In this document: positions 1 through 64,000 of the stretch, one piece after another | Layout: each line of letters begins with the position of its first letter | Numbering within the stretch: position 1 is the stretch's first letter | Source of the DNA: an uncultured Bacteroidales bacterium | Lineage (GTDB): Bacteria; Bacteroidota; Bacteroidia; Bacteroidales; UBA932 | Length of the DNA: 64,000 bases | Assembly: GCA_944326265.1 (NCBI GenBank) | Contig: CALVDE010000005.1 | Span: forward strand, 28,729 to 92,728 | Direction of reading: 5' to 3' | Program-made: the position numbers and the translations under genes | The notes under the pieces: model-generated | Seen by the model: the letters and a program-made list of their open reading frames with translations, nothing else | Database searches by the model: none | Told to the model about the DNA's origin: nothing

Positions 1-563
1 ATGTCCTCTATCTTCTTGTTCTGCAGTTCCAGGGCGTTGAGCAGGCCTGCTGCCGAGATGATGGCCGTGCCGTGCTGGTCATCGTGCATGACGGGGATGT
101 CGCACTCCTCCTTGAGCCTGCGCTCTATCTCGAAGCACTCGGGGGCCTTGATGTCCTCGAGGTTTATGCCCCCGAAGGTGGGGGAGATGGCCTTGACTGC
201 GGCGATGAATTTTTCCGGATCCTTCTCATCCAGCTCTATGTCGTAGCAGTCCAGTCCTGCGAATATCTTGAACAGCAGTGCCTTTCCTTCCATGACGGGC
301 TTGCCGGCCAGTGCTCCGATGTCGCCCAGTCCGAGGACGGCGGTACCGTTGGAGATGACGGCCATGAGATTGCCCTTGTCGGTGTATTCGTATGCGTTCT
401 CCCGGTTGCTCTTGATCTCCAGGCAGGGCCATGCTACTCCGGGTGAGTATGCCAGCGACATGTCGTGCTGGGAAGAGTATGGTTTCGTAGGAACAGTTTC
501 GATCTTGCCCGGACGGCCTAGGCGGTGATAGTCCAGAGCGGCTTTCTTATTGTTGTCTGACAT
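1..563 (-). CDS. maeB: NADP-dependent malic enzyme, N-terminal part (gene continues beyond window start)
   Basis: Absent from the ORF track because it has no stop in the window. Reverse translation from ATG (561-563) gives [51 protein letters not shown]...[27 protein letters not shown]...[11 protein letters not shown], the typical malic-enzyme N-terminus. Confidence 0.85.
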
Positions 564-597
564 ATTGCATTCATTTTAAGTGGTCCGCGAATATAGC

Positions 598-630
598 AAA
601 AAAAACCGCCGGATAACAAATCCGGCGGTT
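598..630 (-). terminator. Rho-independent terminator (10-bp stem ACCGCCGGAT/ATCCGGCGGT, 5-nt loop, 8-U tail on minus strand)
   Basis: Perfect inverted repeat at 605-614 and 620-629, preceded on the plus strand by an A8 run (a U-run on the minus transcript). It sits just upstream of the maeB start and would stop minus-strand transcription entering from the element or tRNA side. Confidence 0.7.
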
Positions 631-956
631 TCTGTCTTTTAGTAGAGCAGATGATAGAATTATCGAACCCTGTCATAGAGGATTATGTTAAAGTGGTGGA
701 ATTCGCAAAGTATTTTCTATGTATCAGATAGGGGAAATGTTTTTGCCAGTTTATCCCCGTTGTCTTGCCGACAGATATCTCCAAGTTTGTTTCATCTGTT
801 ATCCCCCTTGTTTAATATGCCGGGAATGGAAGGTGTGGAAAGCCGCCAACAGTTGGGCGTGATAATTTTTCCTTTGATTTTACCTATGACCTTGACTTTT
901 CTACTGTCGTTACTAACTATAAGAAGTGGCAGAATAAAAGAGCCATAAAATGTAAA

Positions 957-1154
957 ATGACAGAATATAGAAGACAGTATCGGGAACTCAGTGATGAGAC
1001 AAAGGCGAAGATAGCGCAGGCAAACCGTAACCGACCGAAATCGGAGGCGCACAGGCAGCGCATCAGTCAAGCTATGAAAGACTATTGGGCAAAAGTTCCG
1101 CATCGTTCTTCCAGCGGAAATGTAACCACTTATCAAGGGGTAGAAAACGGGTAA
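957..1154 (+). CDS. Small NUMOD3-like DNA-binding protein (possible 3' remnant of a homing-endonuclease gene)
   Basis: Two repeats, SDETKAKIAQANRNR and SEAHRQRISQAMKDYW, resemble the NUMOD3 motif of GIY-YIG/HNH homing endonucleases. The frame is open upstream back to 816 with no start codon. Confidence 0.45.
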   Translation: MTEYRRQYRELSDETKAKIAQANRNRPKSEAHRQRISQAMKDYWAKVPHRSSSGNVTTYQGVENG

Positions 1155-1183
1155 AATAATGCAGAATAAGTTATATGAAATAG

Positions 1184-1459
1184 GTGCAGACATTCGACAG
1201 GCTCAAAATCGTAACAGCCATAGATGCCATAGATGTGGTAAATGAGGTGGTGTCGTGTGATGTTGCCAAGGATGTGCAGTGTTCCGATGTTAGAAAGGTG
1301 CAGTCATATATCAGGAGCCATATATCAAATTACAACAAATACGTGTGCCGTGCATTGAAGAACGGCAATGTCGTGCTGGAGAAGAATGTGACAACCAGGA
1401 AAAACAAGAAGCGTATGACTATATATGATAAAGAGCAGGAGATGAAAAAGTCGGTCTAG
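1184..1459 (+). CDS. Hypothetical phage protein (GTG start, TAG stop)
   Basis: A 91-aa ORF in the position upstream of the tape measure. It has no recognisable motif and is in frame with the next ORF across its TAG. Confidence 0.3.
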   Translation: MQTFDRLKIVTAIDAIDVVNEVVSCDVAKDVQCSDVRKVQSYIRSHISNYNKYVCRALKNGNVVLEKNVTTRKNKKRMTIYDKEQEMKKSV

Positions 1460-1471
1460 TCGACAAAATTC

Positions 1472-1648
1472 ATGGATGAGGCGGTCTGCGGCAGTCAAGG
1501 GCAGAAAGCGTATGAGCCGATATACAATAGGTTTATCTGGGGATACCTCTTCACAGGTACCTACATGGCACTTCTGAGAGGTCTGACGGGACGGGTTACG
1601 ATGACTGTGGTCCGCACTATCGAGGGGCATGTTACGGATATCCGCTGA
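1472..1648 (+). CDS. Hypothetical 58-aa ORF, in frame with 1184..1459
   Basis: Hand-translated as MDEAVCGSQGQKAYEPIYNRFIWGYLFTGTYMALLRGLTGRVTMTVVRTIEGHVTDIR. It is below the ORF-track size cut-off and is followed by a strong hairpin. Confidence 0.25.
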   Translation: MDEAVCGSQGQKAYEPIYNRFIWGYLFTGTYMALLRGLTGRVTMTVVRTIEGHVTDIR

Positions 1649-1668
1649 TTTTGTTGCGAATCAGCGGA
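1641..1668 (+). terminator. Hairpin (10-bp stem TCCGCTGATT/AATCAGCGGA, 8-nt loop)
   Basis: Perfect inverted repeat overlapping the TGA at 1646-1648. The downstream tract is only moderately T-rich. Confidence 0.5.
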
Positions 1669-1708
1669 ATTGTGTCTATATTTGTTCCGTCATTAAAATC
1701 TGACTTTA

Positions 1709-1825
1709 ATGGGCGTATTGGTTGTCATCGGCTTGTTAATGGTTATCTGCGCAGCACTTGCAGTATACTTTTTCAGTGGTGCTGCGAAGGACTTCATTCG
1801 GATTATGCGGAAAAATAAACAATAG
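1709..1825 (+). CDS. Small membrane protein (38 aa; 52 aa if the TAG is read through)
   Basis: Hand-translated as MGVLVVIGLLMVICAALAVYFFSGAAKDFIRIMRKNKQ, one clear TM helix followed by a basic tail. It is below the ORF-track cut-off. Confidence 0.3.
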   Translation: MGVLVVIGLLMVICAALAVYFFSGAAKDFIRIMRKNKQ

Positions 1826-1934
1826 TATTTTTTGTTTTCTATCGCTGCGGCGTTTTTCTCCCTTTGAATACTGATTTTTTGTCCTTTTAAAACTCGGGGA
1901 CAGTGATTTCCTTTGCTTGTAAATTTACAGGCGT

Positions 1935-2747
1935 ATGAGTTTTTCATCTGAGGAAATAGCGAAAATACACGTAGTCATCAATTCCGGAGACATCCCTGAT
2001 TTTTCTGAAAAAATGAGAGATGCCGCCAAATCCGTATCCCAGCTTCAGGAGGAGATACAGCAGACGCAGAAGGATCTCGGTATACTTGCGGCCCGTGGCG
2101 ACCAGAATTCCGAGAATTTCAAGATAATGCAGAAGCATCTGTCGACCTTACAGACGCGGCTGAAAAACACCAACAAGGAGATGAAGTACTATACCGAGAG
2201 TATAGATATCAATCTCATGTCTTCAAATCAGCTCAATGCCCGTGCCAAAGTTTTGACAAATACTCTTAATGCCCTCTCCAAGGAGGCGGAGCCGGATCGC
2301 TGGAACGAACTTAACGATGAGCTGATCAAGGTCCGCCGCCGGATGGATGAGGTGCGCGTGGGTACTCTCGGCGTATCCGACTCCATGGATATCACCGGAA
2401 TGTCTATGCAGCAGCTGGATGTTTACAGCCGCCAGCTGAAGGCGCGTCTGGCCGCAGTGCCTCGCGATGCGGCTAATTCCAAGGAATGGGATTATTTGCA
2501 AAAAAGATTGAAGGCTGTTGAATCAGAACAGAAAAAAGTGTCATCTTCGATGTCTTCCGAATTTTCAGGAATATTCAAAAAGATAGGGTGGGGAACTCTT
2601 TTTTCTGGAGCATTGAGCGCATTGAAAAAATTTGGACAGGATTTTGTTTCCAATTCCAATATTATAGGTGATCGCTGGAACAGGACCATGACCGGAATGC
2701 GTAAAGGCTACGAGACATTCCTGACGGCACTTGCTTCCGGAGACTAG
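1935..2747 (+). CDS. Coiled-coil protein; probably the N-terminal segment of the tape measure protein (ends at in-frame TAG)
   Basis: Heptad-rich and Q/K/E/L-rich sequence with a C-terminal hydrophobic stretch GWGTLFSGALSAL. It is in the same frame as 2796..4862 with no other stop between them. Confidence 0.6.
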   Translation: MSFSSEEIAKIHVVINSGDIPDFSEKMRDAAKSVSQLQEEIQQTQKDLGILAARGDQNSENFKIMQKHLSTLQTRLKNTNKEMKYYTESIDINLMSSNQLNARAKVLTNTLNALSKEAEPDRWNELNDELIKVRRRMDEVRVGTLGVSDSMDITGMSMQQLDVYSRQLKARLAAVPRDAANSKEWDYLQKRLKAVESEQKKVSSSMSSEFSGIFKKIGWGTLFSGALSALKKFGQDFVSNSNIIGDRWNRTMTGMRKGYETFLTALASGD

Positions 2748-2795
2748 TCCAATTTCTTTTCCAATATCGCCAGGGCATATCGAGAGGGGCGTGAG

Positions 2796-4862
2796 TTGGC
2801 TGAGATGCAGGAGGCCCTTTTCGAGATGCAGAATGCCTCATCTTTGACAGAGATCCGGAATAATATCGAAATATCCAGGCAGACAGCAATCATGCGGGAC
2901 ACCACGAGGTCCAACGAGGAACGCATAGCCGCAGCAAATGAAATACTCAGACTGGAGAGGGAGATCATGGAGACAAAGGAGAGGACGGCAGAACGGGCCA
3001 GGGAGGCTGCGCTGGAGGAAATCAGAATAAAGACCGAGGGAAATCTCAGTGAGGAGGATATGGTTTACATGGTCGATAATTATTTCCAGAATGAGGAAAT
3101 GATAAATGCCGCAGGAGACTACTTGAAATTGGAGGAGGAGCTCGAGAAACTGCAGAAACTGACTCGAAGGGCTGCATATCGTGACAGCCCGGAATTTGCT
3201 GCAGGAGTGGACAGAAAGATAGAAGAATTGGAAAAAGAAATGAAGGCGATGCTAACTGCCACTGATGACCTTGAAAGAGTAGTGGAATTCCAGCGGGAGT
3301 ACGACCTTCTTAATGACGAGCAGATCCAGAACTATGTCAATGCCCAGACCTCATGGCTGAAGGCTCAGGCTGATTTCGAGCAGGCAACGCTCAGGGCGAA
3401 GACGACTATGTCCAGGCTGAAGGAGGAATTGAAGGATGAGAATTACCAGAAAGCCGTGGACGAGGTGGAGAGACAGTCGAAGGAGGAGACCAATATCTAC
3501 AAGCAGCAATATGTCGAGCGTAAGATCTCCGAGGAGGAGATGAACCGGGAGCTGGAGCGTATCGAGACGGAGAGGCTTAGGAGGGTGAACGAGATAAACA
3601 GGCAGTTCGGCGTTGATATCGTGGAGTCCACCGGTGCGGTTCTGGACAACTTGATATCCTCGATGGACGGCTTCACCCAGGCTGCGGCCGACGGCTCGGA
3701 GGAGGCCCTGGACCGTGTCATTCAGAAGTCCAAGGAACTGAATGCGGAACTGGAGAGAATGCTGGCCGACAGCGAGACGGCGGTGGCTAGGATGATGGAG
3801 GCAGAGCAGGCCGGTATGCAGGCCTCTCTGGATGAGGACGGCTACCGTCTGGCCTCCGACGTTCAGCAGGCTGGAGAGATCAAAAACAGGTTTGCGGATA
3901 CAAATACGAGGTTGACGCTCCTCTCCGCCGACAAGGATGCCGAGATGGCGCAGCTGCAGTCGCTCTATGACCAGGGGCTGATAGCAGAGGAGGAGTATCA
4001 GGCGGCAAGGAATGAAGTGATCCGCCGGTATGCTTCCGAGGCTTTCAATATCCAGACCCAGTCCCTTCAGAACGGCCTTCAGGTTGCTTCCGGTTTCCTT
4101 AACAACATCAGTTCTCTGGTCAGCAGCATCCAAGAGGCCGAGTCGGCCTCTCTCGACGCGCAGATGCAGAAGGAACTGGCCGCGGCAGGGGACAATGTAG
4201 ACAAGCGGGCGGCCATAGAAGAGAAATACGAGCAGAAGAAGCTGGATCTTCAGAAGAAGTATGCCGATATAGACATGGGCATCAAGATAGCGCAGACTAT
4301 TGCTGCATGTGCCTTGGCTGCCATCCAGGCTTTCGGACAGCTCGGACCTATTGCCGGAGGCATTATGGCCGGAGTCATCGCCGCTACCACAGCCGCCCAG
4401 GTAGCCACCATCGTCATGCAGCGCAACGCCATCAAGAACTCCACCGTCTCATCCTCTTCCTCCGGCACCACATCTGTAAGGACGGTAATTCCCGAGGACA
4501 GCGGCTACTCAGAAGGCGGCTTCACCGGCTACGGCGGCCGTCTGGAGCCCTCCGGCATAGTCCACCGCGGCGAGTATGTGGTCCCGGTGCCGGAGATGCG
4601 CGACCCCGAGGCGTATTCTCACGTGATGGCCATCGAGCGGATCCGCTCCCGCCGCAGCACACGAAACCGTCTGCCCGGATTCGCCGACGGCGGCTACACC
4701 GGAGACCCGTCTTCATCCGGCACGGCGGCGGCCATCAAGGAGATGACCTCTGTATTCAAGTCCCTGCGTGATAACCCTATCAAGGCCTATACCGTGCTTT
4801 CCGAGCACAACGCGGCCCAGGAGATAAGCAACAAGTTCAAAAAAGCCGCCTCGAGAAAATGA
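2796..4862 (+). CDS. Phage tail tape measure protein (main segment)
   Basis: Long coiled coil, then a Gly/Ala-rich hydrophobic block IAQTIAACALAAIQAFGQLGPIAGGIMAGVIAATTAAQ, then C-terminal GGFTGYGG...GIVHRGEYVVP...GFADGGYTG motifs typical of tape measure proteins. The frame is open upstream to the TAG at 2745. Confidence 0.8.
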   Translation: MAEMQEALFEMQNASSLTEIRNNIEISRQTAIMRDTTRSNEERIAAANEILRLEREIMETKERTAERAREAALEEIRIKTEGNLSEEDMVYMVDNYFQNEEMINAAGDYLKLEEELEKLQKLTRRAAYRDSPEFAAGVDRKIEELEKEMKAMLTATDDLERVVEFQREYDLLNDEQIQNYVNAQTSWLKAQADFEQATLRAKTTMSRLKEELKDENYQKAVDEVERQSKEETNIYKQQYVERKISEEEMNRELERIETERLRRVNEINRQFGVDIVESTGAVLDNLISSMDGFTQAAADGSEEALDRVIQKSKELNAELERMLADSETAVARMMEAEQAGMQASLDEDGYRLASDVQQAGEIKNRFADTNTRLTLLSADKDAEMAQLQSLYDQGLIAEEEYQAARNEVIRRYASEAFNIQTQSLQNGLQVASGFLNNISSLVSSIQEAESASLDAQMQKELAAAGDNVDKRAAIEEKYEQKKLDLQKKYADIDMGIKIAQTIAACALAAIQAFGQLGPIAGGIMAGVIAATTAAQVATIVMQRNAIKNSTVSSSSSGTTSVRTVIPEDSGYSEGGFTGYGGRLEPSGIVHRGEYVVPVPEMRDPEAYSHVMAIERIRSRRSTRNRLPGFADGGYTGDPSSSGTAAAIKEMTSVFKSLRDNPIKAYTVLSEHNAAQEISNKFKKAASRK

Positions 4863-6850
4863 AACTGATTGCAGAACACGGGCAGCTGCCCCTTCCCGAC
4901 GATCTGGAGATAGCCGTCGAGCAGCACAACCCATTCTTTTCGGACGAGGGAGCCTCGTCTGTCCCCGTTACCATCCCGGCGACCCAGCAGGCCCTCTCCG
5001 TCCTCGGCCGACCGGAAAGGGTAGGATCCACAAGTCGCCTGCGCCGCATGGCCGCGACCATGTCGGAGGGCGTGTTCATCAAGAACGGACAACTGCTTTT
5101 GGAGTCGGCTTCGGCAGACGAGGGCATCACATGTTCCTTCCTGCTGGCCGAGAGCGAGTTTTACACTCAGTTCAAGGAGAAGAATCTGCGGGATATATTC
5201 GCGGATAAGGTGCGCCAGGAATGGCAGGATATCGAAGCCTTGTACATTTATTTGGTGAAACTGTACCGGGGCGAGGCAACGGATGACTTCATCCTCTGCC
5301 CTGTGGCCGTGGACTATGATTCCGAGGCCGGCAGCTACAGAGTGAACAACGCACCGCTGGCCGGAGGACATCTCGAGTATCTGTCCAGGTATATCCCGGA
5401 CGGTGAGGACTCGATACTGGTGCCCGACGGTTATGGCATCGCTCCTTTCCTGTATCTGCACCGGCTGATAGACCTTCTCTTCAGCCTCAGCGGCTATACG
5501 GTGGGCCTCAATCCTTTCCGTACAGACACTGCCCTGAAGCGGATAATAGTCCTGCACAATGTGTCGGATGTCATCTGCACCGGGAAGATAGACTACTCGG
5601 ACCTGGTCCCTGACATGACCGTCTCTGACTTCCTGGAGTGGCTGCACGACAAGTTCCTGGCAGCGGTCAGCATCGATCCCGAGAGAAAGCAGGCAGATGT
5701 GTATTTGCTCCAGGATGTACTCTCGAATGCAGTTGCGGATATGGACCTGTCCGGCAAGATAGACGGCTATGTCACCATTACGTTCAACAACACCTCGAGG
5801 GTCGTGCTGAAGGCGGATACATCGCTGGAAGGGGCTGCACCGGCGGCCGGAACGCAAGAGGAATTTGCCTTGGCGAGACCTTTTGTTTCTGATGCGGATG
5901 AGGAATTGTTCAACAGCGGTGCAATAAAGTTGTATTCGGTAGTGCGCAGATTGGCGACCGGAGAAATATTTCTATTCTCGAACGATATGCGGGATTCTTC
6001 CATTTACGGGCGCAGGCGTCTGGGTACGGAGTATTTTGATTATGACAGGCGTGGAGATTCGGATACGGAAGTCTTTGAACCGTCAGATTTGTTGCCGCTG
6101 ATGGTGTTTTTCAATGGATATCTCATGCCATATATTGGTTCCAGAACCCACAGGCATACGCAGTTGAATGGAGAAAAGGAGGGCAGCGGGGGGCAGAAGC
6201 TGATTATTGCATACGACAGCGGTGTGTTTGACAGTTCAAAAAATTACAGATTCGCTACTGTCTTGAAATATGACCATGCCGGTAATGAGTGGATAGAACA
6301 TTCATTGACTCCCGACGGGCTTTACAAACGATTCTTCTCATTGTACAACGGTCTGCTTCAAGGCGGAAAAGAAGAGATGTCCGGTCGCGTGATGCTGTCT
6401 GACCGCGAACTGACAGGACTTGATATGATCATGCCGAAAATGTTCAAAGGCCGCCTGCTGTTGTTCAACTACTTGTCATTCTCCATTTCTGCGCGGAAAC
6501 TGACTAATGATGCCGCGTCGTTCATAGTGCTGAAGAATCTGAAAGATCCGGATCCGGAAATAGAATTCCAGACCCAGCACTATTATTGGAGGCTTAATCT
6601 TACACCGGTCACTTCAAGGCAGTATGAACTGGAGGAACGGTACGGAGGTCCCAATGCCGGAAGCTCGGCAGACTTCTCGTATCCTGGTGGAAATACTGTT
6701 CCGGCGGAAGTTCCGTCTTCGGCTGGACAAAAAGGGTTTTATCAGGCTTTGAAAGTTCATTTCTCCGTTACAGATGACATGACGGGAGAAACGGTATATG
6801 AGGCGGACGAGTATGTGACGGTGTGGTATGATTCTGTACAGATCCCGTAG
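4859..6850 (+). CDS. Phage tail protein (distal-tail/baseplate position, assigned by synteny only)
   Basis: ATGA start/stop overlap with the tape-measure gene. The 663-aa product has no motif I can name. Confidence 0.5.
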   Translation: MKLIAEHGQLPLPDDLEIAVEQHNPFFSDEGASSVPVTIPATQQALSVLGRPERVGSTSRLRRMAATMSEGVFIKNGQLLLESASADEGITCSFLLAESEFYTQFKEKNLRDIFADKVRQEWQDIEALYIYLVKLYRGEATDDFILCPVAVDYDSEAGSYRVNNAPLAGGHLEYLSRYIPDGEDSILVPDGYGIAPFLYLHRLIDLLFSLSGYTVGLNPFRTDTALKRIIVLHNVSDVICTGKIDYSDLVPDMTVSDFLEWLHDKFLAAVSIDPERKQADVYLLQDVLSNAVADMDLSGKIDGYVTITFNNTSRVVLKADTSLEGAAPAAGTQEEFALARPFVSDADEELFNSGAIKLYSVVRRLATGEIFLFSNDMRDSSIYGRRRLGTEYFDYDRRGDSDTEVFEPSDLLPLMVFFNGYLMPYIGSRTHRHTQLNGEKEGSGGQKLIIAYDSGVFDSSKNYRFATVLKYDHAGNEWIEHSLTPDGLYKRFFSLYNGLLQGGKEEMSGRVMLSDRELTGLDMIMPKMFKGRLLLFNYLSFSISARKLTNDAASFIVLKNLKDPDPEIEFQTQHYYWRLNLTPVTSRQYELEERYGGPNAGSSADFSYPGGNTVPAEVPSSAGQKGFYQALKVHFSVTDDMTGETVYEADEYVTVWYDSVQIP

Positions 6851-6898
6851 ATTTCTGTCCTTTTTCCTAATGGCCCGGCTAAGTAATTTTGTACTGTT

Positions 6899-8758
6899 AT
6901 GGCAACTATTATACAAAAACCGGACAGTGTGTCCTTTGCTCGGAATCTTAAGGAACTGATAATCTCAACCAGTTCGGAGATTTCATTCCAGTTATTGAAG
7001 GGAACGGAGGAACTGCTGAATGAGACATACTGCCCGGATATGGCCAACAGGGTCGCTGTGGATTTGTCAGATATAGTCACATCTTCGTTGACATTTACCA
7101 TGCCGTCGGCCAATGATGCGTATACAGATCAGTCTTCCATCCTTGATGTTTTTTCTGTAAAAATAGACGGGACCGTAAAGGCTACTTTTACTGCAGTACG
7201 GGCCGGAGTGGAAAATTTCAGCGGTACGGCATCCGAATTTCTGGCCGCGAACTGGCTCACATGGCAGCCACAGATCAAAGAAGTGCTGGCAAACCAGCCG
7301 GAGTGGCTGACTTATTATATTCCGGTAACTGACGGAGCATGTTGGGTCAGATTCTATTATACTGACGGAACCGTGTCGGATTATAAAATATGTGATTTCC
7401 CCTTCAGATGCTTTTCTCTCAACACCATGTTCTCCAGGCTTTGGAATCTGGATGAGTCCGGCAAGGATAGGTACGGAGTAATTGATGTCGTTGCAAAGAA
7501 CATACAAGGAAAGGTCCTTACTTACGTACAGCGTTATGTTCTGAGGAATAAGGAATCATTGGACCAGATATACCTTTGCGAAAACTCACTTGGCGGACTG
7601 GACACTTTCAGGTTTAACGGAGACCGGAAGTTAGTCCCGGAAATAGAGTATACGTCTTTGCAGTTTGACGGTATATATTCAGCGGCGGATCCGGATATCA
7701 ATAGAAAATGGAGCCAGAATACAGGGCTGCTTACTGACAGGGAAAGCCGCTGGTGCTGGGAGATTTTCAGGTCCACAAAAGTTTATCATCTGAACGATGG
7801 ATCCATAATGCCTGTTGTCCTTGACTCATCATCGATAGAGAAATCCGATATGGCAAGGTTGTCATCATTCTCATTCGAGTACAGGTATTCAGAGGACAAA
7901 GGACTCTTGAGGGTAGAAAGAACGGACAGCCTTCCTGACATCGTAGGGATACCAGGTCCCGACGGAGAGATTTTTTTTTTAGAGCCGAGACTCGTTGATT
8001 ATCCTGAGGCTGTATTGAGCGACACCCTCCTTCTTCTGACACAGTCACCGTTCGAGGAAAAGTGGTACAAGCTGAGCATAGGCAGCATCCGGGCCTCAAT
8101 TCTCACCTCCATACTGGAAACTTATGGTTCCATGCTGCACACGCATGACAACCTGTCCGTGCTGAACATGCTCTCGGTCGACGGCAGCGGAAAACTGCTT
8201 TTCAACGGATTGCCGGTCGGTGGGGGCGGTGAGCATGTGGACACCTCCGATTTCGTCACCCTCTCCACGTCCCAGACGGTGACCGGAGACAAGACGTTCG
8301 CCTCGGACGTGATACCCGGCGGACAGAAGGCCGACGGCACCAGAGGCAGGCTGTTCCTGCCGTCAAGCCTGGGGACGGGCGCGGTGGACATCATCGTGGA
8401 TACGGTGACTGAGAGGTATCCGGTTCCGGTCAAGGAGGCGGTGACGGATACGATGCTCGTAGCCGTGAGGGACACCGTGACGCTACAGGACACTGTCTAC
8501 ATCGTGCTCGGCATGACGCAGCGGTACTACAGAGGGCCGGGCTACGAGGCATGGGTGTCTGGCTACCGTCCCCGGCTGGACAGCTGCCGGGTATTTCCGT
8601 GCACAGTCTACATCAACAGCAGCACGGTGTCAAGAGAGCCTGTCAGGAGATGGGGCATCGGCATTCAGGCCGGTTACGGCATGGGACTCTTCAACGGCCA
8701 GGTCAAGGCTTTTCCCTATATCGGTGTCGGCATAAGCTGGAATTTCATCAGATTCTAA
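6899..8758 (+). CDS. Phage tail fiber / receptor-binding-like protein
   Basis: It holds the position after the tape measure and distal-tail genes. It has a QTVTGDKTF collar-like motif common in tail fibers, and an unusual C-terminus, GIGIQAGYGMGLF...GVGISWNFIRF. Confidence 0.5.
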   Translation: MATIIQKPDSVSFARNLKELIISTSSEISFQLLKGTEELLNETYCPDMANRVAVDLSDIVTSSLTFTMPSANDAYTDQSSILDVFSVKIDGTVKATFTAVRAGVENFSGTASEFLAANWLTWQPQIKEVLANQPEWLTYYIPVTDGACWVRFYYTDGTVSDYKICDFPFRCFSLNTMFSRLWNLDESGKDRYGVIDVVAKNIQGKVLTYVQRYVLRNKESLDQIYLCENSLGGLDTFRFNGDRKLVPEIEYTSLQFDGIYSAADPDINRKWSQNTGLLTDRESRWCWEIFRSTKVYHLNDGSIMPVVLDSSSIEKSDMARLSSFSFEYRYSEDKGLLRVERTDSLPDIVGIPGPDGEIFFLEPRLVDYPEAVLSDTLLLLTQSPFEEKWYKLSIGSIRASILTSILETYGSMLHTHDNLSVLNMLSVDGSGKLLFNGLPVGGGGEHVDTSDFVTLSTSQTVTGDKTFASDVIPGGQKADGTRGRLFLPSSLGTGAVDIIVDTVTERYPVPVKEAVTDTMLVAVRDTVTLQDTVYIVLGMTQRYYRGPGYEAWVSGYRPRLDSCRVFPCTVYINSSTVSREPVRRWGIGIQAGYGMGLFNGQVKAFPYIGVGISWNFIRF

Positions 8759-8765
8759 ACAAAAA

Positions 8766-8787
8766 CCCCGGGCACGATGGTCCGGGG
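8766..8787 (-). terminator. Hairpin CCCCGG(N10)CCGGGG with U-run on the minus strand
   Basis: The inverted repeat lies between the convergent tail gene and hicB. The A5 run at 8761-8765 gives a U-tail on the minus transcript. Confidence 0.55.
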
Positions 8788-8819
8788 CGCATCCATAAGA
8801 TGGAGTCGTCAAACAAACA

Positions 8820-9224
8820 TCACATGGATATGGCCAGCAGTCTGCGGCCCAGCTCGTGAGCTGCGGACTCAATCTTCTCCAGCTGTTTCTCGGATATGTA
8901 CTGGTCGCCTAATTTGTAATGTCTCATCAGGGAGGGAGATATACCGGCGAGCGCAGCGAACTTGGAGGCGTTGATGCAGTCAAACTGATTGAAGAAGGCC
9001 GACACATCGTACTTGTACTCAAATATCAGATCCTTCAGCTCATCAGGCACGGCCTCTCCGCTGTCCGTGTAGCTGTTGATGACTTCCTTGTAGGCAGTAA
9101 GGAAGTCGGCTTTTGCGGCCTCCACGCTCATACCGGAGCCGCTTATTACGGAATCTTTCAAATCCGGAGTATATACCCCGTATCCGTTCTCGTCTTTCTC
9201 AATAATAGCCAAAGTCTTTCTCAT
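8820..9224 (-). CDS. hicB: HicB-family antitoxin (N-terminal HicB fold + C-terminal HTH)
   Basis: MRKTLAIIEKDENGYGVYTPDL...VEAAKADF is the HicB-like RNase H-fold start. The C-terminus FAALAGISPSLMRHYKLG is HTH-like. The gene lies directly downstream of hicA. Confidence 0.8.
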   Translation of the reverse strand: MRKTLAIIEKDENGYGVYTPDLKDSVISGSGMSVEAAKADFLTAYKEVINSYTDSGEAVPDELKDLIFEYKYDVSAFFNQFDCINASKFAALAGISPSLMRHYKLGDQYISEKQLEKIESAAHELGRRLLAISM

Positions 9225-9251
9225 GTTATTTTGCTTTTTAAGACAGGGGAG

Positions 9252-9437
9252 TCATTCTTCCCCTATCTGTTTCAACAATCTTTTCATCAGTCCCGGTCTT
9301 ATTTCCTGGGACCAGTGCCGCTCGATGACCAGCGAACCGCTCCGTTCCGGATGTCGGTAAATGTCGTGGTTGCCGCCGCTGCGGTAGCAGTACCACCCTT
9401 TGCTTCTCGCTAATTTCTCAAATTCATTCCATTTCAT
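9252..9437 (-). CDS. hicA: HicA-family mRNA interferase toxin
   Basis: The 61-aa product MKWNEFEKLARSKGWYCYRSGGNHDIYRHPERSGSLVIERHWSQEIRPGLMKRLLKQ matches the YcfA/HicA pattern (G..H..Y.h......v..H). Confidence 0.85.
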   Translation of the reverse strand: MKWNEFEKLARSKGWYCYRSGGNHDIYRHPERSGSLVIERHWSQEIRPGLMKRLLKQIGEE

Positions 9438-9473
9438 AGAACTCTGTAATGTTTGTTTGACAATGCAAATATA

Positions 9474-9487
9474 TCACAAAAATGTGA
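9474..9487. promoter_or_regulatory. Palindrome TCACA-AAAA-TGTGA in the hicAB promoter region (candidate HicB operator)
   Basis: A perfect 5-4-5 inverted repeat between int and hicA. It is flanked by two ATTTGCAT direct repeats and a TATATTTG -7 box on the minus strand. Confidence 0.4.
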
Positions 9488-9507
9488 GTTATGCAAATTT
9501 TTATTTG

Positions 9508-10692
9508 TTAAAAGTCGGAACTGTGATGCCTGATGGCCTCGTTGGCCTCCTCGATGTCGTGGGGAGTGTACAGGTCTGTCATCAGCAGGGAGTGGTGCCG
9601 TGCCTGGTTGCGTACGCTCAGCAGGTCGGTGTTCGCCTTGATCAGGTCGGTGATCCCGGTATCCTTGAGCGAGTAGAACTTGTAGTTGGGAGGGAAATGC
9701 AGGTTCTTCCGGACATAGTGCGTCCAGTAGTCCGTGAATATCTTGTTGCTTCGCTGGCCGGAGCCGGGGCGCATCTTGTCCGAGAACAGGTAGTAGCTGT
9801 CGGGATAGCGGAAGATGTCCAGCTCCATCATCAGCTTCAGGACTTTGTCCGGGAGTGTGACGGTGCCGTCCTTGCGGTTCTTGCTCGAGTAGTCAGGAAT
9901 GAAGATGGTGCCGCGCTTAACAGAAATGTGCTTCAGCTGGATGTAGCTCATCTCCTTGGGCCTGATGAAGCAGTAATAGAGGATGTAGCATGCCAGGAGG
10001 AAATGCCGGTTGTTCTTCTCGGCGAACTCCTTCAGCCTGGCCATGTCGGCCTTGGCTATGATGCTGCGGTTCTTCCTGGACTTCTTTTTTCCGAGAGACG
10101 AGATGCCGGCGGTTATGTCAGTGCTGACGTACTGCTTCTCCAGCAGGAATTTCGCGAAGTGCTTGAGCCAGTTCAGATAGTTGTCGCGGGTAGTGCTCGA
10201 GAGTCCCTTGTCGAGCCAGATTCAGTCCAGGAACCGGACACAGAAAGTGTGGTCCACCTGGTAGATGTAGTTCTTCGGCCGTGGCTGCGATGCGTTCCAT
10301 TCCAGCATTATATTAAGGTAGGATCGGTAACCCTTGCATGTTTTCTCCCTCAGCAGATCCTCCTGCAGGAGTTTGGACAGATAAGCCTCGTATGCCTCGC
10401 AGGCATCCTGCAGGGTGGAGTAGGTGGCTCCGGAGGCTGCCTGTATCCACGGGTTCCACCCGGCCTGCAGCTCCTCGAAGATGCGGCTCATCAGGTCGGA
10501 GGCGTAGATCCTGCGGTCGCGTTTGTTGGAAATGTTGTTGAGCTTGAATTTCTTTCTGCGCATTGTTCCGCTCGCAGGATCGAAGGCGTAGAAGTCAACA
10601 TACCAGTCCTTGCCGATATGGAGTTTCGGCGGAGTGTAAAATTTTACGGCTGAACAACCGGACCGCTGATTGCGTTTTTGACTGAATTGCAT
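9508..10692 (-). pseudogene. Tyrosine recombinase/integrase interrupted by a single in-frame TGA (10222-10224)
   Basis: The N-terminal ORF (10222..10692, Arm/SAM-like) and the C-terminal catalytic ORF (9508..10044, with ARHHSLLMTDLY providing HxxR..Y) are in the same frame. The 59 codons between them (IWLDKGLSSTTRDNYLNWLKHFAKFLLEKQ...) are open. The total of ~394 codons is a normal integrase length. Confidence 0.85.
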
Positions 10693-10830
10693 TTTTTTTT
10701 GGAAGAATCGCCGTCCTTAGGCGACTCACCCAAAAAAATGCTGTTAAACTTGTCGTCCCGTTTCCGTCCCGGCTGAATACCGGGAGAGCCAGCTAAATTG
10801 CTGGCTCTCTGCTGGATATTCGGATTTTTG

Positions 10831-10903
<73 letters not shown>

Positions 10904-10912
10904 ATGTAGACT

Positions 10913-10920
10913 GCAAAAGT
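10913..10920 (-). promoter_or_regulatory. Bacteroidota -7 box TACTTTTG for tRNA-Met
   Basis: The reverse complement of CAAAAGTA matches TAnnTTTG and lies ~10 nt upstream of the tRNA 5' end. Confidence 0.6.
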
Positions 10921-10953
10921 AGATATACTTTTTTAATAATCCAAAAAATGGAG

Positions 10954-12312
10954 CTAAAAAATATCGGAAATTTTAACTTTTCTTTGTTCTCCGTTTTGTA
11001 TGTCCTTTATTGACAGTTCCTGACATGCGATTTCATCGTCTCCTGCCAGGATAACGTATTTGATGCCCTTTTTGTCTGCATACTCGAACTGTTTGCGCAG
11101 TTTTACAGGCTCCGGGTATATCTCGGCCGCATGCCCGGCAGCCCTGAATTTTGCTGCTGCGCTCAGAATGTACTCCAGTGAACTGCCTCCCATATTGGCG
11201 AACAGATATTCTGTGCCTCTTACGGCTTCCTTGGGGAATTTGTCCAGTCCGGTCAGCACATCGTATATTCTGTCGGCGCCGAAGGAGATGCCCACTCCTG
11301 AAGTGTCCGGGAGACCGAATATGCCGGTGAGATCGTCGTACCTTCCGCCTCCGCAGATGCTTCCGATGGCGAAATCCAGGGCCTTGACCTCAAATATGGC
11401 ACCGGTGTAATAGTTGAGACCCCTGGCGAGTGAGAGTGAGAATTCGACTTCTGTGGCAATGCCTGCTGATGTGATGAGGCCGAAGAGTTCCTCCAGTTCG
11501 TCGAGTCCGATCTGTCCGATGGCCGAGCCTGCCAGCAGTTTCCTCATTTCCGCGATCTTGCTGCTGTTTGTTCCGCTGAGGGAGAGCACCGGCTCTATCC
11601 TGGCGATGCTTTCAGGCAGTACCCCTCTTTCGGCCAGCTCGGCTTTTACTGCATCGATTCCGGTCTTCTCTATCTTGTCGATTGCCACGGTGATGTCGGT
11701 GAGCTTGTCAGGCTGACCGGAGACCTCGGCCAGACCTGCCAGTACCTTTCTGTTGTTGATCTGTATCCTGACCCGGATGCCGAGTGTCCTGAACACCTCG
11801 TCGGTGATCTGTACCAGTTCGAGCTCGTTGAGCAGGGACCTGCTTCCTATGACATCCACGTCGCACTGATAGAACTCGCGGTAGCGGCCTTTCTGGGGCC
11901 TGTCAGCTCTCCATACCGGCTGGATCTGGTACCGCTTGAACGGGAATGTCAGTTCGTTGCGGTGCTGTACCACGAACCGCGCGAAAGGTACCGTCAGGTC
12001 ATAGCGCAGCCCTTTTTCGCAGACTCTCAGGGCCAGGGCGTTGCTGCCTGCTTCGGATAACTCGGCGGACGGCAGCTGCCGGATGTCCTTGAATGCGTCT
12101 CCTGAGTTGAGTATCTTGAACAGCAGTCTGTCGCCTTCTTCTCCGTATTTGCCCAGCAGGGTGGACAGATTCTCCATTGCCGGGGTCTCGATGGGGGAAT
12201 ATCCGTATTTTCTGAATACAGACCTCACTGTGTCGAAGATGTAGTCTCTGCCGGCCATTTCTGAGGGGCCGAAATCTCTGGTGCCTTTGGGTATGGATGG
12301 TTTCTGTGTCAT
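10954..12312 (-). CDS. hisS: Histidine--tRNA ligase
   Basis: PKGTRDFGPSEM...YGYSPIETPAMENLSTLLGKYGEEGDRLLFKIL and class II aaRS motifs; 452 aa. Confidence 0.95.
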   Translation of the reverse strand: MTQKPSIPKGTRDFGPSEMAGRDYIFDTVRSVFRKYGYSPIETPAMENLSTLLGKYGEEGDRLLFKILNSGDAFKDIRQLPSAELSEAGSNALALRVCEKGLRYDLTVPFARFVVQHRNELTFPFKRYQIQPVWRADRPQKGRYREFYQCDVDVIGSRSLLNELELVQITDEVFRTLGIRVRIQINNRKVLAGLAEVSGQPDKLTDITVAIDKIEKTGIDAVKAELAERGVLPESIARIEPVLSLSGTNSSKIAEMRKLLAGSAIGQIGLDELEELFGLITSAGIATEVEFSLSLARGLNYYTGAIFEVKALDFAIGSICGGGRYDDLTGIFGLPDTSGVGISFGADRIYDVLTGLDKFPKEAVRGTEYLFANMGGSSLEYILSAAAKFRAAGHAAEIYPEPVKLRKQFEYADKKGIKYVILAGDDEIACQELSIKDIQNGEQRKVKISDIF

Positions 12313-12378
12313 TATTGTTGAATTTGGTTCTGCAAATTTAGAAAGTGTTTTTTACTTTTGCGCATAAATTTAAAAATC

Positions 12379-12930
12379 ATGGAAATTACAGAAACAGGAA
12401 TAGAGGGTCTTCTTGTTGTGGACCCAAAGGTCTTCGGGGATGCCAGGGGGTATTTCATGGAGGTGTTCTCGGAGAGGGATTTCAGGGCAGCGACAGGTCT
12501 GGACGTACATTTCGTGCAGGACAACGAGTCCATGTCATCCAAGGGCGTGCTGCGCGGACTGCATTTCCAGAAAGCGCCTCATGCCCAGTCCAAGCTGGTG
12601 AGAGTGGTGCGCGGCAGCGTGCAGGACGTGGCGGTGGACATGAGGGCTGGCTCGCCTACTTTCGGAAAGTATTTCTCAGTGCTGCTCAGTGCGGAGAACA
12701 AGCGTATGTTCTATATTCCGGAGGGATTTGCTCACGGTTTTCTGACTCTTGAGGACGGAACGGTGTTCCAGTACAAATGCGGAAGCTTCTATGAGCCTTC
12801 ATCCGAGGGATCGGTGCGGTGGAACGACCCGGAGATAGGGATTGAGTGGATGATGCGCGGCTGCGATTATATCCTGTCGGAGAAGGACAGAAAGGCTCCT
12901 CTGTTGTCAGAACAGCCTTATCGCTTTTGA
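12379..12930 (+). CDS. rfbC: dTDP-4-dehydrorhamnose 3,5-epimerase
   Basis: MEITETGIEGLLVVDPKVFGDARGYFMEVF...GVLRGLHFQ...KLVRVVRGSVQDVAVD. The ATG at 12379 is preferred over the TTG at 12358 used by the ORF track. Confidence 0.9.
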   Translation: MEITETGIEGLLVVDPKVFGDARGYFMEVFSERDFRAATGLDVHFVQDNESMSSKGVLRGLHFQKAPHAQSKLVRVVRGSVQDVAVDMRAGSPTFGKYFSVLLSAENKRMFYIPEGFAHGFLTLEDGTVFQYKCGSFYEPSSEGSVRWNDPEIGIEWMMRGCDYILSEKDRKAPLLSEQPYRF

Positions 12931-13770
12931 CAGGCTCCTTTCCCAAAGCGGAACTTTTACGCCGAATACCGTGCGTATCAGACTTTTGTCCAGTACTGCA
13001 CAGACCGGACGCCTGGCCGGTGTCGGATAGCTCGAAGTGGGTACAGGCACGACTTCGCACTCCAGCCTGCGGAGTTTCATGATCTTGTCCGCAAATTCGG
13101 CCCTTGAGCAGCTGCCTTCGTCCGAGTAGTGGAATACCTCGCCGTATCTGGGGGTGCCGTCAAGTTGCGGAAGGATGTGCAGAATCGCCTCGGCCAGGTC
13201 TCTGGCGTATGTGGGGCTGCCTGTCTGGTCCGATACGACATTGACGAAGTCTTCTTCCTCGCCCAGGCGGATCATCGTCCTGACGAAATTCTTCTTGCCA
13301 AGGGGAGAATACAGCCAGGAGGTGCGTATTATGATGGAGAGGCAACCGGACCGCTTGACAGCCAGCTCGCCGGCGAGTTTTGTCCTTCCATACTCGGACA
13401 GGGGATCTGGCCGGTCGCTCTCGTGATACGGAGTTCGTCTTTCTCCGTTGAAAACGAAATCAGTGGATATATGAATAAGGTATATGCCGTGCCGTGCAGC
13501 GGCCTCAGCCAGGTTCATCGGACCCGTAACGTTGATCCGGATGGCAGGAGCGGAGTCTGCTTCGGCTCCGTCCACGTCATTGTATGCGGCGCAGTTGATT
13601 ATCTTGGTGATGGAATGCCCGGATATAAAATCCTCTACGGCTCCGGCATCCGTGATGTCGAGCTGTCCGAAGTCGGTGTAGAAACAGCGGCAGTCTCCGC
13701 GCTTGTCCAGAAGAGTTCTCAGTTCGCTGCCCAGTTGTCCGTCAGCTCCGGTAATCAGAATGTTTTCCAT
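12907..13770 (-). CDS. rfbD: dTDP-4-dehydrorhamnose reductase
   Basis: MENILITGADGQLGSEL Rossmann start, then ...YHISTDFVF...YGRTKLAGE. The ATG at 13770 is preferred over the alternative start at 13791. Confidence 0.9.
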   Translation of the reverse strand: MENILITGADGQLGSELRTLLDKRGDCRCFYTDFGQLDITDAGAVEDFISGHSITKIINCAAYNDVDGAEADSAPAIRINVTGPMNLAEAAARHGIYLIHISTDFVFNGERRTPYHESDRPDPLSEYGRTKLAGELAVKRSGCLSIIIRTSWLYSPLGKKNFVRTMIRLGEEEDFVNVVSDQTGSPTYARDLAEAILHILPQLDGTPRYGEVFHYSDEGSCSRAEFADKIMKLRRLECEVVPVPTSSYPTPARRPVCAVLDKSLIRTVFGVKVPLWERSLSKAIRLF

Positions 13771-13819
13771 ATTTGCAAAATTGTCGGACAAAGATACTCA
13801 AATCATAATCTAAAAAAAC

Positions 13820-13827
13820 TATCTTTG
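13820..13827 (+). promoter_or_regulatory. -7 box TATCTTTG upstream of the DUF4290-ftsK operon
   Basis: Exact TAnnTTTG match 17 nt before the ATG at 13844. Confidence 0.55.
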
Positions 13828-13843
13828 TGGAAATTTTTACGAA

Positions 13844-14506
13844 ATGGATTATAATACTAACAGAGAAAAGTTGATTATGCCCGAATACGGCAGGCATATT
13901 CAGAAAATGATAGAGCATGTCAAGCAGATTCCCGACAGGGACAAGCGCAACGAGCAGATCAGGGCAGTGGTGTCGGTTATGGCGATACTTAATCCGCAGC
14001 TGTCGGAGCAACCTGACTACATGCACAAGCTGTGGGACCATGTACAGATAATAGCCGGTTTCGACATAGACGTGGATGCACCTTATCCCGTGCCTGCGCG
14101 GGAGGCTTTCACTGCTCCCCCTGATGTGGTTCCGATGCCCAAGGAACCCCTTGCGGCAGCGCATTACGGCCGTAATATACAGAATATGGTGAAAGTCATA
14201 GCCGCAATGCCGGAAGACGAGACCAGGGACAGGATGATAAAGTCCATGGCCGTGTACATGCGGCAGCAGTATCTGATATGGAATAAGGATACGGTCTCTG
14301 ACGAGACGATATTCAAGGACATCGAGAGACTTTCTGACGGCCGGCTCAAGGTCCCGTCTCATATTCATCTTGAGTCAATCTCTGAAAAGGAGAAGTTCAG
14401 CCGTCCGGGAATAATACTGCCCAGCGGGCAGGACAGGGGACAGTTCAGGAAGCAGGGCCGCAACAAGAACAACCGGAACAACAGGAACAAATGGAAAAAG
14501 CAGTAG
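13844..14506 (+). CDS. DUF4290 domain-containing protein
   Basis: MDYNTNREKLIMPEYGRHIQKMIEHV...HKLWDHVQIIAGFDIDVDAPYP matches the conserved DUF4290 N-terminus as I recall it. Placement upstream of ftsK is typical. Confidence 0.8.
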   Translation: MDYNTNREKLIMPEYGRHIQKMIEHVKQIPDRDKRNEQIRAVVSVMAILNPQLSEQPDYMHKLWDHVQIIAGFDIDVDAPYPVPAREAFTAPPDVVPMPKEPLAAAHYGRNIQNMVKVIAAMPEDETRDRMIKSMAVYMRQQYLIWNKDTVSDETIFKDIERLSDGRLKVPSHIHLESISEKEKFSRPGIILPSGQDRGQFRKQGRNKNNRNNRNKWKKQ

Positions 14507-17043
14507 GGGAGGGGAAGAAAAAAAAGAAGTCGCGGGTTCGGAAATCCGTTCCGGCCGTTTATATGCTGCTGCACAATGAGGTGGTCCGCTTTGTGCTTGG
14601 CGTTGTGTTTTCCCTGCTCGCGGTATTCACTCTGGTTTCGATTGTCTCGTATCTCTTTACCTGGGGCAGGGACCAGAGCCTGCTTACAGATGACAATGTT
14701 TTCGATAATGTAGTTACTGCCGAGAATACGGGAGGAAAGGTCGGATTCTTCTATGCCAGACTCTTGGTCTCCAGGTGGTTCGGCCTGGGAGCATTTATCA
14801 TACCTTTCTTTTTTGCAGGTCTTGCCGTCTATTGTTTCAGAAAGCGCGGCATAAGGCTGATGCGTCTGTTTGTCCTGTCGCTGACAGGCTGTATAGTCCT
14901 TTCGGTGCTGTTCTCCTATATTTTTTCTTTCACTCCTGCCAGGACAATGTTCGGGGACGGGGCCGGAGGCTCTTACGGATATTATATCAATGAGTGGCTT
15001 GTCTCCATGACCGGGGAGTTCGGAGCTGCATGTATCATTCTGTTTTTCCTTATTCTGTGGGCAGTTATGCTCAACACCAGGATAGTCGGCAGAATCACGG
15101 CTTTCTTTGACTCTCTGATTGCCCGGCACGAGGCCAGGCGCGCTGCCGCTGCGGCCGCCAGGGAAGAGGAGGCTGCCCGGTCAGGCTCTGCTGATGAGAC
15201 GGAGTCTGTCGGGGACGGTGAGACGGAGGAAGAGGACGGGACGCGGGACGAAGAGTCCGTGGAAGAGGAAGAGGCAGTTCCTGAGCAGGATGCTGAGGGA
15301 TTTCTGGATGGAGGTATCGAGCTTGACGCAGATGCGGACAGCGGCGGCGGAACCGGTGATGAGCCGGGATTTGAGGTCATACCGTCCGTGCCGCAGGATC
15401 CTGAGCCGGTGCAGGCGGCAGATGCAGAGGCTGCAGGAGCCGGTGGAGATGATGATGAAGTTCCGCCGATACAGGTACTTGGGGCGGATCCTTCGGATTT
15501 TTCAGCCTCGCTTTCCGATGAGCAGTGGAAGACCCGCTATGATCCCCGTCTGAGCCTGTCCAATTACAGAATGCCGGATCTTTCTCTGCTGAAGGATTAC
15601 TCTGACCAGCTGTACGACGTGTCGCGGGAGGAACTGGAGAATACCAACCGCAGGATTGTGTCTACATTGAAGGATTACAAGATCAGCATATCCAGAATAT
15701 CGGCCAGGGTAGGACCGACGGTGACTCTTTATGAGGTGGTTCCTGCTCCTGGAGTGCGTGTGGCTCAGATTATGAGGCTGGAGGAGGATATCGCAAGGTC
15801 GCTGGCCGCAAAAGGTGTGCGTGTGGTCATGTTGAGAGGTACAAATGCTATCGGTATCGAGGTGGCCAATGAGAAACCCAGCATCGTCTCCATGCGGTCG
15901 ATTCTGAGCGATCAGAAATTCATGGCGGCCAAGTATGACCTGCCTGTGGTGATAGGAAGAACTATATCCAACGAGGCGTATTCGTTCGACCTGGCCAAGA
16001 TGCCGCATCTGCTGGTTGCCGGTGCTACGGGTCAGGGTAAATCAGTGGGACTCAATGCTATAATTACTTCGCTGCTATACAGGAAGCATCCGGCGGAGCT
16101 GAAATTCGTCCTGGTTGACCCCAAAAAGGTGGAGCTGTCGCTGTATACGCCTTTGGAAAAGCATTATCTGGCCAAGATGCCGGATTCGGAGGATGCCATC
16201 ATCACGGATACGAAACGTGTGGTGTATACTCTGCGCTCACTGTGCAGGCTGATGGATCACCGGTATGATCTGCTGAAGGCAGCGTCGGTCCGCAATGTCA
16301 AGGAGTACAATGAGAAGTTCCTTTCACGCAGGCTCAATCCCTACAAGGGGCATGAGTACATGCCATATATCGTGGTGATTATAGACGAGTTCGCCGACCT
16401 GCTCATGACGGCGGGCCGCGAGGTGGAGGAGCCCATCGCCCGTCTGGCCCAGCTTGCCAGGGCCATCGGCATCCATCTTGTGATAGCGACACAGAGACCG
16501 ACAACCAATATTATTACCGGTACTATCAAGGCCAATTTCCCGGCCCGTATCGCTTTCAGGGTGATGTCCAGCGTGGATTCCAAGACCATCCTGGATCAGA
16601 CCGGGGCCAACCAGCTGGTAGGCAGGGGAGACATGCTTATCTCGACCGGAAGCAGCGAACCGGTGAGGGTGCAGTGTGCGTTTGTTGATACTCCAGAGGT
16701 GGAAAAAGTAGCCGGATTCATCGCTTCTCAGGCAGGCTTCGGAGGCGCTTACATATTGCCGGAATGTGATATGGATGATGCGTCAGGTACTCAGGCTGCG
16801 GGCAAGACTCAGGGCGGAGCCAGGGATGAGCTCTTCAAGGAGGCCGCAAGGCTGATTGTCCGCGAACAGGTAGGCTCGACTTCTCTTATTCAGAGAAAGA
16901 TGAACCTGGGATACAACCGTGCGGGCCGTATCATGGACCAGCTTGAGGATGCCGGCATCGTTGGTCCGTCCGAGGGCAGCAAGCCGCGTCAGGTCCGTAT
17001 CACCAGTCTGGAATCCCTGGATGAACTGCTTTCGACTTTATGA
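14491..17043 (+). CDS. ftsK: DNA translocase FtsK/SpoIIIE
   Basis: N-terminal TM helices, an acidic linker, the Walker A motif GATGQGKS, ...VVIIDEFADL..., and a C-terminal gamma winged helix LIQRKMNLGYNRAGRIMDQLE. Confidence 0.93.
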   Translation: MEKAVGEGKKKKKSRVRKSVPAVYMLLHNEVVRFVLGVVFSLLAVFTLVSIVSYLFTWGRDQSLLTDDNVFDNVVTAENTGGKVGFFYARLLVSRWFGLGAFIIPFFFAGLAVYCFRKRGIRLMRLFVLSLTGCIVLSVLFSYIFSFTPARTMFGDGAGGSYGYYINEWLVSMTGEFGAACIILFFLILWAVMLNTRIVGRITAFFDSLIARHEARRAAAAAAREEEAARSGSADETESVGDGETEEEDGTRDEESVEEEEAVPEQDAEGFLDGGIELDADADSGGGTGDEPGFEVIPSVPQDPEPVQAADAEAAGAGGDDDEVPPIQVLGADPSDFSASLSDEQWKTRYDPRLSLSNYRMPDLSLLKDYSDQLYDVSREELENTNRRIVSTLKDYKISISRISARVGPTVTLYEVVPAPGVRVAQIMRLEEDIARSLAAKGVRVVMLRGTNAIGIEVANEKPSIVSMRSILSDQKFMAAKYDLPVVIGRTISNEAYSFDLAKMPHLLVAGATGQGKSVGLNAIITSLLYRKHPAELKFVLVDPKKVELSLYTPLEKHYLAKMPDSEDAIITDTKRVVYTLRSLCRLMDHRYDLLKAASVRNVKEYNEKFLSRRLNPYKGHEYMPYIVVIIDEFADLLMTAGREVEEPIARLAQLARAIGIHLVIATQRPTTNIITGTIKANFPARIAFRVMSSVDSKTILDQTGANQLVGRGDMLISTGSSEPVRVQCAFVDTPEVEKVAGFIASQAGFGGAYILPECDMDDASGTQAAGKTQGGARDELFKEAARLIVREQVGSTSLIQRKMNLGYNRAGRIMDQLEDAGIVGPSEGSKPRQVRITSLESLDELLSTL

Positions 17044-17053
17044 TTTTGAATTT

Positions 17054-17734
17054 ATGAGAATTTTTATAAAAAATATTTTTTTCATCCTGGCAGTATTGTC
17101 AGTCCTGCCTTATACCCTTACAGCGCAGGGCAGGATACCTCAGCCTAAGGAAGTACTGGTCTCCATGCAGGAGGCATTGAAGGGACTCGGAACGGCTGAT
17201 TTCGAGTTCTCGTTTCAGGCTTTCGGTCAGGACGGGGCCCTGCTGGGGGATGAAAGCGGTCATTTTGTGGCTCAGGGAGAGGCTTTCAGGCTCAGCACGG
17301 ATGTGATGACGGTCTTCTGTGACGGGCAGACCAAGTGGATCTATGATACGGTGAATGAGGAAGTGACGATATTTCCGCACGATGTGGCCTCGGTGGATCC
17401 GGCAGAGAATCCGTTTGCAGTGCTGATCAAGGCAGATGCTTCCATGTACAGTTTCAAAGGAGGAACTGATACGGATAAGGCCGGGGACGGTTCCGTACAG
17501 TATGTCATCAATATGGTGCCGAAGGACAAGGAACTGTCATTCACGTCTCTTCGGATAACAGTGACCGCAGATACATTCCTGCCCTGTGCCGTGGTCTATA
17601 TGAGCCGGACAGGGGACAGGTACAATCTCAGTATTGTCTCGGTGTCCCGGGCCGATGCCAGGCCGGAAGAGTTTTTCCGCCCCTCTCCTGAACTCATGGA
17701 CGATCCGGATATTTATATTACCGATATGCGCTAG
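17054..17734 (+). CDS. lolA: LolA-like outer-membrane lipoprotein carrier protein
   Basis: Signal peptide MRIFIKNIFFILAVLSVLPYTLTAQG, then ...FVAQGEAFRLSTDVMTVFCDGQTKWIYDTVNEEVTIF. The position after ftsK is typical. Confidence 0.7.
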   Translation: MRIFIKNIFFILAVLSVLPYTLTAQGRIPQPKEVLVSMQEALKGLGTADFEFSFQAFGQDGALLGDESGHFVAQGEAFRLSTDVMTVFCDGQTKWIYDTVNEEVTIFPHDVASVDPAENPFAVLIKADASMYSFKGGTDTDKAGDGSVQYVINMVPKDKELSFTSLRITVTADTFLPCAVVYMSRTGDRYNLSIVSVSRADARPEEFFRPSPELMDDPDIYITDMR

Positions 17735-17737
17735 CGG

Positions 17738-18355
17738 CTACAGCAGCCCGGCCTTCTCAAAGACTTCATTTATGGACGGATAGGTCTGTCCGGCGTATTC
17801 TCCGATTTTCCCGGCCGGTACCCATGCTGTTTGTGTGATTCCCTCTTCGGTCTGGGGCTTGGTGACTACGTCGCTGCGGACACTCATAGAGTACCAGTAG
17901 GTGTGCTTGAGCACGAACTGTCCGTCCCGGTGATATGTGTGGTCTGTGACGCATATCAGTTCTCCAAGATCCGGGGCAGGGATTCCGCATTCCTCCATGA
18001 CCTCTCTGACCGCATTCTCGGCTGTGCTCTCGCCTTTCTCCCGTTTTCCTTTGGGCAGGTCCCACAGACCGTTTCGGAATATCAGCAGATACTGCCCTCT
18101 GTCATTGCCGACAAGTCCTCCGGCGGCATCCACTTCCGTAAAGAGCTTCCTGAGCCTGCCGTATGTGGACTCGGGGTTGTCGCATAAGATATAGAGTCTG
18201 GAGATTCCGGAGCCGGAGTCCATGGTACTGACCGCCTCCTCAAGGACGGCATCGCAGCCGTGGTCAATGACGATGACAGCCTCGGGGTCTTTTTCCGCCT
18301 GCTCTCCTTCCCGGCAGAGAATCAGGGCGCGCTGGTTGAAGAAAATTGTTTTCAT
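17738..18355 (-). CDS. NUDIX hydrolase
   Basis: Nudix box GKREKGESTAENAVREVMEECGI. Confidence 0.85.
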   Translation of the reverse strand: MKTIFFNQRALILCREGEQAEKDPEAVIVIDHGCDAVLEEAVSTMDSGSGISRLYILCDNPESTYGRLRKLFTEVDAAGGLVGNDRGQYLLIFRNGLWDLPKGKREKGESTAENAVREVMEECGIPAPDLGELICVTDHTYHRDGQFVLKHTYWYSMSVRSDVVTKPQTEEGITQTAWVPAGKIGEYAGQTYPSINEVFEKAGLL

Positions 18356-18411
18356 ACCGCAAAATTAAGAATAAATGCCTATATTAGTCCCGTATAATAA
18401 ATATCAGTGTT

Positions 18412-18573
18412 ATGAAAAAGTACAGATGCACGGTATGCGGGTGGGTCTATGATCCCGCAGCGGGGGATCCTGATAACGGGATAGCCCCTGGAACGGCTTT
18501 CGAGGACCTTCCGGCAGACTGGACCTGTCCTCTCTGCGGAGTGGGCAAGGAAGACTTCGAGCTTGTAGATTAA
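18412..18573 (+). CDS. Rubredoxin (53 aa)
   Basis: Not in the ORF track because it is shorter than 60 aa. Hand translation is [53 protein letters not shown], with both CxxCG iron-binding knuckles. Confidence 0.9.
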
Positions 18574-19935
<1,362 letters not shown>

Positions 19936-19960
19936 TCCTGTATTTCACATACATGAGCAG

Positions 19961-19990
19961 AAGCCGGTTCATTCAGGACCGGCTTTTTGT
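19961..19990 (+). terminator. Rho-independent terminator after eno
   Basis: Stem AAGCCGGT/ACCGGCTT followed by TTTTT. Confidence 0.8.
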
Positions 19991-20053
19991 TTACTCGGAT
20001 AAATTTCTTATTTTTGCAGAAAGCTTTTGAGGTAATTTATTAATATCTAAAGT

Positions 20054-21358
20054 ATGTATAAGGACCTGCATTTCGTAAGTGCGGACGAGGCCGTAAAAGT
20101 GGTGAAGTCCGGTGACCATATTCATTTCAGCAGTGTCTCAGCTGCTCCTAAGGTACTTATCGAAGCACTCTGCCGTAGGGGAGATGCCGGAGAACTCAAG
20201 GACGTGAGGATTCATCATCTTCATACGGAAGGGCATGCCCCGTACACCGATGCAAGATACGAGGGAATATTCTTCCATCAGGCATTTTTCGTGGGAGGGA
20301 ATGTGCGTAAAAGCGTGCAGGCCGGATATGCGGACTATATCCCGGTCTTTCTGAGCGAGACCCAGAAGCTGTACAGGAGCGGAGTGCTGCCCTGTGATGT
20401 GGCGATGGTCCAGGTTTCCCCTCCGGACAGGCACGGGTATGTGTCCATGGGTACTTCTGTGGATGCCTCTCTTGCGGCTGTCGAGTGCGCCAGGCATGTT
20501 ATAGCCGTAGTCAACAAGTATATGCCGCGTGTCTGGGGAGATGCCGTCATTCCCGTGTCGATGATTGATACTTTCGTGGAATGTGATTCCAGGCTGGAGC
20601 CGGCTCATTTTTCCGAGCCTTCGCCGACGGAGGCCGCAATAGGACGTAACTGCGCTGAGCTCATCGAGGACGGAGCTACACTGCAGATGGGCATCGGGGC
20701 AATTCCCAATGCCGTTCTTTCCCAGCTTGGAAATCACAGGAATCTCGGCATACATACGGAGATGTTTGCGGACGGAGTGCTGTCCCTCGTGGAGAAAGGG
20801 GTGGTCAACGGCCGGGAGAAGAATATAGACAGAGGAAAGATGGTGTCGACATTCCTCATGGGGTCGCAGCAGGTATATGATTTTGTGGATGACAATCCGA
20901 TGGTGGCCATGATGGATGTCGGATATACCAATGATCCGTACATCATAGCAAAGAATCCCAAGGTTACGGCCATAAACTCGGCCCTGCAGGTTGACATTAC
21001 AGGTCAGGTGTGCGCCGACTCGATAGGCACCAAATTCTATTCAGGAGTGGGCGGTCAGATAGATTTCATATACGGGGCATCTCTGTCACGGGGAGGCAAG
21101 GCGATAATTGCGATGCCTTCGGTCACCAACAAGGGAATAAGCAAGATTGCTCCTGTCCTGAAGCCTGGTGCCGGAGTAGTCACCACACGTAATCACATAC
21201 ACTGGCTGGTAACCGAATACGGAGCCGTCAACCTGTATGGGAAGTCCCTGCAGGAAAGGGCAAAGGCCATTATCAGCATTGCGCATCCTGATCACAGGGA
21301 AGAACTGGACAGGGCGGCTTTTGAACGTTTCGGACCTCACTATCACTTTGTCGGCTGA
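20054..21358 (+). CDS. Acetyl-CoA hydrolase/transferase family protein (4-hydroxybutyrate / butyryl-CoA:acetate CoA-transferase-like)
   Basis: The 434-aa product has VKSGDHIHFSSVSAAP...LQMGIGAIPNAVL...SGVGGQIDF, typical of this family. Confidence 0.85.
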   Translation: MYKDLHFVSADEAVKVVKSGDHIHFSSVSAAPKVLIEALCRRGDAGELKDVRIHHLHTEGHAPYTDARYEGIFFHQAFFVGGNVRKSVQAGYADYIPVFLSETQKLYRSGVLPCDVAMVQVSPPDRHGYVSMGTSVDASLAAVECARHVIAVVNKYMPRVWGDAVIPVSMIDTFVECDSRLEPAHFSEPSPTEAAIGRNCAELIEDGATLQMGIGAIPNAVLSQLGNHRNLGIHTEMFADGVLSLVEKGVVNGREKNIDRGKMVSTFLMGSQQVYDFVDDNPMVAMMDVGYTNDPYIIAKNPKVTAINSALQVDITGQVCADSIGTKFYSGVGGQIDFIYGASLSRGGKAIIAMPSVTNKGISKIAPVLKPGAGVVTTRNHIHWLVTEYGAVNLYGKSLQERAKAIISIAHPDHREELDRAAFERFGPHYHFVG

Positions 21359-21381
21359 GACTATGCCGGTCGGAAGAACAA

Positions 21382-21418
21382 ACAGAGGGTTGCTAGGCAA
21401 ATCTTAGCAACCCTCTGT
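21382..21418. terminator. Bidirectional hairpin (14-bp stem ACAGAGGGTTGCTA/TAGCAACCCTCTGT)
   Basis: Perfect inverted repeat between the convergent CoA-transferase gene and tRNA-Lys. Confidence 0.75.
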
Positions 21419-21421
21419 CTG

Positions 21422-21494
21422 TGATCTGCTTGGGGCTCGAACCCAAGACCCCAACATTAAAAGTGTTGTGCTCTACCAACTGAGCTAGCAGATC
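21422..21494 (-). tRNA. tRNA-Lys (TTT)
   Basis: Hand-folded: GATCTGC-TA-GCTC-AGTTGGTA-GAGC-A-CAACA-CTTTTAA-TGTTG-GGGTC-TTGGG-TTCGAGC-CCCAA-GCAGATC-A. Confidence 0.9.
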
Positions 21495-21506
21495 ATAATC
21501 GGACGG

Positions 21507-21514
21507 CAAAAGTA
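21507..21514 (-). promoter_or_regulatory. -7 box TACTTTTG for tRNA-Lys
   Basis: The reverse complement of CAAAAGTA lies ~13 nt upstream of the tRNA 5' end. Confidence 0.55.
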
Positions 21515-21568
21515 AGTAAAAAGTTTCAATGCTCAAAATATTTGTGGGCTTTTGCATATTTTTGCGAC

Positions 21569-22405
21569 ATGGAACAATTTCAACAGGAGATTGCGGAATT
21601 TTTGCGGAGCGGCGGCTGCGAGGTGTCGTGCTCTGTTTCCGGAGGGCTTTCAGTGTTTTCGGTGGCGGTTGCCGGGCTGTCAGTGGTGGCGGTCCCCTTG
21701 AATTTTTTCGCGGATGGAGGTACGGTTGAGGATTTGCGTGAGGTTGAGCGCAGTCTTGCTACCGGGTGCGGCAGGGTATTCCTGTACCAGGACCGCTGGA
21801 TGTCTGCCGGTCCGGCGGTCCGTGCTATGCTTAGAGTGAGAATGGGACAGGGCCTGAGGGTATTTGCGCGGAACTGCGAAGTACGTGCGGTGACCCCGGA
21901 AGCAGCAGCGGCATTTCTTCAGCGCAATCATGTCTATGGCTCGGCGCGTACGCGGTATCGGCTGGGACTCTTCCGGATAAGGTCTACGGGAAGTGCTGAG
22001 ACGGGGATGGATCAGACTCCGGGGATGGTGGCAGTGGCGACTTTTTCGGATGGCAGACTGAGGGAGGACGGTACGGTCTCGTATGAGTGGGTGCGGTATG
22101 CCGGTGTCCGTGGGGTTAGTGTGGTCGGAGGTATGGGCCGTTTGCTTGATGCGTTTGTCGCAACAGTAGGTGACGGCACTCCGATGGATGTGATGACCTA
22201 TGCTGATCTGGAGTGGTACGACGGCCGCTCGTACCGGAGGCTGGGCTTCAGGCCGTGCGGACAGAGGAAACCGGTAGTGTTCCGCTGTATTGACGGGCAG
22301 CGGGTGTGCAGCCGGGATGACGGAAAAGGGGTCGCTCTGCTCAATCTGGGCAGTCTCAAATATGTCCGGAGCTATTGGGATACTGGCTGTACTTCGCGCC
22401 TGTGA
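21569..22405 (+). CDS. GNAT-like acetyltransferase family protein (tentative)
   Basis: GVSVVGGMGRLLDAFV resembles the acetyl-CoA-binding Q/R-x-x-G-x-G/A motif. The start is uncertain: ATG at 21569, while the ORF track starts at TTG 21542. Confidence 0.45.
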   Translation: MEQFQQEIAEFLRSGGCEVSCSVSGGLSVFSVAVAGLSVVAVPLNFFADGGTVEDLREVERSLATGCGRVFLYQDRWMSAGPAVRAMLRVRMGQGLRVFARNCEVRAVTPEAAAAFLQRNHVYGSARTRYRLGLFRIRSTGSAETGMDQTPGMVAVATFSDGRLREDGTVSYEWVRYAGVRGVSVVGGMGRLLDAFVATVGDGTPMDVMTYADLEWYDGRSYRRLGFRPCGQRKPVVFRCIDGQRVCSRDDGKGVALLNLGSLKYVRSYWDTGCTSRL

Positions 22406-24840
22406 CATCCGGATGCGGTGAGGCCCGTTCTGTCGGGGTTGATGTCCACGGTTATGACCGATCCGTGCCTGAGCCCGGAAAGCACAGCTTCTGCCACTGT
22501 GTCTTCCAGATATCTTCTGAGCGCGCGTTTCAGCGGACGGGCACCGTAGGCCGGGTCATAGCCTGCGTTGCACAGGAATTCCTTGGCACGGGATGTCAGC
22601 CTAAGACTGTATCCGGCCTCTGCCGTTCTTCTGTAAAGTTCTGTGAGCTCGATTTCCAGAATCTGTTTCATGTCTTCCTTCGACAGGCTTCTGAAATATA
22701 CCGTCTCATCCAGCCTGTTGAGAAATTCGGGAGTGAATGCCTTGTTGAGGGCCTTGTCTATCAGGTGTTTCTGGTATGAGGTGCTGTCTGATGCCGCCGG
22801 ACTGTATCCGATGCCCCGCCCGAAATCCTTGATCTCCCTGCTGCCTATGTTGGACGTGAGGATTATTACCGTGTTGCGGAAGTCAACCAGATGCCCGTTG
22901 CTGTCGGTCAGCCGTCCTTCGTCCAGAATCTGGAGCAGTATGTTGAATATGTCCTTGTGGGCCTTCTCGATCTCGTCGAGCAGAACGACGCTGTAAGGTT
23001 TCTGCCTGACTCTCTCGCTCAACTGTCCACCCTCGTCGTATCCGACATATCCGGGAGGGGCGCCGATGAGCCGGCTGACGGATATTTTCTCCATGTATTC
23101 GCTCATGTCCAGGCGTATTACCGCATCAGGGGAGTCGAACAGCTGCTCGGCCAGCAGTTTCGCAAGGTGTGTCTTGCCGACTCCAGTAGGACCAAGGAAA
23201 AGGAAAGATCCGACCGGTCTGCCGGGGTCTCTGAGTCCGGCCATGTTGCGGGCTATGGCCCTGACCGTAAGGTCAACAGCCTCGTCCTGTCCGATTACCC
23301 TGTGCATAAGAGCATTTCTGAGACTGCGGATTCGGGATTTGCCCGAGACCCTTATCCTGCCTGTGGGAATGCCTGTCATCGTGGATACTGCGGACAGCAC
23401 GTCATCCACATTGACGCAGGGACGCTTCCTGGAGGCAGCATGCATCTGTCTGCCGGCTGCCTGATGCAGGTCCTGTTCCTGCTCGCGTTCCATTCTCAGA
23501 AGCCGTGCTCCGGTCTCGAAATCCCTTTCTTCCAGCGATGCTCTCTTGGACATGCGGATCTCTTTCAGTCTGTTACCGGCGGATATCATGCTCTCATGGG
23601 GCATGCTGCTTTTGATATGTACGGCCGCTCCTGCCTCGTCCATGACATCTATCGCCTTGTCCGGCAGACTTCTGTCTGTGATGTATCTGACGGACAGGCT
23701 TACACATGCCTGGAGCGCTCCGGCGGTGTATGTCACGTTATGGAATTCCTCGTATTTTTTTCTGAGGCCCTCCAGTATGGAGACGGTCATCTCCTCGGAC
23801 GGCGGACTTACCGTTACTTTCTGGAACCGTCTGGCCAGGGCCCCGTCCTTCTCGATGATTTTTCTGTACTCGTCGCTGGTCGTGGCGCCTATGCACTGGA
23901 TGCTCCCGTTGGACAGGAACGGTTTCATGATTGCCGCAGCGTCAAGTGCACCGCCGGAACCTCCGGCACCCGCAACGGTGTGAATCTCGTCTATGAACAG
24001 GATTGTGTCAGGGTCCTCTTCCGCTGCCTGCAGAATCTTTCTCATCCGTTCCTCGAAGTCTCCCCTGAATCTGGTGCCGGCGACGACGGAGCTGATGTCT
24101 ATGGAGATGATTCTCTTATTCTTCAGGTCAAGCGGTACGTTGCCCGAGGCAATTCTGGCAGCAAGTCCCTCGACTATGGCTGTCTTTCCGACCCCGGGCC
24201 CGCCTACTATCATGGGGCTGTTCTTTTTTCTCCGGCTCAGTATGGCGGCAGTGCGTTCTATCTCGCGGTCGCGGCCGGTTACCGGGTCCAGCAGGCCGTC
24301 TGCGGCAGCTCCGGTCAAGTCGTATCCATATCTTTCGAGTGTCTCTTCCGGACTCTCCTGCATCTCTTCGGGATCTCCGAAGGCACCTTCCTCCATGTCC
24401 TCCGGCATACCGTCCGCCGCTTTTGCCCGGTTGAACAGCATGGGGGAGTCCAGTCCCTGCTCCGAGATTATACTTGCCGTTATGGTATTGTCCTCGGTGA
24501 TTATGACGTTCAGAAAGACCAGCGTGTCGGGGATGCTTTCGGGTGATGAGCGTATTATTGAAGCCGCCTCGCCCGAGAGGTGCTGCAGCTCCTCGCCCGG
24601 ACGTATGAGACCGATGGAGTTGTACGGGACCGCGCATCCAGTGTCTATTCTGTCCAGAATCAGCGACTTTATTCTCGGAAGGGACAGTCCGCATCCGGTC
24701 AGGAACCGGCAGGCCTCATTGTCCTCCTGGCGTATCATGCCCAGGAAAAAGTGCTCTACGGTAATGGTCATCCAGCCTGTCTTGACTGCCTCTTCCCTGG
24801 CATATTGGAATATTTTGTTGACTTTATCGAGTTCTCGCAT
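22372..24840 (-). CDS. clpC: ATP-dependent Clp protease ATP-binding subunit (ClpC/ClpA-type, two AAA+ modules)
   Basis: Clp_N repeat, Walker A motifs GGPGVGKTAIVEGLA and GPTGVGKTHLAKLLA, and the sensor motif GARPLKRAL. Lying divergent from gyrA is typical. Confidence 0.9.
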   Translation of the reverse strand: MRELDKVNKIFQYAREEAVKTGWMTITVEHFFLGMIRQEDNEACRFLTGCGLSLPRIKSLILDRIDTGCAVPYNSIGLIRPGEELQHLSGEAASIIRSSPESIPDTLVFLNVIITEDNTITASIISEQGLDSPMLFNRAKAADGMPEDMEEGAFGDPEEMQESPEETLERYGYDLTGAAADGLLDPVTGRDREIERTAAILSRRKKNSPMIVGGPGVGKTAIVEGLAARIASGNVPLDLKNKRIISIDISSVVAGTRFRGDFEERMRKILQAAEEDPDTILFIDEIHTVAGAGGSGGALDAAAIMKPFLSNGSIQCIGATTSDEYRKIIEKDGALARRFQKVTVSPPSEEMTVSILEGLRKKYEEFHNVTYTAGALQACVSLSVRYITDRSLPDKAIDVMDEAGAAVHIKSSMPHESMISAGNRLKEIRMSKRASLEERDFETGARLLRMEREQEQDLHQAAGRQMHAASRKRPCVNVDDVLSAVSTMTGIPTGRIRVSGKSRIRSLRNALMHRVIGQDEAVDLTVRAIARNMAGLRDPGRPVGSFLFLGPTGVGKTHLAKLLAEQLFDSPDAVIRLDMSEYMEKISVSRLIGAPPGYVGYDEGGQLSERVRQKPYSVVLLDEIEKAHKDIFNILLQILDEGRLTDSNGHLVDFRNTVIILTSNIGSREIKDFGRGIGYSPAASDSTSYQKHLIDKALNKAFTPEFLNRLDETVYFRSLSKEDMKQILEIELTELYRRTAEAGYSLRLTSRAKEFLCNAGYDPAYGARPLKRALRRYLEDTVAEAVLSGLRHGSVITVDINPDRTGLTASGCHRREVQPVSQ

Positions 24841-24951
24841 CGGCTCTTGTATTTCAAAGCCCTAAAATAATCATATTTTGCATAAATTTAACTCTTGTAG
24901 ATAAGAAAATAATTAGTATTTTAGCATTTTGTTTTGGAAATAAGTGAAAAG

Positions 24952-27453
24952 ATGGAAAATGAAGAAATAAACCAGCAGGGCAGGATAGTGCAGGTCGATA
25001 TCGAGACGGAGATGAAGACCGCGTATATCGATTACTCGATGTCCGTGATAGTGGCGCGTGCCCTGCCTGATGTAAGAGACGGTCTGAAACCTGTACACCG
25101 CAGGGTTCTTTATGGAATGAACGGTCTGGGCCTGACTTCGGGAGGACAGCATAAGAAGTCCGCGCGTATCGTGGGAGAGGTGATGGGTAAGTATCATCCC
25201 CACGGAGATTCAAGTATCTATGATGCGATGGTGCGTATGGCTCAGGAGTGGAGCATGAGGTACATGCTTGTGGACGGTCAGGGTAACTTCGGATCTGTCG
25301 ACGGTGATCCTCCTGCCGCACAGCGTTATACAGAGGCCCGTTTCCGCAGGCTTGCGGAGGAGTGTCTGGAGGACCTGGACAAGGATACTGTGGATTTCGT
25401 TCCCAATTTTGACGAGACTCTCAAGGAGCCTGTAGTGCTGCCGTCCAAGGCCCCCCTGCTGCTTCTCAACGGTTCGTCCGGTATCGCGGTAGGTATGGCC
25501 ACCAATATGGCCCCGCACAATCTGGGAGAGGTCGCAGATGCCATATGCGCGTATATCGACAACAATGACATCACTGTCGACGAGCTCATGCACTATATCA
25601 AAGGACCGGATTTCCCTACGGGAGGCATCATCCAGGGCATTTCCGGAATACGGGACGCTTTCGAGACAGGCCGTGGCCGCATCGTGGTCCGCTCCAAGAC
25701 GGAGATCGAGGTGCAGCCTTCGGGCAGGGAGGTGATAGTGGTTACGGAGATACCCTATATGGTCAACAAGAAGGAGATGATAGAGGGTATCGCAAGGCTT
25801 GTCGAGGAGAAGAAGATAGACGGAATAGCATACATCAACGACGAGAGTGACCACAAGGGAATGCGCGTTGTCATCAAGCTTAAGATGGGCGCGGTGTCCA
25901 GTGTCGTGCTCAATACGCTGTTCAAGCTGTCCTCGCTTCAGTCCAGCTTCTCGGTCAATAACGTGGTGCTGGTGGACGGCCGTCCGCGTCTGCTCAATCT
26001 CAAGCAGCTTATCAAGTACTTCGTGCGTCACCGTCACAATGTCGTGGTGCGCAGGGCGCAGTTCAACCTCAATGAGGCACGCCGGAAGGAACATATTCTG
26101 GCCGGTCTGCTGAAGGCGATAGATATCATCGACGAGGTGATTGCCCTGATACGTGCTTCGAGAAGCCGTCAGGATGCGCGGGACGGTCTGTGCGCGCAGT
26201 TCGGCTTTACGGAGATACAGGCAGGGGCCATTGTGGAGATGAGGCTCGGACAGCTGACCGGCATGGACCGCGAGAAGCTGCGTGCTGATTATGATGAGGT
26301 TATCAGGCTCATAGAGGAACTTACTGCATTTCTGGCCGATGAGTCGCTTCAGTACGGCCTCATCAAGAAGGAGACCATGGAGCTGAAGGAGAAGTACGGT
26401 GATCCGCGCAGGACCGAGATTGTGCCTTCGGCCGATGAGTTCAATCCGGAGGATTTCTATGCGGATGAGGATGTGGTCATAACGATATCCCATTCCGGCT
26501 ATATTAAGAGGACTCCGTTGTCCGAGTACCGCCTGCAGAACCGTGGAGGAGTAGGCTCGAAAGGCAGCACTACCAAGGAAGAGGACTTCATTGAGCACAT
26601 ATATGTGGCCAATACTCACAGCACCATGCTGTTCTTTACCGACAAGGGCAAGTGCTACTGGCTGAAAGTCTACGAGATTCCCGAGGGGACCAAGACATCC
26701 AAGGGACGGGCCATACAGAACATCATCAACATAGAGCCGGACGACCATGTGTGCGCTTATCTCAATGTCGGCAATCTCAATGATACAGATTACATCAACA
26801 GTCACTACATCGTTCTGGCCACCAGGCGCGGCACGATAAAGAAGACTCTGCTCGAGGCATATTCGCGTCCACGTCAGAAAGGAGTCAATGCAATTACCAT
26901 AAAGGAGGGCGACAGTCTGCTCGAGGCTGTGCTCACCGACGGGGACAATGACATACTTCTTGCGGCCAGGAAAGGCAAATGCGTCCGTTTCCACGAGTCG
27001 GATGCCCGTTCTATCGGACGTACTGCTGCTGGTGTCAGGGGTATCAGCATAGAGGATGACGATGAGGTGGTAGGCATGGTCTGCGCCAGGACGGATGCGG
27101 ATTATCTGGAATCGCACCATATAATGGTGGTCAGTGAGAACGGTTTCGGAAAACGCTCGTCGCTTGAGGACTACAGGACGACCAGCCGTGGCGCCAAAGG
27201 AGTGAAGACCATCAATATCACAGACAAGACAGGCGACCTGATAGCGATCAAGATGGTGTCGGATGACAATGACCTTATGATTATCAACAAGTCTGGAATA
27301 ACCATCAGGGTATCCGTCTCCGATATCCGCGTAGCGGGCCGGGCCACTCAGGGTGTCAAGCTCATCAATCTCCGCGAGGGCGATACCATCGCTGCTGTGT
27401 GCGTTGTCAATAAAAGCGATGACAAGCTGCAGGAAAATGAGGAAGAATTATAA
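24952..27453 (+). CDS. gyrA: DNA gyrase subunit A
   Basis: [30 protein letters not shown]...[17 protein letters not shown]. The ATG at 24952 is preferred over the TTG at 24934 used by the ORF track. Confidence 0.97.
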
Positions 27454-27495
27454 TTAACACAAATAAACAAGGAACAAACTTTATTAAACGCAATC

Positions 27496-28818
27496 ATGAG
27501 AAAGATTTTATTGACAGTTGCCATGCTGGCAGTCGCCGTCGCTGCTGGGGCACAGAACAAAGATCAGCTGCTTTCAAGCATCAGCAAGGCTCAGGCTGCT
27601 ACTCAGAATGAGAAGAAAGCGACTAATCCCAATACATGGATCAAGTACGGTGATGTATTGAAGAACGCATACGTGAGCCTTTTCGGTGATGCCAGGGTGG
27701 GCTGGGGACCCAACGAGGTCATGCTTTTCAATACCCAGGCACCCCTCTCCCAGGAGGAGGTTGTAAAGAACGGAACAAGCTATGTGGTCATGCATTATGA
27801 GTTCAGGGACCTCTATCTCAATGCTCAGACAGGTGTTCTGGAGGCTGTAATCATTACTAAGCCTATCTCGGAGCAGGATCTGCTCGAGGATGCCAAGGCT
27901 GCATATCTGCATGCTGCCGAGCTTGATGTCAAGGGCTCCAAGTCCAAAGCACTCACCGACAAGCTCCTTGATCTCAGGGACAGGTTCGTGGAGCAGGCTT
28001 CCAGCTATTACATGACCGGGGACATGAAGAATGCCGCCAAGTATTTCGAGGGCTCGCTCTCTTGCTCGGAGAATTCTGTGGTCAATCAGATTGACAGCAT
28101 GATGGTATACAACTCCGCTCTTATGTACGGTGCTATAGGCGATCTGGAAAAAGCCAAGAAATATTATCAGCAGTGTGTGGACCTCGATTATGGAATGGAC
28201 GGAGAGGTCTATGCGGCTCTTGCCGAGATCCTCAAGAGCGAGGGTGATTTTGACGGTGCCAAGAATTGCCTGAACGAGGCCGTTCAGAAATACCCTTCCA
28301 GCCAGTCAGTCCTGGTGTCCCTGATCAACCTTTATATCGACACAAAGGACGATCCCAACAAGATTCTCGACCTCATCAAGTCAGCTCAGGCCAATGAGCC
28401 GGATAATGCCTCCCTGGTATACGCCGAGGGTAATGTGTATGCCGGAATCGGTAATCCTGAGAAGGCCATCGAATGCTACTATAAGTCGTTCGAGATGGAT
28501 CCCACTTATGCATTCGGCATATATGCCGTAGGTGATACATACGTGATTATGGCCAACAGCGTGGCTGAGGCTATGGATAAGGTGGATCTTGATGATGTAG
28601 AGGGTTACGAGAAACTTCTGGCTGAGTATGAGAGTTACCTCCTTAAGTCCGTGGAGCCTTTCGAGCAGGCGTTCTCTGCAACTGACAATCAGGAGATAAA
28701 GATTGCCGCAGCTTCGTCTCTCAAACAGATTTTCTTCCGTTTCCGCGATAAGGATCCCAAGTACAAGGAGGGCTACGACAAGTATTCCAGCTATCTTAAC
28801 GAGGTGGGAGCCGAGTAG
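27496..28818 (+). CDS. Secreted TPR-repeat protein
   Basis: Signal peptide MRKILLTVAMLAVAVAAGAQ and repeated A..Y...L..D TPR-like helices. The position after gyrA is conserved. Confidence 0.7.
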   Translation: MRKILLTVAMLAVAVAAGAQNKDQLLSSISKAQAATQNEKKATNPNTWIKYGDVLKNAYVSLFGDARVGWGPNEVMLFNTQAPLSQEEVVKNGTSYVVMHYEFRDLYLNAQTGVLEAVIITKPISEQDLLEDAKAAYLHAAELDVKGSKSKALTDKLLDLRDRFVEQASSYYMTGDMKNAAKYFEGSLSCSENSVVNQIDSMMVYNSALMYGAIGDLEKAKKYYQQCVDLDYGMDGEVYAALAEILKSEGDFDGAKNCLNEAVQKYPSSQSVLVSLINLYIDTKDDPNKILDLIKSAQANEPDNASLVYAEGNVYAGIGNPEKAIECYYKSFEMDPTYAFGIYAVGDTYVIMANSVAEAMDKVDLDDVEGYEKLLAEYESYLLKSVEPFEQAFSATDNQEIKIAAASSLKQIFFRFRDKDPKYKEGYDKYSSYLNEVGAE

Positions 28819-28846
28819 TTCTGTTTCCCGAAGATAATTATACAGG

Positions 28847-28882
28847 AAGCCTGCTCCGGTTGATTTCCGGGCAGGCTTTTGT
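28847..28882 (+). terminator. Rho-independent terminator
   Basis: Stem AAGCCTGC/GCAGGCTT followed by TTTTG. Confidence 0.8.
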
Positions 28883-28899
28883 TATGTGTATTTCCGGTG

Positions 28900-30015
28900 T
28901 TATCTGGTCTTGATGCCCCGTGTCAGCCGCTGTACTAGTTTTGAGCCGGACAGGAATTCGCTTGCTATGACTCTGATTACTGTGTAGGCCGGCACAGCGA
29001 TGAGAATGCCGAAAATTCCTCCGATCTGACCGGCCATCAGTATGACGATGAATATCTCCAGAGGATGGGCCTTAACGCTGTTGGAGTAGATGAGAGGCTG
29101 GAAGACGTAGTTGTCGATGAACTGAGTGATGATGAAGATAGCCAGGATGATGAGCAGGAACAGCAGCAGCGGCATCTCCACACCGTTGTTGATGTGGTAT
29201 ATAAGTCCCATGAGTACGGCCAGGATATCTCCGATGAGCGGTCCCAGATAGGGGATGATGTTGAGTATGCCGGATGCGAAGGCCACAACGATGGCCAGTC
29301 TGGCGTCAACTTTGGCTATGAATATCAGTCCGATGCTGTTTAGTGCGGCAACGAACAGCGACTCAAGGGATATTCCGACGAAATATCGGGACAGGAGGGT
29401 GTTGATTGACTTGACGGCCCTGCGTGTCTGCTCTTCGTATTTGTCAGGGACGATGGTGGCAAGGGTGTCGGATATGAGCCCGTTCTCCATCAGCAGGAAG
29501 AAGGCTATGAACACTATTGAGAATACAGCCACACCGAAGTCTGCTATGAATGAGGCCATGGACACCAGTATTCCGGAGAAAGTGTTTATGTTGACGAAGT
29601 CCTTTATGTAGTCGAACAGGTACACCTCGATGCGAAAGCCGGGGTCGGTGGACGGCAGGGACCTGACGATGAATTCATTGATTTTTTCCAAAGGTTCATG
29701 GAGACGGGCACTTACACCGCTGATGTTCATGTTGTTGACCAGCTGGACAAATTCTCCGACCATCGGTGCCAGAAGCAGGAAGATGGACAGGCATACGCAG
29801 ATAATCAGGGCCAGGGTGAGACCGGCTGCCAGCCAGCGCGGAAAGTGGAATTTCTTGAACTGTATGTTTGTCAAGGCGCGGACAACGGGCTTGCCTATGA
29901 GTGAGACAACGATAGCTGCAGCTATGTACAGCAGGACGGTCCTGAAATACCAGCCCAGGAAAAGAGCAAGTGCTGTGGCGGCGGTGATGATGATGTATCT
30001 GGCCAGTTTGTCCAT
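28900..30015 (-). CDS. AI-2E family transporter (PerM/UPF0118-like permease)
   Basis: A multi-TM protein, MDKLARYIIITAATALALFLGWYF...IIPYLGPLIGDILAV. The ATG at 30015 is preferred over the extended ORF-track start at 30171. Confidence 0.75.
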   Translation of the reverse strand: MDKLARYIIITAATALALFLGWYFRTVLLYIAAAIVVSLIGKPVVRALTNIQFKKFHFPRWLAAGLTLALIICVCLSIFLLLAPMVGEFVQLVNNMNISGVSARLHEPLEKINEFIVRSLPSTDPGFRIEVYLFDYIKDFVNINTFSGILVSMASFIADFGVAVFSIVFIAFFLLMENGLISDTLATIVPDKYEEQTRRAVKSINTLLSRYFVGISLESLFVAALNSIGLIFIAKVDARLAIVVAFASGILNIIPYLGPLIGDILAVLMGLIYHINNGVEMPLLLFLLIILAIFIITQFIDNYVFQPLIYSNSVKAHPLEIFIVILMAGQIGGIFGILIAVPAYTVIRVIASEFLSGSKLVQRLTRGIKTR

Positions 30016-30065
30016 ATCTGTCGGTTTTGTTGTGCTTGGACAGCAAATATAGTAAAGATAGGCGG

Positions 30066-30103
30066 AAAATAAAAAGTTCCGGCAGACAGCAGTCTGTCGG
30101 AAC
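30066..30103 (-). terminator. Rho-independent terminator of the RRM gene
   Basis: Stem GTTCCGGCAGAC/GTCTGTCGGAAC (one mismatch) with a U-rich tail on the minus strand. Confidence 0.7.
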
Positions 30104-30124
30104 GCGATGTGTCTAAAAGAGCCG

Positions 30125-30400
30125 TTACTCTCCCAGTGTCTCCTGCTGAGGCTGAGGCTGGGGTTTCTCATTGCCTACGGCCACATTGATGGTGCGGCCC
30201 ATGTATTCGGTTCCGTTAAGGGCTTCAATGGCTTTCATTCCTTCTTCTTCGGACATCTCGACGAAGCCGTAGCCTCTGGATCTTCTGGTTTCTTTATTGA
30301 CAATGATTCTGGCTGACGATACTTCACCGTAGGGAGCGAAAAGTGATGCGAGATCGTCTTTTCTGACTCTGTAGTTTAAGTTGGAAACAAAGATATTCAT
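30125..30400 (-). CDS. RNA-binding protein (RRM / RNP-1 type)
   Basis: MNIFVSNLNYRVRKDDL (RNP-2) and RGYGFVEM (RNP-1). Confidence 0.9.
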   Translation of the reverse strand: MNIFVSNLNYRVRKDDLASLFAPYGEVSSARIIVNKETRRSRGYGFVEMSEEEGMKAIEALNGTEYMGRTINVAVGNEKPQPQPQQETLGE

Positions 30401-30474
30401 GTGTGCAGTTTGGTTATATTTTCGGCAAATATAGCCAAATTAATCATTGTCCCAAACAAAATCCTTTAAAACTG

Positions 30475-31914
30475 CTATTCGTGCCCGTAGCTGCTTCCGT
30501 CAAAGCAGTGCGTGCATATCATGTCCTTCGGCAGTCCGATGGAGGCTACGAGGTTGTCCAGCGTGTTGAATTTCAGAGAGGCGACATTGACCTCATTGCG
30601 TATGTACTCCACCATTGCGGCATATTCCGCAGTGTCGTTCCTCACATATTTTCCCAGATTCTTGTCGTGCGCGCCCTCGTTCCTGAGAATGAAGCGGCGC
30701 GAGATGAGCTCGAGTGGCGTCCTTGACTCGGAGAAGTTGAGGAATTCGCATGGATATATCAGCGGAGGGCAGCTTATGCGCACATGCACTTCCTTTGCAC
30801 CGTATTCGTAAAGGTTGCGGACATTGTTGCGCAGCTGAGTGCCTCTGACTATGGAGTCGTCGCAGAAGACCGGCCTGTGGTTGCGGAGTATGTCTCCGTT
30901 GGGGATGAGCTTCATCTTGGCCACCAGATTCCTTCTTTCCTGACTTGTCGGGGTGAAGCTCCGCGGCCATGTCGGCGTATACTTGACATATCCGTTGCGG
31001 AATGGAACTCCCTTGCCGTCGGAATAGCCTATGGCCATACAGGTGCCGGAGTCCGGAATCGAGCACACGGTGTCCATGTCCGAGTCATCCTCCTTGGCCA
31101 GTTTGTAACCGAGGTGGTAACGTACCTCGTCCACGTTTATGCCCTCATAGGAACTTGCGGGATATCCGTAGTAAATCCACAGGAAGGAACATATCTGCAT
31201 CTTCTTTCCAGGTTTCACGATCTGTTCCAGATCAGTGGCTGTCATCCTGACTGCCTCGCCCGGTCCCAGGATATATTCCTCCTTGTATCCGAGATTGGGA
31301 AAGGCGCAGGTCTCCGATGCTACTGCATGGGCGTATTCTTTCTCTCCGTTCTCGTCCACTGCGTTTTTCTTGCCGATTACCAGGGGGGTCCTGCCGTACT
31401 GGTCCCTGCAGGCTATCAGGCAGTCCTCGGTGAGTATCAGGAACGAGCAGGAGCCCTTTATCTTGCTGTGTACGGATTTGATGCCTTCCTCGAAAGAAGG
31501 AGAGCATGTGATTATCTGGGCGATGAGTTCAGTGGGATTGGTCTTTCCGGAGCTGAGTTCGGTAAAGTTCTTGTTCTGCGAGAGCATCTCTTTCTCAAGA
31601 GCTGCGATGTTGCAGATCTTTCCGACTGTGACAATCGCGAACCGTCCAAGGTGTGAGTTGACGACAATCGGCTGTGCGTCGGTGTCGCTGATTACACCGA
31701 TGCCTAGATTTCCGGTGTATTTGACCAGATCGTCCTCAAATTTGACTCTGAAATAGGAGTTTTCCAGGGAGTGTATGTCCCTGGCGAAGATTCCGTCTCC
31801 ATTGTAGACGGCCATACCGCCCCTGCGGGTTCCGAGATGCGAGTGGTAGTCCACTCCGTAAAAAAGGTCATTTCTGCATTTTTTTGTGGAGATTACTCCA
31901 AAAATTCCTCCCAT
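30475..31914 (-). CDS. Amidophosphoribosyltransferase-like class II glutamine amidotransferase
   Basis: The N-terminus MGGIFGV (Ntn Cys replaced or offset), a PRTase-type loop ...FCDDSIVRGTQL, and a C-terminal Cys cluster. Confidence 0.75.
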   Translation of the reverse strand: MGGIFGVISTKKCRNDLFYGVDYHSHLGTRRGGMAVYNGDGIFARDIHSLENSYFRVKFEDDLVKYTGNLGIGVISDTDAQPIVVNSHLGRFAIVTVGKICNIAALEKEMLSQNKNFTELSSGKTNPTELIAQIITCSPSFEEGIKSVHSKIKGSCSFLILTEDCLIACRDQYGRTPLVIGKKNAVDENGEKEYAHAVASETCAFPNLGYKEEYILGPGEAVRMTATDLEQIVKPGKKMQICSFLWIYYGYPASSYEGINVDEVRYHLGYKLAKEDDSDMDTVCSIPDSGTCMAIGYSDGKGVPFRNGYVKYTPTWPRSFTPTSQERRNLVAKMKLIPNGDILRNHRPVFCDDSIVRGTQLRNNVRNLYEYGAKEVHVRISCPPLIYPCEFLNFSESRTPLELISRRFILRNEGAHDKNLGKYVRNDTAEYAAMVEYIRNEVNVASLKFNTLDNLVASIGLPKDMICTHCFDGSSYGHE

Positions 31915-31998
31915 AAGCCTGTAGTGTTAATTTGACGGCAAAGATAGCTGTGTTTTTAAAAGTATCCCCAAAAAAATTTACACTTTTTTACAACCGCT

Positions 31999-33372
31999 TT
32001 ATAACTCGCTGATAGTGGTGTTTATGCGGATGAAAATTTCGATGGTCAGGGACAGAAGGCGTTCTGCGGCCTGTCCGGTAAATCCTGGCAGGAGCATGGC
32101 CGCCGGAATGAGCAGCATGGCTGCGCTTACTAACGGAGAGCACAGCAGATTGGCGGTCAGGGAGAAGAAAGCGAATGTTCCGAAATGCAGGAATATGATC
32201 GGTGCAGTGGTTATCTGACAGGCCACGGTCATGGCGCATACGTCCCTGAATTGACGGGCAATGCGGTTCCCGGCCGGTACGATGTCCCTCAGGTGCGGGT
32301 ATATCAGGAATATCGCCGTCATCGCCGCGTAGGAGAGCTGAAAACTTAGTCCGGAGGGTGCTGCCGGATCAACTGATGTTATAATCAGTGCGCTCATGGC
32401 CAGGGAACTTACGCCGCACCGTTTCCTGCCGGCCAGGATTCCGGCCTCGTAGATGGTGAACATGACGGCAGCCCGGAGTATGGATACTCCGCATCCGGTG
32501 AAGATGGTGAATGCCCACAGTATCGCCATTATGATTACGGACTTGAGCTTTTTAGCCGCAGCCGATCCTCCTGCGACTGACAACAGGCCGGACAGCAGAC
32601 CGTACAGCAGGCCGAGGTGCATCCCTGACAGTGCGAGAAGATGAATGGCCCCGCTCTGCCGGAAACTCTCTTCTATCTCATCCGGAATCTCATCCTGATA
32701 TCCGTATGCCAGGGCCTTGATTACGGCCCGTGTGACGGCTGCTTCCTCAGACGGCATGGCACGGTCAACGGCGGTGGAGAACCGTTGCCGCATCCTCGCC
32801 GGAAGCAGTCTGACCGGCGGTCTGCTGCATTCTCTGATGACCATGCGGCAGTCATTGGAGAAAAGACAGGTGTAGAAGATGCCTCTTTCCTCCATATAGA
32901 GGCGGTAGTCGAATCCGTCAGAAAAATTCCTTACCCTTGTGCACCGGACCACTGCAGTCACCGTGTCTCCGGGCCTCCAGTCTGTCCCGGCAGGGATATT
33001 ATATATAATGGTGTTCTCGGATTCTGTCTCAATCTCCAGGAACGGCCTGCCGGATGAGGATATTCCGCCGTCGGTGATGATGCCGCTAATGGCAAGGCGG
33101 TCGGCTTCGCGGAGGGCAGAACTCTCTATTCCCGGGCGGAGTGCGGTGTGGATAGCCGAACCGGCGGCCCCGAGAGCCGGGAATGCCAGCAGATAAGCCA
33201 TGCATGACCGTCTGCCTGCCGTCAGTGCGGCCAGCAGGAGCACCGTACAGGCAAGCACTGTCAGCCCGGCCGCTGTGTCCGGACTGGACGCGCCTGCGCA
33301 GATGTATGCAGCTGAAAGATTGCCGGCCGTGAACAGCAGCGCGGCACTGAAAAGATACGTCTCCCCCCTCAT
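31999..33372 (-). CDS. comEC: ComEC/Rec2 family competence protein (channel domain)
   Basis: A polytopic membrane protein with SGAIHLLALSGMHLGLL, the ComEC signature. Confidence 0.8.
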   Translation of the reverse strand: MRGETYLFSAALLFTAGNLSAAYICAGASSPDTAAGLTVLACTVLLLAALTAGRRSCMAYLLAFPALGAAGSAIHTALRPGIESSALREADRLAISGIITDGGISSSGRPFLEIETESENTIIYNIPAGTDWRPGDTVTAVVRCTRVRNFSDGFDYRLYMEERGIFYTCLFSNDCRMVIRECSRPPVRLLPARMRQRFSTAVDRAMPSEEAAVTRAVIKALAYGYQDEIPDEIEESFRQSGAIHLLALSGMHLGLLYGLLSGLLSVAGGSAAAKKLKSVIIMAILWAFTIFTGCGVSILRAAVMFTIYEAGILAGRKRCGVSSLAMSALIITSVDPAAPSGLSFQLSYAAMTAIFLIYPHLRDIVPAGNRIARQFRDVCAMTVACQITTAPIIFLHFGTFAFFSLTANLLCSPLVSAAMLLIPAAMLLPGFTGQAAERLLSLTIEIFIRINTTISEL

Positions 33373-33495
33373 GCTTTCTGCTCTTTTTCCGTTATTCGGT
33401 TAATTTGACGGCAAGGTAACAAATGTTTATGGAAATTCCTATTTTATGTATAACTTTGCAAGATTGTTGGAACATTTTAAACGAAGGAAATTATT

Positions 33496-34704
33496 ATGAT
33501 TGTATTGGTAATCAACTGCGGAAGCTCATCGCTGAAGTATCAGGTCCTCGACATGAGGAATGACAATGACTATTCTCTTCTGGCCAAAGGCCTGGTGGAA
33601 AGGATCGGTCTTGAAATGGGGGAGATCACCCACCGTCCTGCCGGTAAGGACAAATTCGTGATATCCAAGCCGGTCCCTGATCATACAGAGGGCATAAAGT
33701 CAGTTCTCGGGCTTCTTACGGATCCGGAGCATGGTGTGCTGAGCTCACTCGAACAGATCGAGGCTGTAGGACACAGGGTTGCGCATGGCGGAGAGCTCTT
33801 CCCTGAATCGTGCGTAGTGGATGACAAGGTCATGGAAGGCATCGAGAGCCTCTGCGAACTGGCCCCGCTTCATAATCCGGCCAATCTGCTCGGTATCCGT
33901 GCTGTCAAGAAGCTATTGCCGGCGGTTCCTCAGGTGGCGGTTTTCGATACATCTTTCCATCAGACCATGCCTGACTACGCCTATATGTACGCAATTCCCT
34001 ACGAGTGCTACGAGAAGTACCGCGTGCGCCGTTACGGTTTCCACGGTACCAGTCACAAGTTCGTGGCACAGAAGGCATGTGACTTCCTTGGAATGGATAT
34101 CAATGATTCTAAGATAGTGACCTGTCATCTCGGTAACGGCGGCTCGGTGACTGCTGTGCTCAACGGAAAGTCGGTGGATACATCGATGGGATTCACCCCG
34201 GTGGAGGGTGTGGTTATGGGTACGCGGTGCGGCAATATCGATGCCGGTGCGGTGACCTGGCTGCAGGAAAAGCTCGGGCTTGATGTGGAAGGCATAACCA
34301 AATTGCTCAATAAGAAAAGCGGTTTTCTCGGAGTTTCCGGTGTGTCGTCGGACTGCCGCGACATAGTCAGTGCCTGTGAGAACGGCAATTATCGTGCCGG
34401 CTTGTCACTCAATATGTTCTACCACAGTGTGCGCAAGTATATCGGTGCTTACAGTGCCGTGATGGGTGGCCTGGATGTCATCGTATTCACCGGTGGAATA
34501 GGAGAGAATGACTGTGATGCACGCAAGGAGATATGCTCCACTCTGGGCTTCCTCGGAGTTGAGTTCGACGAGTCGGCCAATGACGGTGTGCGCGGAGAGG
34601 ACAAGCTCATATCCACGGCATCATCCAAAGTCAGGGTGCTGACGCTTTCCACCAACGAGGAACTTGTCATAGCACGTGACACCATGAATCTTACACGCAA
34701 ATAA
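33496..34704 (+). CDS. ackA: Acetate kinase
   Basis: MIVLVINCGSSSLKYQV...RRYGFHGTSH...GGIGEN. Confidence 0.95.
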   Translation: MIVLVINCGSSSLKYQVLDMRNDNDYSLLAKGLVERIGLEMGEITHRPAGKDKFVISKPVPDHTEGIKSVLGLLTDPEHGVLSSLEQIEAVGHRVAHGGELFPESCVVDDKVMEGIESLCELAPLHNPANLLGIRAVKKLLPAVPQVAVFDTSFHQTMPDYAYMYAIPYECYEKYRVRRYGFHGTSHKFVAQKACDFLGMDINDSKIVTCHLGNGGSVTAVLNGKSVDTSMGFTPVEGVVMGTRCGNIDAGAVTWLQEKLGLDVEGITKLLNKKSGFLGVSGVSSDCRDIVSACENGNYRAGLSLNMFYHSVRKYIGAYSAVMGGLDVIVFTGGIGENDCDARKEICSTLGFLGVEFDESANDGVRGEDKLISTASSKVRVLTLSTNEELVIARDTMNLTRK

Positions 34705-34730
34705 TAATAGAATCTCAACCTTATAAAGTC

Positions 34731-35636
34731 ATGATTACAAATTTTGAACAGATTTACGAACTTCTTCGTTCGAAGACCAGAAAGCGTCTGATCGCGGCGT
34801 GGGCCGTGGATGACCACACTATCACAGCAGCCTACAAGGCAGTGCAGCTCGGTATCGTGGATGCCACTCTCGTAGGCGATGTGAACATGATCAAGAAAGT
34901 GTGCGAGGCCGAGAAGATCGACCCCACCGTGTTCACTATCATCAACAATGACAATGAGCTGGCTTCCATCGCACAGGCAGTCCTCATGGTCCGCGAGGGA
35001 CAGGGCGACATCCTGATGAAGGGTCTCTGCTCCACCGACAAGTACATGAGGGGCATTCTCAACAAGGAAAAAGGTCTGCTTCCTCCCAAGGCCGTCCTCA
35101 GCCATGTGTGCGTGCTGTCCAATCCCAATTACCATAAGCTCGTGGTCCTCGGTGACATGGCCGTGATACCTCTTCCTGATCTCAATCAGAAAGTCGCTAT
35201 CGTAAAATATCTGGTCAATACTGCCAAGGCTCTTCAGATCGAGAAACCGAAGGTTGCCCTGCTCGCAGCTACCGAGCAGATGCTTCCCGGTATGCAGGCC
35301 TGTGTGGATGCAGCCATCATCTCCAAGATGATTGACCGAGGACAGATTCCCGGATGCGTAGGCGACGGTCCTCTCGCCCTCGACGTGGCCATCTCCAAGG
35401 AGGCCGTTGAGATCAAGAAGCTCGTCAGCCCCGTAGCCGGCGACGCAGACTGTCTCCTCTTCCCCAACATCGAGTCTGCCAACACATTCTACAAGGTCAA
35501 CTCACAGCTCTGCAAGGGCGTGAAACAGGCTGCCATCGTAGCCGGAGCCATGGCTCCCTGCGTACTTTCCAGCCGTGCCGACAGCATCGAGACCAAGTTG
35601 AACTCCATCGCCCTCGCGGCCTTAACAGCTAAATAG
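34731..35636 (+). CDS. ptb: Phosphate butyryltransferase
   Basis: 301 aa of the PTA_PTB family (...DILMKGLCSTDKYMRGILNKE...). It lies immediately upstream of buk. Confidence 0.88.
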   Translation: MITNFEQIYELLRSKTRKRLIAAWAVDDHTITAAYKAVQLGIVDATLVGDVNMIKKVCEAEKIDPTVFTIINNDNELASIAQAVLMVREGQGDILMKGLCSTDKYMRGILNKEKGLLPPKAVLSHVCVLSNPNYHKLVVLGDMAVIPLPDLNQKVAIVKYLVNTAKALQIEKPKVALLAATEQMLPGMQACVDAAIISKMIDRGQIPGCVGDGPLALDVAISKEAVEIKKLVSPVAGDADCLLFPNIESANTFYKVNSQLCKGVKQAAIVAGAMAPCVLSSRADSIETKLNSIALAALTAK

Positions 35637-35644
35637 TCCGGGGC

Positions 35645-36712
35645 ATGGCGTATATATTGGCTATAAACCCCGGCTCGACATCGACCAAGATATCGCTCTT
35701 TGACGGGGCTAAGGAAGTATTTACCAAGACACTCAGACACTCTGCGGAGGAAATATCGAAGTACGAGAACGTCATCGACCAGTTCAAGTTCCGTGAGGAG
35801 ACTATCGTCAAGGCTCTTGAGGACAATGGCGTAAAGCTTGAGGACATCAAGGTGATAGTGGGCCGCGGCGGTCTGCTCAGACCTATTCCTTCGGGTGTCT
35901 ATGAGGTCAATGAGGCTATGCTGAAGGATCTCAGCTCTGCCTGCTACGGCGAGCACGCCAGCAATCTCGGCGGTATCATAGCCAACGAGCTTGCTTCCAG
36001 AATCAAGGGTTGCAAGGCGTATATCGCCGACCCTGTGGTGGTGGACGAGCTCTGCGACGTGGCGCGTATCGGCGGTCATCCCATGTTCCCCAGGATATCC
36101 ATCTTCCATGCCCTGAACCATAAGGCCATTGCGAAGATGTATGCCCGTGAGATAGGAAAGGAGTACGGTGATCTCAACCTGGTCGTAGTCCATATGGGCG
36201 GCGGCGTGTCCGTTGCGGCTCACAGCAAGGGCAAGGTGGTGGACGTGAACAACGCCCTCTACGGAGAAGGTCCTTTCAGCCCCGAGCGTACAGGCGGTAT
36301 CGCGGCCATGCAGCTGGCCGATGCCTGCTACAGCGGCAAATATACGCTGGCCGAGATGAAGAAGATCATCTCCGGCAAAGGCGGTGTGGTGGCCCACCTC
36401 GGTACCAATTCCTTCAAGGAGGTCGAGGACCGCGTGGCGGCAGGTGACAAGGAAGCCAAGCTCATAGCCGACGCATTCATATACAACGTGGCCAAGGCTA
36501 TCGGCGGTATGGCAGCGGCCCTTTCCGGAAAAGTGGACGCCATCCTGCTTACGGGTGGCATCGCTTACGGCAAGGAGATGATGCAGCAGCTGGCCGACAT
36601 GGTGTCGTTCATCGCTCCGGTGAAGGTATATCCCGGAGAGGATGAGATGGCTGCGCTTGCCGGCAATGCCCTCGCCGTGATGGAAGGACGCGAGGAAGTC
36701 AAGACATACTAA
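35645..36712 (+). CDS. buk: Butyrate kinase
   Basis: MAYILAINPGSTSTKISLFDG...HASNLGGIIA...VVHMGGGVSV. Confidence 0.95.
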   Translation: MAYILAINPGSTSTKISLFDGAKEVFTKTLRHSAEEISKYENVIDQFKFREETIVKALEDNGVKLEDIKVIVGRGGLLRPIPSGVYEVNEAMLKDLSSACYGEHASNLGGIIANELASRIKGCKAYIADPVVVDELCDVARIGGHPMFPRISIFHALNHKAIAKMYAREIGKEYGDLNLVVVHMGGGVSVAAHSKGKVVDVNNALYGEGPFSPERTGGIAAMQLADACYSGKYTLAEMKKIISGKGGVVAHLGTNSFKEVEDRVAAGDKEAKLIADAFIYNVAKAIGGMAAALSGKVDAILLTGGIAYGKEMMQQLADMVSFIAPVKVYPGEDEMAALAGNALAVMEGREEVKTY

Positions 36713-38154
36713 GCTCTTCCGGGGCGCATCTTCCGGGCCCTTATAAGGAAGAATATAAACAGACCTAAGGCAGCGGCTGTTCCTGTCAGGTAACTTACAG
36801 TTGCCGGCAAGAACAGCCCTCCTACATTATAGGGGGCTATCATGAAGTAGCATACGCAGACAAATGTCAGGAAGGTGGCCGGAATGGACATGATAAGGTG
36901 GTTCTTGCGGTTGTGAACCAAATAGGCCGCTGCAGTCCACAGCACGACTGTGGCCAGTACCTGGTTGCCTATGCCGACGTATTTCCAGATGGTGGAGAAA
37001 TCCACCTTGCAGAGGATAAATGCCACTACGAAGATGGGAACAGCTACGATGAGGCGGTTGCGCATGGGTTTCTGGTTGAACTTCAGTGCGTCGCCGATGG
37101 TGAGTCTCAGGCTGCGGAACGCAGTGTCGCCGGAGGTGATGGGGCATACGACTACGCCGAGAATCGCTATGACGGCTCCGACCTGACCCAGCCACGACTG
37201 GCAGATCTCGTCTACCATGATGGCCGGAGTCTTGCCCGCGTCGGCCGCAGCGTTGAGGCCCTCTGGCCCTCCGAAGTAGGCTATGGCGGCAGTGGCCCAT
37301 ACCATGGCCACTATGCCTTCGGCTATCATCGCTCCGTAGAATATGGGCCTGCCGTATTTCTCGTCAGTGATGCAGCGGGCCATGATGGGACTCTGGGTGG
37401 AGTGGAAGCCTGAGATGGCTCCGCACGAGATGACTACGAAGAGCATCGGGATGAGGATGTTGGTCTCCGGGTTGGTGTGGAAGTTCCGGAAACTGTCCGC
37501 TGTCAGCTCAGTCAGCTGCAGGTCGCCGGATAATCCTTTTACGAGCAGGGCTCCGGCTATGGCTATGGCCATGAAGAGCAGGACGGCTCCGAATATCGGA
37601 TAGAGCTTGCCGATTATCTTGTCCACCGGAAGCAGGGTTGCCACTATATAGTATGCGAATACGATGTAGAGCCAGATGCGCTTGTCCCAGCCTGTGAGGG
37701 TGTGCAGCAGGTCTGCCGGGCCTGTGACGAATGAGACTCCGACGGCAATCAGTATGAAGGCAGAGAAGATCACCAGAAACTTCCTGATACCAGAACCGAG
37801 GTATTTGCCGACCATGTCCGGCAGGCTCATGCCGTCATTGCGTACCGAGAGCATGCCTGAGAAGAAGTCGTGCGCCGCTCCCATGAATATACAGCCTACG
37901 ACTATCCAGATGTAGGCCACTGGACCGTATGCCGCGCCGAGTATGGCTCCGAAGATGGGACCGAGGCCGGCTATGTTGAGGAACTGTATGATGAAGATCC
38001 TCCAGGGCTTCATCTCCTGGTAGTCCACGCCGTCGGCCAGGCGTTTGGCCGGGGTGGGACGGTCGGAGGAGACCCCGAAGAATTTTTCAACGAATTTCCC
38101 GTAGGTGAAGTAACCTATTACTAGGGCTGCGAGACAGGCGGTAAATGTAATCAT
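36709..38154 (-). CDS. cstA: Carbon starvation protein A (peptide/pyruvate transporter family)
   Basis: MITFTACLAALVIGYFTYGKFVEKFFG...FLNIAGLGPIFGAILGA. The ATG at 38154 is preferred over the extended ORF. Confidence 0.9.
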   Translation of the reverse strand: MITFTACLAALVIGYFTYGKFVEKFFGVSSDRPTPAKRLADGVDYQEMKPWRIFIIQFLNIAGLGPIFGAILGAAYGPVAYIWIVVGCIFMGAAHDFFSGMLSVRNDGMSLPDMVGKYLGSGIRKFLVIFSAFILIAVGVSFVTGPADLLHTLTGWDKRIWLYIVFAYYIVATLLPVDKIIGKLYPIFGAVLLFMAIAIAGALLVKGLSGDLQLTELTADSFRNFHTNPETNILIPMLFVVISCGAISGFHSTQSPIMARCITDEKYGRPIFYGAMIAEGIVAMVWATAAIAYFGGPEGLNAAADAGKTPAIMVDEICQSWLGQVGAVIAILGVVVCPITSGDTAFRSLRLTIGDALKFNQKPMRNRLIVAVPIFVVAFILCKVDFSTIWKYVGIGNQVLATVVLWTAAAYLVHNRKNHLIMSIPATFLTFVCVCYFMIAPYNVGGLFLPATVSYLTGTAAALGLFIFFLIRARKMRPGRA

Positions 38155-38242
38155 CGGTTTGAGGTTCTGCGGTTTGAAATCGATGAGCAAATTTATGACT
38201 TTCTTCTGGAAAATGTTAGCGGGATTTGTGTAATTTTGCGGC

Positions 38243-39601
38243 ATGAATGCAAGAGTTCCTACCGAGCTGGGGACTGAGAGAATCCCCAAACTTCTTAAGC
38301 AGTACGCTATTCCGGCGATCATCGCCATGACCGCCTCCTCGCTCTACAATATGGTCGACGCTATCTTCATCGGCCACGGTGTAGGGCCATACGCCATCTC
38401 CGGACTGGCTCTTACCTTCCCCTTCATGAACCTCGCGGCGGCCTTCGGCACACTTGTCGGAGTAGGTGCATCGACCATGGCCTCCATGCTCCTCGGACAG
38501 AAGAACTACGATGTCGCGAAGAAGGTGCTGGGCAACGTGGTGGTGCTTAATTTCCTCATCGGCCTGCTCTTTACGATAGTGGCCCTGGCCTTCCTCGACC
38601 CGATACTCTACTTCTTCGGTGCGAGCGAGAACACCATATCATACGCCCGCGAGTACATGCAGATAATCCTGGCCGGCAACGTGATTACCCACATCTACTT
38701 CGGCCTGAATTCCCTGCTCCGCTCCGCCGGACATCCCAAGAAGGCCATGTCGGCGACCATCATGACGGTGCTGCTCAACGCGGCCCTCGACCCCCTGTTC
38801 ATCTTTACCTTCGACATGGGCATCCGGGGTGCGGCAGTGGCCACCATCCTCGCCCAGATAGTGGCGCTGATACTGGTTGTCTACTGGTTCTGCGACAAGC
38901 GGGAGCTGATACACTTCGAGAAAGGTATTTTCAAACTGGACCGCAGGATCGTCAAGGACTCGATAGTCATCGGACTGGCCCCCTTCCTGATGAACTTCGT
39001 GGCCTGCTTCGTGGTCATCATCATCAACATGAGGCTGAAGACCTACGGAGGTGACCTGGCCATCGGAGCCTACGGCATCGTCAACCGTATCTCCTTCGTC
39101 TTCATCATGATAGTCTCCGGTCTGACCCAGGGCATGCAGCCCATCGCCGGCTACAACTACGGTGCGCGGCAGATGTCCCGTGTCTACGAGGTCCTGAAGA
39201 AGACCCTGCTGTACGGTACGGTGGTGCTGACCGCCGGCTTCCTGATCGGCGAGCTCTGCCCCGGACTGGTGGTGTCCATCTTCACCGACGACCCGGAGCT
39301 GAAGGAGAAGTCGATAAAGGGTATGCGCCTGGTGGTCGGCATGTTTCCGCTGGTGTCCCTGTCGATGGTCATCGGTAACTTCTTCCAGAGTATCGGCAAG
39401 CCTAAACAGGCCATTTTTCTGTCTTTGTCCAGGCAGGTGGTCTTCCTGATCCCCTCGTTGTGGATTCTGCCTCTGTTTTTCGACATAGCCGGAGTCTGGG
39501 TCAGTTTCATGGTATCCGACTTCCTGGCCAGTGCCGTTGCTATCATCTTATTGTTGAACTTTATTAAGAAAAACAAAACCCATGAGCAGCTACAGTCATA
39601 A
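38243..39601 (+). CDS. MATE family efflux transporter
   Basis: 12-TM pattern with IPAIIAMTASSLYNMVDAIFIGHGVG. Confidence 0.9.
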   Translation: MNARVPTELGTERIPKLLKQYAIPAIIAMTASSLYNMVDAIFIGHGVGPYAISGLALTFPFMNLAAAFGTLVGVGASTMASMLLGQKNYDVAKKVLGNVVVLNFLIGLLFTIVALAFLDPILYFFGASENTISYAREYMQIILAGNVITHIYFGLNSLLRSAGHPKKAMSATIMTVLLNAALDPLFIFTFDMGIRGAAVATILAQIVALILVVYWFCDKRELIHFEKGIFKLDRRIVKDSIVIGLAPFLMNFVACFVVIIINMRLKTYGGDLAIGAYGIVNRISFVFIMIVSGLTQGMQPIAGYNYGARQMSRVYEVLKKTLLYGTVVLTAGFLIGELCPGLVVSIFTDDPELKEKSIKGMRLVVGMFPLVSLSMVIGNFFQSIGKPKQAIFLSLSRQVVFLIPSLWILPLFFDIAGVWVSFMVSDFLASAVAIILLLNFIKKNKTHEQLQS

Positions 39602-40220
39602 TTTTGCCGTATGCATCGGCCGTCAGCTCGGCAGCGGCGGCCGCAATGTCGCCTTGGCTATATCAAGAAAGATGGGTATCGCTTTCTATGACAAGGAGAT
39701 AATCAATCAGGCCGCCAAGGACAGCGGTCTGGATCCGGAATATTTTGAGAAGGTGGATGAGAAACCCACCATCCCCATTCTCGGCGGCTTTGCCGGAGTG
39801 CATATCCCGTTTTTCTCAGGCGGATATCTCGATACCGAGAGTTATCTGGGTAACAACAATCTCTTTAAGATTCAGAGCCGGACCATCGAGATGCTGGCTG
39901 ACAAGGGACCTGGTGTTTTTGTGGGCCGCTGCGCAGACTATATCCTGCGGGACCGTCCGCGTACATTGTCGGTGTTTATAACAGCAGCGATGGAGGACCG
40001 CATAGAACGTCTGTCGAAGCTGTTGTCCATCGCCCCGGAGGAGGCCGAGGCGCAGATCAAGGAGTGCGACCGCAAGCGTGCAGAGTACTACAACTATTTT
40101 ACTTTCAAGAAGTGGGGAGACTCAGCCTCATACGACATGTGTCTGAGCACCTCCCTCTTCGGCGAGGAGGAGACCGCCGACCGCATCGTCGCCATCGTCC
40201 GCGACAAGATCCTTAAATGA
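39582..40220 (+). CDS. Cytidylate kinase-like family protein
   Basis: IGRQLGSGGRNVALAISRKMGIAFYDKEIINQAAKD. Confidence 0.75.
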   Translation: MSSYSHNFAVCIGRQLGSGGRNVALAISRKMGIAFYDKEIINQAAKDSGLDPEYFEKVDEKPTIPILGGFAGVHIPFFSGGYLDTESYLGNNNLFKIQSRTIEMLADKGPGVFVGRCADYILRDRPRTLSVFITAAMEDRIERLSKLLSIAPEEAEAQIKECDRKRAEYYNYFTFKKWGDSASYDMCLSTSLFGEEETADRIVAIVRDKILK

Positions 40221-40273
40221 AATAATAGAATACATAAGGCAGTATATTCCTCTAAGATGCTTTTAGTGTCGGT

Positions 40274-41734
40274 TTAATCGTAGACCTGTGCGAAAAACGG
40301 ATTTCCGGCGGCGATGGTCTCGAAGTTCCATGGATTGGGATTCGAGGGGTCGTATTTGGGCAGACAGTCCGGGCACCAGTGGCCGCCTTTGAGGACGGCG
40401 TTGGGAGTCATTTCAAACTCGTGGCCGAACTGACATCTCCACTTTATCGGGGTGAACAGGTCTCCTTTTGTCATGCTGTCCGAAAGGCATTCTCCGCCAC
40501 GGAAGCGGGCTGCGGCTTTCATGTCCTCTATGCCGAGTTCTGAGACTGATTTGGTCTCGTCGTAGCCGTGGTTGAGGACTATGGCGTCCTTCGGGTTGTC
40601 TGACGGACGGCTCAGGTCCATGTCTTTCCAGTCCGGTATGGCTTTCCATTCCTCCAGGGAACCGAAGTGCGCCTTGATACGCTCAGTGTCTCCGTGTCTG
40701 AACCAGTAAAGCGTTCCGAGTGGATTGGATATTGCTACATGCTTCATGAACGCCTTGATAGCAAAGGCTGGAGCGAGCGGAGCAAGGGAGAAGAACCACG
40801 GAAGCTGCTTCTTCATGCGTTTGAAATATTCTTCAGCTGTTATACCCTCGCGGAAGTGAAGTATCTCCTCCAGTCTGTCCGAGTCCAGATACCATTCTCC
40901 GTGGAAATTCTTGGTCGCGAACCAATCGGCACCGAATACCTTCTCTACGGGAGGACAGCCCATGCCCTTGAGCAGCATACTTTCGAATTCGTAGTTGGTC
41001 AGACGGAACGACGGGCCGCTGCTGAGGTTGTAGAATCCTCGCCAGAAGCTGTCAGGCACCCAGTCCTCGCATACATTGGCGCAGACCCGTCCGGAGTCCT
41101 CCAGCGTACTCCATTCCAGTACGCCCTTAAGGGGTACATGGCAGGCAATCGGGTCGTTGGCTTTCATCAGCAGGGCAGGGTAGAGCATTCCTGTCTGGCG
41201 TATCGACACCCATTTTTTCAGGCCGGACTCGGTAAATATCAGTTCTGCGAGGCATTTTGACACTGAGTACCAGTCGAATATGCTGGTGTATATCGGGTCT
41301 CCTGTCCGTCCCCAGTGCCTGGGAGGCAGATGGTTGCCGACCTGAGCCACGGAGCCGATGTACACGACTCCGATGTCATCCCGGTTGGGCTGGGCCTTGA
41401 CGGCATTGACAACGTTGAGTGCACCCTGAACATTGACTTTCAGTGTGCGCTCCGGATACATATCTGCGGCAGGGGAAACCATTCCTCCGATATGCAGTAC
41501 GTAGTCCGCTCCGGTAACGCCTTTGAGCACACTGTCATAGTCGGTCAGGTCACCCCAGACAATCTCCACGCCAGGAGTGTCCCTGTAGGGTGCCAGTTTC
41601 CTGAAATTGTTCTTGCCCGGCCTTGCCAGCAGCACTATGTCGAATCTGTCGGAGCGTCTCAGAAGTTCCTGGAAGGCTGCCCCTCCCATATTGCCTGTAG
41701 CTCCGGTGATGAATACTCTTTTCCTGGATGTCAT
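40274..41734 (-). CDS. NAD-dependent epimerase/dehydratase-family protein with extra C-terminal Cys/His domain
   Basis: Rossmann motif VFITGATGNMGG. The C-terminus has CQFGHEFEMTPNAVLKGGHWCPDC. The ATG at 41734 lies 5 nt after the upstream stop. Confidence 0.7.
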   Translation of the reverse strand: MTSRKRVFITGATGNMGGAAFQELLRRSDRFDIVLLARPGKNNFRKLAPYRDTPGVEIVWGDLTDYDSVLKGVTGADYVLHIGGMVSPAADMYPERTLKVNVQGALNVVNAVKAQPNRDDIGVVYIGSVAQVGNHLPPRHWGRTGDPIYTSIFDWYSVSKCLAELIFTESGLKKWVSIRQTGMLYPALLMKANDPIACHVPLKGVLEWSTLEDSGRVCANVCEDWVPDSFWRGFYNLSSGPSFRLTNYEFESMLLKGMGCPPVEKVFGADWFATKNFHGEWYLDSDRLEEILHFREGITAEEYFKRMKKQLPWFFSLAPLAPAFAIKAFMKHVAISNPLGTLYWFRHGDTERIKAHFGSLEEWKAIPDWKDMDLSRPSDNPKDAIVLNHGYDETKSVSELGIEDMKAAARFRGGECLSDSMTKGDLFTPIKWRCQFGHEFEMTPNAVLKGGHWCPDCLPKYDPSNPNPWNFETIAAGNPFFAQVYD

Positions 41735-41738
41735 CGAA

Positions 41739-42710
41739 TCAGTCCTCCTGCTCAATCCATATTTCAAAACGCAGCGGAACGAATCCTGGAATATCTCCGC
41801 TGCCGTTGTCACCGTATCCCAGAGGAGAATAGAAGAAGGTGACAGCTTTTTCTCCGTAGTTCATGCGCCATGCCGCCATGCTGAAGCCGGCAATGAACGA
41901 ATTGTTGTCCAGGGCGGCGTCTTCATTGTCCTGATACTTGAAAGAAGAAGCCTCGTATGTAGCGGCTGCGTTGTAGATGCGGTATTTTTTCGCGGTGTCT
42001 GCGATGTTTGTGTCGAAAACAGTACCGTCAAGGAATTTCCCTATATACCTGACATTTACGGTGGTTCCGCTTGTAATCGAATCCATGGTGCTGGCCGTTT
42101 TTATGAAATAGAATCCATATTCGGTTGAGTCCATGCCGGAGAAATATATAGTGGAGTAGTTCTTCATCTGGTTTGTCTGGTATATGTAGGGATCGTCAAT
42201 CACCTCCCGTAGCCAGATTTCGTAGATCTTGGACGAGCCGTCGCCCTGGACGATCTCCATACCGCTTTCCTCGTCGAGCAGGACTGCGGGAATGATGGCC
42301 TTGACCATACCGCCTTCCTTCATTCCGGTGAGGAGCTCCACTATTCCCGAGGCGCAGTTGCCCAGATACCATATTCTGGGATGATAGTAGCCTGAGTTGG
42401 AGTGTGTGCCGAGCTGATAGGCCAGTGAGTCGTATGTGTATGAAGAATATGTGCCGTCCAGGTACGAGACAGTGTAGTCTACGAGTACGCAGGATGATTT
42501 GCCGGGGGTCCTGCCGGTACCGGGAATGGAATCCACGATGTACAGGCCTGACTGGGACGGTACGGCATCAGGGTAGTGGGTCTTTATGTATGCCTGCAGT
42601 ATTCGGTCCTGGACTGATTCGGACGATTCGTCAATCTCTTCAGCGCAGGAGAAAAGCAGAAAAGGCACAGCGGCCAGTATCATTAGAAGTCTGGGGAAAA
42701 ATGCATTCAT
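41739..42710 (-). CDS. FKBP-type peptidyl-prolyl isomerase lipoprotein (two domains)
   Basis: Lipobox LLFSC, plus VLVDYTVSYLDGT and VNVRYIGKFLDGTVFDTN...GFS...M..GEK, typical FKBP strands. Confidence 0.7.
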   Translation of the reverse strand: MNAFFPRLLMILAAVPFLLFSCAEEIDESSESVQDRILQAYIKTHYPDAVPSQSGLYIVDSIPGTGRTPGKSSCVLVDYTVSYLDGTYSSYTYDSLAYQLGTHSNSGYYHPRIWYLGNCASGIVELLTGMKEGGMVKAIIPAVLLDEESGMEIVQGDGSSKIYEIWLREVIDDPYIYQTNQMKNYSTIYFSGMDSTEYGFYFIKTASTMDSITSGTTVNVRYIGKFLDGTVFDTNIADTAKKYRIYNAAATYEASSFKYQDNEDAALDNNSFIAGFSMAAWRMNYGEKAVTFFYSPLGYGDNGSGDIPGFVPLRFEIWIEQED

Positions 42711-42716
42711 TGTCGG

Positions 42717-43259
42717 TTAATCTTTTTTGATGACTCTTTCCACCCATATCTCATAGATAAGGGCGGACATTTTGGGAATATTGTAGACGTAACTGTTGTA
42801 GAATCCGTATTTGGCTGAGAAGAGTATGATATAGTGGCCGCCTTCGCGCACTCCGTAGAGTCCGTTGACCAGACCGTTGACCAGGCAGTCCTCGGTGAAT
42901 ACCACTTCCTCCACTGAAAAGTCAGGGTCAGTGACAGTAAATGAATTGGCTTCCGCGACACTTTCGCTGTTGGTCGCGAAAAGAGCGGACGGTGCACTGG
43001 TAAATACGTATCCGGCATAATAGAAATGCAGTGTGTCGCCGAAAACCAGTGTGTCCATGACTTCTACGGCTGCGGTGTCCAGGTCTATCCTGTTGGATCC
43101 ATTCCTGCGGACAACCGGATATTCCGAGTAGTTCTGCGTGATGTATGCGTCGATGGCGGCCTCCTGGTCTGCGATTGTGAGCTCGCGCTCTTCGTTGCAG
43201 GAGACGGCAGCGGCAAGTGACAGAGTCAGCAGAAACATATATATTAAGGTCGGTCTCAT
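42717..43259 (-). CDS. FKBP-like lipoprotein (degenerate)
   Basis: Lipobox AAVSC, LHFYYAGYVF and GLYGVREGGHYIILFSAKYGF. Confidence 0.5.
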   Translation of the reverse strand: MRPTLIYMFLLTLSLAAAVSCNEERELTIADQEAAIDAYITQNYSEYPVVRRNGSNRIDLDTAAVEVMDTLVFGDTLHFYYAGYVFTSAPSALFATNSESVAEANSFTVTDPDFSVEEVVFTEDCLVNGLVNGLYGVREGGHYIILFSAKYGFYNSYVYNIPKMSALIYEIWVERVIKKD

Positions 43260-44287
43260 AGCTGTTGACTGCTCTGCAAGAATTGTTCCAATGATTGAAA
43301 GAAATAGTCCCTGACCTGATCTACCGGCATGTAGAGCCTGCCTCCGGCCGCCCTTTCGTGCCCTCCGCCGTTGAAATACCTGCCGGCCATAGCATTGACG
43401 GATATATTGCCCTTGGATCTGAGCGAGACACGTATGAACTCCTCTGTCTGGCTGAAAAGGGCGGAAATCTCAACGTCTCCGATCATAAGCGGCAGATTCA
43501 CGAAACCCTCCGAGTCTCCGTCCCTGAAATTGAATCTGCGCCTGTCCTCCAGCGTCATTACCATGCAGGAGGCCCTGAGGCTCCTGTCGATCTGCATGGA
43601 GTTTGTGAGAAGATGGCCCATGAGTCTCATGCGGTCCTCCGAGTATCTGCGGAAGACCATGTTGGTGATGAAATCGAAGTCGACACCGGCACGCAGCATC
43701 TCCGAGGCTGCGGTGAATGTGTAAGGAGTGAGAGAGTTGTTGAAGTTGTTGGTGTCTGTCAGAATGCCTGTTGCCAGTGAGGTAAGGGTTCTCAGGCCAA
43801 GTTTCTCCGGACATCCTCCTGTTGAGCGGAACGACATGAGGATGCGGTACAGGAGCTCGCATGTGGAGGAGGCTCCGGGGTCAGAGATTACGATGCTGAA
43901 TCCGTCAGTCTCCGGAGCGGGATGGTGGTCTATCATTACCTTTACGGCATCGGAGCCGGCGATAAGTCCGGCAAGCTGCTCCGTCCTTGCCGTCTTGTTG
44001 AGGTCAAGGCATATAATCAGTCCGCTCCCCCGGATGACGGTCTCTGCCGTTTCCTTGTCCCTTGTGAAATACGTTATCTCTTTGTCAGGATCCAGAAAGT
44101 CCATGCATTCCGGTCCGTATGACGGCATGACGATCCTGGGCTCCTGTCCTTTTGAGCGCAGATAAGCGTACATCCCTACGGCAGACCCTATCGCATCTCC
44201 GTCTGGATTGAAGTGGCTGATAATGGCCGTCTTCAAATTACGCTCCAACAGTTTTTCCAGATTGACGGCCTGTGTGTCCAATGTCAT
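43256..44287 (-). CDS. DHH-family phosphoesterase (NrnA-like oligoribonuclease / pAp phosphatase)
   Basis: ISHFNPDGDAIGS (DHH motifs I and II), DHH, and GGGHERAAGG (DHHA1). Confidence 0.8.
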   Translation of the reverse strand: MTLDTQAVNLEKLLERNLKTAIISHFNPDGDAIGSAVGMYAYLRSKGQEPRIVMPSYGPECMDFLDPDKEITYFTRDKETAETVIRGSGLIICLDLNKTARTEQLAGLIAGSDAVKVMIDHHPAPETDGFSIVISDPGASSTCELLYRILMSFRSTGGCPEKLGLRTLTSLATGILTDTNNFNNSLTPYTFTAASEMLRAGVDFDFITNMVFRRYSEDRMRLMGHLLTNSMQIDRSLRASCMVMTLEDRRRFNFRDGDSEGFVNLPLMIGDVEISALFSQTEEFIRVSLRSKGNISVNAMAGRYFNGGGHERAAGGRLYMPVDQVRDYFFQSLEQFLQSSQQL

Positions 44288-44405
44288 AAGGATAAATTTT
44301 ATGGCTGCAAAATTAAAAATATATTGCAAGTCCTAATTATTATTTTTACTTTTGTCGTCATATTTTGAATGGATAAAATAATTAAGTAATAATTAACAAC
44401 AGAAC

Positions 44406-45020
44406 ATGAAAACATTCATAAAGGTCTTGACTTACGTAGTCTTCCCTATTGCCATTATCTTGTTGATATACCTTAACTATGACAGTGTTATGCAGCCTGT
44501 CAGGTTCCAGAAAGAGGTGGACAGAAGATCGGCTGTCGCCATAGACAGGCTGATAAGCATCAGAACGCTTCAGGAAGCATACAAGGAGTCCAACAGAAGG
44601 TTCCTTTCCACGACAGACTCTCTGATTGATTTCTACAAGAACGGAAAGATTACAATCGTAAGACAGATCGGTTCGATGGATGACTCGCTTGCAGTAGCGG
44701 AAGGAAGGGTGAGCCGTGACAGCATAGATATTCTGGTCAGGGATACTCTTCTTAAAGGTAAAGGCGCTATTATCGACTCAATCAGTTTCATTCCTTACTC
44801 AGGAGGAAAGCGTGTGCAGATGCAGTCGGTTATCCGTAAGGTCTCGGGTATCGAGATTCCTCTGTTCGAGGCTGTGATGCCCTACGACGACCTCCTCAAG
44901 GGACTGGATCACCAGCTTATAGTCAACCTGAAGGCAGAAAGAGAGGATATGGGTCAGTATGCCGGTCTGAAAGTCGGTGATATAGACAATCCTAACAACA
45001 ACGCCGGTAACTGGGAATAG
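44406..45020 (+). CDS. Hypothetical membrane-anchored protein
   Basis: An N-terminal TM helix and no recognisable motif. Confidence 0.45.
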   Translation: MKTFIKVLTYVVFPIAIILLIYLNYDSVMQPVRFQKEVDRRSAVAIDRLISIRTLQEAYKESNRRFLSTTDSLIDFYKNGKITIVRQIGSMDDSLAVAEGRVSRDSIDILVRDTLLKGKGAIIDSISFIPYSGGKRVQMQSVIRKVSGIEIPLFEAVMPYDDLLKGLDHQLIVNLKAEREDMGQYAGLKVGDIDNPNNNAGNWE

Positions 45021-45025
45021 TACAG

Positions 45026-45706
45026 ATGCCTGGCCCGCAGCATAGAATAACCATTCAACTGGACTTGAGTGGTTATTCTTTTATCATTTATGACCGGAAC
45101 GGAACGGCTCTTTCTGAAGGTAACCGTCCGTGCCCGGTTGATCTTGCTGTGAAGGAACTTGAGCCAGTCCTGCGTAAAGGTCAGTTCTCCTCGGTGTCCG
45201 TGTACTATGCGACGTGGAAATATACCCTCGTCCCCTCAGTACATTATGAGAAGGATCATCAGCGCGGCTATCTGACAGGCGTGAGAGATCTGCTGGAGGA
45301 TGACGTGGCTCTCTCTCTGGATATGCCGGCGCGGAAGGCCGTCATGGTGTTTGCGATGCCCGGTGCCGTCTACCGTGGAATATCCGCTCTCTCGCGCAAC
45401 GTGCGCTTCTATCCGCTGTCCCATCTTCTTATGGACCGTCTGTCTATGCTGGAGGACAATAACAGGATTGTGGTGTCATTCTCGGAGGGTATGCTTCATA
45501 TCGTAGCCGCAGAACGTGAGCGTCTTCTGTTTGCCAACAGTTTTCCCTCCGCAGACCTTGCTACGGCGGAATACTTCATACTCTCGGTAACTAAAGAGGT
45601 TATGTTCAATCCGGAACATACAGTGCTTTATGTCTACGGTCAGATTCCTGGCCAGATCAAGATGGATATCAGCCGGTATTTTGCCGGGATGAGGAATATA
45701 CAATGA
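45026..45706 (+). CDS. DUF3822-like protein
   Basis: Assigned by recalled family and by conserved placement directly upstream of rsmD in Bacteroidales. Confidence 0.55.
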   Translation: MPGPQHRITIQLDLSGYSFIIYDRNGTALSEGNRPCPVDLAVKELEPVLRKGQFSSVSVYYATWKYTLVPSVHYEKDHQRGYLTGVRDLLEDDVALSLDMPARKAVMVFAMPGAVYRGISALSRNVRFYPLSHLLMDRLSMLEDNNRIVVSFSEGMLHIVAAERERLLFANSFPSADLATAEYFILSVTKEVMFNPEHTVLYVYGQIPGQIKMDISRYFAGMRNIQ

Positions 45707-46248
45707 GAATAATCGGCGGAGAACTCAAAGGAAGGAGCATTATGCCGCCCTCAGGATTCAGGGCCAGGCCGACAACGGACTTCGCCAAAGAAGGGCTTTT
45801 CAACGTACTGGGCAATATGTACGATTTTGCCCAGGTGCGTGTTCTGGATCTTTTTTCCGGTACAGGCAGTATTTCCTACGAGTTCGCTTCTCGCGGTGTC
45901 AGCGAGATATATGCCGTGGAGATGAATCCGCTCCACGCATCTTTCATCAAGCGCAGTGCGGCTTCTTTCAGATTGTCCGGCCTGCATGTGGTGCGGCACA
46001 ATGTATTCGATTTTCTGGGGATATGTTCACTGGATTTTGACATTGTCTTTGCCGATCCTCCATACGACATTCCGGGGCTCGACACTATCCCGGACAGAGT
46101 GCTGGAATCAGAAAGGGAGTCGTTTTCATTGCTAAGGAGCGGCGGTGTATTCATATTGGAGCATCCAGGCTCGTATAGCTTTGATAATCATCCAAGATTT
46201 GAAAAAGAAAAGAAATACGGCAATGTTCATTTCTCATTTTTTCGATAA
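45703..46248 (+). CDS. rsmD: 16S rRNA (guanine966-N2)-methyltransferase
   Basis: MRIIGGELKGRSI...RPTTDFAKEGLFN...VLDLFSGTGS...FADPPY. Confidence 0.88.
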   Translation: MRIIGGELKGRSIMPPSGFRARPTTDFAKEGLFNVLGNMYDFAQVRVLDLFSGTGSISYEFASRGVSEIYAVEMNPLHASFIKRSAASFRLSGLHVVRHNVFDFLGICSLDFDIVFADPPYDIPGLDTIPDRVLESERESFSLLRSGGVFILEHPGSYSFDNHPRFEKEKKYGNVHFSFFR

Positions 46249-46286
46249 AAATCTTTGAAAAAATTTGGAAATAACCAAAAACACTA

Positions 46287-46294
46287 TATCTTTG
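46287..46294 (+). promoter_or_regulatory. -7 box TATCTTTG for tRNA-Asp
   Basis: Exact TAnnTTTG match ~38 nt upstream of the tRNA. The leader contains the hairpin TCCCTT(N9)AAGGGA. Confidence 0.55.
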
Positions 46295-46331
46295 CAGTCC
46301 CTTTCGGAAACGAAGGGAAACAAACAGAAAT

Positions 46332-46406
46332 GGTGCGGTAGTTCAGCCTGGTTAGAATGCCGGCCTGTCACGCCGGAGGTCGCGGGTTCGAGCCCCGTCC
46401 GCACCG
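46332..46406 (+). tRNA. tRNA-Asp (GTC)
   Basis: Hand-folded: GGTGCGG-TA-GTTC-AGCCTGGTTA-GAAT-G-CCGGC-CTGTCAC-GCCGG-AGGTC-GCGGG-TTCGAGC-CCCGT-CCGCACC-G. Confidence 0.92.
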
Positions 46407-46608
46407 CAGAAAACATTGAGAATCAATGTCTTGTAAAGCCCTGAAAATCATCGGGGCTTTTTTCATGCACTGACTTTACGTTTTCAGAGTATAATGTATT
46501 CACGGTGCGCTGAAATAATTCCCGGTCTATAATGTAGAAAAGATCAAATGATACGAGCCCCGAAAGTCAGACAAAAACTTTCGGGGCTTACGTCAATTTA
46601 TGCCGTTT

Positions 46609-47604
46609 CTATTCTCTGGTGGCAATCCGGGAGCAGAAGGTGAGGATGTCATGCCAGACGGTCTCCTTGCCGGTCTCGTTGAGGATCTCGTGGCGCATGG
46701 ATGGGTAGAGCCGGGACTGCACGTCGGTGTAGCCGGCGCGGTGCATGGTCCTGACGGCCTCGTCGAATCTGCGGCGGTCCAGCAGGCACGGGTCGTCCTC
46801 TCCGGAGATGAAGAGCACCGGCATGTCCGGCCTGCTCGGATGCCATTCCGATGTGCTGTATGCATCCTGCATCAGTGAGAACAGGTTGATGAAGCCGTCG
46901 GCGGTGAACTGGAAATTGCACAGCGGGTCCTGGTCGTAGTTAAGTACGATCTCGGGATCGGAGCAGACCCAGGCGTTGGGTGAGCCCTCATGGCGGAAAC
47001 TGCGGTTGAATGAGCCGAAAGCCAGACGCTGTATGAGGAGGGGTCGGCATTTCTTCCCGGCAAGGAGGGCGTAAAGCCGCGCAATCAGCCTGCCGACCGG
47101 TGCTCCGCTGTTGCGGCTCGGACTTCCGCAGACGATAAGGCCGGAGAGCAGATCATCGTAACGCTTTGCAAATGAGCGCACGGCCATTGACCCCATGCTG
47201 TGTCCGAGAAGTATCAGCGGCAAGTCGGGATGTTCCATCCGCATCCGTTCCATGACGGCCTTGATGTCATCGACCATGGCTGTGAAGCCTCCCTCGTAGA
47301 AGTATCCGAGGTCTTCGGCTGACCGTATAGATTCCCCGTGTCCCCGGTGGTCGTGGATGACACTTGCGAACCCGTTGGCTGCCAGAAATTCCATGAACGG
47401 GATGTACCGCTCCTTATGCTCGCACATTCCGTGTACTATCTGTACGATGCCTTTTGGCGCGGTCATAGGTTCGCAGATTATGATGCTGAGTGCCAGTCCG
47501 TCCGACGGAGAGGCGATCTTCTCTTTTCTGAAAGTGGCCTGTTTTGAATATGTCATGATATCAAGTGTCTCCAAAAGTATGCCATCTGCATCTTCAATCG
47601 CCAT
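46609..47604 (-). CDS. Alpha/beta hydrolase (lysophospholipase/monoacylglycerol lipase-like)
   Basis: Nucleophile elbow GHSMGS and HGMCEH...DHRGHG. An alternative start lies at 47556. Confidence 0.85.
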   Translation of the reverse strand: MAIEDADGILLETLDIMTYSKQATFRKEKIASPSDGLALSIIICEPMTAPKGIVQIVHGMCEHKERYIPFMEFLAANGFASVIHDHRGHGESIRSAEDLGYFYEGGFTAMVDDIKAVMERMRMEHPDLPLILLGHSMGSMAVRSFAKRYDDLLSGLIVCGSPSRNSGAPVGRLIARLYALLAGKKCRPLLIQRLAFGSFNRSFRHEGSPNAWVCSDPEIVLNYDQDPLCNFQFTADGFINLFSLMQDAYSTSEWHPSRPDMPVLFISGEDDPCLLDRRRFDEAVRTMHRAGYTDVQSRLYPSMRHEILNETGKETVWHDILTFCSRIATRE

Positions 47605-47676
47605 ATTACCAACAAATGAGGATATTCCGGTGGAGTTTGCTGGAAATTCGCTATATTAGCGAAAAAATTATTGGTT

Positions 47677-48213
47677 ATGATAAACTCTGTGAAATCTATC
47701 ATTATCGCGGCATCGGCTTTGGCGATGTCTGTGTTTGCGGCAATGCCGTCGTCCGCTCAGGAAAAAGTTGTCAGATATGAGGGCAGCGTGTCGGTCGGAG
47801 CTGGATATTTTGAATATAGGGAAGTGGGCGGAGTCCTGCATACCTCGCACGGTATCCGTTTCAATAGGGAAGGGGTGCGTTTCTTGTATCTGGGACTGAG
47901 CCTTGAAGAGCAGTTGTATCTGGGAGGCAGACCATATATCCCGTCGTATACTTTTCTAAGCGTGCATGCGAAGACTTATTTCCCGGCCGGGGCAAGGGTT
48001 CAGGCGACAGCCGGACTGGAACTGGGTGCAATGCGTCTTGCGGCCGGCAGTGTGATGTGGTCGCCTAACCTGACTCCATCAATAGGAGTGGAGTTCCTGA
48101 CTAAGGGCAAGCAGGCGGTTATGATAACTGCGCGGACATATATCAACAAGGATTCGGTTACAGGAGAACAGCCCGATCCCGGAGTGACGCTGATGGTCGG
48201 TTATCGTTTCTGA
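47677..48213 (+). CDS. Small outer-membrane beta-barrel-like protein
   Basis: Signal peptide ...SALAMSVFAAMPSSAQ, alternating hydrophobic strands, and a C-terminal ...LMVGYRF. The ATG at 47677 is preferred over the TTG at 47671. Confidence 0.5.
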   Translation: MINSVKSIIIAASALAMSVFAAMPSSAQEKVVRYEGSVSVGAGYFEYREVGGVLHTSHGIRFNREGVRFLYLGLSLEEQLYLGGRPYIPSYTFLSVHAKTYFPAGARVQATAGLELGAMRLAAGSVMWSPNLTPSIGVEFLTKGKQAVMITARTYINKDSVTGEQPDPGVTLMVGYRF

Positions 48214-48215
48214 GG

Positions 48216-49253
48216 ATGAAGGCTTATACGTATCTTGGACAAGGAAAGGCGGCACTGCTCGACAAGCCGGAGCCGCAGCTGCAGGGACCGCGCGATGCCT
48301 TGGTGCGGGTGACTCTCGGGAGCATCTGCACGAGTGACCTGCATATTCTGCATGGAAGCGTGCCCCGGGCCGTGCCGGGGATTACTCTCGGCCACGAGAT
48401 GGTCGGGGTGGTGGAGGCCGTCGGCTCTGCCGTGGGCTCTGTCCGGCCGGGAGACCGGGTGGCGGTCAATGTGGAGACGTTCTGCGGCTCGTGCTTCTTC
48501 TGCCGCCACGGCTATGTGAACAACTGCAGCGACCCGCTCGGTGGCTGGGCCCTCGGCTGCCGCATCGACGGCGGTCAGGCGGAATATGTCCGGGTGCCCT
48601 ACGCCGACCAGGGACTGACCTGCATTCCGGACGGGGTGAGCGATGCCCAGGCACTGTTTACCGGGGACCTGCTGGCTACCGGGTTCTGGGCTGCCCGCAT
48701 TTCTGAGATCGTGCCGGAGGAGGATACCGTCCTGATTATCGGGGCCGGACCTACCGGTATATGCACCCTGCTGTGCGTGATGCTCCGCCGGCCCCGCCGC
48801 ATCATTGTCTGTGAGAAATCCCCGGAGCGCAGGCGTTTCGTCCGGGAGCATTATCCCGAGGTGGTGGTGACTGACCCGGAGCACTGTTTGTGTACTGTTC
48901 AGGAATATAGCGCACATGGAGGTGCCGATGCCGTTCTCGAGGTGGCCGGCACGGAGGAGACCTTCCGCATGGCCTGGGAATGCGCCCGTCCCAATGCCGT
49001 CGTGACCGTAGTCGCCATGTACGATTGCCCTCAGGTGCTGCCCCTGCCCGACATGTACGGCAAGAACCTGACGTTCAAGACCGGCGGTGTGGACGGCTGC
49101 GACTGCGCGGAAATCCTCCGCCTCATCGCCGACGGCCGTCTCGATGCCACCCCGCTCATTACCCACCGATTTCCGCTCAGTCGCATCGAGGAGGCCTACC
49201 GCCTTTTCGCCTCGCATGCCGACGGAGTCATCAAAGTCGCCGTCGAGCCGTAG
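48216..49253 (+). CDS. Zinc-dependent alcohol dehydrogenase family protein
   Basis: GHEMVGVVEAVG, the structural-zinc Cys cluster CGSCFFCRHGYVNNC, and the Rossmann motif IIGAGPTG. Confidence 0.9.
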   Translation: MKAYTYLGQGKAALLDKPEPQLQGPRDALVRVTLGSICTSDLHILHGSVPRAVPGITLGHEMVGVVEAVGSAVGSVRPGDRVAVNVETFCGSCFFCRHGYVNNCSDPLGGWALGCRIDGGQAEYVRVPYADQGLTCIPDGVSDAQALFTGDLLATGFWAARISEIVPEEDTVLIIGAGPTGICTLLCVMLRRPRRIIVCEKSPERRRFVREHYPEVVVTDPEHCLCTVQEYSAHGGADAVLEVAGTEETFRMAWECARPNAVVTVVAMYDCPQVLPLPDMYGKNLTFKTGGVDGCDCAEILRLIADGRLDATPLITHRFPLSRIEEAYRLFASHADGVIKVAVEP

Positions 49254-49449
49254 CGCAGCCCTTCAGCAGTGACGTTTTGCGGCAAAGCATATACCCAGAA
49301 AAGGACCAGGCCCTCCCACTGCTTCGCGGCGGGCCCCTCCCTCTAGAGCCGAGGGCGGCTAGTCCTTTTCGGGGTATGTGCTTTACTACCAGGTGATTAT
49401 GATGTGGATGCGGTCGCATTGTGCATTTTCCCAAAATAATTTGCATATA

Positions 49450-49487
49450 TGTAAAATATACTTTACATTTGTACAAGTAAAATTTAC
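49450..49487 (+). promoter_or_regulatory. Promoter/operator: palindromes TGTAAA-N6-TTTACA and GTAAA-A-TTTAC around the -7 box TACATTTG
   Basis: The inverted repeats are at 49450-49467 and 49477-49487. The -7 box at 49464-49471 overlaps the first palindrome. The region lies ~30 nt upstream of the membrane-protein/XRE operon. Confidence 0.5.
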
Positions 49488-49502
49488 ATAAATAAAACAG
49501 AT

Positions 49503-49967
49503 ATGAAAACTAAACATTATCTTCTTTCCTACAAATGGCAGACGGCAGGATGGATACTCCTGGCTGTTGCCTTAATGGTGACTTGTCTAATTGTTGGTGT
49601 AGGACTTTACATGACGATGAGCGAGGCTGTTACGAAACTATTTGTCGCGGCTGTTTATGTCGTGACAGCTCTTTCACTACTGCTGATAGCATTTTCGGAG
49701 GAGAGGCAGGAGGACGAATTCATCAAGTCGCTGCGGGGAAGGTCGCTGGCTGCTGCGGCTTGCGTGGCATTTGTGCTGTCCATAATCTGGTTCTGTGTGA
49801 GCAATGTAGGCCGGATGTATTCCCCTTCGCAGATGGGTGACGATCTGTGGTGGAAGTTCAGCTTAGTGGATAATTATCTGTCGATCATCCCGATGTTCTT
49901 CCTTTACATCGTTATTTTCAAAGCGAGTCTGTGGGTCTATAGATGGAGGAGCCGCCATGAAGAATAA
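49503..49967 (+). CDS. Four-TM membrane protein, partner of the downstream XRE regulator
   Basis: Four hydrophobic helices and an 11-nt overlap with the HTH gene. Confidence 0.55.
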   Translation: MKTKHYLLSYKWQTAGWILLAVALMVTCLIVGVGLYMTMSEAVTKLFVAAVYVVTALSLLLIAFSEERQEDEFIKSLRGRSLAAAACVAFVLSIIWFCVSNVGRMYSPSQMGDDLWWKFSLVDNYLSIIPMFFLYIVIFKASLWVYRWRSRHEE

Positions 49968-50148
49968 CATCCGCGTCGAAAGGGCTGTCCTGCGCATATC
50001 GCAGCAGCAGTTGGCCGAGGCCGTCGGAGTCTCCCGCCAGACCATTTACGCCATCGAGAACGGAAAGTTCATTCCCTCCACCGAGCTGGCACTGAAACTT
50101 TCGGCTTACTTCGGGAAGACTGTCAATGAGCTTTTTCAGCTGGATTGA
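49957..50148 (+). CDS. XRE-family helix-turn-helix transcriptional regulator (63 aa)
   Basis: ISQQQLAEAVGVSRQTIYAIENGKFIPSTELALKLSAYF. Confidence 0.88.
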   Translation: MKNNIRVERAVLRISQQQLAEAVGVSRQTIYAIENGKFIPSTELALKLSAYFGKTVNELFQLD

Positions 50149-50170
50149 ACGGAGTGTCGGCAAAATATAT

Positions 50171-50178
50171 TAAATTTG
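50171..50178 (+). promoter_or_regulatory. -7 box TAAATTTG for the DUF3791/DUF3990 operon
   Basis: Exact TAnnTTTG match 19 nt before the ATG at 50197. Confidence 0.5.
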
Positions 50179-50196
50179 TAGCAAATCCCTTTAATT

Positions 50197-50421
50197 ATGA
50201 GCAGAGAGGAGAAGAATAGGATCGCATTTTATATAGCGTGTATAGGAGCTTTTGCAGAGAGGTTCTCCATAAGCAATGCTTTTGCATACAGCTATCTGTC
50301 TCAATATAAAGGGTTGGAACTGATATACGATTACTACGATATCGAGCATACGTTCTCTATAGATGATGCAGTAGAGGATATGCAGAAAATATGTCGGCGG
50401 AATGGAGGTCCGCTCGTATGA
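50197..50421 (+). CDS. DUF3791-like small protein (copy 1)
   Basis: 74 aa and helical. ERFSISNAFAYSYLSQYKGLELI is paralogous by eye to copy 2. There is an ATGA overlap with the next gene. Confidence 0.6.
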   Translation: MSREEKNRIAFYIACIGAFAERFSISNAFAYSYLSQYKGLELIYDYYDIEHTFSIDDAVEDMQKICRRNGGPLV

Positions 50422-50888
50422 TACTGTATCATGGCTCAAATATAGAGATTGGTGAAATTCTTCTGGCAAAAGGCAGGCATGGAAAAGACTTTGGCAGAGG
50501 ATTCTACCTGAGCGCGGACTATAGACAGGCAGTGCGGATGGCTGAGAATGTCGTGCGGAGAGAGGGTGCCGGTGTGCCGTGTGTGACCCGTTTTGAGTTT
50601 GATGAAAGCAGGACCTGCAATCTGGCAATTAAGCGTTTTGATGGCTACACAGAGGAGTGGGCAAGGTTTGTTCTGGACAATAGAAGGAATTATACAGATA
50701 GGCCGAGTCATCCTTATGATATCGTAATAGGCCCGATTGCCAATGATGCTGTCGGGGTTCAGATAAGGTTGTTGTCAAGAGGTTTTATAACGTTTGACAA
50801 GTTTATAGAGAACTTAAAATTCACAACGCCGACAGTTCAGTATTTTTTTGGAACGGAACAGGCTGTCAAATTATTGAAAAAATTATGA
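50418..50888 (+). CDS. DUF3990-like protein with ADP-ribosyltransferase-like motifs
   Basis: MILYHGS...GRGFYLS...YDIVIGPIAND. The family name is from recall, and the ART similarity is my inference from the motifs. Confidence 0.65.
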   Translation: MILYHGSNIEIGEILLAKGRHGKDFGRGFYLSADYRQAVRMAENVVRREGAGVPCVTRFEFDESRTCNLAIKRFDGYTEEWARFVLDNRRNYTDRPSHPYDIVIGPIANDAVGVQIRLLSRGFITFDKFIENLKFTTPTVQYFFGTEQAVKLLKKL

Positions 50889-51112
50889 CATCTGACGAAA
50901 GACAATTTCTGATAGAGACATTATGCGAGGATCTGGTCCCGATGATAATGGAAGAGTATAATCTTTCAGATAAGGAAGCTATTGATAAACTGTATAAATC
51001 CAATACCTTTTCTAAGATAGAGGACCCGGATACCGGTCTATATTATCAGAGTCCAGTATATGTCTTCGACTTTCTGAAAGATGAATTTAATGCAGCCGGG
51101 GTTGAGCATTAA
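50885..51112 (+). CDS. DUF3791-like small protein (copy 2)
   Basis: 75 aa with EEYNLSDKEAIDKLYKSNTFSKI and an ATGA overlap with the previous gene. Confidence 0.6.
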   Translation: MTSDERQFLIETLCEDLVPMIMEEYNLSDKEAIDKLYKSNTFSKIEDPDTGLYYQSPVYVFDFLKDEFNAAGVEH

Positions 51113-51134
51113 GCAGAGAGCGCGTCTGACGGCT

Positions 51135-51431
51135 ATGTACGCCAGAAATTTCCTGATGGTGTCGGGGATATGCAGTTTGTCTGCGTTCATTGCTCTGGCA
51201 GCGATGGACGCGGATAGGGCCGGACTCGCAGCGATGGCCGGGATGCTGTCGCTGATGAAGCTGTTCCTGACCGGGATACTGGTGCTGCTTAGAATGTTGG
51301 ACCGCGGCCGGGGCGACCGGGAGTTTTTCTATATCAATCTCGGGCTCTATCCGCACCGGATGACGGCTGCGGCAAGTGCTGAGTTTATGAAGCGGTGTTC
51401 TGTTCGGAGGGTCATAGGGGGAATTAATTAA
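51135..51431 (+). CDS. Hypothetical two-TM protein (doubtful; possibly a gene fragment)
   Basis: A GC-rich ORF between AT-rich cassettes. It has two hydrophobic stretches and no motif. Confidence 0.25.
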   Translation: MYARNFLMVSGICSLSAFIALAAMDADRAGLAAMAGMLSLMKLFLTGILVLLRMLDRGRGDREFFYINLGLYPHRMTAAASAEFMKRCSVRRVIGGIN

Positions 51432-51471
51432 ATGGAGAATGTGATGCCGGGTGTGGCTTGGAGGTTGGAGG

Positions 51472-51684
51472 CTAATGGCTGTCCGGGTGGTATTCGAGGA
51501 TGTCGCCGGGCTGGCAGTCGAGGGCGCGGCAGAGGGCCTCGAGGGTGGTGAAGCGGATGGCGCGGGCCTTGCCGGTCTTGAGTATCGAGAGATTGGCGGG
51601 GGTGATGCCGACTTTTGCGGCCAGCTCGCCGGAGGACATCTTGCGGCGGGCGAGCATCACATCTATGTTTACGATTATTGCCAT
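51472..51684 (-). CDS. YozG-like short HTH transcriptional regulator (70 aa)
   Basis: MAIIVNIDVMLARRKMSSGELAAKVGITPANLSILKTGKARAIRFTTLEALCRALDCQPGDILEY. Confidence 0.85.
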   Translation of the reverse strand: MAIIVNIDVMLARRKMSSGELAAKVGITPANLSILKTGKARAIRFTTLEALCRALDCQPGDILEYHPDSH

Positions 51685-51694
51685 GACTGTTCGT

Positions 51695-52207
51695 TTAGAT
51701 GGTGAGTCTGTTTTCTTCGCTGACTCTGACCGCAAGGCCGTAGATGAGGGAGAAGGCGAAGAGTATCAGCGGAGTCAGAAGCATAGCATCAGTGATGTTT
51801 TTGTATGTGTCGTAGATTAGAATACGGATATTCTCATTGCAGAAATTGTACAGTAGGTTGCATACTGCGGCGGATATCAGTATGTAAGTGTTTGATTTAA
51901 GGAAAAATGCTCCTGATTTGAGGACAAGAATGGATTTGATCATGAACAGGAGCAGCAGAGCGTCGAAAGCGATGCCGAAGAGCAGGCGTCCATAAAATAT
52001 AAAGTACTGCCAGCCGAGGACATTGTCGCGCCATACGATTTTGCTGCCGTTCTCAGCGGCGCCGTCTCCGTAGACAATATTCCTGTAGTCTGTAAACCAT
52101 CCGGCTACGCTTCCGCTTTGCACGATAAGCCATACGGCATTTACAATACAGATGATGCCGACTATTGCTGTTACGGCAATCAGTAGATTTTTAGTGGTTC
52201 TTTTCAT
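51695..52207 (-). CDS. DUF2975-like membrane protein, partner of the YozG-like regulator
   Basis: 170 aa with four or five TM helices. It lies 10 nt upstream of the HTH gene, which is the usual DUF2975 + YozG pairing. Confidence 0.65.
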   Translation of the reverse strand: MKRTTKNLLIAVTAIVGIICIVNAVWLIVQSGSVAGWFTDYRNIVYGDGAAENGSKIVWRDNVLGWQYFIFYGRLLFGIAFDALLLLFMIKSILVLKSGAFFLKSNTYILISAAVCNLLYNFCNENIRILIYDTYKNITDAMLLTPLILFAFSLIYGLAVRVSEENRLTI

Positions 52208-52363
52208 AATTCGGTAAATTTTTATTGTTAATCGATATGCAAATATAGTAATTTTATCGAAAAACAATAAATTATCTGAAATTTTCTTGATGTTAAGTCT
52301 TTTTGCTGTCACAGAGCGCAATCTGTATATGCGGTGCGGACCCTCGCGGTTTTTGAACGCGTA

Positions 52364-52401
52364 TATTTTTGCGGTAAAAGTTTTACTTTTGCGGTAAAAG
52401 T
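52364..52401 (+). promoter_or_regulatory. Tandem duplicated promoter element: TTTTGCGGTAAAAGT x2 (20-nt period), each carrying a TAnnTTTG box
   Basis: TATTTTTG at 52364-52371 and TACTTTTG at 52384-52391. The 15-nt perfect direct repeat occupies 52367-52381 and 52387-52401, just upstream of the ATG at 52412. Confidence 0.5.
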
Positions 52402-52411
52402 ATCCACAATC

Positions 52412-53779
52412 ATGGCAAGAAGACTTCTCACTATCCTTCTTCTGAGCACGGCTGCAATGCTGGCATCTCAGGCGCAGAATGCTGACGGGCGTATCGGGAC
52501 GTGCATGAACGAAGGCCGTTGGTTCGACCTGGCACACGAGCTGAATGTTACTCCGGCGGATTCCGTCAACCCTATTTTGTATAAGATGGCTGTGGCAATG
52601 ACGCACCATTATTTCAACCGCCCTGACTCGGCGTGCACCGTGCTGGGAGATCTGCTGAACAATCATCAGGAGGAGTTGGGCGACAATACTTTAAGCATGG
52701 CGGTGCTGATGGGACTGAACCTGGCGCGTACCGACCGCTATGCTGAAGCGGCAGAGCTGATGCAGAGCCTGTGCGGCCAGCTGGAAGCAATGGGTGCGGA
52801 CAGTACGCAGACCGCAGGGCTGAGTATCATGGAGCGGCAGTACCGCGTTTTTGCCGAAAACGGCCCTGTCTGCCGGCCTCTGCATCCCGCAGGCACTTAC
52901 CGCGTTTCGATGAAGATTGATAATGCGATGCATACGGTCAGGGATAAAGCGTCCGAAGGGCATTTTATAGCAATGGACGGGCGCATCAACGGGAGGAAAA
53001 GTTCTCTGGTATTCGATACCGGTGCCGGTGTCAACATCATATCTTCCAGACAGGCATACGCAAGCGGCTTGCGTCTTCTGGATGCAGTCATACCGATGGC
53101 GGGGGTCGGTATGCAGCATGGACATCTTGCAATGGCGGATACGCTGCGTATTGGTGACATGGTGTGGGCCAATGTCCCGTTCCTTATCGTAGACATCCGG
53201 ACGGGTAATGCGGAAGCGGACAGTACTGGTGTGCTGTTGCCTCCGGTCATCGGTCTGCCTCTCATGCTCCGTATGCGGGAAGTACAGCTGGATTTTGAGC
53301 ACCGCCAGTTCATCATTCCGGCCGTGCCTTCTTCAAATCCGCTGGGAGAGAGCAATATGCTGAGGACGGACAGTGAGGGCCTGCACGTGGCTGCTGCAGA
53401 CGGAGACGGGCGGCCTCTGTATCTGCATTTTGATACAGGTGGATACGGGACAACGCTTCTTCCGCATTGGTACCTGCAGCACAGGGAGGAGGTTATGGCT
53501 GCGGGAACATCGGATTCCCTGAGGGTTGCCGGTGTGGGCGGTGTCAACATTACCCGCGCTTACCGTCTGCCGTATAAGGAGTTTTGCATAGGAAACGGTG
53601 AGGTTGTCCTCGATTCGGTGACAGTGGATACAGGAGTCGGCTTGCATACAGGCGGTGAGGAAAGTCCTCAGTACCTGGGAGGAGAAGAGGACGGTACTTT
53701 GGGGCTGGACCTTCTGGAGCAATTCAGGACGGTGATACTGAACTTGGAGGAAATGTATCTGAACGGGATACCGTATTAG
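52412..53779 (+). CDS. Secreted retropepsin-like aspartyl protease family protein (two DTG-type lobes)
   Basis: Signal peptide MARRLLTILLLSTAAMLASQAQ, then LVFDTGAGVNIIS and LHFDTGGYGTTLL. Confidence 0.7.
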   Translation: MARRLLTILLLSTAAMLASQAQNADGRIGTCMNEGRWFDLAHELNVTPADSVNPILYKMAVAMTHHYFNRPDSACTVLGDLLNNHQEELGDNTLSMAVLMGLNLARTDRYAEAAELMQSLCGQLEAMGADSTQTAGLSIMERQYRVFAENGPVCRPLHPAGTYRVSMKIDNAMHTVRDKASEGHFIAMDGRINGRKSSLVFDTGAGVNIISSRQAYASGLRLLDAVIPMAGVGMQHGHLAMADTLRIGDMVWANVPFLIVDIRTGNAEADSTGVLLPPVIGLPLMLRMREVQLDFEHRQFIIPAVPSSNPLGESNMLRTDSEGLHVAAADGDGRPLYLHFDTGGYGTTLLPHWYLQHREEVMAAGTSDSLRVAGVGGVNITRAYRLPYKEFCIGNGEVVLDSVTVDTGVGLHTGGEESPQYLGGEEDGTLGLDLLEQFRTVILNLEEMYLNGIPY

Positions 53780-53890
53780 CTCGATAGCAGGCAATGCAGG
53801 CCAATCTTCACGTTGCTTTTTAGTTGTAACGGATGTGGCTAAAAATTAAGATGTTGGCAAAATCACAGAATTTCAAATGCGGCTAAAATC

Positions 53891-54232
53891 AGTCTGTTTT
53901 GTAAAAATTTGCATAAGTAACTGTTGTGTAGACGCTTATCTGAATGACTCCTGAACAGACTCAAGGGAGAAACGAAGTCGTGCTTAAGCTGACCCGCACT
54001 CACAGGCCTTTATTGGCAGGTATTGAAAGGTCTTTGCGTCTATGCACCTCTGAGTCTGTTTTGACCTGTTTGAGATAACATGTTGTAGTTTGGTGAATTA
54101 TACTGGGTACTGGCGTTACAGATTGGTGACAGGTCTCCCTCAATCTGTTTTTGTCAGTTTGATGTAAATTATCGTAGTTGAGGATATTGTACTCGGTGTG
54201 GTATTACAGACTGGAGATGAAAAGTGGCAGAG
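53891..54232. repeat. Three related ~75-90 nt units, each bounded by AGTCTGTT...ACAGACT-type inverted termini, in an ORF-free region
   Basis: The units are at ~53891-53965, 54053-54141 and 54142-54232. The last two are adjacent and about two-thirds identical in a hand alignment. Confidence 0.6.
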
Positions 54233-54467
54233 CACTTTTGCTGCAGAAATGTGTATGAGAACTTCAACATTCATTTATGTCATGTAAATTTTAATGTCTG
54301 ACGGGAAAGCAAGCTATACGTGAAGAATGCGTGCAAAAGGTCCGAAGTTCACCTTCGGAAGGTGAGCAGGCGGATATTCCGCAGATTTTCGTAAATTTTC
54401 GTAAATTTGCCCAAGTGCTTGTAGCAGACATTATTTCGAGTTACTGATATTATGACCTGAGCAAAAT

Positions 54468-54953
54468 ATGAAATCGTTACGCAAGATATTCAACATCGTG
54501 TCGGCGGCTGTGCTGCTGACCTCTTTCTATCCGCTGTTGTTATGGAACAGGCTGGAAGGTGTGCGGATACCTACCCGTTTCGGTCTAGACGGGACGCCCG
54601 ACCGCTGGGGAAACATGACATCGCTGCTGATTCTCTGCGTTATAGCCACGGCTGCGTATGTGTTCTTCATGGCGTGTCAGCGTGCTCCGCAATTGATGAA
54701 CACGTTGGAGCCGGAGCCGGCGAAGATTACCCCTGGGGTCAGTTCCGCAGTGAAGGACTTTATCTCGCACCTGTGCCTTGTCTGCATGCTGCTTCATTCG
54801 TCCATTTCCAATTCCGGACTGGCGGTAGCTCTCGGAAAGGCGCAGGCCATGCCGTCCTGGATTTACGCAGTGCTCCTTGCTCTAATCGTGATAGCGGCAA
54901 TCGTTCTGACTGTCCGTGTGATCGTGGCGGTGGCTGCTCAACGAAGAGGGTAA
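54468..54953 (+). CDS. DUF1648-like membrane protein
   Basis: IPTRFGLDGTPDRWGN after the first TM helix is the DUF1648/SdpI-N-like motif as I recall it. The protein has four TM helices. Confidence 0.6.
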   Translation: MKSLRKIFNIVSAAVLLTSFYPLLLWNRLEGVRIPTRFGLDGTPDRWGNMTSLLILCVIATAAYVFFMACQRAPQLMNTLEPEPAKITPGVSSAVKDFISHLCLVCMLLHSSISNSGLAVALGKAQAMPSWIYAVLLALIVIAAIVLTVRVIVAVAAQRRG

Positions 54954-55037
54954 CGATCTCGGGCAAATGTGTGAGGGGTTGTTGGTGGGAATCGGAAAGG
55001 CCGTATTAGCAGAATAGTTGTGTACATGTGCTAAAAT

Positions 55038-55332
55038 CATCCCACCTTCTGAAGGTGTGCATAAAATCCCGAGAATCGTCTCGCCTTCGGAAGGTGGAAA
55101 ATAGTGAAATAGTCTGGGAACGGCATTATACGTGCTGTGGCTGTGCCGTTGCTCAATCCCACCTTCTGAAGGTGTGCAGAAAACCCCGAGAATCGTCTCA
55201 GCTTCGGAAGGTGGTAAAAGGTGAGAATGTCTGGGAACGGCATTATACGTGCTGTGGCTGTGCCGTTGCTCAATCCCACCTTCAGAAGGTGTGCAGAAAA
55301 CCCTGTGAATCGTCTCACCTTCGGAAGGTGGG
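55038..55332. repeat. 117-bp tandem repeat, ~2.5 copies, each with two CACCTTC-N-GAAGGTG palindromes plus an AACGGCA/TGCCGTT hairpin
   Basis: The CCCACC unit starts are at 55041, 55158 and 55275, giving an exact 117-nt period. Confidence 0.9.
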
Positions 55333-55353
55333 ACAGCGGGAGAGGAGGCAGGC

Positions 55354-55592
55354 TCAGTGCGTCTTGAGAAATGTATCCAACGCGGTGAAATATTCTTCGG
55401 TATGGGTGAATGCGGCCAGGAGGTGCTTGCAGTCGAATTCCCGGAGGGTGACGAGCGGGGAGGCGGTCAGGGGCCGGGCAGGCGGCGGGGACTGACGGTG
55501 TCTTCCGTGGCGTGGATCAGCAGCATGGGGACGGAGATGTCCTGAGGGGGAAGACGGGGAGCAACAGTATATGCGGCGAAGATGGATATTCT
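55354..55592 (-). pseudogene. 3' remnant of an alpha/beta hydrolase gene, 5'-truncated and frameshifted
   Basis: Minus-strand hand translation gives ...YTVAPRLPPQDISVPMLLIHATEDTVSPRRLPGP* in one frame (stop at 55467-55469) and ...PLVTLREFDCKHLLAAFTHTEEYFTALDTFLKTH* in another (stop at 55354-55356). There is no N-terminal part. Confidence 0.6.
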
Positions 55593-55659
55593 CAAATTGT
55601 GTTTTTGAAAATTTTAAAATTCCTGCGGATTTTATATTTTTACAGAAAATAGAAAAAAT

Positions 55660-56409
55660 ATGAATGTTATAGTCATAGGAGCTACGTCAGGAATAGGAAG
55701 AGCAGTAGCGGAAATTTATATCAGACAGGGTCATAGGGTCGGAATCACAGGCCGGCGGGAAGCTTTGCTCCGTGAGGTTGCGCTTAACGCGCCTGAAGGA
55801 GCTGTTTTCCCAAAGGCATTTGATGTGTCGGAAGACGATGCCGCAGAGCATCTTTCGGAACTGGTGGCGGCAATAGGCGGTGTGGATGTCTGCCTGTATT
55901 CGTCAGGTTACGGTCACACCAATACGGTGCTTGAGCCGTCTTTGGAGCTAGGCCAGGTCGATGTCAATGCCAAAGGCTTTGTCCGTTGCTCTGTCTGGCT
56001 GTTCAACTATTGGGCGGAGCGCGGTGTCAGGGGACATCTGGCCGTAATATCTTCGGTGGCCTCTATTCTTCCTCTGGGTGTATGTCCTGCGTATTCTGCC
56101 ACAAAGAAATTCGAGGCATTCTATGCGCAGACACTGCGTCAGCTGGCCAGAATACGTGAGGCGGATATACGGATTACCGTTATCAAGCCAGGATTTGTGG
56201 ATACTGATTTTATACACGGACGGCATTTCCCCATGACAATACGTAAGGAAAATGCCGCCGCAAGTATAGTTCGTGCGATAAAACGCAATAAAAAAACAGC
56301 GGTGATTGACGGACGATGGGCTGCGCTTGGCGTGCTCATGCGGATGATACCGTCTCCGCTGTGGAATTGGGCGGGCCGTTTTTTCAGACCCTACAAGGAC
56401 ATGTTCTAG
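55660..56409 (+). CDS. SDR family oxidoreductase
   Basis: VIGATSGIGRAVA and the catalytic YSATKKF. Confidence 0.9.
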   Translation: MNVIVIGATSGIGRAVAEIYIRQGHRVGITGRREALLREVALNAPEGAVFPKAFDVSEDDAAEHLSELVAAIGGVDVCLYSSGYGHTNTVLEPSLELGQVDVNAKGFVRCSVWLFNYWAERGVRGHLAVISSVASILPLGVCPAYSATKKFEAFYAQTLRQLARIREADIRITVIKPGFVDTDFIHGRHFPMTIRKENAAASIVRAIKRNKKTAVIDGRWAALGVLMRMIPSPLWNWAGRFFRPYKDMF

Positions 56410-56774
56410 AGCTCTTCAAAATCTACATTTGAGAAAGGAGCGCTTTCCTCCCTGCCGGCAGAGCTGCGGGAATCGTCCTCTGTCTTCTCAACGACAGGGC
56501 ATCTTTCCTTAATATAGGAAATTACTTCTTCGAGACCCTGGGAGAACTTCTCGAAGTCTTCCTTGTAGAGAAAAATTTTATGCTTGTCGTAGGCAAAACG
56601 TCCGTCTTTCTCGATTCTCCTCTTACTTTCTGTTATTGTAAGATAATAGTCATTGCCCTTAGTAGCTTTTACATCGAAAAAGTATGTCCTTTTTCCAGCG
56701 CGGACAGGTCTTGAATATACATCATCACCTCCGCGCTCAATAGCTGCTGAATTATCAATATCCTCCGAATACAT
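56406..56774 (-). CDS. DUF3276 / PUR-alpha-like nucleic-acid-binding protein
   Basis: RAGKRTYFFDVKATKGNDYYLTITESKRR...HKIFLYKEDFEKF. Confidence 0.8.
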   Translation of the reverse strand: MYSEDIDNSAAIERGGDDVYSRPVRAGKRTYFFDVKATKGNDYYLTITESKRRIEKDGRFAYDKHKIFLYKEDFEKFSQGLEEVISYIKERCPVVEKTEDDSRSSAGREESAPFSNVDFEEL

Positions 56775-56831
56775 TTTTATTAAATTTTACAAAATTTAAC
56801 ACAAATATAAAGTTTTTTCTTATGTTCAAAT

Positions 56832-56839
56832 TATATTTG
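56832..56839 (+). promoter_or_regulatory. -7 box TATATTTG upstream of nusB
   Basis: Exact TAnnTTTG match 23 nt before the ATG at 56862. Confidence 0.5.
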
Positions 56840-56861
56840 CAAAATGTTTTAAAAAGAAAGT

Positions 56862-57812
56862 ATGATCAACCGTCGTCTGATAAGGATAAAAGTATTTAAA
56901 GTTCTTTACAGTGTGGAGGCCTCCGGCTCTGATTCTCTGATAGAAGCGGAGAAGACACTGATGTATTCATGTGAGAAGACACTGCATCTGTATTATTTTA
57001 TACTCAATGCGGCTGTCGCATTGAAAAATGCTGCGGTTGCAAGGATTGATACTGGACTGAAGAAATTCAACCCTACTTCGGAAGAGCGTGATCCGAACCG
57101 TAAATTTGCCGAGAATAAGGTGTCCGGATATCTGGAGCAGTGCCCGTGGTTTCTGAAATACTGCGGGGATCATGGCCTGATGTGGACCGAGACGCTTTCT
57201 CCGCTGGTGCGCAAGCTGCTTTCGGCAATTTCCGCAAAAGATTATTATAAGGAATATATGTCTTCCGAAACGCGGTCTTTGGCCGAGGACTGTGAGCTTT
57301 TCATCCGTATTTTTACCGATGAGGAACTTTTCGAGGACAATGAGGCGCTGGCCTCATATCTTGAGGACATGTCCCTGTTCTGGACAGATGATCTGGGCTA
57401 TGTGCTCAATTCGGTTGTGCGCAGTCTGGATACCCTCCGTAGGCGTGGCATGATTCCTGAGCCGGATGTTTTCCTCAAGGACGATGACAGAACGTTTGCT
57501 CTCGACCTGCTTAAGGCGGCTATGACCGGGTATGACAAGTATATGGAGGCAGTGGTCTCCAGTACCAGCAACTGGGATCCGGAAAGGGTCGTCACTACGG
57601 ACCTCGTCCTGATAATACAGGGAATAGCCGAGGCTGTGAATTTCCCCAACATTCCTTTGAAAGTGACGATAAACGAGTATGTGGATATATCCAAGTACTA
57701 CAGTACCAGGAACAGCCGTGTATTTGTCAACGGACTGCTTGACAGAATCCTGAGAAAGAAGACGGACTCAGGGGAGATAGTAAAGACAGGACGTGGGCTT
57801 ATTGATAATTAG
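56862..57812 (+). CDS. nusB: Transcription antitermination factor NusB (long Bacteroidota form)
   Basis: MINRRLIRIKVFKVLYS... with nusB-yajC-YbbR-coaE synteny. Confidence 0.85.
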   Translation: MINRRLIRIKVFKVLYSVEASGSDSLIEAEKTLMYSCEKTLHLYYFILNAAVALKNAAVARIDTGLKKFNPTSEERDPNRKFAENKVSGYLEQCPWFLKYCGDHGLMWTETLSPLVRKLLSAISAKDYYKEYMSSETRSLAEDCELFIRIFTDEELFEDNEALASYLEDMSLFWTDDLGYVLNSVVRSLDTLRRRGMIPEPDVFLKDDDRTFALDLLKAAMTGYDKYMEAVVSSTSNWDPERVVTTDLVLIIQGIAEAVNFPNIPLKVTINEYVDISKYYSTRNSRVFVNGLLDRILRKKTDSGEIVKTGRGLIDN

Positions 57813-57856
57813 AAAAACTTATTATATTTGTTTTATAAATTTTAATCAAAGACGAA

Positions 57857-58189
57857 ATGAATCTTATTGCATTTTTACTTCAGGCCCAGCCTGGACAGAC
57901 TGCGGGTCAGCAGGGATGGCAGAATTATTCTTTTTTAATATTGATGATTCTGATGCTCCTGGTGGTGTACTTTTTCATGATAAGGCCTCAGCAGAAAAAG
58001 CAGAAGGAAATAGTAAAATGGAGAGAGTCTCTTCATAGAGGAGACAAGATTGTTACCGTAGGCGGTATCTATGGAACAGTGCTTGAGGTGAAGGATACAT
58101 TCCTTGTCGTGGAAATTGACAGCAATGTGAAGATCCGAGTGGACAAGACCTCGGTGGTGAAGGATATAACGGACGTACAGAACAAATAG
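57857..58189 (+). CDS. yajC: Preprotein translocase subunit YajC
   Basis: LLVVYFFMIRPQQKKQKE...GDKIVTVGGIYGTV. Confidence 0.9.
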   Translation: MNLIAFLLQAQPGQTAGQQGWQNYSFLILMILMLLVVYFFMIRPQQKKQKEIVKWRESLHRGDKIVTVGGIYGTVLEVKDTFLVVEIDSNVKIRVDKTSVVKDITDVQNK

Positions 58190-58205
58190 CCGTAAGGCGG
58201 AGAGT

Positions 58206-59204
58206 ATGGTTTCTGAAAACGGAACGGCAGATGCCGGCAAGACCGGAGGATGGAAGGACAGGAAGGAGTGGCTTCTGCTGCTCCTTTCCCTTCTTCTTGC
58301 GTTTATAGTGTGGATGATACACAGCCTGTCGCTGAGGTATTCCGTTTTCATTGAGTACGACGTGGTGCTCGAGTCTTCTCTTCAGGGGAGATCCCGGACA
58401 TCGGTTTCGGAAGATGTTCTGATAATAAGAGGCCGGTCTGACGGATATTACATACTCAAGCAGCGTATCGGCAAGCGCAAGACTCTTAGAGTCAAGGTTG
58501 CTCCGGAAAGCCTCAGGTACAGGAACGGCGATACCTACTATGTCGTCAGCGAGGATGTGAAAAGCAATATTGTGGAGTCTCTGGGTAGAAATGTCGATCT
58601 GGAATTCATCGTGACGGATACTCTTGATTTTGTTTTTCCGAGGATGATGTCCAGGAAGGTCCCCGTGGCGGCCAATTCTTCCATATCTTTTGACGGGCAG
58701 TACATGCCTGTCGGAGGAGTGCAGCTCCGTCCTGACAGTATCGAGATATACGGTGACTCGGCTTATATCGCGACGATAGACTCGGTGTTTACCGAGACCA
58801 TCTCGCTCAGCGGTGTGGACGGGCCGGTCCAGGGTATCAGCGGTATTGTTCCGGTCCGGAGGGTCGAGTACTCGGAGAATACGGTGTATTATTCCCTCAA
58901 TGTCGTCAGATATGTGGAGGAAACATTGACCGTGCCGGTTTCAGTTACCGGTGTGCCTGAGGACAAGGACATGATAGTGCTGCCCTCTGCGGTGACGCTG
59001 ACATACAGGCGTGTGTTCAGCAATGCGTATTATACTCCCGAGAACTTCGTGCTGGCTGTCGATTACACGGATTTCATCAGGACCATAGACTCGGAGCTGG
59101 TGCCCGAACTTGTCTCAATGCCGGAGGGAGTGCTGTGGTGGGAGATTAATCCAAGATATGTGGACTGTATCCTTCTGGACAAGGAGCAGGGCGGCGGACT
59201 ATGA
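58206..59204 (+). CDS. YbbR-like domain-containing protein
   Basis: An N-terminal TM helix followed by repeated beta-rich modules, in a conserved position. Confidence 0.65.
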   Translation: MVSENGTADAGKTGGWKDRKEWLLLLLSLLLAFIVWMIHSLSLRYSVFIEYDVVLESSLQGRSRTSVSEDVLIIRGRSDGYYILKQRIGKRKTLRVKVAPESLRYRNGDTYYVVSEDVKSNIVESLGRNVDLEFIVTDTLDFVFPRMMSRKVPVAANSSISFDGQYMPVGGVQLRPDSIEIYGDSAYIATIDSVFTETISLSGVDGPVQGISGIVPVRRVEYSENTVYYSLNVVRYVEETLTVPVSVTGVPEDKDMIVLPSAVTLTYRRVFSNAYYTPENFVLAVDYTDFIRTIDSELVPELVSMPEGVLWWEINPRYVDCILLDKEQGGGL

Positions 59205-59824
59205 TGACACTTGCGGTTACAGGCGGTATCGGTAGCGGAAAAAGCTATGTGGTGCGGATGTTCTCCGCTCTGGGCATTCCTGTATATGATGCTGATTCCA
59301 GGACGAAGTCATTGTATGACAGTGACGGCACACTTATAGAGAGATTGAGGCTGATACTTGGGGACGGTCTGGTCCGGGACGGACACTTGGACCGCAGGTA
59401 TATGGCCGGAAAGATATTCTCGGACAGAGGATTGCTTGAACGGGTAGAGGCTGTCGTGTTTCCCGAGGTCGTCCGCGATTTCTCGTCATGGAAGTCCGGT
59501 GCGGGCATCGGCTGCCCTTTCGTGATTATGGAGTCGGCGATATATCTCGAAAAGCCGTCTCTGTCAGGTCTGGCCGACAAAGTCCTTACCGTAGTGTGCC
59601 CTGGCGAGGTCAGGATACGCCGTGTGATGGAGCGTTCAGCCATGTCCAGGGAGGAAGTGCTGGCGAGGATGGGCAGTCAGTGGACGGACGCGCGCCGGAC
59701 TGATTTGTCCGACTTCGTGATAGTGTCGGATTTTAGCCGTCCGCTGCTACCTCAGGTATATGATGTGTTTTTAAAAATGAAGGAATTCAACAATTTAAAC
59801 AGTATAGAACAACATGAAAACTGA
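59201..59824 (+). CDS. coaE: Dephospho-CoA kinase
   Basis: LAVTGGIGSGKSYV P-loop, then ...YDADS.... Confidence 0.9.
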   Translation: MMTLAVTGGIGSGKSYVVRMFSALGIPVYDADSRTKSLYDSDGTLIERLRLILGDGLVRDGHLDRRYMAGKIFSDRGLLERVEAVVFPEVVRDFSSWKSGAGIGCPFVIMESAIYLEKPSLSGLADKVLTVVCPGEVRIRRVMERSAMSREEVLARMGSQWTDARRTDLSDFVIVSDFSRPLLPQVYDVFLKMKEFNNLNSIEQHEN

Positions 59825-60257
59825 TTTACAGAAAATATTGTCAATTACAGGTGAGCCCGGTCTGTTCACCTATGTGTCACAGGCAAGGAACGGAATGATT
59901 GCAGAATCAATGCTTACAGGCAGGCGCAGTGTTTTCGGTCCTCATGCGAAGGTGTCATCGCTTTCCGACATCTCTATTTACACCGAGGACGGAGAGACTC
60001 CGCTCAAGGATGTTCTTCTTAAGATGAAAGAGATACTGGGTGACAGCGATGCTCCCGATTCAAAATCTGACTCCAAGGTGCTCAAGGAGTTTTTCGGAAA
60101 GGCTCTGCCCGGATACGATGAGGACAGATTCTATCCTTCGCACATGAAAAAGGTTGTGTCGTGGTACAATGTCCTTAAGAAATATGCTTCCCTCGATTTC
60201 GAGGACGGCAATGCCGGAGAGCAGCAGGATGCCGGTGACGCTGTGGAGGAGAAATAG
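59814..60257 (+). CDS. DUF5606-like protein
   Basis: MKTDLQKILSITGEPGLFTYVSQARNGMIAESM. Assigned by family recall and by synteny after coaE. Confidence 0.55.
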   Translation: MKTDLQKILSITGEPGLFTYVSQARNGMIAESMLTGRRSVFGPHAKVSSLSDISIYTEDGETPLKDVLLKMKEILGDSDAPDSKSDSKVLKEFFGKALPGYDEDRFYPSHMKKVVSWYNVLKKYASLDFEDGNAGEQQDAGDAVEEK

Positions 60258-60260
60258 CCT

Positions 60261-61592
60261 ATGAGGAACGGCAGGCAGCGGGTCCGCGTAGTCACGATGG
60301 GGTGCTCCAAGAACCGTGTGGATTCGGAGCACCTTCTCATGCAGCTTGCTGCTGCCGGCTACGATGTGTCCCCGGAGGAGGAAGACCTGGAAACAGCCGG
60401 TGTGGACATTCTCATAATCAACACATGCGGATTTATCCTGGATGCGAAGGAAGAATCTGTCCAGGCCATTCTGGAGGCTGTTGATGCCAAGAAGAGGGGA
60501 GTTGTAAGCCGGCTGTATGTCATGGGATGCCTGTCCGAGAGATACCGGTATGAGCTTCCGGCGGAGATACCGGAAGTGGACGGATTTTTCGGAGCATTTT
60601 CCCTGAAGCCTTTGCTTGACGCGATGTCGGTCAGAATGGACCCCGGGCTGGAGACCCGCCGGTTTCTGACGACTCCCGGGCACTATGCTTATCTTAAAAT
60701 CTCGGAAGGGTGTGACAGGCACTGTTCTTACTGTGCCATTCCCGGAATAAGGGGCGCACATAAATCAGTGCCGGAGGAGAAGCTCATAGATGAGGCCGAG
60801 GCTCTTGCCGGCAGCGGGGTCAGGGAATTGATCGTCGTGGCCCAGGATACTACTTTCTATGGTCTGGATCTCTACGGGAAAAGGACATTGGGCCGGCTTC
60901 TGTCCCGTCTGACGGACATCAGGGGTATTGAGTGGATCAGGCTTCTGTATGCATATCCCGCTTCGTTTCCTCAGGATGTCCTGGAGATTATGGCGTCTTC
61001 GTCCAAGATGTGCCGCTATCTGGACATTCCGCTGCAGCATTCCGCAGATGCCGTGCTGAAGGCCATGAGGCGTTCTATTGACGGCAGCGGGACCAGGAGG
61101 CTGGTGGAGTCCTTCCGCAAGGCTGTGCCGGGAATTGTGTTGAGGACCACTATGATGGTCGGGCACCCTGGTGAGGGACAGAAAGAGTTCGAGGATTTGC
61201 TTTCGTTTGTGAGGGAATACCGCTTTGAGCGTCTGGGGGCTTTTGCATATTCGGAGGAGGAAGGTACGTGGGGGGCACAGAATTTGAAGGATTCGGTACC
61301 GGAATCCCTGAAGCAGGAAAGACTGGATGAGCTCATGGAGGTCCAGGCTGGTATATCATTGTCATACAATGAAAGCCGTATCGGCAGTATGGAAAGGGTA
61401 ATTGTCGATTCGTGCCGTCCTGAGGACGGTATTTTTACCGGCCGTACATCACATGAGAGTCCGGAAGTGGACGGTGAAGTGACTGTCTCATGCACCGGCG
61501 GATGTCCTGCGCCGGGGACTTTCGTGAATGTGAGGATCACCGGTGCTGATGAATACGATCTTACCGGTGTGCTTGTGCAGGATGGTGATTGA
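60261..61592 (+). CDS. rimO: Ribosomal protein S12 methylthiotransferase
   Basis: MGCSKNRVDSE (MTTase N domain), radical-SAM CDRHCSYC, and a C-terminal TRAM domain. Confidence 0.92.
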   Translation: MRNGRQRVRVVTMGCSKNRVDSEHLLMQLAAAGYDVSPEEEDLETAGVDILIINTCGFILDAKEESVQAILEAVDAKKRGVVSRLYVMGCLSERYRYELPAEIPEVDGFFGAFSLKPLLDAMSVRMDPGLETRRFLTTPGHYAYLKISEGCDRHCSYCAIPGIRGAHKSVPEEKLIDEAEALAGSGVRELIVVAQDTTFYGLDLYGKRTLGRLLSRLTDIRGIEWIRLLYAYPASFPQDVLEIMASSSKMCRYLDIPLQHSADAVLKAMRRSIDGSGTRRLVESFRKAVPGIVLRTTMMVGHPGEGQKEFEDLLSFVREYRFERLGAFAYSEEEGTWGAQNLKDSVPESLKQERLDELMEVQAGISLSYNESRIGSMERVIVDSCRPEDGIFTGRTSHESPEVDGEVTVSCTGGCPAPGTFVNVRITGADEYDLTGVLVQDGD

Positions 61593-61616
61593 TAACAATT
61601 ATAGTAAGTCTGAAAT

Positions 61617-62501
61617 ATGTGGAAAAGTGCCTTGTCTGTTGTATTTGCTGTGTGCGCCGCTGTTTCGTGCGCTCCGCTGACTTATACGTTCCCGGTGGAG
61701 AAGAGGGCTCCGGCTGTCAATGGCCTGGATTTGGAGGGCTGTCTTGTCGGGATTGCAGCTCTTTCCGGAAGGGACGCAGCTGATTCACTTCTTATGTCGG
61801 CCCTGACTGTCGGGGTGGCAGAGGCTCTGGAGTCAGGTCTCGGTCTGGATTCCGCATCGGTTCCTGTGTTCTCCATGTATGCGGAGGATATCGATATGAG
61901 CGACACCGTGCAGGCGGACTACATTCTCGCATACACGGGAGTGGATTATCTTATAGTGGTGGATTCACTGTTTGTAGGAGAATACGGGGTGTCCGGCACA
62001 GGTGAGAAGTCATATATACAGGGGCAGTTCCTGGTCCAGACCCAGGTGCGTCTTCCTTATAGTGTCAGGCTGACGGTCTACAGTTCCGCTCCGGCAAGGT
62101 CTGTGGCGGAGGTGCGCGAATCCGATGTGCTGGAGTGGACTCTCTTGTCCGACAACTCCATATCTCCTCTTAAGGCGATAGGCAAAGTGGACGGAGAACT
62201 GGACTCGTATTTCAGGACAATAGGCGGTACGATGGGCTCCTCTCTTGTCCCGAAATGGGTGACGGAGAACAAGACTCTTTATGTCTACGATGATCCGGAA
62301 TGGATGGAGGCCTGCCGTCTCGCATACGTGTTCGAGTGGGAGAAAGCTATGGATATATGGCTGGAAGAAGCAGAAAGTCCGGATATGAGGAAAGCGGCAT
62401 GTGCGGCGTATAATCTATCGGTGGCCTGCGGAATATTGGGTATGGAAGAGATGGCTTCCGAATGGAGTGCCCGTTCTGAAGAGCTGTTCGGGCGCAAGTG
62501 A
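61617..62501 (+). CDS. Hypothetical lipoprotein
   Basis: Lipobox AAVSC and no motif I can name. Confidence 0.5.
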   Translation: MWKSALSVVFAVCAAVSCAPLTYTFPVEKRAPAVNGLDLEGCLVGIAALSGRDAADSLLMSALTVGVAEALESGLGLDSASVPVFSMYAEDIDMSDTVQADYILAYTGVDYLIVVDSLFVGEYGVSGTGEKSYIQGQFLVQTQVRLPYSVRLTVYSSAPARSVAEVRESDVLEWTLLSDNSISPLKAIGKVDGELDSYFRTIGGTMGSSLVPKWVTENKTLYVYDDPEWMEACRLAYVFEWEKAMDIWLEEAESPDMRKAACAAYNLSVACGILGMEEMASEWSARSEELFGRK

Positions 62502-62524
62502 TTAAATTATAAAATTTAGATATT

Positions 62525-63409
62525 ATGGTGTTGTCTATGACCGGATTCGGCAAGGCCGAGATTGCATCCGGCGGCAAAAAGTACAAAGTGGAGGTGCGTT
62601 CTCTTAACGGCAAGAACTGCGACATTTCCATCAAGTCATCGTTTTTACAGAAAGATAAAGAATTGGAATTCAGACAGTATGTTGCCAAGAACCTTGTGCG
62701 TGGCAATATTGATGTCTTCCTCTCGTCCGAGACTGTCCAGGGCTCATCCGCAAGGCAGATAGACAGGAATCTCTTTCAGGACTATTTCAGACAGATCTCG
62801 GATATCGCTTCGTCACTGAAACTGGATCCCAGGGAGGACTTCATGGCCTCTGTGCTGGTATCTTCCGTCCTGCGTCTGCCGGACGTGGTGTCGGTCGAGA
62901 AGGAGGAACTTTCCGATGAGGATGTGGCGGCGATAGAGGAAGGACTGCACGTGGCCGTGGACGCATTGACGGCATTCCGTACCAGGGAAGGGGCGGTGCT
63001 CAGGACAGATCTGCTGACCCGTGTGGACAATATTGAGCGAATACTGGCTGAAGCCGAGGTATTTGAGGCCGAAAGAGTGCCGGCCATACGACAGAAGATA
63101 CTCTCCAGGATAGATGAACTGTCCCTGGCACCGGATCATGACCGTCTGGAGCAGGAGATGATATTTTATCTGGAAAAGCTGGATGTAAACGAGGAGAAAG
63201 TCCGTCTCCGTCAGCACTGCCGCTATTTCCGTGACACAATGGATACAGAGGACTGTCCGGGCAGGAAGCTGGGTTTCATTGCGCAGGAGATGGGACGCGA
63301 GATCAATACCCTGGGTTCCAAGTCCAACCATGCCGGTATGCAGAAATGCGTCGTCCGCATGAAAGATGAGCTGGAGAAGATAAAGGAGCAGGTCCTGAAT
63401 GTACTGTAA
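62525..63409 (+). CDS. yicC: YicC/YloC family endoribonuclease
   Basis: SMTGFGKAE...NGKNCDISIK...EEKVRLRQHCRYF...GREINTLGSKSN. Confidence 0.88.
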   Translation: MVLSMTGFGKAEIASGGKKYKVEVRSLNGKNCDISIKSSFLQKDKELEFRQYVAKNLVRGNIDVFLSSETVQGSSARQIDRNLFQDYFRQISDIASSLKLDPREDFMASVLVSSVLRLPDVVSVEKEELSDEDVAAIEEGLHVAVDALTAFRTREGAVLRTDLLTRVDNIERILAEAEVFEAERVPAIRQKILSRIDELSLAPDHDRLEQEMIFYLEKLDVNEEKVRLRQHCRYFRDTMDTEDCPGRKLGFIAQEMGREINTLGSKSNHAGMQKCVVRMKDELEKIKEQVLNVL

Positions 63410-63434
63410 GGCATTGAATGTCAGAGTAGTTTGA

Positions 63435-63476
63435 AATCACCGCAGAGAGTTGCCGGCTCTGGGGTGATTTTTTTAT
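63435..63476 (+). terminator. Rho-independent terminator after yicC
   Basis: Stem AATCACC...GGTGATT followed by T7. Confidence 0.8.
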
Positions 63477-63507
63477 GTACCTGTATAATATTTTTCAGAG
63501 AACTTTT

Positions 63508-63515
63508 TATCTTTG
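63508..63515 (+). promoter_or_regulatory. -7 box TATCTTTG upstream of glnS
   Basis: Exact TAnnTTTG match 25 nt before the ATG at 63540. Confidence 0.5.
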
Positions 63516-63539
63516 TATGTTGTAAAATTTACAGTGAAG

Positions 63540-64000
63540 ATGGAAGACTTGAACAGACAGCAGAGCGCGGCGGAAGAGACCGTGCAGAAGAATTTCCTTG
63601 AAGAGATTATTGAGAATGACCTGGCGAGCGGCAGGGTGGAGTCGGTGATGACCCGTTTTCCACCGGAGCCGAACGGTTATCTGCATATCGGCCATGCCAA
63701 GAGCATCTGCCTTAATTTCGGCCTGGCTCAGAAATACGGCGGCAGGACCAATCTCCGCTTTGACGACACCAATCCCGTGAAGGAGGACACCGAGTACGTG
63801 GACTCCATCAAGGAGGACATCAGGTGGCTGGGTTTCAACTGGGCGGGGGAGTACTACGCCTCCGACTATTTCCAGCAGCTCTATGACTGGGCAGTTGTGC
63901 TCATCAAGAAGGGCCTGGCCTACGTGGATGACCAGACTCAGGAAGAGATACGCGCCAATCGCGGTACCGTCCAGCAGCCCGGTGTGGACAGCCCCTGGAG
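63540..64000 (+). CDS. glnS: Glutamine--tRNA ligase, N-terminal part (runs off window end)
   Basis: Not in the ORF track because it has no stop in the window. Hand translation is MEDLNRQQ...[15 protein letters not shown]...[24 protein letters not shown]...RFDDTNP, with the HIGH motif. Confidence 0.92.

Follow-up and report, generated by a model that had tools for sequence, protein, structure and literature searches.

Is the amber codon that interrupts a long reading frame in this Bacteroidales chromosome a codon that is read, a boundary between two genes, an error or a lesion? In the window, by which we mean the whole stretch of 64,000 nucleotides that was analysed, positions 1935-4862 (+) form 975 codons in one frame (counting the amber and not the terminal TGA), and the TAG at 2745-2747 is the sole internal stop in that frame. 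The 5′ ORF (1935-2747, +) consists of 270 codons plus the premature stop and specifies a 270 aa product. The annotated ORF that follows it (2796-4862, +; 688 aa, TTG start) shares its frame and lies inside a 3′ part of 704 codons (2748-4862, +). The initial annotation had placed the two ORFs in the same frame with only the TAG between them and had seen no frameshift or further stop; both points were borne out on the sequence, the TAG being the single lesion in this gene. Its account of the spacing held in part: 16 codons separate the TAG from the TTG at 2796, but the first ATG (2805) is 19 codons away, and the peptide that had been quoted, SNFFSNIARAYREGRELAE, comprises the 19 residues up to that ATG rather than 16. 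With the regional base composition, 975 codons should contain ∼44.6 stops, against the one observed (P(≤1) ∼2e-18), and the remaining five frames of 1935-4862 contain 12-53 stops each. A frame of 975 codons with a single stop far exceeds chance.

A large protein collection was searched with the fused translation, in which X stood for the stop codon. The search returned 83 close homologs (P0001-P0083), each of them one protein of 860-1032 aa, and nearly all spanned 99-100% of the query. The best homolog, P0001, is 98% identical to the fused translation and, at 975 aa, agrees with the frame length given in the initial annotation. Residues 1-270 of the 83 full-length homologs align to the N-terminal ORF, and the 3′ part, which encodes a hydrophobic block and a C-terminal domain, is collinear with the homologs as well. 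Profile searches gave matches to PHROG tape measure families that were weak (E = 1e-5 to 1e-7) yet consistent, with the halves in the correct order: the N half matched the N-terminal regions of the profiles (phrog_167, E = 3e-6; phrog_1535, 1.5e-5) and the C half their C-terminal regions (phrog_1506, 1.2e-7; phrog_24, 1.3e-7). No Pfam tape measure domain scored above threshold, the only hit being a sub-threshold SHOCT match (25 bits vs a cut-off of 27). In three relatives (L004, L016 and L017), the gene stands after ∼12 co-oriented genes and before genes for a 661-aa protein and a 1294-aa protein, the latter with tail-fibre PHROG matches. Apart from its stop, the tape measure gene is clean, an observation that was counted against explaining the stop by decay.

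These results indicate that 1935-4862, judged by its homologs, represents one tape measure gene rather than two. The view of the initial annotation that the two ORFs make up one long tape measure protein is thereby upheld, since the 83 single-protein homologs run collinear over the junction. Homologs encoded as two separate proteins, named beforehand as the finding that would speak for two genes, were not seen. The start of the downstream ORF only 16 codons past the stop could still suggest that both the 270-aa and the 688-aa product are synthesised and have a joint or separate role, perhaps as domesticated proteins. Against this, none of the 83 homologs is divided at the TAG position, and we return below to other evidence on the point.

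We then considered what the TAG replaces. When the query and the 83 homologs were aligned with MAFFT, the column of the TAG, which lies within the strongly conserved motif LASGDWSNFFSN, held Trp in 81/83 homologs; one of the other two has Phe and one a gap. In the DNA of L001-L003 and L010-L013, GAC TGG TCC stands in place of the GAC TAG TCC of the window, and TGG was present in all close relatives compared as DNA (counted as five), the nearest intact allele included. Over 2928 positions, the closest intact alleles, those of L001-L003, show 80 differences from the window, and L010-L013 are 99.5% identical to it over the portion of the tape measure gene that they keep. Because the DNA of the relatives has TGG at this codon throughout, the lesion reduces to one G-to-A change at 2746, and the homolog column and the DNA of the relatives together show that the amber is a nonsense mutation of Trp271 (TGG to TAG). 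The initial annotation had allowed that the TAG might be decoded, as Gln or X, and had singled out the residue opposite it as informative. That residue is a near-invariant Trp and not Gln, which, with the TGG of the relatives, speaks against decoding.

Genetic code 15 is used by certain gut phages of Bacteroidota. If the element used this code, in which TAG = Gln, or if a suppressor tRNA read the codon, a full-length tape measure protein would be made. TAG-to-Gln recoding is well established in gut phages, and recoded TAGs are reported chiefly in late or structural genes (bioRxiv 10.1101/2021.08.26.457843; PMC9523058). The Bacteroidales host, the known occurrence of TAG-recoded phages in gut microbiomes and a tape measure frame that is intact apart from the TAG are in keeping with such a reading, but most of the evidence is opposed to it. 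The residue opposite the TAG is not Gln; there is a single in-frame TAG in 975 codons, and the other plus-strand genes of the island are uninterrupted. One of them, a 663-aa tail-module gene (4859-6850, +) whose ATG overlaps the TGA of the tape measure gene, itself terminates on TAG, at precisely the point where its homologs stop: 661-aa proteins in L004 and L016 align to it from end to end (q1-661 = window 4859-6844). Host genes, such as that for histidyl-tRNA synthetase, also terminate on TAG. Searches with ARAGORN and Rfam detected no suppressor tRNA (CUA anticodon) in the 64-kb window, the only tRNAs being tRNA-Met(CAT), tRNA-Lys(TTT) and tRNA-Asp(GTC). Furthermore, all homologs, even the 98%-identical one, are called intact under the standard code. 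Other same-frame ORF pairs of the window, namely GyrA/TPR (TAA between them), DUF5606/DUF6852 with a MiaB-like radical SAM protein and a LolA-like protein with an unknown one, are separate, complete genes. A window-wide recoding of TAG was also tried and rejected, since read-through of TAG extends ORFs less than read-through of TGA does and the same-frame pairs are complete genes. All in all, TAG-to-Gln recoding is rejected as largely refuted, and a full-length product made through code 15 or a suppressor tRNA is extremely improbable.

The amber differs from the TGG of the closest relatives by a single base, as would be the case if a sequencing or assembly error had turned a true TGG into TAG in an intact gene. 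We consider this very unlikely. Split products identical to those of 270 aa and 688 aa occur on at least 14 contigs, which come from different assemblies (NCBI, ENA and Logan); some of these assemblies may share one study, so that their independence is not fully established; one contig with the split products was recovered from six samples. The presence of the split products on this many contigs of several assemblies makes a one-off sequencing error unlikely, and the same haplotype carries a second, independent Trp-to-stop change in an integrase gene. A 107-kb ENA scaffold (L005) is 100% identical to the window across 12.7 kb (window 1-12747 = L005 8067-20813), and L006 is 100% identical across 10.8 kb. 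All examined carriers of the TAG allele represent the same haplotype, and the allele therefore has no evolutionary depth. In a scan of a genome collection, only two loci were retrieved, both from one uncultured Bacteroidales MAG, which leaves the taxonomic placement of the host coarse.

The gene lies in a phage-derived island of ∼10 kb (∼600-10800), and the gene order is malic enzyme, island, integrase, tRNA-Met and HisRS. On the left, the chromosomal flank is formed by the 5′ portion of the host gene for malic enzyme (1-563, -), which continues in the corresponding gene of L005 (6296-8629, -; Pfam malic, Malic_M and PTA_PTB). A cassette at 1685-1906 exists as two alternative alleles, the version in the window resembling that of the intact phage L004. 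Downstream of the 663-aa gene, a 619-aa tail-module gene (6899-8758, +) is intact in the window. Its C-terminal part is a DUF6808 domain (Pfam, 2e-23) and its N-terminal ∼447 aa match the 1294-aa protein of L004. A tyrosine integrase pseudogene (9508-10692, -) follows, with 394 sense codons broken by an in-frame TGA at 10222-10224, and is adjoined by the tRNA-Met gene (CAT; 10830-10903, -) identified by ARAGORN and by the Rfam tRNA model (64 bits). This tRNA gene is probably the integration target and the right border of the island. The right flank is the host histidyl-tRNA synthetase gene (10954-12312, -; Pfam tRNA-synt_His, 1.8e-36, and HGTP_anticodon), and the remainder of the 64-kb window is ordinary chromosome (HisRS, FtsK, a LolA-like protein, GyrA, a TPR protein, a MiaB-like radical SAM protein and others).

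Comparison with intact relatives, one NCBI MAG (L004) and two IMG/VR contigs of 26 and 39 kb (L016 and L017), points to large losses from this island. In each of the relatives, the 10 kb before the tape measure gene hold ∼12 co-oriented genes, for none of which tblastn gave a match at any position of the 64-kb window. Several distal genes of the three relatives likewise had no match in the window. Homology to the intact phages begins at window 1502, inside a gene of 128 aa that stands before the tape measure gene and of which the last 48 codons are left (1502-1648, +; tblastn match q81-128 = window 1502-1645). Position 1502 marks the left junction of a deletion or rearrangement, and the island is best described as a truncated prophage. 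For a left-side att copy of the tRNA-Met region, no exact direct repeat of at least 11 nt was found. A PHROG search on the missing module of the relatives returned mostly families of unknown function, so that the claim of a missing module rests on synteny and tblastn and not on named head or terminase genes. The lineage to which these uncultured Bacteroidales phages belong is poorly characterised, most of its proteins having neither Pfam nor PHROG annotation.

Damage is not confined to the tape measure gene. The integrase translation reads ...CVRFLD*IWLDKG..., and at its TGA codon (10222-10224) L010-L012 have GAC TGG ATC. This comparison shows a second Trp-to-stop change in the island, TGG to TGA. 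PF00589 (Phage_integrase) matches the 178-aa C-terminal integrase product. Sister strains share the locus, with the rib operon, GH20, AhpC and malic enzyme on one side of the island and HisRS and a dTDP-sugar isomerase on the other, and the DNA of L010-L013 is 98-99.7% identical there. These four keep TGG at the tape measure codon and carry a 4.8-kb deletion (window 3589-8388) that joins the tape measure gene at codon ∼551 to the final 127 codons of the DUF6808 gene; L012 has an additional 84-nt in-frame deletion in the integrase. In L001 the tape measure gene is intact, and at window 8020 a tandem duplication of 13 bp (CGACACCCTCCTT) frameshifts the 619-aa gene. Further truncated alleles, of 169-553 aa, belong to the 90%-identity cluster of P0001, and the P0089 type (L007-L009) has a 147-codon tape measure stub at a different chromosomal locus. 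Different inactivating events in each strain, on a shared remnant, are the pattern expected for prophage decay. The initial annotation had proposed a comparison with related strains and had judged that the gene did not look heavily decayed. That judgement is not borne out for the element as a whole, which is a truncated prophage without its upstream module, has a second nonsense mutation in the integrase and shows other inactivating lesions, with the TGG kept, at the same locus in sister strains.

The pattern of substitutions was analysed next to these lesions. Between the window and L001, the tape measure gene shows 62 synonymous and 18 non-synonymous differences, and divergence is patchy, with ∼0.2% at 2406-3427, ∼5.5% at 3428-4551 and ∼11% at 2282-2405. 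The synonymous excess does not fit long neutral drift in place and counts against the decay explanation. Given the patchy divergence and the two alleles of the cassette at 1685-1906, we infer that variation was imported through recombination with functional phage relatives. The patchy and mostly synonymous divergence would be consistent with such exchange, a phenomenon that is already known.

Compared with all sister strains, the window has 29 substitutions over 8770 comparable nt, which lie on the branch between it and the other strains and, there being no outgroup, cannot be assigned with certainty to the lineage of the window. Deaminase-like hypermutation, with G-to-A changes in Trp codons, was considered and dropped: 13 of the 29 substitutions are GC-to-AT, an unremarkable spectrum. 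In the tape measure and integrase genes together, the window differs from all sister strains at 12 positions (nine synonymous, one missense and two nonsense); of all substitutions possible in the two genes, ∼4.1-4.8% would give a stop codon. An enrichment of nonsense changes was rejected as well, at least two in 12 not being significant (P ∼0.1, the author's binomial estimate).

The proportions of these 12 changes are slightly odd for simple drift, and this could be taken to favour selection for silencing of the tape measure and integrase genes, or to accompany a functional split into two products. The lack of significance is an argument against selected silencing. A functional split is further opposed by the identity of the carriers in sequence, with no sign of maintenance, by the absence of partner virion genes from the island and by the sister strains, which delete the region outright. 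Functional products on both sides of the stop, or selected silencing of the two genes, are therefore hardly credible. That the two Trp-to-stop changes are adaptive, the host gaining from an island fixed in place and a costly or toxic tail protein silenced, or from domesticated fragments, is also very doubtful.

Taken together, the amber very probably arose recently, as a point mutation that inactivated the tape measure gene of a defective Bacteroidales prophage remnant. Under this loss-of-function reading, UAG would end translation and yield a 270-aa N-terminal fragment, and the 704 codons downstream would probably remain untranslated, with at most weak re-initiation at TTG 2796 or ATG 2805. 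The upstream module of ∼10 kb and the distal tail genes would have been lost before the amber arose, so that nothing would depend on the tape measure gene any more. Since these parts appear already to be gone, the genes of the island would be drifting, with lesions that differ per strain. The amber itself is likely to be without phenotype, because the island is predicted to be unable to build a virion. The result is mainly a negative one: an in-frame amber in a structural gene of a Bacteroidales phage is a natural candidate for recoding, and three features discriminate this case from it, namely the Trp aligned with the stop, the TGG of the relatives and the independent lesions in sister strains. 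For annotation, two pseudogenes would be entered within a prophage remnant of ∼10 kb: a single tape measure gene at 1935-4862 and an integrase gene at 9508-10692.

How does this locus compare with known systems? With the PHROG tape measure families (phrog_167, phrog_1506 and phrog_24) the predicted protein shares a length of ∼975 aa, a richness in coiled coils and a hydrophobic block towards the C-terminal end. The gene is placed directly 5′ of distal tail genes, as tape measure genes are, and its N and C halves match the N- and C-terminal parts of the profiles, respectively. It differs from these families in that it is broken by a premature stop and in that the profile matches are weak. The element also resembles the gut phages with TAG-to-Gln recoding (code 15; crAss-like and Lak phages) in its gut Bacteroidales setting and in an in-frame TAG within a late structural gene. 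In contrast to these phages, its TAG is a lone one opposite Trp, the TAG of the neighbouring gene is a true stop and a suppressor tRNA was not found in the 64-kb window. The element does not belong to this group. The closest counterpart is provided by defective, or cryptic, prophage remnants, in which phage genes likewise stand beside a tyrosine integrase and a tRNA gene, entire modules are absent, and nonsense, frameshift and deletion lesions vary by strain at the locus. From these remnants we see no essential difference, and the feature is of a kind already known, ordinary gene decay.

A tyrosine integrase pseudogene lies at 9508-10692 on the reverse strand and is interrupted by a single in-frame TGA at 10222-10224. 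Sequence comparison with relatives showed that this codon is a tryptophan TGG in three sister strains with the island at this locus (L010-L012), so that the TGA represents a second Trp-to-stop transition in the haplotype of the window. The integrase of one of them, L012, also carries an 84-nt in-frame deletion. Antisense to the pseudogene, the ORF list contained a 417-aa ORF (9400-10653, forward strand). This ORF was absent among the genes called on the stretch of the ENA scaffold L005 that is identical to the window, and it is probably spurious.

Other lesions were found in the close relatives. In the sister strains L010-L013, whose copy of the island occupies the identical chromosomal locus, a 4.8-kb deletion corresponding to window positions 3589-8388 fuses tape measure codon ~551 to the final 127 codons of the DUF6808 gene. 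In the close relative L001, this 619-aa tail gene is frameshifted by a 13-bp tandem duplication (CGACACCCTCCTT) at ~8020-8050, equivalent to window position 8020; the tape measure gene is intact in the L001 lineage.

Tape measure stubs were also detected at another chromosomal locus, which neighbours RF-1, a Na/Ala symporter and a metallophosphatase. At this locus, in L007-L009 and L015 (uncultured Bacteroidales MAG BRZ_BC__bin25), the first ~147 tape measure codons alone remain, with 93-97% identity, and are followed by unrelated sequence. Among the members of the tape measure protein cluster, P0090 breaks off at codon 143 and P0093 at codon 170, and both continue into similar out-of-frame tails ending in VVNCFQT. 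The similarity of these tails hints at a common junction or an inserted sequence.

At the left end of the island, directly past the terminator hairpin of the malic-enzyme gene, a sequence at 640-680 (TAGTAGAGCAGATGATAGAATTATCGAACCC) resembles a tRNA D-arm plus T-arm and shares AGTAGAGCAG, in inverted orientation, with the tRNA-Met at 10830-10903. Neither ARAGORN nor Rfam called a tRNA at 640-680, and the resemblance could be coincidental or the remnant of a degraded tRNA. In the interval separating the host flank from the onset of intact-phage homology, three small ORFs of 87, 65 and 91 aa (685-1459) are conserved in L001 and L010-L013 and were not found in the 10-kb region that precedes the tape measure gene of the intact relatives L004, L016 and L017; the 65-aa ORF gave a faint NUMOD3 match. 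The small cassette at 1685-1906, immediately before the tape measure gene, exists as two unrelated alleles: the 222-nt allele of the window is similar to that of the intact prophage L004, and its 288-nt counterpart in L001 and L010-L013 encodes a 75-aa ORF. These alleles suggest mosaic recombination.

Follow-up and report, generated by a model that had tools for sequence, protein, structure and literature searches.

Gene layout and family assignment

We have analysed a cassette of three small genes in a 64,000-nt stretch of DNA (the window, by which we mean the whole of that stretch) from an uncultured Bacteroidales bacterium. All three genes lie on the + strand: the first codes for a 74-aa protein with a DUF3791 domain (50197-50421), the second for a 156-aa DUF3990 protein (50418-50888) and the third for an acidic, helical protein of 75 aa, referred to here as the C-type partner (50885-51112). 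Consecutive genes share an ATGA, at 50418-50421 and at 50885-50888. A first-pass annotation of this DNA had described the same three overlapping frames and had placed a promoter box ahead of them, and all of these features are present. The box, TAAATTTG at 50171-50178 of the + strand, is of the -7 type of Bacteroidota, and the first ATG follows 19 nt later. The pattern TAnnTTTG occurs 43 times in the 64-kb window against 21 expected from shuffled sequences, an enrichment of about 2-fold, and 15 of 20 Bacteroidota loci, the window's own among them, have it 23-38 nt 5' of their first gene, while one more locus has it at 50 nt. TAAATTTG is best regarded as the probable promoter of the cassette. 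The middle frame is also open from 50391; since its relatives all begin with M-[IKR]-L-Y-H-G, the ATG at 50418 was taken as the start, which gives the 156-aa protein.

A gap of 48 nt separates the cassette from the stop codon of a 63-aa HTH_3 gene upstream. The cassette had been called AT-rich, and its G+C content of 41% is indeed the lowest of all 941-nt segments of the window, which as a whole has 52%. Its surroundings in the 64 kb consist of hydrolase and dehydrogenase genes and of pairs of membrane and HTH genes, and are not a defence island.

The family names given in the first-pass annotation, DUF3791-DUF3990-DUF3791, were borne out for the upstream and middle proteins and not for the downstream one. 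In Pfam, the upstream protein matches PF12668 (DUF3791) with 71.7 bits (E 4.9e-20; cut-off 25 bits), and the middle protein matches PF13151 (DUF3990) with 150.3 bits (E 4.3e-44; gathering cut-off 32.2), its residues 1-154 aligning with positions 1-151 of the 152 in the profile. The downstream protein scores 15.9 bits against DUF3791 (E 0.013) and, since this is below the cut-off of 25, it is not a DUF3791 by Pfam's rule; only one of 26 of its orthologues gives even a match below the cut-off. In PADLOC-DB, the three proteins match the A, B and C models of the candidate system PDC-M13 (PDLC04435, E 3.6e-28; PDLC04438, E 4.7e-45; PDLC04444, E 1.5e-20), which is defined by adjacent same-strand genes matching A, B and C, here with 4-nt overlaps. 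Judged by these profile matches, the cassette is a member of the PDC-M13 type and not a new kind of system.

This bears on the novelty that had been implied for the locus, which was overstated: DUF3990 already stands in Pfam's ADP-ribosyltransferase (ART) clan (PMC7955679), and PDC-M13 has been described as a set of three small co-directional genes, from which the window cassette shows no defining difference (PADLOC; Payne, Hughes, Fineran, Jackson, bioRxiv 10.1101/2024.01.29.577857). The PDC set comprises 145 predicted candidates whose genes lie inside operons of BREX, DISARM or type I restriction-modification (R-M) systems, and PDC-M13 was predicted solely through such 'guilt by embedding' in these three (bioRxiv 10.1101/2024.01.29.577857). 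In rumen genomes, PDC-M13 ranks with the most frequent candidate systems (3,324 loci; PMC13356809), and the window's own copy is itself ordinary. A literature search found no experimental study of any member of the DUF3990 cassettes. None of the three proteins is covered by an NCBIfam model, and PHROGs gave just one weak match of unknown function.

The two small proteins had been described as paralogs by eye, that is, as two copies of one partner. They are two distinct and separately conserved families, although a remote kinship is plausible. BLASTP finds no similarity between them; hhalign gave a probability of about 1% with profiles of some 25 sequences each, and E 0.37 when it compared only the two halves of a naturally occurring fusion protein from plasmid pBF9343. 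When each family was pooled with the matching half of that fusion, the more diverse profiles aligned over 74 columns with E 2.4e-4 and a probability of 43%, in the same register as the one proposed by eye. An AlphaFold2 model of this 149-aa C-type-DUF3791 fusion (pLDDT 85.5) has the same order of helices in both halves: a long one, one of 9-10 residues, one of 7 and one of 15-18. An origin of the small partners by an old duplication is thus plausible but not proven. Foldseek of the fusion model against the PDB returned nothing better than E 1.9 and so gave no fold name, nor any support for a role in binding DNA or in hydrolysing ADP-ribose. Neither partner has a recognisable DNA-binding or ADP-ribose-removing domain, nor a Pfam match to HTH_XRE. 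The C-type partner is acidic, with a pI of 4.1 for the window protein and a median of 4.5 for the family.

Fold and invariant residues of the DUF3990 protein

The DUF3990 protein was modelled with AlphaFold2 from an alignment in which the window protein was joined by 39 relatives at 42-77% identity to it (40 sequences in all). The model has a mean pLDDT of 94.8 and a pTM of 0.88, and its six core strands span residues 2-7, 29-32, 55-61, 71-73, 102-107 and 139-144. An ART fold had been proposed from short motifs, and the predicted structure agrees with this: the neighbours found by Foldseek in the PDB are nearly all ART folds, among them the Xre-RES toxin 9r35 (E 4e-4), ParT 6d0i, VPA0770 8gug, exotoxin A, diphtheria toxin, PARP1 and tankyrases, at TM-scores of about 0.45-0.5 only. 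Sequence searches of PDB chains returned nothing meaningful for the enzyme, either with the single sequence or with a profile; the fold search alone succeeded.

Among viral models, Foldseek found ART-PolyVal domains, the best being a 202-aa phage protein (TM 0.79). In Pfam, ART-PolyVal matches below threshold occur in 37 of 40 relatives (best 3.6e-6) and weak PARP matches in 3. The window protein itself reaches 14.2 bits against ART-PolyVal PF18760 (E 0.077) over its N-terminal 43 residues only, and fails the cut-off of 31.2 bits. ART-PolyVal is a related family and not the same one. It is the nearest family by sequence and, among viral proteins, the nearest by fold, but the window enzyme stands alone with two partners, whereas ART-PolyVal is a domain of giant multi-domain proteins.

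In the H-Y-[EDQ] clade of ARTs, strand 1 carries an H-x-[ST] motif, strand 2 a tyrosine and the front edge of strand 5 either an acidic residue or a glutamine (PMC7955679). The motifs MILYHGS, GRGFYLS and YDIVIGPIAND, which had been singled out as their counterparts, are all present in the DUF3990 protein, and the histidine, tyrosine and acidic residue chosen there are invariant throughout the family, each within or beside one of strands 1, 2 and 5; only the numbering of the tyrosine needed correction, from Y31 to Y30. Conservation was counted over 102 family representatives, each standing for one cluster at 50% identity. H5-G6-S7 lies within strand 2-7, with the histidine and the glycine each kept in 99 of 100 representatives. 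Y30, in the F29-Y30-L31-S32 of strand 29-32, is kept in 100 of 101, and D101, immediately ahead of strand 102-107 (strand 5), in 101 of 102. By its position in the secondary structure and its invariance, D101 is probably the third residue of the triad. On the predicted model, we assign the DUF3990 protein to the H-Y-[EDQ] branch of the ART superfamily, with the putative triad H5-Y30-D101. Other near-invariant positions are D24-F25-G26, W81, R89, G105, A108, D110 and Q141. The pI of the enzyme ranges from 4.9 to 9.1 across relatives, and charge analysis was uninformative.

Association of the three parts, distribution and insertion

We compared 38 related loci, some from Bacteroidales and others from Bacillota, Lachnospiraceae included. 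A small open reading frame lies directly 5' of the DUF3990 gene in all 37 loci with upstream flank, overlapping it by 4 nt in 29, and an intact small frame overlaps the DUF3990 stop codon in 33 of the 38 (29 loci with a 4-nt and 4 with an 8-nt overlap). This arrangement is far beyond chance. In two loci the enzyme gene is broken and the upstream partner is intact (L024 and L030), and in the former the downstream partner is intact as well.

The same parts also occur in other orders and as fusions. In one variant, DUF3791 is followed by a single protein in which DUF3990 is joined to the C-type partner (228 aa in locus L033, with a further 13 cases among the representatives listed). In another, the 149-aa fusion of C-type and DUF3791 precedes DUF3990; this two-gene form, found on pBF9343 and on many related plasmids of Bacteroides, Phocaeicola and Parabacteroides, is the variant with fused partners. 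A two-gene PADLOC candidate, PDC-M10, is related to PDC-M13. A third variant, on Moraxella osloensis pNP7-2, has the order DUF3990, C-type, DUF3791. All these arrangements indicate that the three parts belong together as obligate partners and, because they are permuted and fused in nature, the three proteins probably form one complex.

The distribution of the cassette is patchy. Four complete and divergent copies are present in the 2.36-Mb source genome; identity is 31-52% between the enzymes and 16-44% between the partners, and partners that diverge faster than enzymes are the pattern expected of insulated paralogous toxin-antitoxin pairs. Within the genus, matches occur in 17 of 24 genomes, at 1-4 places in each, and a number of these matches are split or truncated. 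In the rest of the order, the 15 families sampled gave no match that reached the family cut-off; in one further family there was a lone weak one below threshold (E 8.8e-4). The cassette occurs in 86 plasmid records, the pBF9343 family among them; records of toxin-producing clostridia are also present among the plasmid matches. On pBF9343 the module adjoins a zeta-toxin module, and on a mobilisable plasmid of 7.7 kb it is present among only 11 annotated features. In Moraxella, hsdM and hsdS of a type I R-M system flank the cassette, with 4-nt overlaps throughout. No neighbour gene is conserved across loci, except that a minority of loci have AAA-ATPase (PDC-S01-like) genes. Among 103 proteins encoded beside the cassette at other loci, 9 match the PADLOC candidate PDC-S01 and 3 match PD-T4-6.

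DUF3990 also forms the C-terminal toxin tip of Rhs effectors of the T6SS in Serratia and Enterobacter (PMC4524185, PMC10763514, PMC12165300). In Serratia Rhs5 and Enterobacter RhsA, the same Pfam domain occupies the toxin slot and a small immunity gene lies downstream (PMC4524185, PMC10763514). The window protein, in contrast, has no Rhs, PAAR or trafficking part, so it probably stays inside the producing cell.

The cassette in the window is a horizontally acquired, self-contained insert of three genes and 0.94 kb. In two genomes of the same genus the site is empty: in one (G010), only 20 nt separate the left flank (49418-50148, 95% identical) from the right flank (51090-51374, 94% identical), and in the other (G016) the distance between the two flanks is 48 nt. 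The inserted segment, which comprises the cassette and its own promoter, thus spans 50149-51089, and cassettes of other genera match the window over 50196-51093 only. Because the insert ends at 51089, the third gene ends in flank DNA, which supplies its last 7 codons and the stop, and it overlaps the start of a conserved downstream open reading frame for a membrane protein (51090-51431).

The window copy has no clean target duplication, only the imperfect pair CAGCTGGATTGA / CAGCCGGGGTTGA. For two other copies in the source genome, target duplications were checked against empty sites. The copy on contig 15 is flanked by a 71-nt direct repeat (68/71 identical) that corresponds to the last 23 codons of a small gene, and four genomes of the genus have this site empty with a single copy of the repeat. 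The copy on contig 13 is flanked by a perfect 16-nt repeat, with a single copy at the empty site of one further genome (G021); in three others (G017, G011 and G022), this flank sequence adjoins another, different DUF3990 cassette. Altogether, 9 of 32 genome loci and 12 of 61 metagenome loci (8 distinct sites), about a fifth, are bordered by significant repeats of 16-118 nt, and terminator-like hairpins lie inside several of these repeats. There is no recombinase gene within the cassette. A fixed insertion length, a 'molecular ruler', was considered since four unrelated loci gave 1053-1055 nt, but it was rejected as 61 more loci ranged from 1040 to 1106 nt.

Candidate functions of the cassette

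Our preferred reading, to which we give a probability of roughly 55%, is that the DUF3990 protein is an NAD-dependent toxin restrained by two small partners, the whole being a toxin-antitoxin or abortive-infection module. Such a toxin-antitoxin or defence-like role had been suggested from the gene architecture, and it appears to fit the context: the cassette is multi-copy, patchy, plasmid-borne and present in a type I R-M operon, and its enzyme domain is used as an Rhs toxin tip. The generic genomic hallmarks of type II toxin-antitoxin systems are likewise seen, namely an overlapping operon, multiple copies, a patchy and plasmid-borne distribution, and broken enzymes beside intact partners.

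The likeness extends to known ART-fold systems. Xre-RES, ParST and DarTG, like the window cassette, have an ART-fold enzyme of about 150-160 aa encoded in a tightly overlapping operon with one or more small partner genes, and are mobile, multi-copy and plasmid-borne; their toxins are the best structural matches of the predicted model of the window enzyme. There are also clear differences. The putative triad is H-Y-D and not the R-E-S of Xre-RES and ParST, and there is no Xre or ParS partner; none of the three window proteins has a Pfam match to DarT (DUF4433) or to a macrodomain, as DarTG would have; and the window type of cassette has two different small partners instead of one, in a gene order that can be permuted.

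We propose that the free enzyme would be toxic to its own cell, ADP-ribosylating an essential target, either a nucleic acid or a protein. It would be made together with, and kept inactive by, a complex of both four-helix partners, the DUF3791 protein and the acidic C-type protein, and the tight translational coupling would keep the three proteins in proportion. Loss of the cassette, or a disturbance caused by a phage, may then free the enzyme and stop growth, and from this proposed release it would follow that the module acts as a toxin-antitoxin, addiction or abortive-infection unit. Of this picture, our analysis shows the gene structure, the predicted fold, the invariant residues, the association of the three parts and the mobility of the cassette, whereas we infer that the enzyme uses NAD+, that it is toxic, that its partners neutralise it and what triggers its release.

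The same module logic would hold if the enzyme killed by destroying NAD+, as an NADase or an NAD+ phosphorylase in the manner of the RES and MbcT toxins. RES-domain toxins of the Xre-RES system take the first two places among the PDB matches, ahead of ParT and VPA0770 relatives, and these point in that direction. Against it, the protein has no RES signature and its putative triad, which is invariant, is the H-Y-D of the transferase clade; the nearest sequence family is ART-PolyVal, accompanied by weak PARP matches, and no Pfam match to RES was obtained for the window protein or 40 relatives. We consider NAD+ destruction unlikely and, within the restrained-toxin reading, a transferase is more likely than an NADase.

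The H-Y-D configuration is found in small-molecule ARTs too. This is a point in favour of a non-toxic ART-fold enzyme with helper subunits, conferring an accessory trait by modification of a small molecule or antibiotic (as Arr does) or of RNA ends (as Tpt1 does); a partial Foldseek match to Arr-2, at rank 43, and the metabolic and regulatory neighbourhood in the window can be read in the same way. Such an enzyme would hardly be expected to occur four times, in divergent form, in a single small genome and with partners that diverge faster than it does, nor to serve as the tip of Rhs toxins or to lie within an R-M operon, and neither the window protein nor the 40 relatives have a Pfam match to the Arr or Tpt1 families, so that this explanation is improbable. 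Least probable of all, and by our estimate very unlikely, is that the protein is an offensive or anti-defence effector of mobile elements, modifying a host defence or housekeeping factor on entry as ART-PolyVal does and leaving chromosomal copies as remnants: the closeness to ART-PolyVal, the carriage on conjugative pBF9343-type plasmids and a solo homologue in Geobacillus virus E3 speak for it, but only 11 of 50,697 phage records have DUF3990, the chromosomal cassettes are intact, with their own promoter and the two partners always kept, and the cassette is also found within a host R-M operon.

With regard to the restrained toxin, several observations count against it: the TM-scores of only about 0.5 to solved ARTs, the non-defence neighbourhood in the window, the small number of PADLOC matches among neighbours, and partners with neither a PDB fold match nor a recognisable domain for binding DNA or removing ADP-ribose.

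A bolder and doubtful proposal, which we put forward tentatively, has two parts: that the DUF3990 trio is a new three-component ART toxin system, neutralised by a heterodimer of anciently duplicated four-helix proteins, and that the cassette of about 1 kb is a mobile unit devoid of recombinase, which lands at the 3' ends of genes or at terminators and makes unusually long target duplications of variable length (16-118 nt). If the mobile-unit part were true, this mode of spread would be one not described for toxin-antitoxin or defence genes; the length of the duplications suggests that small cassettes may insert by a route not yet described.

PDC-M13 is among the most abundant uncharacterised candidate modules of defence or toxin type in gut and rumen Bacteroidales, and it is carried on pBF9343-type plasmids common to human-gut Bacteroides. 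What this study adds to its earlier description is the presence of four divergent complete cassettes in one genome, the empty site in genomes of the same genus, the permuted and fused forms, the location inside a Moraxella type I restriction operon, the copies on pBF9343-type plasmids, and the duplications flanking about one-fifth of the tested loci without a recombinase. Should the enzyme truly be an active ADP-ribosylating toxin, its target, its control by two partners and any phage trigger would be new biology.

The covalent fusion of the enzyme to one of its 'partners' counts against a labile antitoxin, for which it would be unusual, and a regulatory or adaptor domain fits equally. The permuted and fused forms also point to which proteins must touch each other, and the fusion of DUF3990 with the C-type partner offers a natural single-chain version of the pair for structural work.

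Direct repeats and a recurrent site

Two of the other DUF3990 cassettes carried by the genome to which the window belongs are bracketed by direct repeats. On contig 15 the repeat is 71 nt long and corresponds to the 3' portion of a small gene (L041 1137-1207 and 2288-2358); on contig 13 it measures 16 nt (L040 1223-1238 and 2278-2293). Since the empty sites of both cassettes in same-genus genomes hold one copy of the repeat, the two repeats are true target duplications. Repeats of a similar kind, of 16-118 nt, surround about one fifth of the 93 loci tested (32 from genomes and 61 from metagenomes), and many of them contain terminator hairpins. No recombinase is present at the repeat-flanked cassettes among these 93 loci. 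In other genomes of the genus, the flank sequence of the contig-13 site adjoins a different, divergent DUF3990 cassette (G017:C10, G011:C12 and G022:C95), and several kb of additional DNA are found at this site in G020, G003 and G015. By this comparison of sequences, the site looks like a hotspot.

Surroundings of the window cassette

The cassette of the window lies between two differing, mutually facing modules, each made of a membrane protein and a short HTH regulator, the first with an HTH_3 domain (49503-50148, + strand) and the second with an HTH_26 domain (51472-52207, - strand). In the empty-site genomes, a third gene for a small membrane protein (window 51090-51431) comes immediately after the + strand HTH_3 module. 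In one of these, G010, an 18-nt unit, TTATGCAGCCTGGATTGA, is tandemly duplicated at the empty site (L046 ~1480-1501); the unit extends across the point where the downstream gene begins and is a repeat of the terminal stretch of the HTH gene (TGGATTGA), and the duplication could stem from slippage or be an excision scar.

Immediately beside the cassette there is a second indel: in place of a mere 97 nt in the window (51374-51471), three near-identical relatives carry ~790 nt (L001-L003 5957-6749) with an ABC-ATPase-like ORF of 245 aa. Separately, a stretch of ~69 nt just 3' of the alcohol-dehydrogenase gene (window 49300-49368) recurs in multiple copies in genomes of the same genus, with at least 12 copies of 82-98% identity in G024. 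It is a MITE-like element or another small repeat of intergenic DNA.

A solo homologue and a possible fusion

Geobacillus virus E3 gp30 (L053 1971-2579), is a 202-aa phage homologue of DUF3990 with 28% identity. Neither a DUF3791 nor a C-type gene is recognisable next to it, and it is a solo phage version of DUF3990. It is probably also the best structural match of the DUF3990 protein in BFVD. In Mediterranea massiliensis (L018 5474-7729), the C-type small partner is joined in frame to a 680-aa ResIII/DEAD-box helicase-like protein, giving 752 aa in total, which may reflect either a genuine fusion or the loss of a stop codon.

Follow-up and report, generated by a model that had tools for sequence, protein, structure and literature searches.

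A gene-free region of an uncultured Bacteroidales genome as a probable mosaic of genus-specific repeat families, with a possible link to RAYT-like enzymes

What occupies the gene-free region at positions 53780–54467 of the 64-kb window (the whole stretch of DNA analysed here), and what are the stem-bounded units repeated within it? The region lies between an aspartyl-protease gene (52334–53779; Pfam Asp_protease_2) and a DUF1648 gene (54468–54953). As the original prediction had stated, it contains no ORF of 60 aa or more, the longest internal ORFs being 44–47 aa. That prediction had proposed a structured ncRNA array, an iteron-like region, or decayed MITEs. We compared the region with the rest of the genome that carries the window (G000, whose contigs are given as C-numbers) and with its relatives (other G-numbers) in the genus Ca. 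Coprenecus / 'Alistipes sp. CAG:831'. The region is very probably a mosaic of dispersed, genus-specific repeat families, and the locus is a repeatedly rearranged spot, not the site of a locus-specific RNA and not an origin. With less assurance, we favor the fuller explanation in which a three-family repeat mosaic linked to RAYT-like enzymes, together with the promoter of the DUF1648 gene, accounts for the whole region.

The window contains three TCTGT-N57–59-ACAGA units, all on the + strand and within this region. They are the sole matches in the 64 kb, against a mean of 0.16 and never three in shuffled sequences, bearing out the earlier description of three stem-bounded units. Unit U2 (R0 in the original prediction; 53893–53959, 67 nt) is followed by a 95-nt L spacer (53960–54054) that starts with ACAGACTC..GGAGAAA, a start typical of the TCTGT family, and carries the family motifs GGAGAAAC and CACAGG, which are common to the subfamilies. 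Unit U3 (R1; 54055–54122, 68 nt), which has orthologous units in G013, G006, and G010, is joined by the S spacer, a short 21-nt junction between units (54123–54143), to unit U4 (R2; 54144–54210, 67 nt), which is also present in G013. The non-coding stretch 3′ of the array (54211–54323) is common only to the closest relatives, G013, G006, and G041. The 12-mer T(C/G)A(G/A)TCTGTTTT is common to the units and present three times. The TTACAGAYTGG end ascribed to each unit does not hold for R0, which ends in AACAGACTCA. The predicted 10-bp inverted pair, AACAGACTCA and TGAGTCTGTT, also exists; it consists of one unit's 3′ foot together with the 5′ foot of its successor. The feet of all units are mutually complementary, every foot pairing with every other, and no special stem surrounds the spacer. 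R1 and R2 are 68% identical, in keeping with the predicted two-thirds, but their 50 identical positions are not above those of interior shuffles with the 11-nt termini fixed (mean, 46; maximum, 53). The identity between R0 and R1 is also at the chance level.

A search for copies, which the original prediction had proposed, revealed homologous copies in G000 and across the genus. The dispersed repeat is a three-module element of ~320 nt, U1-S-U2-L-U3 (U-S-U-L-U), not a single unit. When the locus on contig C6 was used as the query, genus-wide BLAST matches repeatedly spanned exactly query positions 334–657 (~323 nt) with 69–89% identity. The element has sharp ends, CAGTCTGT at one and ACAGACTG at the other, and the flanks of non-orthologous copies are unrelated. 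Among 41 elements, U measured 67–69 nt, L 92–96 nt, and S 20–21 nt in 40 of the 41 (once 17 nt); unit start-to-start spacing alternated between 161 and 89 nt in every array, with units of 67–69 nt throughout. Paralogous elements are barely alignable in sequence, yet they are collinear in length. In orthologous elements, 0.039 gap events per substitution were counted versus 0.187 in their 100-nt flanks, in a comparison where the orthologous pairs are non-independent and some flanks are repetitive in their own right. In the window copy the order is U2-L-U3-S-U4: it lacks the first module and has an extra one at its end. This U4 is an additional module from a 250-nt periodic extension of the array, and such extensions were also found in G010 and G013. 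At loci L117–L125, several elements are preceded by runs of imperfect 8–9-nt repeats (cagccaca / cagtcatg / cagccata), and several are trailed by a shared gcggtgcggtaaag sequence, which suggests that these elements are embedded in larger composite repeats.

The element is restricted to the genus. The two-unit pattern TCTGTN{57,59}ACAGAN{15,24}GTCTGTT matched 19 of the 26 other genomes of the genus (1–13 matches per genome; none in seven), and the same pattern matched nine of 374 genomes from the family's other genera versus five for a reversed-pattern control, which is the chance level. In an exact-pattern scan of 185,579 species (one genome each), true matches were confined to Candidatus Coprenecus, 'Alistipes sp. 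CAG:831', and uncultured Bacteroidales bins, and a BLAST search of a phage collection gave zero matches. G000 itself has two further arrays (C3:21929–22247 and C6:66435–66753), revealed by the looser unit pattern; clusters of GTCTGTTT, found in G000 at this locus only, proved too strict a marker. Relatives carry an array upstream of the DUF1648 gene, with the number and order of units varying. Copies occupy orthologous loci in several species, and neither recent movement nor near-identical copies were seen. At a second orthologous locus, in other Coprenecus species (L042, L046, L048, L050, L054, and L062), 117-nt-type repeats are followed directly by a U-S-U-L-U element, with an XRE-type or fumarate hydratase gene on one side and a MATE efflux or IF-2 gene on the other.

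The left part of the region derives from a second family, an inverted-repeat-bounded (IR) element of ~185 nt with 19–24-nt inverted ends, TCACGTTGCTTTTTAGTTG and its inverse, of which G000 has eight complete copies. The window retains the left half (53802–53892, + strand), including the left terminal repeat TCACGTTGCTTTTTAGTTG (53807–53825, + strand); the right half is lost. The remnant aligns to C14:126635–126721 with 72% identity. The three GGC(T)AAAAT direct repeats noted earlier are indeed present and represent the interior of this element. An iteron-like region is therefore not supported, since the GGCTAAAAT repeats belong to a genome-wide 185-nt element and no replication gene was seen among the flanking genes, the neighbors being the aspartyl-protease and DUF1648 genes. 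Six other copies of a closely related IR subfamily lie on C1, C5, C10, C17, C18, and C19, three of them within ~1.2 kb of tRNA genes and two near contig starts. We also considered the IR element as an invertible promoter: no TAnnTTTG box was seen inside it by reading, and the six main-family copies all have the same orientation relative to conserved flanks. This idea was dropped because a reading as a RAYT-flanking repeat, described below, was preferred.

Comparison with relatives showed how the locus differs between species. G041 and G017 retain a complete IR element at the same position, behind the protease gene. G041 reads ...ggctaaaatcagtTGTTTTGGG... and then, ~415 nt farther downstream, ...tttcagtCTGTTTTGTG..., whereas the window and G003 read ...ggctaaaatcagtCTGTTTTGT..., the right half of the IR element and the sequence beyond it (~415 nt in G041) being missing. 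The break falls in the microhomology cagt(c)tgtttt, common to the U2 foot, and the resulting deletion junction in the window (53886–53900, + strand) joins the IR-element interior to that foot. In G017 (L012, G017:C8), the alpha/beta-hydrolase remnant that lies at ~55350 in the window comes immediately after the protease gene and the complete IR element. Arrays, DUF1648 gene, and 117-nt repeats together therefore make up a 1.45-kb presence/absence difference (window ~53890–55350) that is bounded by repeat elements. Thus, G017 is without ~1.45 kb, G041 is ~400 nt longer, and the number of units is variable.

The right part of the region (54324–54467, + strand; query positions 545–688), which ends at the ATG at 54468, is kept at 81–87% identity in every relative having the DUF1648 gene. 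It comprises a partial 117-nt-family repeat, CCGAAGttcaCCTTCGG (~54340–54375), the predicted TTTTCGTAAAT ×2 tandem, which is present at 54386–54407, and a 5′ UTR. The octamer TAAATTTG at 54402–54409 matches TAnnTTTG, reportedly the established Bacteroides −7 consensus, and lies 58 nt before the start codon; we take it to be the Bacteroidota −7 promoter box of the DUF1648 gene. The tandem duplicates this box. The earlier statement that none of the repeats is explained by the flanking gene ends is thus wrong for the tandem, and the last ~140 nt are, to judge from their sequence, an ordinary promoter of the DUF1648 gene. Behind the DUF1648 gene (55038–55332) are 117-nt tandem repeats that combine CACCTTC..GAAGGTG with an AACGGCA-N18-TGCCGTT hairpin and belong to genome-wide families. 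Repeats of these families also occur elsewhere in G000 (C1:57034–69000, C4:123889–124342, and C17:79944–81441), and arrays of these repeat families bracket two RAYT-like genes, at C1:58407–59345 and C17:80241–81164.

Searching with Pfam Y1_Tnp, we detected weak matches in ORFs mostly of ~280–415 aa, one to six per genome, in 23 of the 27 genus genomes. In an alignment of 12 of these paralogues (~290–360 aa), H52 and H54 of the HUH motif and the motif Y-x-x-R-N-P-x-x-H (Y107/R110/N111/P112/H115) are invariant. Their sole NCBIfam match is NF047646 (REP-associated tyrosine transposase), with 28–44 bits against a cut-off of 80; scores under this equivalog cut-off indicate that the paralogues would be distant RAYT relatives only. 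A profile of the paralogues found E. coli TnpA-REP (4ER8) as its best PDB match (E = 0.008), and only the profile reached it; a single-sequence phmmer search of the PDB with one paralogue, RAYT-C, gave zero matches.

Three RAYT-like paralogues of G000 sit between inverted copies of dispersed repeats. A gene encoding a 316-aa protein (C14:125558–126508, − strand) lies between IR elements at 125200–125380 and 126639–126818, while the genes at C1:58407–59345 and C17:80241–81164 are bracketed by 117-nt repeats and by 105-nt hairpin repeats, respectively. All three kinds of bracketing repeat have copies elsewhere in G000, and the window IR remnant matches the flank of one bracketed paralogue (C5:82531–82617). 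By coordinate comparison, a 318-aa paralogue is bracketed by the IR motif in G017, G020, and G023 as well. As a RAYT-like (IS200/HUH Y1-type) gene of G000 lies between complete copies of the IR element, we read this element as a REPIN/TIR-type repeat, which is probably cognate to that gene. The C14 protein has the HUH motif 'THCHI' and the Tyr motif 'SYILRNPVHHG'. Three more RAYT-like paralogues, with 20–36% identity to the query proteins, were detected in G000 by tblastn; those at C12:13616–14416 and C17:51760–52575 lack dispersed repeats within 700 nt on either side, and the one at the C17 end (143954–144763) adjoins sequence repeated at many contig ends.

The TCTGT family has a neighbor of the same kind in relatives. 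RAYT-C was matched once in each of 10 genomes, in every case beside the same pfkB kinase gene, and its upstream intergenic region contains two to four TCTGT units in G020, G023, G018, G004, G014, G041, G009, and G022. A second TCTGT array lies beyond the neighboring kinase gene; otherwise the units are found upstream of RAYT-C only. This adjacency concerns one orthologous locus and counts as one evolutionary observation. BLAST found no other copy of the array flanking RAYT-C in G023, G020, G018, or G041, and several TCTGT elements persist in genomes without RAYT-C, such as G013 and the complete genome G024. RAYT-C is absent from G000 too, where the best match has 31–36% identity to other paralogues. 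The G010 orthologue of RAYT-C (64% identical) is flanked not by TCTGT units but by different repeats, GTTCAGAT..ATCTGAAC, which may be a co-diverged cognate repeat; at this locus (L151, G010:C27), several short GTTCAGAT-N(20–25)-ATCTGAAC hairpins precede the gene. Together, these observations weakly support RAYT-C as a candidate partner of the TCTGT family. Whether the enzyme is RAYT-C or another paralogue, recognition of the TCTGT element by a RAYT-like protein appears to us almost, if not quite, an even call.

The persistence of copies at orthologous loci across species, RAYT-C-less genomes included, is also what would be expected of host-maintained architectural or regulatory DNA sites. On this explanation, the feet CAGTCTGT/ACAGACTG, six invariant 8-mers per element, would bind, as has been proposed for E. 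coli BIMEs, a nucleoid-associated protein, gyrase, or an IHF-like factor, and the element would owe its retention to chromosome organisation or to effects on transcript ends instead of to transposition. It agrees with feet that are invariant rather than covarying and with spacing kept within 1–2 nt despite heavy divergence, indels being ~5 times rarer per substitution than in the flanks. However, no candidate binding protein was identified, and the copy number is low and very uneven (0–13 per genome, with seven genus genomes devoid of copies), which is odd for a housekeeping function. The same evidence is compatible with the RAYT explanation, as the RAYT itself could be the binder. We consider host-maintained sites, in either the architectural form or the form concerned with transcript ends, an unlikely account of the element.

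Constant length combined with low sequence identity is also typical of structured RNAs, and the ~320-nt elements or their 67–69-nt hairpins could represent an ncRNA family acting as an sRNA, a processing substrate, or a stabiliser of mRNA ends. In line with this, some U2 modules are strong hairpins (z of −3 to −4.7) with G:U pairs on the + strand, and three U2 stem positions show changes on both sides (columns 100/156, 102/154, and 103/153). Nevertheless, the single units of the window had folding z values of −1.6 to +0.4, most units fold no better than shuffles, and the mean z of 44 units was only about −0.7 on both strands (−0.70 on the + strand vs −0.62 on the − strand), a strand preference not beyond composition. 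RNAalifold paired only the interchangeable feet. In 23 non-redundant elements, the 5–6-bp stem cores are invariant and the adjacent extension positions are mostly unpaired; a shuffle test of the foot extensions was not significant. The covariation score of 0.082 exceeded that of shuffles (0.051; 0/500 reached 0.082), but a control slid by +1 scored 0.094, making the result unconvincing, and the 'G:U-compatible changes' reported between R1 and R2 do not amount to covariation. An Rfam cmscan of 53000–55200 with E up to 10 returned three chance-level matches, none on the units, and ARAGORN, run on 53000–55000 since each unit has the size of a tRNA and a closing stem of 7 bp, found no tRNA. No promoter or terminator associated with the units was found, and arrays occur in either orientation relative to neighboring genes. 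These results favor motifs at fixed distances, that is, protein recognition, over a conserved RNA fold, and we regard the structured ncRNA array put forward originally as improbable.

Coding and other array-type explanations were likewise considered. The 44-aa ORF at 53944–54078 has no Pfam match, and its frame is not kept in relatives. An 85-aa ORF is open across six family-2 arrays from six species, but variable columns were distributed over the codon positions as 26/33/32 and thus have no third-position excess; this ORF is apt to be miscalled as a gene in MAG annotations. Integron attC sites, a CRISPR-like array, type III antitoxin repeats, and CTnDOT core sites were set aside for wrong spacing, the lack of cassettes or cas genes, and non-identical repeats.

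Among the three original proposals, decayed MITEs came closest, in that the region does contain dispersed, genus-specific, sharp-ended repeats. Classical MITEs would be deletion derivatives of a DDE-type IS with CAGTCTGT terminal inverted repeats, inserted repeatedly side by side, and the terminal inverted repeats CAGTCTGT...ACAGACTG and the intergenic location suit this view. On the other hand, no target-site duplication was found at any offset (0–5) or length (2–8) in 23 TCTGT elements, none of the loci read was seen to contain an autonomous partner bearing these ends, and what is dispersed is the whole three-module element of ~320 nt with fixed geometry, not a single TIR pair; the likely partners are RAYT-like. 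A clean empty site for the C6 array was not found either, the relatives sharing the left flank only. Classical MITEs are therefore very unlikely. Functionless, immobile debris from local tandem duplication of junk DNA in a recombination hot spot, although it would suit a locus that is rearranged between species and arrays that differ in unit number, is hardly credible and is contradicted by the dispersal of the same architecture, with conserved feet and lengths, over many unlinked loci and species and by the constraint on its geometry.

Under the RAYT-linked mosaic explanation, rearrangements between three interspersed non-coding repeat families would have left the mosaic now seen, and the window copy of the TCTGT element would have lost its first module through the microhomology deletion while carrying one extra module. 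A RAYT-like HUH enzyme might recognize the six conserved feet and their fixed spacing on single-stranded DNA, as TnpA-REP does REPs; we infer both the action of such an enzyme on the TCTGT family and its action on hairpins in single-stranded DNA. The TCTGT elements would be old, vertically inherited, and essentially immobile now in G000, a genome without the paralogue found beside such units in relatives. A broader and more tentative reading is that the genus harbors four or more enzyme–repeat pairs side by side, each made up of a long-form (~316 aa) RAYT-like HUH enzyme and an unusual repeat of its own. The repeats would be the 185-nt IR doublet, tandem hairpin repeats of 105 and 117 nt, and the three-module TCTGT element of ~320 nt. 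The TCTGT element would then be a new architectural class of REPIN-like element whose geometry has been under selection since before the species of the genus arose; we see this as possible, though doubtful.

If the link holds, several REP/RAYT-type systems coexist in an uncultured gut Bacteroidales genus, and neither their enzymes nor their repeats have a familiar form. Rigid geometry with little sequence conservation points to recognition of shape or to a multi-site complex, which would widen the known substrate range of HUH enzymes and would be tractable with synthetic oligonucleotides and recombinant protein. In MAGs of this group, such repeats also account for contig breaks, for spurious ORF calls, and for local indels, here the 1.45-kb difference in which the DUF1648 gene lies.

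Among known systems, the REP/BIME/REPIN-RAYT ones of Proteobacteria, such as E. coli TnpA-REP (4ER8) and the REPINs of P. fluorescens (PMC3116915), come nearest. In the cited literature, work on REP/REPIN-RAYT systems has mainly concerned Proteobacteria, where they are treated as a model of 'replicators' that persist for long and are inherited vertically. As in those systems, a single-copy HUH Y1 gene is bracketed here, in the case of the IR element and the tandem-repeat families, by inverted copies of a dispersed extragenic repeat, inheritance is vertical without target duplication, and several putative enzyme–repeat pairs occur per genome; inverted motif pairs at a fixed distance, in clusters with alternating short and long linkers, are further features shared with REPs and BIMEs. 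Unlike RAYTs, however, the proteins described here, at ~316 aa, carry a long C-terminal extension, and on the RAYT model they reach only 28–44 bits against a cut-off of 80. Whereas classical REPs are 20–40-nt palindromes with a GTAG tag, present in tens to hundreds of copies, the TCTGT element has 67–69-nt modules and 8-nt feet, no GTAG/CGTC tag, and 1–13 copies per genome.

Related arrangements have been described outside this core. RAYT-class genes of TnpA-Y1 subclass 2.6 in Bacteroidetes are bordered by secondary structures of unusual type, of which copies occur at other genomic sites (Quentin et al. 2018, PMC6006769). Compared by size and motif, the subclass 2.6 proteins have ~179 aa with NH[LIV]H and YIH[QN]NP (PMC6006769), whereas those found here have ~316 aa with S[NT]HxH and Y[IV]xRNPxHH. 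RAYT genes flanked by long terminal inverted repeats that are unrelated to GTAG REPs and form moderately abundant families have also been reported (Di Nocera et al. 2013, PMC3733652). The 185-nt IR element resembles these TIR families but differs in taxa and sequences and in that its IR pair forms a compact 185-nt doublet. Compared by architecture, not sequence, the TCTGT element shares with pneumococcal BOX, Neisseria Correia, and enterobacterial ERIC elements a short, non-coding, intergenic, modular or palindromic, and genus-restricted character, but it differs from them in that zero target duplication was found and in a far more rigid module geometry. Together, these comparisons place the proteins and repeats of this genus nearest to REP/BIME/REPIN-RAYT systems, and their forms differ enough to count as a new variant.

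What the first reader, a model, noticed from the sequence alone, without database searches (positions are those of the whole stretch)
55038..55332. 117-bp tandem repeat (~2.5 copies) built from paired CACCTTC-N-GAAGGTG palindromes
The unit starts at 55041, 55158 and 55275 give an exact 117-nt period. Each unit has CCCACCTTC(T/A)GAAGGTG, then ~24 nt, then (C/G)(A/C)CTTCGGAAGGTGG(G). The two elements are also reverse complements of each other, so each unit can form either two short hairpins or one ~17-bp long stem. A third hairpin, AACGGCA-N18-TGCCGTT, follows. Differences between the copies fall mostly in loops and spacers, while the palindrome arms are largely conserved. That points to selection on structure or on protein binding rather than on coding. 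The array sits in a 3'-to-3' gap between the DUF1648 gene and a hydrolase remnant.
Basis: seen in the sequence. Interest (0 to 1): 0.6.

Follow-up and report, generated by a model that had tools for sequence, protein, structure and literature searches.

The report
REP-like palindrome array with its transposase
The 117-bp tandem repeat is one of at least 13 copies of a genome-wide family of small non-coding palindromic repeats, and this gut Bacteroidales lineage also carries the matching transposase-like gene, so it is a new variant of the REP/BIME-RAYT repeat systems known from E. coli and Pseudomonas.

Summary
Window 55039-55331 holds 2.5 copies of a 117-bp unit. Each unit is CACCTTCNGAAGGTG, 24 nt, the same palindrome, then 63 nt.

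The array is not unique. The 2.36-Mb genome has 67 copies of the palindrome in 13 arrays, all with the same geometry. It is the most repeated 13-mer in the genome. The family occurs in about half of the sampled genomes of the genus (Candidatus Coprenecus / "Alistipes sp. CAG:831" group). It was not found in the 16 other Bacteroidales families sampled or in viral contigs.

Palindrome arms diverge about ten times less than the spacers. The spacers show no covariation.

A 312-aa gene elsewhere in the genome (G000:C1:58407-59345) has the HUH and Y-x-x-x-N-P motifs. Its closest sequence and fold match is E. coli TnpA_REP (RAYT, PDB 4ER8). Arrays flank it on both sides in all eight genomes that hold an orthologue. 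Three paralogue clades are each flanked by a different palindromic family.

Best reading: a REP/BIME (REPIN-like) family with a cognate, unusual two-domain RAYT. Arrays change size in 117/118-bp steps (1 to 5 doublets at this locus in eight species).

The scan has reported similar RAYT-bracketed arrays in other Bacteroidales.

The parts
55039..55332 (+). Tandem array of three palindrome doublets (2.5 units of 117 bp). Orientation '+' means the A-rich strand of the inner spacer.
55043..55096 (+). Doublet 1: CACCTTCTGAAGGTG, 24-nt inner spacer (TGCATAAAATCCCGAGAATCGTCT), CGCCTTCGGAAGGTG.
   Evidence: Folds as a long ssDNA hairpin, -16.1 kcal/mol.
55097..55159 (+). Outer spacer 1 (63 nt). Contains the local hairpin AACGGCA-N18-TGCCGTT at 55120-55151.
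   Evidence: Homologous to the outer spacers of other arrays but without a conserved structure.
55160..55213 (+). Doublet 2: CACCTTCTGAAGGTG, 24 nt, CAGCTTCGGAAGGTG.
55214..55276 (+). Outer spacer 2 (63 nt). Local hairpin at 55237-55268.
55277..55330 (+). Doublet 3: CACCTTCAGAAGGTG, 24 nt, CACCTTCGGAAGGTG. The array ends on a doublet, as most arrays of the family do.
54350..54364 (.). Orphan single palindrome CACCTTCGGAAGGTG followed by A-GCAG, upstream of the DUF1648 gene. A single palindrome sits at the equivalent place, 656-697 bp before the array, in the seven relatives that share the locus.
54468..54953 (+). Upstream neighbour: small membrane protein with a weak DUF1648 match. It ends 85 bp before the array.
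55347..55559 (-). 3' remnant (about the last 70 codons) of an alpha/beta-hydrolase gene that is intact (293 aa) in the repeat-free relative G017. Its stop lies about 20 bp from the array end.
53809..53825 (-). One copy of a different palindromic repeat family (AACTAAAAAGCAACGTG, 'fam3'). That family flanks another RAYT-like paralogue at G000:C14:125585-126490.
   Evidence: G000:C5:82537..

Best explanation
The array is a BIME-like cluster of REP-type elements.

SHOWN:
- The building block is a doublet: two copies of the perfect 15-bp palindrome CACCTTC-N-GAAGGTG separated by a semi-conserved 24-nt spacer.
- A G-N-N-G or C-N-N-C tag (GCAG, GACG or GTAG; CTGC, CGTC or CTAC) sits one base from each palindrome, facing inward.
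- Doublets are chained head to tail through a 63/64-nt linker, giving a 117/118-bp period.
- The family is dispersed in intergenic DNA and restricted to part of one genus.
- It co-occurs with, and physically brackets, a gene for a class-2 Y1 HUH enzyme of the RAYT/TnpA_REP type. That enzyme carries an extra ~170-aa C-terminal domain.

INFERRED, by analogy with E. coli TnpA_REP and the IS200/IS605 transposases:
- On single-stranded DNA, for example at replication forks, the doublet folds into a hairpin. This is either a long 7+7-bp stem with a central G-G mismatch or two short hairpins.
- The N-terminal HUH/Tyr domain recognises the hairpin plus the neighbouring tag. It then cuts and rejoins the strand, which seeds and maintains copies.
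- Once at a site, arrays grow and shrink in 117/118-bp steps by slippage or unequal recombination between the identical palindromes.

Any benefit to the host (supercoiling, mRNA ends, recombination hot spots) is not shown.
For: Copy number and geometry:
- 67 palindromes (up to 1 mismatch) in 13 arrays of the 2.36-Mb genome. It is the most repeated 13-mer in the genome.
- Spacings are 39 nt (389 cases) and 78/79 nt (245 cases) across more than 900 copies from many genomes.
- Arrays are mostly even-numbered, from 2 to 16 palindromes.
- All 13 arrays in G000 are intergenic. They occur in convergent, divergent and tandem contexts and in both orientations.

The protein:
- NCBIfam REP_Tyr_transpos E 2.3e-11, covering the whole model. 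Pfam Y1_Tnp 19.6 bits.
- H51, H53, Y108 and N112 are invariant and P113 is nearly so (at least 90%) in 28 homologues.
- The top PDB match of the sequence profile is 4ER8, E. coli TnpA_REP, E 1.8e-7.
- The AlphaFold model has pLDDT 87. Its top Foldseek hit is 4er8_A (E 1.5e-6, TM 0.69), followed by the IS608 and ISDra2 TnpA structures.

Association of gene and repeat:
- In 8 of 8 genomes with a full-length orthologue (60-100% identity) an array lies ~1.2 kb upstream, and in 7 of them a second array starts ~36 bp after the stop codon. In G013 only a single palindrome remains there.
- 5 of the 13 arrays lie within 12 kb of the gene.
- Every genome with 5 or more doublets has an orthologue at 57% identity or more, in some cases fragmentary. 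No repeat-free genome has one.
- Three other paralogue clades are each flanked on both sides by their own palindromic family. Fam2 CCACAACGGCAGC hairpins flank the G000 paralogue and also its orthologue in the palindrome-free genome G008. Fam3 is AACTAAAAAGCAACGTG. A GAGAGTGTACC family flanks the 47%-identity clade.
- Orthologues that keep the same palindrome keep 81-89% identity in the catalytic domain but only ~40% in the C-terminal domain.

Sequence constraint and array dynamics:
- Arms diverge about ten times less than spacers.
- Double changes in the arms are symmetric in 6 of 15 cases (about 1.2 expected), and 4 of them preserve the palindrome.
- At the window's orthologous locus the array has 1, 2, 2, 2, 3, 3, 4 and 5 doublets in eight species.
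Against: - No cleavage, excision or new insertion was observed.
- I found no clean empty site or target-site signature. The best candidate site had diverged too far to read.
- Most arrays sit at conserved positions in species that are ~90% identical. Current mobility may therefore be low, and co-occurrence with the gene is confounded by shared ancestry.
- The protein scores below the curated cut-offs of both family models. It lacks the conserved Trp motif of described RAYTs (LGE in its place).
- The tag is not a 5' GTAG.
- Array orientation shows no replichore pattern in the complete chromosome G041: 9 loci '+', 10 '-', interleaved.
- A few doublets persist in genomes without a close orthologue, for example G024 (complete genome, 1 doublet).
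Confidence: 0.75

Rival explanations
1. The palindromes are double-stranded binding sites for a dimeric DNA-binding protein, such as a regulator or nucleoid-associated protein, or the HTH-like C-terminal domain of the RAYT-like protein. The arrays would act as phased binding platforms for chromosome structuring, insulation or titration, and would not be mobile DNA.
For: - A perfect 7-N1-7 palindrome is typical of homodimer operators.
- The strictly fixed spacings of 39 and 78/79 bp and the 117/118-bp period (about 11 helical turns) fit phased binding.
- Single mismatches pile up at the central positions 7 and 9.
- The spacers show no RNA-like covariation.
- Array positions are conserved between species.
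Against: - Arrays lie in every kind of intergenic context, with no link to promoters.
- Copy number at one locus varies from 1 to 5 between species, which is odd for a tuned regulatory site.
- The association with HUH/Tyr genes is repeated for four different palindromic families.
- The palindrome co-conserves with the catalytic domain, not with the C-terminal domain.
- This rival does not exclude a RAYT origin.
Confidence: 0.1
2. The arrays act at the RNA level. Transcribed as 3' or 5' UTR parts, the hairpins would stabilise mRNA ends, terminate transcription or form a small RNA.
For: - The array folds well as RNA (-127 kcal/mol, z -5.45).
- It lies in a 3'-to-3' gap here.
- On the minus strand, short hairpins followed by T-rich runs score as terminator-like.
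- REP elements of E. coli are known to affect mRNA stability (background cited in PMC3733652).
Against: - No Rfam family matches.
- There is no covariation outside the palindromes.
- Orientation relative to the neighbouring genes is inconsistent, and three of the G000 arrays lie between divergent genes.
- No T-run follows the palindromes in the consensus.
Confidence: 0.07
3. The repeats are MITE-like elements mobilised by some other transposase, for example an IS that also breaks the assembly. Their closeness to the RAYT-like gene would then be inherited synteny only.
For: - The commonest array is a 172-bp module with a doublet at each end.
- Several arrays and another repeat lie at contig ends.
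- The flanking arrangement is syntenic, so the eight genomes are not independent observations.
Against: - The two end doublets are direct repeats, not inverted.
- No target-site duplication was seen.
- The same bracketing by a specific palindromic family recurs for three other paralogue clades at other loci, which inherited synteny at one locus cannot explain.
Confidence: 0.05

Closest known systems
REP/BIME elements of E. coli with TnpA_REP (RAYT, YafM; PDB 4ER8), the 'REPtron' arrangement
   Same: - Short extragenic palindromes in high copy number.
- Palindromes joined by linkers of fixed length into tandem clusters of variable copy number, as in BIME-2.
- A class-2 Y1 HUH gene (HuH plus Y-x-x-x-N-P) bracketed by its own repeats.
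- The closest sequence and fold match of the protein is 4ER8.
   Different: - The palindrome is perfect and only 15 bp, whereas E. coli REPs are ~35-bp imperfect palindromes.
- The tag is G-N-N-G or C-N-N-C one base from the stem, not a 5' GTAG.
- The unit is 117/118 bp with a 63/64-nt linker.
- The protein is 312 aa with an extra ~170-aa C-terminal domain. It lacks the conserved Trp motif and falls below the family cut-offs.
REPIN-RAYT systems of Pseudomonas (Bertels and Rainey 2011, PMC3116915; RAREFAN preprint 10.1101/2022.05.22.493013)
   Same: - The doublet of two REPs can form a long hairpin.
- One cognate RAYT per family, and several RAYT/REP pairs per genome.
- Vertical inheritance, with a few relic copies remaining where the RAYT is missing.
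   Different: - Here both arms are the same self-complementary sequence, so the long hairpin carries a central G-G or C-C mismatch in 91% of doublets.
- Doublets are usually chained into arrays rather than dispersed singly.
TnpA_Y1 subclasses of Quentin et al. 2018 (PMC6006769): 2.6 (Bacteroidetes, 'atypical secondary structures') and 2.1 (long, C-terminal HTH, no REP found)
   Same: - Class-2 signature HuH plus Y---NP.
- A Bacteroidetes host and atypical flanking structures, as in subclass 2.6.
- A long protein with an NHVH-type motif and a helical C-terminal domain, as in subclass 2.1.
   Different: - Subclass 2.6 proteins are ~179 aa with WQ and YIH[QN]NP motifs. This protein is 312 aa with LGE and YVLRNP.
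- No REPs were found for subclass 2.1, whereas here the arrays are obvious.
- No Bac_DnaA_C match was detected.
- Subclass membership could not be tested because the subclass profiles are not available here.
CGTC-tagged REP super-family (Di Nocera et al. 2013, PMC3733652)
   Same: - Short stem-loops with an unpaired tetranucleotide tag. CGTC is one of the three common tags here.
- Head-to-head dimers.
- The super-family is reported in Bacteroidetes.
   Different: - Described CGTC REPs have 8-9-bp stems and 4-5-nt loops, and 'apparently lack a dedicated transposase'.
- Here the tag is degenerate (CTGC about as common as CGTC, both commoner than CTAC) and a dedicated RAYT-like gene is present.

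Membership tests
REP/REPIN-RAYT system | Short palindromic sequence repeated many times, almost only in extragenic DNA | tested here: met
   67 copies in 13 arrays in 2.36 Mb, against about 0.4 expected by chance (my estimate). All arrays are intergenic.
REP/REPIN-RAYT system | The genome encodes a RAYT: a Y1 HUH enzyme with HuH and Y-x-x-x-N-P motifs, related to TnpA_REP | tested here: met
   H51, H53, Y108 and N112 are invariant and P113 nearly so. NCBIfam REP_Tyr_transpos E 2.3e-11, but below the equivalog cut-off (43.8 against 80 bits). Best PDB match by sequence profile and by fold is 4ER8.
REP/REPIN-RAYT system | The RAYT gene is flanked by its cognate repeats | tested here: met
   An upstream array in 8 of 8 genomes with a full-length orthologue, and a downstream array ~36 bp after the stop in 7 of them; G013 keeps only a single palindrome there. 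The same pattern holds for three other paralogue clades, each with another repeat family.
REP/REPIN-RAYT system | Repeat and RAYT occur together across genomes | tested here: met
   Genomes with 5 or more doublets all have an orthologue at 57% identity or more. The 12 repeat-free genomes have none. The genomes are related, so this is not a statistical proof.
REP/REPIN-RAYT system | Conserved 5' GTAG guide tetranucleotide at the foot of the hairpin | tested here: not met
   The conserved positions are G-N-N-G 3' of the first palindrome and C-N-N-C 5' of the second, each one base away. The tags are GCAG, GACG or GTAG and CTGC, CGTC or CTAC. This feature defines the GTAG super-family, not all REPs (PMC3733652, PMC6006769).
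REP/REPIN-RAYT system | The RAYT binds and cleaves the REP in single-stranded form, and the repeats are mobilised | not testable with these tools
No clean insertion polymorphism was found.
BIME (E. coli) | Clusters of REPs joined by linkers of defined length and sequence, with variable copy number | tested here: met
   24-nt and 63/64-nt linkers with recognisable consensus sequences. Arrays hold 1 to 8 doublets. The orthologous locus holds 1 to 5.
BIME (E. coli) | Linker or REP binding by IHF, gyrase or Pol I | not tested
   No way to test this here.
CRISPR array | Identical repeats separated by unique spacers; cas genes or a leader nearby | tested here: not met
   Spacers within an array are near-identical (92%) and are homologous between arrays. 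The unit holds two palindromes with alternating 24-nt and 63-nt gaps.
Known structured RNA (Rfam) | Match to a covariance model, or covariation that supports a fold | tested here: not met
   No Rfam match better than E = 5. Pairing at candidate stem extensions is below expectation. RNAalifold finds only palindrome-to-palindrome pairing.
MITE | Terminal inverted repeats and a target-site duplication | tested here: not met
   The end doublets are in direct orientation. No duplicated flank was seen by eye in the printed flanks of the 13 arrays.

The most novel reading that the evidence does not exclude
The 312-aa proteins form a distinct two-domain branch of the RAYT enzymes. The library holds 81 clusters (at 50% identity) scoring E of 1e-30 or better, nearly all of them full-length. 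In the order-wide sample, the full-length form was seen only in this bacterial family. The branch has diversified within one genus into at least four enzyme/palindrome pairs with separate specificities. The palindrome family studied here would then be a CGTC/CTGC-tagged REP type that does have a dedicated enzyme, which Di Nocera et al. (PMC3733652) reported as missing for CGTC REPs. The fixed 39/78-bp phasing would reflect cooperative binding through the extra C-terminal domain. That would make the arrays domesticated chromosome-structuring sites and not merely selfish DNA.
Probability: 0.15. Interest if true: 0.6.

Novelty: new variant of a known kind. Interest (0 to 1): 0.4.

Why it matters
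REP/RAYT systems have been studied almost only in Proteobacteria. For Bacteroidetes the literature notes only 'atypical secondary structures' next to short RAYTs (PMC6006769).

- This uncultured gut lineage carries several paralogous RAYT-like enzymes of an undescribed two-domain type. Each is bracketed by its own palindromic repeat. That is a natural series for asking how a Y1 HUH enzyme reads its hairpin and how enzyme and repeat change together.
- In practice, the arrays explain several contig breaks in these metagenome-assembled genomes.
- They produce long spurious ORFs, for example 155 aa across this array.
- Their copy number varies between species, so they could serve as typing markers.

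The finding does not change what is known about how such systems work.

Tried and rejected
- **Coding repeat:** rejected. Most arrays have a 118-bp period, and the ORFs across the array exist on both strands.
- **CRISPR-like array:** rejected, because the spacers are homologous to each other.
- **Known RNA family:** none found.
- **Stem extension into the inner spacer:** pairing at positions 18-37 and 19-36 is below expectation.
- **Conserved structure in the outer spacer:** none.
- **Directional terminator or promoter role:** orientation and context are inconsistent. The terminator-like hits are weak, and the promoter scan uses a sigma-70 consensus that does not suit Bacteroidota.
- **Replication-strand bias:** 30 forward and 26 reverse units in the complete chromosome G041, with loci interleaved, so I did not go on to GC skew.
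- **Clean empty sites:** flanks of 114 arrays from relatives were mapped onto G000. The one candidate (L132 against C1:151392) has intergenic DNA too diverged to define ends.
- **Single-sequence search of the PDB:** nothing found. Only the profile search reached 4ER8.
- **Homology between this family's outer spacer and the fam2 spacer:** best local alignment scores were 21-24, against a shuffle maximum of 23-25. This is marginal and I do not claim it.
- **Viral contigs:** no match.
- **Literature search for the palindrome letters:** no paper holds them.

Full report
**1. The observation.**
Tandem Repeats Finder reports one strong array in the window: 55039-55331, period 117, 2.5 copies, 92% matches, score 500. 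The sequence and a pattern search place CACCTTCNGAAGGTG (up to 1 mismatch) at 55043, 55082, 55160, 55199, 55277 and 55316, with one more copy at 54350. That is seven hits against 0.02 expected from shuffles.

The unit is palindrome, 24 nt, palindrome, 63 nt. As single-stranded DNA a doublet folds into one long hairpin (-16.1 kcal/mol, z -6.15). One palindrome alone gives a 6-bp hairpin with a 3-nt loop.

The 'third hairpin' AACGGCA-N18-TGCCGTT is present in both full units. It is not significant by itself (z -1.86).

The neighbours are as described. Upstream is a weak DUF1648 protein. On the other strand is the last ~70 codons of an alpha/beta-hydrolase gene that is intact (293 aa) in a relative.

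**2. The array is one member of a dispersed family.**
The window is G000:C5:28729-92728 of a 2.36-Mb, 24-contig genome. That genome has 67 palindromes with up to 1 mismatch. I estimate about 0.4 would be expected by chance.

- They form 13 arrays plus singles. Five of the arrays lie within 12 kb on contig C1.
- The palindrome is the most frequent 13-mer in the genome.
- Every array has the same geometry and starts and ends on a doublet.
- Over more than 900 copies from many genomes, the start-to-start gaps are 39 nt (389 cases), 78 nt (135), 79 nt (110) and 38 nt (24). Little else occurs.
- Array sizes are mostly even, from 2 to 16 palindromes. The 172-bp two-doublet module is the commonest.
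- The inner spacer has the consensus A-G-M-M-G-AAAA-Y-GCGGG-AAA-W-C-K-G-C-W.
- The outer spacer is 63 or 64 nt. It has a recognisable consensus, GGAaaGGtACGgTGGaaGGgGAAACGCGGCTACAGg.gGCTCTCG.GGCGGTGctGCtTCTGCg.
- Both array orientations occur.

**3. Distribution.**
Twelve of 24 sampled genomes of the genus hold doublets, from 1 to 90 per genome. None of the 16 other sampled families of the order does.

All the listed records are titled Candidatus Coprenecus spp., 'Alistipes sp. CAG:831', uncultured Alistipes or Bacteroidales MAGs, plus one Candidatus Cryptobacteroides merdigallinarum contig. The flanks of that last contig are 99-100% identical to G000.

Viral contigs have no match. No paper in the library holds the palindrome letters.

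**4. What is conserved.**
- Between adjacent units of the same array, the arms differ at 1.5% of sites, the inner spacer at 12.4% and the outer spacer at 7.7%.
- Between arrays the figures are 3% for arms, 36% for the inner spacer and 44% for the outer spacer.
- I also ran a test that does not select on the palindrome being scored. It anchors on the two palindromes one period apart. The middle palindrome is perfect in 354 of 414 cases and has one mismatch in 58.
- Single mismatches concentrate at positions 7 and 9, the innermost pair, and at positions 2 and 14.
- Of 15 double mutants, 6 hit symmetric positions (about 1.2 expected) and 4 keep the palindrome, for example CTCCTTCGGAAGGAG. The sample is small and partly non-independent.
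- The centre base is the same in both palindromes of a doublet in 239 of 279 cases (G/G 190, C/C 49), and only 26 doublets have complementary centres (G/C or C/G). The long hairpin therefore has a central mismatch in 91% of doublets.
- Pairing does not extend into the inner spacer beyond one G-C pair. RNAalifold finds no conserved structure in the outer spacer.

So the constraint is on the palindromes, their immediate G-N-N-G or C-N-N-C neighbours and the spacing.

**5. The partner gene.**
A search of the genome with Pfam Y1_Tnp gave one weak hit (21.7 bits), inside a 312-aa ORF at G000:C1:58407-59345. This ORF lies between two of the arrays.

- The protein matches NCBIfam REP_Tyr_transpos over the whole model (E 2.3e-11, 43.8 bits, cut-off 80). 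It matches Pfam Y1_Tnp at 19.6 bits (cut-off 23).
- In an alignment of 28 homologues H51, H53 (HuH), Y108 and N112 are invariant and P113 is conserved in at least 90%. Together they form Y-V-L-R-N-P, the class-2 'Y---NP' signature of PMC6006769.
- The Trp motif of described RAYTs is replaced by L-G-E.
- The profile's best PDB match is 4ER8, E. coli TnpA_REP bound to a REP hairpin (E 1.8e-7). The ISDra2 transposases come next.
- The AlphaFold model is confident (pLDDT 87, pTM 0.89). Its best Foldseek match is again 4er8_A (E 1.5e-6, TM 0.69 on the target), followed by the IS608, ISDra2 and IS200 TnpA structures.
- Residues ~140-312 form a helical domain with no PDB or Pfam match.
- In a sample of 120 other families of the order, only ~200-aa proteins matching the N-terminal domain were found. 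The full-length form was seen only in the window's own family.
- A search of 1.8 billion cluster representatives finds 81 with E of 1e-30 or better, nearly all 300-320 aa and aligned end to end.

**6. Association of gene and repeat.**
- In all eight genomes with a full-length orthologue (95-100% identity in six, 60-62% in two) an array lies ~1.2 kb upstream. In seven of them another array starts ~36 bp after the stop codon, in '+' orientation; in G013 only a single palindrome remains there. Copy numbers differ between genomes. These are syntenic loci, so they count as one old arrangement that has been kept.
- Every genome with 5 or more doublets has an orthologue at 57% identity or more. In G004 it is cut by a contig end, in G006 and G011 it is fragmentary, and in G013 it has one in-frame TAA. 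None of the 12 repeat-free genomes has one.
- Independent support comes from the paralogues.
  - In G000 the 42% paralogue (C17:80241) is flanked on both sides by CCACAACGGCAGC...GCTGCCGTTGTGG hairpins. There are 28 half-sites genome-wide, and they form 105-bp tandem arrays.
  - The 33% paralogue (C14:125585) is flanked on both sides by AACTAAAAAGCAACGTG inverted pairs 160 bp apart, 17 sites in all.
  - The orthologue of the first paralogue in G008, a genome without the window's palindrome, has the same hairpins on both sides.
  - The 47% clade in G017, G021, G024 and G042 is flanked by a fourth family, GAGAGTGTACC / GGTACACTCTC.
- Orthologues that keep the window's palindrome keep 81-89% identity in residues 1-135 but only ~40% in the C-terminal domain.

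**7. Behaviour over time.**
- At the window's own locus, eight species share the orphan palindrome, the DUF1648 gene and the array. The array has 1 (G003), 2 (G013, G006, G010), 3 (G000, G020), 4 (G041) and 5 (G018) doublets.
- In the repeat-free genomes G017 and G009 the whole segment 53902-55346 is missing. About 160 bp holding a copy of the AACTAAAAAGCAACGTG family separates the protease gene from an intact hydrolase gene.
- The right end of the array lies ~15 bp from that breakpoint.
- Most other arrays are at conserved positions in species ~90% identical.
- Arrays lie in convergent, divergent and tandem intergenic gaps, with no fixed orientation relative to the neighbouring genes.
- In the complete chromosome G041, about 19 loci are split 9 '+' to 10 '-' and interleaved.
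- I found no clean empty site.

**8. Reading.**
Shown:
- a genus-restricted, intergenic family of palindrome doublets with a strict geometry;
- strong constraint on the palindromes;
- change in array copy number between species;
- a specific, repeated association with RAYT-type genes.

Inferred from the E. coli TnpA_REP and IS200/IS605 precedents:
- the doublet folds on single-stranded DNA;
- the HUH/Tyr domain recognises it and cuts and rejoins it;
- arrays then expand and contract by slippage or unequal recombination.

The rivals are given with their tests in the Rival explanations section. They are a phased double-stranded binding platform, an RNA-level role, and a MITE moved by another enzyme. 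None explains the four separate enzyme/repeat pairs as well.

**9. Comparison and novelty.**
The system works like REP/BIME-RAYT ('REPtron') and REPIN-RAYT systems (PMC3116915, PMC3337134, PMC6006769). It differs in four ways:
- a perfect 15-bp self-complementary arm;
- a degenerate CTGC, CGTC or CTAC tag in place of 5' GTAG (PMC3733652 reports that CGTC-tagged REPs lack a dedicated transposase);
- the 117/118-bp composite unit;
- a two-domain enzyme that falls below the curated family cut-offs.

I rate it a new variant of a known kind. This scan has already reported RAYT-like genes bracketed by phased hairpin arrays, and REP/BIME-like arrays, in other Bacteroidales genomes. None of those involves this protein.

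**10. Limits.**
- The genomes compared are related, and many are incomplete MAGs in which repeats are under-assembled.
- Several arrays in G000 sit at contig ends, so copy numbers are minimum values.

Noticed in passing
G000:C17:79939-81432 (outside the window): A second RAYT-like paralogue (42% identical, HUH = T-H-A-H, Tyr motif kept) is flanked on both sides by CCACAACGGCAGC / GCTGCCGTTGTGG hairpins (12-bp stem, ~16-nt loop). These hairpins also form 105-bp tandem arrays, for example six units at C4:123781-124306.
   Followed up: partly
window 53809-53825; G000:C14:125202-126805: A third repeat family, AACTAAAAAGCAACGTG, occurs as inverted pairs 160 bp apart (17 sites). It flanks a 33%-identical RAYT-like paralogue. 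One copy lies in the ORF-free region just after the protease gene of the window. In G017 and G009 the same family fills the gap where G000 has the DUF1648 segment.
   Followed up: partly
window 55560-55660: A rearrangement breakpoint. The hydrolase gene is cut to its last ~70 codons. The SDR and DUF3276 genes that follow (55660-56774) lie on other contigs, or far away, in all relatives, at only 73-80% identity.
   Followed up: partly
G000, about 50 bp from 24 contig ends (e.g. C5:54, C5:107834, C17:144929): A ~70-nt sequence (GAGGTGTACCAAAAAAGTTGGACACAAGAG...) sits at nearly every contig end. It is probably the terminus of a multi-copy element that breaks the assembly.
   Followed up: no
L139:3591-3683 (URSC01000006.1 = G018) against G000:C17:80075-81459: Where G000 has the second RAYT-like paralogue with its hairpins, G018 has a three-palindrome array of the CACCTTCGGAAGGTG family and one fam2 hairpin, but no gene. 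Different repeat families therefore occupy the same intergenic hot spots.
   Followed up: partly
G013:C19:53462-54397 (L147): The RAYT-like orthologue of Ca. Coprenecus merdigallinarum has one in-frame TAA, yet that genome holds 54 doublets. This is either a recent inactivation or an assembly error.
   Followed up: no
window 55028-55495 (+) and 55037-55318 (-): The array creates long spurious ORFs (155 and 93 aa) on both strands. Gene callers may annotate them as repeat proteins.
   Followed up: yes
Outer spacers of the palindrome family against spacers of the fam2 arrays: The two share short motifs (AGAAsGCCTGTAG, GCGTTTCC). Local alignment scores reach 21-24, against a shuffle maximum of 23-25. 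This hints that the two families descend from one modular element, but it is not significant.
   Followed up: partly
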